Below are positions 1 through 10,357 of a DNA stretch of 10,357 bases, piece after piece. How positions within the stretch are numbered: position 1 is the stretch's first letter; each line of letters starts with the position of its first letter. Position numbers and translations under genes: made by a program. The notes under the pieces are model-generated. The model was not told the origin of the DNA, searched no databases, and saw only the letters and a list, made by a program, of their open reading frames with translations. The stretch lies in the UHGV virus genome UHGV-1710816. One strand, 5' to 3'. This stretch comes from a virus.

Positions 1-265
1 CGCCGGAATAAATCCCCGGCAGAACGAACGCCGTGTCGAGTTCACCGCCCACGGCCAGAATCAGCACCTGTTCCCCCTCGGAAGGTGCCCACCACGTGCG
101 CGAACGTCCGGCGCGATGGGTCAGCCACTGAAGCCAGTCGGTGCACATGCCGCCGGTCTGCACACGGCAGCGACCGGCGTTAAGGTCGGTTTCGACGATA
201 ATGCCGGTGCGGATCATGTTGCGCAGTGCGCGCGCGAGTTCCTGAATATTTGCGAGAGTGTTCAT
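1..265 (-). CDS. V: Baseplate assembly protein V (N-terminal part; gene runs off the left edge of the window)
   Basis: Minus-strand ATG at 265-263; translation MNTLANIQELARALRNMIRTGI... matches the N-terminus of P2 gpV as I recall it. No stop before position 1, so the 3' end is outside the window. Absent from the ORF track because it is unterminated. Confidence 0.85.
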   Translation of the reverse strand, partial: MNTLANIQELARALRNMIRTGIIVETDLNAGRCRVQTGGMCTDWLQWLTHRAGRSRTWWAPSEGEQVLILAVGGELDTAFVLPGIYSG

Positions 266-277
266 AACGGGAAGGAT

Positions 278-299
278 GCCGCCGGGTCATACCGGCGGC
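278..299. repeat. Perfect 8-bp GC inverted repeat GCCGCCGG-N6-CCGGCGGC between S stop and V start
   Basis: Arms at 278-285 and 292-299 are exact reverse complements with a 6-nt loop. No U-run follows on either strand, so it is not a canonical intrinsic terminator. Confidence 0.5.
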
Positions 300-331
300 A
301 ATGTGACGATGAGGTGTCGGGAATGGCACAA

Positions 332-784
332 CTAACGGTCGAGGTGAGCCAGAATAATCTCTTCAATCATCTGCACATCCTCACCGGTAAAGCCGAGCAG
401 AGGACGCGCCGGATAATCAATTTTCTTACCGTCTTTCCGGTTTTCTTCCGACAGACCGAACTGATGCACACTGGCGATTTTCGGTGACTTTCCGCCGTAA
501 AACTCCATTGATGCCTGTTCCGGGCTGGCGCGGATATGCAAAAAACGACTGGTGATAAGTTTCGCAAACATTTTTCGCTTAACACGACCGGTCTTTTTTC
601 TGGCGCTCTGCTGCTGGCGTGGCGCATAGGGTGTGCCGTCCGGGGCTTTCTGTGCCATCACCCGGCGCTGCTGACTCTGCCGCAGACGTTTCGCCAGTTC
701 TGCACTCAGTCGCCGACGCCCTGACGGTGACAGCGACTCAATCAGTCCGGTCAGCCGGTCTTCAAAACGCTTAAACTCATTCAT
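332..784 (-). CDS. S: Tail completion protein S
   Basis: 150-aa ORF MNEFKRFEDRLTGLIESL...; size and gene order match P2 gpS. Its ATG (784-782) overlaps the R stop (ATGAATGA). Confidence 0.9.
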   Translation of the reverse strand: MNEFKRFEDRLTGLIESLSPSGRRRLSAELAKRLRQSQQRRVMAQKAPDGTPYAPRQQQSARKKTGRVKRKMFAKLITSRFLHIRASPEQASMEFYGGKSPKIASVHQFGLSEENRKDGKKIDYPARPLLGFTGEDVQMIEEIILAHLDR

Positions 785-1244
785 CCCACTTACTCACCAG
801 TTCGCCATTGATATACAGCTCCATCGGGCGGGTAACCGGCTCCGGCGGCGGAGGTTCCGGGATATTCTTCACATGCAGCGCGCCGTCAACCTCACTGACC
901 AGCGTGCGCTCGGTCAGCATCAGGCTGATGCTGATATCAAAGCTGCTGTCATTGTTGATGTCTGCATAAAACGTGAAGCCCTTTTTCTGGCCTGCGTCGG
1001 TGGTCATGATGTCGGGCTGATTTTCCCGCAGCCACGCCAGCACCGGCACGATGAGCAGGTCAAAATCACCGGTAAAGTCGGTCACAATCACATTGAGCGT
1101 GTAACGCTTTTCGAACGACAGCGACGTCGCCAGTGTGGAGGCAATACTCCCGTTATCCACGAATATCCGCAGCATATCGGGGTTAGTTTTCAGCACCGTG
1201 ACGGCATCAGTCAGCGCCCTGCGCAGGCTGTCGGGTTTGAGCAT
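777..1244 (-). CDS. R: Tail completion protein R
   Basis: 155-aa ORF MLKPDSLRRALTDAVTVLKTNPDMLRIFVDNG...; ATG at 1244-1242; position after the lysis cassette matches P2 gpR. Confidence 0.9.
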   Translation of the reverse strand: MLKPDSLRRALTDAVTVLKTNPDMLRIFVDNGSIASTLATSLSFEKRYTLNVIVTDFTGDFDLLIVPVLAWLRENQPDIMTTDAGQKKGFTFYADINNDSSFDISISLMLTERTLVSEVDGALHVKNIPEPPPPEPVTRPMELYINGELVSKWDE

Positions 1245-1497
1245 CGTTTTCGTCCTGACAGTGTTTAATCATTTTTACCTGGCTGGCACAGCGTGCCAGC
1301 GCGTTCTCAAGCTGCCGGATATCGGCACTTAAATCACCGTTCGTCTGCGGGTCACTGCCCGGCATCGGGCAAAGGCTCACTTTCGGGCAGGCGTTGTGGA
1401 CAATCACTGGCGTCGGTGCAGGCCGGGCGCTGGTGCAACCGGCGCACAGCATCAGGCAGGTCAGCACCGTACCAGCGGCGAAAATCTTCGTTTTCAT
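1207..1497 (-). CDS. lysC: LysC, Rz1-like outer-membrane spanin lipoprotein, nested out of frame in lysB and running into R
   Basis: 96-aa ORF starting ATG 1497-1495 inside lysB (lysB stop at 1352) and ending at 1207 inside R. N-terminus MKTKIFAAGTVLTCLMLCAGC looks like a signal peptide with a lipobox-like LCAGC; the mature part is Pro-rich (PAPTPV, PMPGSDP). This is the P2 lysB/lysC embedded-spanin arrangement. Confidence 0.8.
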   Translation of the reverse strand: MKTKIFAAGTVLTCLMLCAGCTSARPAPTPVIVHNACPKVSLCPMPGSDPQTNGDLSADIRQLENALARCASQVKMIKHCQDENDAQTRQPAQGAD

Positions 1498-1777
1498 TCA
1501 GTAACCTCGTGATGGTTTTCTCGCGCTGTGCTTCACGTTTCGCGGCGTTCTCCAGTTCCTGACGCAGTGCCACCTGCGCCAGCTCGTTTTTGTCTGCCCT
1601 GGTGAGTGCAACATGAAGCTGATTTTTCAGCATGGTGATGGTCGTCTGCTGCCCACTGGCGACATTGTTCGCCCTGTCCAGCGAGGCGCGCAGGCTGGCA
1701 TTTTTGTGTTTCACCAGAAACAGCCCCGCCAACGCCAGCGATAACAACACGACCAGCACAGTCATCAGCCTTGACAT
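1352..1777 (-). CDS. lysB: LysB, Rz-like inner-membrane spanin
   Basis: 141-aa ORF with N-terminal transmembrane segment MSRLMTVLVVLLSLALAGLFLV followed by a charged, helix-prone region. ATG 1777-1775 overlaps the end of lysA by 13 nt. Confidence 0.88.
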   Translation of the reverse strand: MSRLMTVLVVLLSLALAGLFLVKHKNASLRASLDRANNVASGQQTTITMLKNQLHVALTRADKNELAQVALRQELENAAKREAQREKTITRLLNENEDFRRWYGADLPDAVRRLHQRPACTDASDCPQRLPESEPLPDAGQ

Positions 1778-2190
1778 GGTTTCCGCCCCTCAAGACGCTG
1801 GCGGCAGGCCGTATGCATCAACCGGAAAAATAGCGACGCCACAAGATAAATCAGCGCGGTAAAAATCCACCCGGCGGCGACCAGCGAGATAAACGTCGCC
1901 ACCATCACCACCAGACCCACCGCCCGTCTGCACCACGTCACCGGCTGCAAAAACAGCGACGTGACAATCTTCACGGCCAGCGATTCCGGCGGCAGCTCCC
2001 GCCCGTAGCGTTCAAGTACATACTCAGTGGCATACACGCCGACACCACCGGCAACCACACAGATAACCGTCGCCAGAATCGCCCAGGCAGCGACAAAACT
2101 GACGGCCACGCTCTGCGGGTAAATCAGGGACAGTGCCAGCATCAGCGCCAGCAACACGTTCAGCATCAGTGAAAGGGATAATTTCTTCAT
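1765..2190 (-). CDS. lysA: LysA, multi-pass membrane protein of the lysis cassette (lysis-timing/antiholin-like)
   Basis: 141-aa very hydrophobic ORF with several predicted TM stretches. ATG 2190-2188 is preceded by GGAG. Position between K and lysB matches P2. Confidence 0.88.
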   Translation of the reverse strand: MKKLSLSLMLNVLLALMLALSLIYPQSVAVSFVAAWAILATVICVVAGGVGVYATEYVLERYGRELPPESLAVKIVTSLFLQPVTWCRRAVGLVVMVATFISLVAAGWIFTALIYLVASLFFRLMHTACRQRLEGRKPCQG

Positions 2191-2204
2191 GGTGTTTACT
2201 CCGT

Positions 2205-2702
2205 TTAAGCCGGTACGCCGCCAGCGGTACGCCAGACGGTGACCAGTTTTTCCAGTGGATGCTCACGCTGACCGTAACCGGCACCCGGCAGGGACGCCCA
2301 GATATTGCGACAGCGTGAAATGGCGCGCTCAATGCGTCCCGCCCGGATGTCATCCAGTGCACCGCGTTCGCGGATCAACTGAATGGCGAGCCTGTCCTGT
2401 GACAACGGACTGAAATCCGGCAGGGCAAGCTGTTTGCGGTAATGCGGCCAGAACAGGTAAAGCTGCTGATAGCGACCGGAGGCCGTGGATTTTTCACCGC
2501 GACGGTTAAACACCTTCGCCGGTCGGCCATGCGCGAACGGGTGGTCACTGTAGTCGGTGAAAATTTCCGGCTTCCCGTCCAGTCCGGTGACTATCACGTC
2601 ATAGCCACGGTTTTTCGTCAGCGGATGATTCGCCGTCCCTTCGGACACGGCCAGCATGTCGAGAAAGGCGGCGATATTCTGATGCGTGTTAATTACCGGC
2701 AT
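2205..2702 (-). CDS. K: Endolysin K (lambda R-type lytic transglycosylase family)
   Basis: 165-aa ORF; N-terminus ...AAFLDMLAVSEGTANHPLTKNRGYDVIVTG... and C-terminus ...NIWASLPGAGYGQ... align by eye with lambda R, including the catalytic-Glu motif SEGT. ATG overlaps the Y stop (TAATG). Confidence 0.92.
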   Translation of the reverse strand: MPVINTHQNIAAFLDMLAVSEGTANHPLTKNRGYDVIVTGLDGKPEIFTDYSDHPFAHGRPAKVFNRRGEKSTASGRYQQLYLFWPHYRKQLALPDFSPLSQDRLAIQLIRERGALDDIRAGRIERAISRCRNIWASLPGAGYGQREHPLEKLVTVWRTAGGVPA

Positions 2703-2983
2703 TACTGTTTCCCCCTGCCCTTAAAACGGCGCTGAATGGCAATCTCAATCACCTGATAACCGGCGATACCCAGCATGGAGCCGATGCCGCACACCGCAGG
2801 CAGCGACAGGTCAGGAAACTGCACCAGAACAACACCGGCAACCATCGAGACAAAACCACCGAGCAACATGCGCCCGATAAACAGACGCGGGGTGATGGGT
2901 TCACCACCGGCAAGCACCTTGCCGACAACAATCAGCACCCCAATCATGAAAAGCGACAGGACGCTTTTTTCTTCTGCTGTCAT
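2702..2983 (-). CDS. Y: Holin Y
   Basis: 93-aa ORF with hydrophobic TM segments and a basic C-terminal tail (QRRFKGRGKQ); GGGAG Shine-Dalgarno upstream; sits immediately upstream of the endolysin as in P2. Confidence 0.9.
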   Translation of the reverse strand: MTAEEKSVLSLFMIGVLIVVGKVLAGGEPITPRLFIGRMLLGGFVSMVAGVVLVQFPDLSLPAVCGIGSMLGIAGYQVIEIAIQRRFKGRGKQ

Positions 2984-2986
2984 GCG

Positions 2987-3190
2987 TTACTCCCACAGAT
3001 TGACAGTTTCAGCCACGGGCGCGGTCTGAACGTCGGGCAGTTCGACGGCGGTGCCGTGTGGCAGCACCGCACCCAGTTCAGCCAGTCCCGGATTTGCGGC
3101 GAGCACGGCTTCGACCACGCCCTCAGTGCGCCCGTAATACCGGACACAAATGGCGTCGAGCGTGTCGCCCTGTAGCGCAAAGGTCTTCAT
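2987..3190 (-). CDS. X: Tail protein X (LysM-like small protein)
   Basis: Internal ATG at 3190-3188 gives 67 aa MKTFALQGDTLDAICVRYYG...NPGLAELGAVLPHGTAVELP, a LysM-like pattern. It overlaps the L stop as TGATG. The ORF-track 90-aa version is an in-frame upstream extension. Confidence 0.85.
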   Translation of the reverse strand: MKTFALQGDTLDAICVRYYGRTEGVVEAVLAANPGLAELGAVLPHGTAVELPDVQTAPVAETVNLWE

Positions 3191-3699
3191 CAGATTTGAC
3201 TCACGATGCAGCGCGGCTTGTCCTGGATACGCGCCACCGCCCAGCGCATATCCCGCCACAGCTCATCAATGGTGCTGTCAATGCTGTCAGCCTTCTTGTC
3301 GCCTTTCGCACTGGCATCCACGCCGCGATAACGCTCATAAAGCGACGCGGTCGCCATCGCACACACGGCGCGCTCGTAGTAAAAAACTTTGATGCTTTCA
3401 CCGTCGATATCGTCCGCCGGGACGTCCGCCAGACGCGTAAAACCGGCGGCAATTTTCTGTTCGCGGTACTCGTACAGCTCCGCATTCGTCTCCGCCATGC
3501 CTGACTTGATGGCCTCACGCAGACGAGCGGGGGCGACGGTCTGCTCAAGGCGCATACGTTCCCGGACGCGCTTCGGGTCGATATCGGGGAAAAAGAACGT
3601 GTTTTTAATCACCGGCTCGTCGCCTGCCGGTTGCGGGATGACCACCGTACCCTCACCGGACACGGGAGCCTCCTTTCGCGGAATAATCAGCGTCATCAT
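3190..3699 (-). CDS. L: Head completion/stabilization protein L
   Basis: Internal start MMTLIIPRKEAP... at 3699 with GAGG upstream gives 169 aa, the size of P2 gpL. The ORF-track 189-aa form adds an unsupported upstream extension. Confidence 0.88.
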   Translation of the reverse strand: MMTLIIPRKEAPVSGEGTVVIPQPAGDEPVIKNTFFFPDIDPKRVRERMRLEQTVAPARLREAIKSGMAETNAELYEYREQKIAAGFTRLADVPADDIDGESIKVFYYERAVCAMATASLYERYRGVDASAKGDKKADSIDSTIDELWRDMRWAVARIQDKPRCIVSQI

Positions 3700-3798
3700 G
3701 ACTACCTCTGAAAAGTCGGGCGGTGGACGCCGGTGCAGTGTCAGGTGATTCACCCTCACTGACCGGCGTGCCGCCCTGGCGCGGGGCGCATTCGGTTG

Positions 3799-4542
3799 TT
3801 AACTGGCTTTCTTTTTCGGGCGTCCACGTTTTGCCGGTGTCACGCTCCGGGTCTTACGCGGGGCGCGGGTGGCCGCTTTTGGCTGCGGCTCCGGCTTCGG
3901 TTTCAGCTCCCGCTCCAGTCGTTCAATCTCTTTTTTGACGCCTGCCTGACAGTCGAGCTGTGTCGCACGTTGCAGGTGCGCCAGCGCACCTGCGGCATCA
4001 CCACCGTCACGCAGAAACAGACCGGTGATTTTGTGCAGCTTTGCGCGCACTTCATCAGGCATGTCAGCCGTGGCGGTCAGTTCAAGGGTGTCCGTCAGCA
4101 GGCGGGTATCCACAGACTCACCGGCAGCGTGGGCGCGCATGGCCGCGAGCGCCACCTCCTCGGTGAACATGTACGGCGGGGTGCGGCGGTGTTTACCCGG
4201 CATGGTCAGACCGTACTTCAGGGCATAACGGGCAATCTCCAGCGCACCGGCAATATCGCCGGTATCCAGACGCCACAGCATGATCGTCATCAGAATGTCA
4301 TCCTGTGCACCTTTGCCCTGCTCCAGCACGCCGTTCACCCACGGCAACCAGAACGGCAGCAGTTCGCGTTTTTTCGCGGCCTTCAGCTCTTTTGAATAAA
4401 TCGCTTTCAGTGTGCGCTGGTCTGCGGCCAGCTTGACCAGCATCTGCTCATAGACAGTTGCATGTCGCAGCGGGGCGGCTTCCCGCTGCGCGGTCATCGC
4501 TGCCGAGACCCGCATCATGTGGCGCTGTGCGGGACTCGTCAT
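3799..4542 (-). CDS. M: Terminase small (endonuclease) subunit M
   Basis: 247-aa ORF MTSPAQRHMMRVSAAMTAQ... with a basic C-terminal tail; ATG 4542-4540 lies 3 nt after the N stop and has GGGAG upstream. Confidence 0.9.
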   Translation of the reverse strand: MTSPAQRHMMRVSAAMTAQREAAPLRHATVYEQMLVKLAADQRTLKAIYSKELKAAKKRELLPFWLPWVNGVLEQGKGAQDDILMTIMLWRLDTGDIAGALEIARYALKYGLTMPGKHRRTPPYMFTEEVALAAMRAHAAGESVDTRLLTDTLELTATADMPDEVRAKLHKITGLFLRDGGDAAGALAHLQRATQLDCQAGVKKEIERLERELKPKPEPQPKAATRAPRKTRSVTPAKRGRPKKKAS

Positions 4543-4545
4543 CGG

Positions 4546-5619
4546 TTACGCTCCCGGCTCTGCGGTCGCTTTAGCCGGTGTGGAGAAATCACCGACCTTA
4601 ATTTTTTCCACCAGACAACCGGCGGCGTAGTCTTCCACCACGTAATCAATGTTCATTGACTCGTAGTTCTCCACGCGGTCGAGTTTCGGGTTTTCCTCAA
4701 TCACGCGGCGATGGCTGTCATCCATGTAGTAGATGGACAGGTTTTCCAGCTTCGTGATGAGCATCGCATCCGCCGGGAAGTACGGGACGCGTACCGCCGG
4801 CAGGTTACCGATGCGTTTCTGGCTGATGATGACGTCAGCGGCCAGCATTTCGCTGTTGTCCTGCTCCTTGTTGACGATGGGGAAATACTTGTCCGCCAGT
4901 AGCTGACGCCCCACAATCACCACAAGGTCAGGGTCTTCCTGATACCACGGCTCAATCAGGTTGTTGGTCGCATCCATCACCAGTGCATCGAGGCTGGCAT
5001 AATCACCGCCCTTACCCACGCGGATGACCTCAGAGGTCGTGTGACCTTCTTCGTCAGTAACCTTGCTCATCACGCGCGCCGGGGCTTCATTGCGGTATTT
5101 CTGCAGCCAGCCGACCGCCACATCCTGCAGCATCTGGTTACTGCTGCGGTCAGAGGTTTCGGCACGCCTCACGCCGTTAAAACCGGCCATGATTAAATCA
5201 AGGGACTGGCGTTTGATAATGGCGTTACGGACACGGAGCTGGAAGTCCTGATAACGCGCCCACAGGTCAAGCGTTTTGTAGCGGATATAAAAATCGAAGT
5301 TAATCTGGTCGCATTCGTACTTGTTTGACGCCAGCTTCGAGAAGTCCTTCGGCTGACGCTCGGTGCCACCGGCGGTGTCTGTGGTGCTGGCGATGGAGCC
5401 GGTGACACCAATACCAATTTTTTCCCCTTTCATTTCGCTGACCGGCACAATGTTGATGCGGGTCAGAAAGTCAGAGGACTCCTGCATGGTGTTCATCAGG
5501 GTCTGGGTGACCGACGGTTCAACGGTGAATTTTTTCGACACATCACCGGCGTCGATGCCGTTCAGTTCGGCAACACGGGACAGGTAGGCATTAAATTTAA
5601 AGCGGGTTTCCTGGCGCAT
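4546..5619 (-). CDS. N: Major capsid protein precursor N
   Basis: 357-aa ORF MRQETRFKFNAYLSRVAELNGIDAG...; AGGA Shine-Dalgarno 6 nt upstream; size and position match P2 gpN. Confidence 0.93.
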   Translation of the reverse strand: MRQETRFKFNAYLSRVAELNGIDAGDVSKKFTVEPSVTQTLMNTMQESSDFLTRINIVPVSEMKGEKIGIGVTGSIASTTDTAGGTERQPKDFSKLASNKYECDQINFDFYIRYKTLDLWARYQDFQLRVRNAIIKRQSLDLIMAGFNGVRRAETSDRSSNQMLQDVAVGWLQKYRNEAPARVMSKVTDEEGHTTSEVIRVGKGGDYASLDALVMDATNNLIEPWYQEDPDLVVIVGRQLLADKYFPIVNKEQDNSEMLAADVIISQKRIGNLPAVRVPYFPADAMLITKLENLSIYYMDDSHRRVIEENPKLDRVENYESMNIDYVVEDYAAGCLVEKIKVGDFSTPAKATAEPGA

Positions 5620-5677
5620 AGTTTTTCCTGAAATTAAGGGTTAATCGTGAAGGTTTTCCCGGACTGGCTGACGCCGG

Positions 5678-6532
5678 TCAGCAGTTCGTCATCAGGGCGT
5701 CACCGCCACCGCCGGTGGCCTTGCTGCGGCGCTGCTGGGTCAGACTTTCGGTGTGGTCGAGACTGTTTTTCAGGCGGCTGAATGCCTGGCTGGTTTCATC
5801 CGCCCTGTCAGTCACCTCCTGCTTAAGTGCGGAAAAGGCGGTTTCCATCTCAGCGAGTCGCTGCTCAGTGGCGCTCAGCTTTTCCTGCACATGTTCAGCA
5901 ACAGCGGTCACCGCTTCATGCACGTCATTCAGACGGGCGTCATCGCTGGCCTGTTTGCGGCCAAAAATGGATTTCACCTTTTCGGTCAGGGCGGTGAACA
6001 CGGTTTCAGGCAGGTCTTCAAATTCCAGCTCAACAGGCGTTGCCACTGAAATCAGGTTTTCAGGGCTTAATTTGAAGCGGTTCAGGGGGTTGTGTTTTGC
6101 CGTGCGGCAGAATTCCAGGTATTCCGTGCCGAGGCTTGCCGGGTCATCGGTGACGGCCAGCCCCACCAGATAACATTTGCCGGTGTTGGCAAAGTTCGGC
6201 TGAATTTCCATTGAGGTGTAGACCTTCTGCGCGGCCTTGTTCATCGCGATAAGGTCATCGGTCGGGGTGATTTTCGCAAACAGCGCCCATTTGCCTTTCA
6301 GCGCCGAATCATCGTCAATCTTTTCGGCCTTCAGTTCGGCCACATCGCCATAACGCTTAAAAATACCGTCAGGCAGGATGCCGCGCAGATGTTCCAGGTT
6401 AATGCGGCAACCATAGACACGCGGGTCAAAGGTTTCGGCCATTTCCTGAATATCCTGCGCACTGATGACACGCCCGTCACAGGTGTCACCCTCAACGCCG
6501 ATACGAAAGAATTTTGAGACTTTTTTTGCCAT
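5678..6532 (-). CDS. O: Capsid scaffolding protein O
   Basis: Start at ATG 6532-6530 (MAKKVSKFFRIGVEG...) with AGGA upstream gives 284 aa, the size of P2 gpO. The ORF-track 306-aa form is an upstream extension. Confidence 0.9.
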   Translation of the reverse strand: MAKKVSKFFRIGVEGDTCDGRVISAQDIQEMAETFDPRVYGCRINLEHLRGILPDGIFKRYGDVAELKAEKIDDDSALKGKWALFAKITPTDDLIAMNKAAQKVYTSMEIQPNFANTGKCYLVGLAVTDDPASLGTEYLEFCRTAKHNPLNRFKLSPENLISVATPVELEFEDLPETVFTALTEKVKSIFGRKQASDDARLNDVHEAVTAVAEHVQEKLSATEQRLAEMETAFSALKQEVTDRADETSQAFSRLKNSLDHTESLTQQRRSKATGGGGDALMTNC

Positions 6533-6705
6533 TGTCAGGAGTCCTGAATAGTGATTAGAGGAGTCACATGTCGGCATCAGTTTCCCGACGATGCGCATCC
6601 TCCGCCATCAGTCCCGGATGGCTTATCACTGACACAACAGCACCTTAGCGAATCGCGGGGCGCGACTCAGTAGCCTTGCCGTGTATTCATCACGGCGAGG
6701 TATTC
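6533..6705. promoter_or_regulatory. Divergent intergenic region expected to hold the late promoters for the O operon (leftward) and P-Q operon (rightward)
   Basis: 173 bp of non-coding DNA between divergent O and P starts. Contains inverted repeats GTCGG-N10-CCGAC (6570-6589) and GCCATC-N7-GATGGC (6604-6622) and a 9/10 direct repeat GTATTCAT(C/G)A (6683-6692, 6700-6709). No perfect TGT-N12-ACA activator site was found. Confidence 0.6.
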
Positions 6706-8478
6706 ATGACCATCACCACAGACACCACTCTTTTACACGACCCGCGTCGTCAGGCGGCGCTGCTGTACTGGCAGGGGTTTTCCGTGCCGCAGATTGCCGC
6801 CATGTTGCAGATGAAACGCCCGACGGTGCAGAGCTGGAAACAGCGCGACGGCTGGGACAGCGTTGCCCCCATCAGCCGTGTCGAAATGAGTCTGGAAGCG
6901 CGGCTGACCCAGCTCATCATCAAACCGCAGAAAACCGGCGGTGACTTCAAGGAAATTGACCTGCTCGGACGCCAGATTGAACGACTGGCACGGGTAAACC
7001 GCTACAGCCAGACCGGCAACGAGGCAGACCTTAATCCGAACATCGCTAACCGCAACAAAGGCGGGCGTCGCAAACCGAAAAAGAATTTTTTCAGCGACGA
7101 GGCTATCGAAAAGCTGGAGCAGATTTTCTTTGAGCAGTCTTTCGACTATCAGTTGCACTGGTATCGCGCCGGGCTTGAGCACCGCATCCGCGATATCCTG
7201 AAATCCCGCCAGATTGGCGCGACGTTTTATTTTTCCCGCGAGGCGCTGCTGCGCGCCCTGAAAACCGGTCATAACCAGATTTTTCTGTCGGCCAGTAAAA
7301 CGCAGGCGTATGTGTTCCGCGAATACATCATCGCCTTTGCCCGGCTGGTTGACGTTGACCTGACCGGTGACCCGATTGTCCTGGGCAATAACGGCGCAAA
7401 ACTGATTTTTCTCGGCACCAACTCCAACACCGCACAGAGCCATAACGGCGACCTGTACGTCGACGAGATTTTCTGGATCCCGAATTTTCAGGTACTGCGT
7501 AAGGTGGCATCAGGTATGGCCTCACAGAGTCACCTGCGTTCGACCTATTTCTCCACCCCGTCCACGCTGGCGCACGACGCCTACCCGTTCTGGTCAGGTG
7601 AACTGTTCAACCGGGGACGCGCCAGCGCCGCCGAACGCGTGGAAATCGACGTCAGTCATAACGCCCTTGCCGGTGGGCTTCTCTGTGCGGACGGCCAGTG
7701 GCGGCAGATTGTCACCATTGAGGACGCCCTGAAAGGTGGCTGCACGCTGTTCGACATTGAGCAGCTCAAACGTGAAAACAGCGCCGACGATTTTAAAAAC
7801 CTGTTCATGTGTGAATTTGTTGACGACAAGGCGTCGGTGTTCCCGTTCGAGGAGCTGCAACGCTGCATGGTCGACACGCTGGAAGAATGGGAAGACTATG
7901 CGCCGTTTGCCGCGAATCCGTTCGGCTCCCGCCCGGTATGGATTGGTTACGACCCGTCACACCGTGGCGACAGCGCCGGATGCGTGGTGCTGGCACCACC
8001 GGTGGTGGCCGGTGGCAAATTCAGAATACTTGAGCGTCACCAGTGGAAAGGCATGGACTTTGCCACCCAGGCGGAATCCATCCGCAAACTCACCGAAAAA
8101 TACAACGTCGAATACATCGGAATTGATGCCACCGGCCTCGGTGTCGGCGTGTTCCAGCTCGTGCGCTCGTTCTATCCCGCCGCGCGCGATATCCGCTACA
8201 CGCCGGAAATGAAAACCGCAATGGTGCTCAAGGCAAAAGACGTTATTCGCCGTGGCTGTCTGGAATATGACGTCAGCGCCACCGACATCACCAGCTCGTT
8301 TATGGCTATCCGCAAGACCATGACCAGCAGCGGACGCAGCGCCACCTATGAGGCCAGCCGCAGCGAGGAAGCCAGCCACGCCGACCTCGCCTGGGCGACC
8401 ATGCACGCTCTGTTAAATGAGCCACTCACCGCCGGTATCAGCACCCCGCTGACATCCACCATTCTGGAGTTTTACTGA
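6706..8478 (+). CDS. P: Terminase large (ATPase) subunit P
   Basis: First ATG at 6706 with GAGG 5 nt upstream gives 590 aa MTITTDTTLLHDPRRQAALLYWQGF.... The ORF-track start at 6676 is a TTG extension. The stop overlaps the Q start (TGATG). Confidence 0.92.
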   Translation: MTITTDTTLLHDPRRQAALLYWQGFSVPQIAAMLQMKRPTVQSWKQRDGWDSVAPISRVEMSLEARLTQLIIKPQKTGGDFKEIDLLGRQIERLARVNRYSQTGNEADLNPNIANRNKGGRRKPKKNFFSDEAIEKLEQIFFEQSFDYQLHWYRAGLEHRIRDILKSRQIGATFYFSREALLRALKTGHNQIFLSASKTQAYVFREYIIAFARLVDVDLTGDPIVLGNNGAKLIFLGTNSNTAQSHNGDLYVDEIFWIPNFQVLRKVASGMASQSHLRSTYFSTPSTLAHDAYPFWSGELFNRGRASAAERVEIDVSHNALAGGLLCADGQWRQIVTIEDALKGGCTLFDIEQLKRENSADDFKNLFMCEFVDDKASVFPFEELQRCMVDTLEEWEDYAPFAANPFGSRPVWIGYDPSHRGDSAGCVVLAPPVVAGGKFRILERHQWKGMDFATQAESIRKLTEKYNVEYIGIDATGLGVGVFQLVRSFYPAARDIRYTPEMKTAMVLKAKDVIRRGCLEYDVSATDITSSFMAIRKTMTSSGRSATYEASRSEEASHADLAWATMHALLNEPLTAGISTPLTSTILEFY

Positions 8479-9512
8479 TGAGCAAGAAAAAAGGGAAAAC
8501 ACCGCAACCTGCGGCAAAAAAAATGACTGCCAGCGCCCCGAAAATGGAGGCATTCACCTTTGGTGAGCCGGTGCCGGTGCTCGACCGCCGTGACATTCTG
8601 GATTACGTCGAATGCATCAGTAACGGCAGATGGTATGAGCCGCCGGTCAGCTTTACCGGTCTGGCAAAAAGCCTGCGTGCTGCCGTGCATCACAGCTCAC
8701 CGATTTACGTCAAACGTAATATTCTGGCCTCGACATTTATCCCGCATCCATGGCTTTCCCAGCAGGATTTCAGCCGCTTTGTGCTGGATTTTCTGGTATT
8801 TGGTAATGCATTTCTGGAAAAGCGTTACAGCACCACCGGTAAAGTTATCAGGCTGGAAACCTCACCGGCAAAATATACCCGCCGTGGTGTGGAAGAGGAT
8901 GTTTACTGGTGGGTGCCGTCCTTCAACGAGCCGACAGCCTTCGCGCCCGGCTCCGTGTTTCACCTGCTGGAGCCGGATATTAATCAGGAGCTGTACGGCC
9001 TGCCGGAATATCTCAGCGCCCTTAACTCTGCCTGGCTGAATGAGTCGGCCACGCTGTTCCGCCGCAAGTATTACGAAAATGGCGCACATGCCGGATACAT
9101 CATGTACGTCACTGATGCCGTGCAGGATCGCAACGATATCGAAATGCTTCGCGAAAACATGGTCAAGTCGAAAGGCCGCAACAACTTTAAAAATCTGTTT
9201 CTCTATGCCCCGCAGGGGAAAGCCGACGGCATTAAAATTATCCCGCTCAGTGAAGTGGCAACGAAGGACGATTTTTTTAATATCAAAAAAGCCAGCGCCG
9301 CTGACCTGCTGGACGCGCACCGCATCCCCTTTCAGTTGATGGGCGGCAAGCCGGAGAACGTCGGGTCGCTGGGTGATATTGAGAAAGTGGCAAAGGTCTT
9401 TGTCCGCAATGAACTTATCCCGCTACAGGACAGGATCCGCGAGATAAACGGCTGGCTCGGTCAGGAGGTCATCCGCTTTAAAAACTACTCACTGGACACT
9501 GACAACGGCTGA
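8478..9512 (+). CDS. Q: Portal protein Q
   Basis: 344-aa ORF MSKKKGKTPQPAAKKMTASAPKMEAFTFGEPVP...; size and position next to cos match P2 gpQ; start coupled to the P stop. Confidence 0.92.
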   Translation: MSKKKGKTPQPAAKKMTASAPKMEAFTFGEPVPVLDRRDILDYVECISNGRWYEPPVSFTGLAKSLRAAVHHSSPIYVKRNILASTFIPHPWLSQQDFSRFVLDFLVFGNAFLEKRYSTTGKVIRLETSPAKYTRRGVEEDVYWWVPSFNEPTAFAPGSVFHLLEPDINQELYGLPEYLSALNSAWLNESATLFRRKYYENGAHAGYIMYVTDAVQDRNDIEMLRENMVKSKGRNNFKNLFLYAPQGKADGIKIIPLSEVATKDDFFNIKKASAADLLDAHRIPFQLMGGKPENVGSLGDIEKVAKVFVRNELIPLQDRIREINGWLGQEVIRFKNYSLDTDNG

Positions 9513-9515
9513 ACA

Positions 9516-9540
9516 TCGCCGCCTGCGGGCGGCTTTTTTA
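9516..9540 (+). terminator. Rho-independent terminator ending the P-Q operon
   Basis: GCCGCC (9518-9523), tetraloop TGCG, GGCGGC (9528-9533), then TTTTTT (9534-9539), starting 6 nt after the Q stop. Confidence 0.75.
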
Positions 9541-9681
9541 CAACCCGCCATCACGCCCTCACACGCTCACCACCGCACAAAACATCCCACAGACACACCA
9601 ACGCCCCGGCGAACAATCTAAACGCCATCACGACGCGCTCAGGCGCTGAAAAAATAAAATCAGCACCACCGCCAGCGCGCA

Positions 9682-9700
9682 GTGCTTTCCCCGCCTCGCC
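9682..9700 (-). other. cos: cos: P2-type 19-nt cohesive-end sequence, uncut
   Basis: Plus strand reads GTGCTTTCCCCGCCTCGCC; its reverse complement GGCGAGGCGGGGAAAGCAC is the P2/P4 cohesive-end sequence as I recall it. It lies about 170 bp beyond the Q stop. Confidence 0.85.
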
Positions 9701-9841
9701 CGCCCGCTTCATGGGGCGGTTTTAATGCAGGTGCATCACCCCCCCGGCAAGCGCCTGTTCTGGTGCTCGCTGTCAAAAGATATATTTGAAAATGAATGCA
9801 AATTTATGCACCTAATGCAGGCGAGGCTAAAAAGAACATCT

Positions 9842-10234
9842 TTAGTTTGTTTTTTTAACTCCACTGTATTCCGCTATCATCCTCTCAACCGCTGGAAGCA
9901 ACTCAGCAGGAACGCAAATAGACCTATCTGCCTTTCCAACATCTTTTGGCGTTTTGTAAGTACCATTATAATTAAGGACGCATTCTTTAAGAATTTCAAA
10001 AAGAGAAACAATAGGGTCCACGCCATAGCTATCAATAAACTTTCGATAGCCATCATTATCAGATAACGATGAAATATCTCCATGAACAAACTTACACCTA
10101 AGCTCATAGATTATTCCTATTTTTGAATCAATATCAATAATTTTCGCCGCATCTCTGCAAACACCGCCAATAATTGAATTTTTATTACCATTATTGGTTC
10201 CATACATAGCATCCAATGCTATAAATTGATTCAA
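9842..10234 (-). CDS. Hypothetical protein in an AT-rich island next to cos; possible accessory/defence cargo, family not recognised
   Basis: 130-codon ORF in a region far more AT-rich than the flanking phage genes. The track start is a TTG at 10234-10232 with AAAGG just upstream; the first ATG is 9 codons further in (10207). An in-frame stop lies upstream at 10306-10304. The composition is protein-like but I cannot assign a family. Confidence 0.45.
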   Translation of the reverse strand: MNQFIALDAMYGTNNGNKNSIIGGVCRDAAKIIDIDSKIGIIYELRCKFVHGDISSLSDNDGYRKFIDSYGVDPIVSLFEILKECVLNYNGTYKTPKDVGKADRSICVPAELLPAVERMIAEYSGVKKTN

Positions 10235-10357
10235 AAACCTTTCACGTTTGTCATCCCTCCACCCGTGCGCTATAAAGGAAAGAGCAGTCTGAGACAGGTG
10301 CAGCTACAACAATCATCAGTGGTCTTGCAGTTGGTATGAAATCAACAGCTATCCCGC

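What the first reader, a model, noticed from the sequence alone, without database searches (positions are those of the whole stretch)
9776..10245. AT-rich island with an unassigned ORF directly beyond cos, at the known cargo position of P2-like phages
From about 9776 to 10245 the sequence becomes markedly AT-rich, while the phage genes to the left and the last 110 bp of the window are GC-normal. The island holds one protein-like ORF (9842-10234, minus strand; MNQFIALDAMYGTNNGNKNSIIGGVCRDAAKIIDIDSKIGIIYELRCKFVHGDISS...). The cos-proximal end of P2-like genomes is where P2 carries old and tin, and it is a recognised variable slot for anti-phage genes. I do not recognise the protein. It contains R-x4-H (RCKFVH), which fits the HEPN Rx4-6H pattern, but a single such match is expected by chance in a protein this size. 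The start codon is uncertain (TTG versus downstream ATG).
Basis: partly seen in the sequence, partly recalled or inferred. Interest (0 to 1): 0.65.

Follow-up and report, generated by a model that had tools for sequence, protein, structure and literature searches.

The report
Truncated HEPN cargo gene beside P2 cos
The AT-rich stretch past the phage packaging site is the last third of a 440-residue predicted RNA-cutting (HEPN) gene that some P2-like prophages carry in their known anti-phage cargo slot; here it is cut short because the contig ends in a mis-joined scrap of a gut Firmicute gene.

Summary
The AT-rich island is real: GC is 0.345, against 0.568 ± 0.027 for the phage backbone. It lies just beyond cos (9682-9700) of a P2-like prophage. 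The 130-aa ORF is not a gene of its own. It is codons 294-440 of a 440-aa protein, WP_063267205, which RefSeq names 'HEPN domain-containing protein'. In intact E. coli prophages this gene fills the whole slot between cos and replication gene A.

The window is 100% identical to E. coli strain 4/4 up to base 10287. Bases 10281-10357 are 100% identical to the hppA gene of Mediterraneibacter faecis. The contig end is therefore a chimera, and the 'GC-normal last 110 bp' is an artefact.

The gene sits in this slot in 17 of 17 IMG/VR loci and in 44 of 2153 E. coli genomes with this cos region. Rousset 2022 already listed it as P2-hotspot cargo ('HEPN_Apea'), and DefensePredictor scored it as a likely defence gene. 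I found no test of it in the held parts of either paper.

Most likely it is a single-protein abortive-infection RNase.

The parts
8478..9512 (+). Portal gene (P2 gene Q homologue). This is the last backbone gene before cos and is listed for context.
   Evidence: ORF list. RefSeq names the identical sequence in E. coli 4/4 'phage portal protein'. Pfam Phage_portal matches the homologue in L018 and L020.
9518..9533 (+). GC-rich hairpin followed by a T run (GCCGCCTGCGGGCGGC TTTTTT). It looks like the terminator of the portal gene.
   Evidence: Terminator scan on the identical L001 sequence (L001 coordinate + 1499 = window coordinate). Sequence read.
9682..9700 (.). cos cohesive-end sequence GTGCTTTCCCCGCCTCGCC, the reverse complement of the P2 19-nt cos.
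   Evidence: Exact match. The linear genome of phage fiAA91-ss starts at window 9700. That the P2 cos reads GGCGAGGCGGGGAAAGCAC is from my own knowledge.
9736..9841 (.). Start of the variable cargo slot. Backbone homology with about 2100 other E. coli prophages stops at about 9735-9743. The rest, up to 9841, is the 3' untranslated flank of the cargo gene.
   Evidence: Match end points in the spread of megablast hits. Other prophages carry different genes from this point on.
9842..10287 (-). 3' fragment of the cargo gene: codons 294-440 plus the stop codon of a 440-aa HEPN-domain protein (WP_063267205 family, PHROG 23812). It holds the whole conserved C-terminal HEPN-like domain but no start codon, no promoter and no N-terminal domain.
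   Evidence: 100% identity to E. coli 4/4 over window 1500-10287. Annotation and translation of the full gene. PHROG 23812 matched at profile positions 311-440 of 440. Family alignments A1 and A2.
10082..10099 (-). Codons for R356-C-K-F-V-H361, the HEPN R-x4-H motif.
   Evidence: R356 and H361 are the only invariant columns in the 99-sequence alignment A2. In the AF2 model the motif lies at the end of helix 345-360. Codon positions were checked against the sequence.
10288..10357 (+). Foreign tail: an internal piece of a membrane pyrophosphatase gene (hppA) of Lachnospiraceae, reading SETGAATTIISGLAVGMKSTAIP. It is joined to the phage DNA through 7 shared bases (AGAGCAG, 10281-10287).
   Evidence: No match in 5426 complete E. 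coli genomes. Bases 10281-10357 are 100% identical to [Ruminococcus] faecis JCM 15917 and two gut genomes assembled from metagenomes, and 98.7% identical to two more. The region lies inside a 675-aa hppA ORF. The PDB H+-PPase is the best match of the peptide.

Best explanation
The island is the cos-proximal cargo slot of a P2-like prophage. The ORF is the C-terminal HEPN domain of its single cargo gene, a 440-aa protein.

In this window the gene is incomplete. Residues 1-293 and the promoter are missing because the contig ends in a chimeric join to a Mediterraneibacter hppA fragment. The window therefore encodes no functional product.

In intact prophages I propose the following.
- The protein is made by the lysogen as a self-inhibited oligomer.
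- Its family-specific N-terminal domain (about 290 aa, alpha/beta) senses infection by another phage.
- Sensing releases a composite RNase site formed by R356 and H361 of paired HEPN domains.
- The enzyme then cuts cellular RNA, most likely tRNA anticodon loops as in ApeA, DARNA and PrrC. Translation stops and the infection aborts.

Shown here: the identity of the fragment, the chimera, the slot, the family, the conserved motif and a HEPN-like fold.

Inferred: expression in the lysogen, the sensor role of the N-terminal domain, RNase activity, the RNA target, and anti-phage function.

My estimates: fragment of this gene 0.98; HEPN domain 0.85; anti-phage defence 0.6; tRNA as target 0.3.
For: Fragment and chimera:
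- Window 1500-10287 is 100% identical to E. coli 4/4, where the ORF is the end of a 1323-bp CDS.
- Bases 10281-10357 are 100% identical to Mediterraneibacter faecis hppA.

Slot:
- cos lies at 9682-9700.
- The gene lies between gene A and cos/portal in E. coli 4/4, in two Enterobacter-type contigs and in 17 of 17 IMG/VR loci.
- Only 44 of 2153 E. coli genomes that share this cos region carry it. Three other prophages I looked at hold ImmA plus a hypothetical protein, ParB-N plus Dcm, or two kinases plus PP2C.

Real protein:
- dN/dS is about 0.17.
- There are 26 clusters across Enterobacteriaceae, Serratia, Vibrio, Shewanella, Pseudoalteromonas and Idiomarina.

HEPN:
- R356 and H361 are the only invariant columns in 99 relatives at about 15% identity, and most relatives read R-N/S/C-x-L-x-H.

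Defence:
- The gene moves as a cassette between different cargo slots. These are the cos slot, the V-S slot in Serratia, a Vibrio island next to CBASS and HEPN_RES/RES, and a Pseudoalteromonas integrative island with SLFN_AlbA_2 and Ymh.
- DefensePredictor gives it a mean log-odds of 8.53 against a cutoff of 4 (cutoff from PMC13586616).
- Rousset 2022 lists it among P2-hotspot systems.
- ApeA and DARNA show that single-protein HEPN systems work this way.
Against: - I found no experimental test of this protein in the literature I could search.
- Pfam, NCBIfam and PADLOC 2.0.0 give no hit for it or for any of 99 relatives.
- The N-terminal domain has no interpretable fold match, so the sensing step is a guess.
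- Another 'Putative HEPN' from the P2 slot (pFR103, a different protein) showed no activity against Rousset's phage panel. Cargo at this slot is not always defensive; about a quarter of P2-like phages carry a partition-like system there.
- I found no convincing promoter upstream of the intact gene.
Confidence: 0.6

Rival explanations
1. The 130-aa (or 121-aa) ORF is a small stand-alone HEPN gene that starts at the TTG or ATG inside the window.
For: A gene caller did call a 121-aa product from the ATG on a related Logan contig. Minimal HEPN toxins of about 130 aa exist in the PDB.
Against: That Logan contig ends 2 bp upstream of the ATG, so the call is an end effect. Homology to the 440-aa protein runs 53 bp past the TTG. 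Most IMG/VR loci carry the full-length gene: 15 of 17 match from residue 1, and the other two are cut off by the contig end. Either start would remove part of the first conserved HEPN helix (306-321, ERFLNQFIALDAMYG).
Confidence: 0.02
2. The junction at 10287/10288 is biological. In the source genome the HEPN gene was truncated by recombination with, or insertion of, Firmicute DNA.
For: There are 7 bp of microhomology at the join, plus a nearby shared TAAAGGAA. Illegitimate recombination uses such short matches.
Against: Both sides are 100% identical to their separate sources, E. coli 4/4 and Mediterraneibacter faecis. Only 70 bp of foreign DNA are present, and they sit at the very end of the sequence. 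The junction is absent from 5426 E. coli genomes, IMG/VR and the JGI metagenome contigs. Both organisms are common in the human gut, which fits a chimeric read or a mis-join.
Confidence: 0.04
3. The full-length protein is a self-contained toxin or addiction module that stabilises the prophage, or a general stress-responsive RNase. It is not an anti-phage sensor.
For: HEPN domains are the toxins of HEPN-MNT toxin-antitoxin pairs, which are the top fold hits (8xdj, 5yep, 7ae2). P2 cargo includes maintenance functions such as partition-like systems.
Against: There is no MNT or other partner gene in the slot. In E. coli and Enterobacter prophages the gene is the only cargo. Its 290-aa N-terminal domain and single-gene layout match sensor-effector fusions such as ApeA and DARNA. 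DefensePredictor scores it 8.53.
Confidence: 0.15
4. The gene serves the phage's own lytic cycle or counter-defence, for example by degrading host RNA or cyclic-oligoadenylate signals, rather than excluding other phages.
For: Some HEPN nucleases degrade cyclic oligoadenylates (stated in the DARNA preprint). The gene lies directly downstream of the early gene A on the same strand, with an 83-bp gap, so read-through transcription during lytic growth is possible.
Against: Homologues also sit in non-phage defence islands next to CBASS and RES. The gene is present in only about 2% of related prophages, so it is dispensable for the phage. Characterised occupants of this slot in P2 itself (old, tin) exclude other phages; I know this about tin from memory, and one search lists a preprint on OLD.
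Confidence: 0.1

Closest known systems
ApeA (Gao_Ape), a single-protein HEPN anti-phage system
   Same: It is a single gene with an N-terminal non-catalytic region and a C-terminal HEPN domain carrying R-x4-H. It is found in P2/P4 hotspots. Two published HH-suite analyses link WP_063267205 to Apea-like HEPN: Rousset's label 'HEPN_Apea', and DefensePredictor at probability 80.7% over 8.6% of the query. ApeA aborts infection by cutting tRNA anticodon loops.
   Different: ApeA is about 580 aa, almost all-helical, with N, Mid and a 250-aa split HEPN domain carrying insertions. This protein is 440 aa, with an alpha/beta N-terminal region and a compact HEPN of about 150 aa. Neither it nor any of 99 relatives hits Pfam HEPN_Apea, Pfam ApeA_NTD1 or any PADLOC model, which I assume include ApeA. 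Whether it forms rings or binds deoxydinucleotides is unknown.
DARNA (PD-T7-3)
   Same: It is a single-protein HEPN abortive-infection system from E. coli. A non-catalytic domain senses infection, and the enzyme cuts tRNA anticodon loops.
   Different: DARNA has its HEPN domain at the N-terminus (R117/H122) and a helical Pds5-like C-terminal domain, which is the opposite domain order. There is no PADLOC hit.
P2 old, tin and the other catalogued occupants of the cos-proximal hotspot of P2-like phages
   Same: It occupies the same slot between cos and gene A. It has the same AT-rich, horizontally acquired character and the same one-system-per-phage variability (PMC9122126; PMC13586616).
   Different: The protein is unrelated to these. 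OLD is an ABC-ATPase plus TOPRIM nuclease (abstract listed).
Minimal HEPN toxins of HEPN-MNT toxin-antitoxin pairs (e.g. PDB 8xdj, 5yep, 7ae2)
   Different: Sequence identity is 3-7%. There is no adjacent MNT antitoxin gene, and this protein has an extra 290-aa N-terminal domain.

Membership tests
HEPN superfamily | Conserved R-x4-6-H motif | tested here: met
   RCKFVH at residues 356-361. R356 is invariant and H361 is kept in 17 of 18 close homologues. R356 and H361 are the only invariant columns in 99 relatives at about 13-20% identity.
HEPN superfamily | Four-helix up-and-down core, with the motif on the third core helix | tested here: met
HEPN superfamily | Dimerisation that forms a composite, metal-independent RNase site | not testable with these tools
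   No multimer prediction or biochemistry is available here.
ApeA (Gao_Ape) | Match to the Apea-like HEPN profile (Pfam HEPN_Apea; the ApeA model that PADLOC is assumed to hold) | tested here: not met
   hmmscan gives no hit at E <= 1 for the protein, and none at E <= 0.01 for 99 relatives. Only HH-suite-level similarity has been reported by others, and I could not rerun that here.
ApeA (Gao_Ape) | ApeA N-terminal domain (Pfam ApeA_NTD1) and an all-helical N/Mid/HEPN architecture of about 580 aa | tested here: not met
Cargo of the cos-proximal hotspot of P2-like phages | Located between cos and replication gene A | tested here: met
   E. coli 4/4, Enterobacter-type contigs and 17 of 17 IMG/VR loci. 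In the window, cos is at 9682-9700 and the gene starts 142 bp beyond it.
Cargo of the cos-proximal hotspot of P2-like phages | The slot content varies among otherwise collinear prophages | tested here: met
   Backbone homology stops at about 9735-9743. 44 of 2153 genomes carry this gene, and three other prophages carry three unrelated gene sets.
Anti-phage defence system | Protection against phage infection when expressed | not testable with these tools
   Only predictions exist: DefensePredictor log-odds 8.53. The protein is absent from the lists of tested systems that I could read.
DARNA / PD-T7-3 | N-terminal HEPN domain plus Pds5-like C-terminal domain; match to a PADLOC model | tested here: not met
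   The HEPN domain is C-terminal here. There is no PADLOC hit.
HEPN-MNT toxin-antitoxin pair | Adjacent nucleotidyltransferase (MNT) antitoxin gene | tested here: not met
   The gene is the only CDS between gene A and cos.

The most novel reading that the evidence does not exclude
The WP_063267205 family, together with about 230 distant representative clusters that share its HEPN domain, is a distinct single-protein abortive-infection system. A previously undescribed alpha/beta N-terminal domain would sense a phage cue and switch on a compact HEPN RNase. It is not an ApeA or a DARNA, and no Pfam, NCBIfam or PADLOC model covers it.
Probability: 0.5. Interest if true: 0.5.

Novelty: new member of a known kind. 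Interest (0 to 1): 0.3.

Why it matters
For this window, the main result is a correction. The 'small unassigned ORF' is a fragment, and the contig end is a chimera, so nothing functional is encoded here.

For biology, the intact gene is a reasonable candidate for an untested single-gene HEPN defence system carried by P2-like prophages of E. coli, Enterobacter and Citrobacter, with relatives in marine Gammaproteobacteria. Its HEPN domain and its N-terminal domain are both missing from the standard profile libraries, so defence annotation tools overlook it. Testing it would add one more sensor-effector pair to the growing set of tRNA- or RNA-cutting abortive-infection proteins, and might reveal a new sensing domain. 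This would be an incremental advance, not a new principle.

Tried and rejected
- Pfam, NCBIfam and PADLOC scans of the protein, the fragment and 99 relatives gave nothing meaningful. PHROGs gave only an unnamed family, 23812.
- A profile search of PDB sequences gave no hit.
- Foldseek against PDB gave nothing significant. The afdb50 library was not available.
- tblastn against 50,697 GenBank phage records gave no match, although IMG/VR prophage contigs do hold the gene.
- A second word-indexed protein search with the 99-sequence profile added only one fragment.
- Gene neighbourhoods of distant relatives (P0036, P0038, P0054, P0027) lay on short, unannotated metagenome contigs and told me nothing.
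- The exact junction sequence was not found in IMG/VR or the JGI metagenomes, so I did not identify the source contig. The closest Logan contig is a 98% variant that ends inside the gene.
- An Rfam scan of 9400-10357 found nothing.
- A promoter scan upstream of the intact gene found nothing convincing.
- DARNA, and Rousset's tested 'Putative HEPN' (pFR103), turned out to be different proteins.

Full report
**1. What is in the window**

The window carries the late genes of a P2-like phage, ending with terminase (6676-8478) and portal (8478-9512). The phage part is 97.9% identical to phages such as fiAA91-ss. Base 1 of that linear genome maps to window 9700. The 19-nt P2-type cos sequence lies at 9682-9700.

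Its composition is unusual. GC is 0.345 for 9776-10245, against a mean of 0.568 (sd 0.027, minimum 0.504) for all 470-bp windows of the backbone.

**2. The ORF is a fragment**

A megablast search against 5426 complete E. coli genomes shows that window 9500-10287 is 100% identical to a prophage present in several dozen genomes (39 records at 99% identity or more). In E. coli 4/4 the identity runs over window 1500-10287 without a mismatch.

In that genome the ORF is the 3' end of a 1323-bp gene (WP_063267205.1, 440 aa, 'HEPN domain-containing protein'). This gene is the only CDS between cos and the replication endonuclease gene A.

The window keeps codons 294-440. In the intact prophage the AT-rich block is about 1.45 kb and coincides with the whole gene.

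**3. The end of the window is a chimera**

- From 10288 onward nothing matches E. coli.
- Bases 10281-10357 are 100% identical to the membrane pyrophosphatase gene hppA of [Ruminococcus]/Mediterraneibacter faecis and of related gut Lachnospiraceae genomes assembled from metagenomes. They lie in frame inside a 675-aa ORF. The 23-residue translation finds the plant H+-PPase as its best PDB match.
- The two sources share only 7 bases at the join.
- Both sides are perfect copies of their sources. The foreign piece is 70 bp long, sits at the extreme end, and the junction is absent from E. coli genomes, IMG/VR and the JGI metagenome contigs. I therefore read it as a chimeric read or mis-join from a gut sample, not as biology.
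- This explains the 'GC-normal last 110 bp'.

A related Logan contig (98% identical) also breaks inside this AT-rich gene.

**4. The slot**

- Homology with about 2100 other E. coli prophages stops at window 9735-9743. Only 44 of 2153 genomes that share this cos region carry the gene.
- Three other prophages hold ImmA/IrrE plus a hypothetical protein, ParB-N plus a hypothetical protein plus Dcm, or two Ser/Thr kinases plus PP2C at the same place.
- All 17 IMG/VR loci that encode a homologue have it next to cos and the portal gene, with gene A upstream wherever the contig reaches that far (15 of 17). This includes Enterobacter-type phages in which the protein is 61-64% identical while gene A and portal are 74-81% identical.
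- This is the cos-proximal hotspot described by Rousset et al. 2022 (PMC9122126) and analysed again in NAR 2026 (PMC13586616).

**5. The protein**

It is a real, constrained gene. dN/dS is about 0.17 between the E. coli and Enterobacter copies, and all four copies I measured (E. coli, Enterobacter, Serratia, Vibrio) are AT-rich (GC 0.34-0.39).

The close family is small: 26 clusters in 5.8 billion proteins, from Enterobacteriaceae, Serratia, Vibrio, Shewanella, Pseudoalteromonas and Idiomarina. An exhaustive profile search finds 234 representative clusters. Most share only the C-terminal 120 residues, in proteins of 400-480 aa.

In an alignment of 99 of these at about 15% identity, the only invariant columns are R356 and H361.

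The N-terminal 292 residues fold as an alpha/beta region with no interpretable match.

Pfam, NCBIfam and PADLOC 2.0.0 recognise neither the protein nor any of the 99 relatives. PHROG 23812 covers it but has no assigned function.

**6. Context outside the cos slot**

- In Serratia the homologue sits in a different cargo position of a P2-like prophage, between V and S.
- In Vibrio it lies in an island with HNH_5, HEPN_RES/RES and a CBASS pair.
- In Pseudoalteromonas it lies in an integrative element with SLFN_AlbA_2 and Ymh genes.

A single gene that moves between cargo slots and defence islands is typical of stand-alone defence genes.

**7. What is already published**

- Rousset 2022 Table S5A lists WP_063267205 as a one-gene arrangement of the P2 hotspot, labelled 'HEPN_Apea' from HH-suite.
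- The P2 'Putative HEPN' they cloned (pFR103) is a different protein and showed no activity.
- The DefensePredictor tables give the family a mean log-odds of 8.53 and call it a 'Predicted novel defense gene'. Its only remote hit is ApeA HEPN, at probability 80.7% over 8.6% of the query. The family does not appear in the tested-system files I could read, some of which were cut when stored.

The gene is therefore catalogued and predicted, but as far as I can see it has not been tested.

**8. Mechanism**

By analogy with ApeA (tRNA anticodon cleavage, oligomeric rings, ligand-activated) and DARNA (activated by ssDNA presented by phage SSB), I propose a self-inhibited oligomer. Its N-terminal domain would sense infection and unlock a composite R356/H361 RNase site, which stops translation and aborts the infection.

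- Shown: the motif, the fold class, the slot and the mobility of the gene.
- Inferred: expression in the lysogen, sensing, RNase activity, the RNA target and protection.

It is not a member of ApeA by the tests available. There are no profile hits, the size is different, and the N-terminal architecture is different.

**9. Verdict**

The correct reading is 'truncated copy of a known, catalogued but uncharacterised HEPN cargo gene, at a chimeric contig end'. Interest is modest. The window itself holds nothing functional. The intact gene is a fair candidate for one more single-protein HEPN defence system.

Noticed in passing
window 10281-10357: The last 77 bases are 100% identical to the hppA (membrane pyrophosphatase) gene of Mediterraneibacter/[Ruminococcus] faecis. 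They share only 7 bases (AGAGCAG) with the E. coli prophage sequence. The contig end is a chimera, probably from a human gut sample.
   Followed up: yes
window 9518-9533 and 9700-9719: There are two GC-rich hairpins, each followed by a T run. One lies just after the portal stop codon. The other directly abuts the cos sequence, overlapping its last base.
   Followed up: partly
window ~9540-9660: A CA-rich tract with strong strand skew (GC skew down to -0.44, AT skew up to +0.48) lies between the portal terminator and cos. It may belong to the terminase recognition region. I did not examine it.
   Followed up: no
L014 6001-7218 (Serratia quinivorans contig): A 54%-identical homologue of the HEPN protein sits in a P2-like prophage between baseplate gene V and tail gene S, not at cos. 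A 246-aa unknown gene lies beside it.
   Followed up: partly
L010, L011 and L012, 5079-8521 (Vibrio): The Vibrio homologue is always flanked by the same 222-aa unknown protein upstream and a 374-aa HNH_5 protein downstream. In L010 it lies next to HEPN_RES/RES and a CBASS pair (SAVED plus a DncV-like protein). This may be a three-gene version of the system or a small mobile cassette.
   Followed up: no
L040 4306-6889 (IMG/VR, Enterobacter-type P2-like phage); also L039: About 2.5 kb with three extra ORFs lies between cos and the portal gene, where the window has only about 170 bp. One 221-aa ORF combines a restriction-endonuclease-like N-terminus with an RNFVCH motif. This suggests a second cargo slot on the portal side of cos.
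   Followed up: partly
L018 (Logan contig SRR12747722_77), position 1 = window 10209: An independent assembly of a 98%-identical prophage also ends inside this AT-rich gene. A 121-aa 'gene' was called from the internal ATG there. Contigs seem to break in this low-GC cargo.
   Followed up: yes
L001 15699-16788 (E. coli 4/4): The intact prophage carrying the full gene is integrated next to cpxP/cpxR.
   Followed up: no
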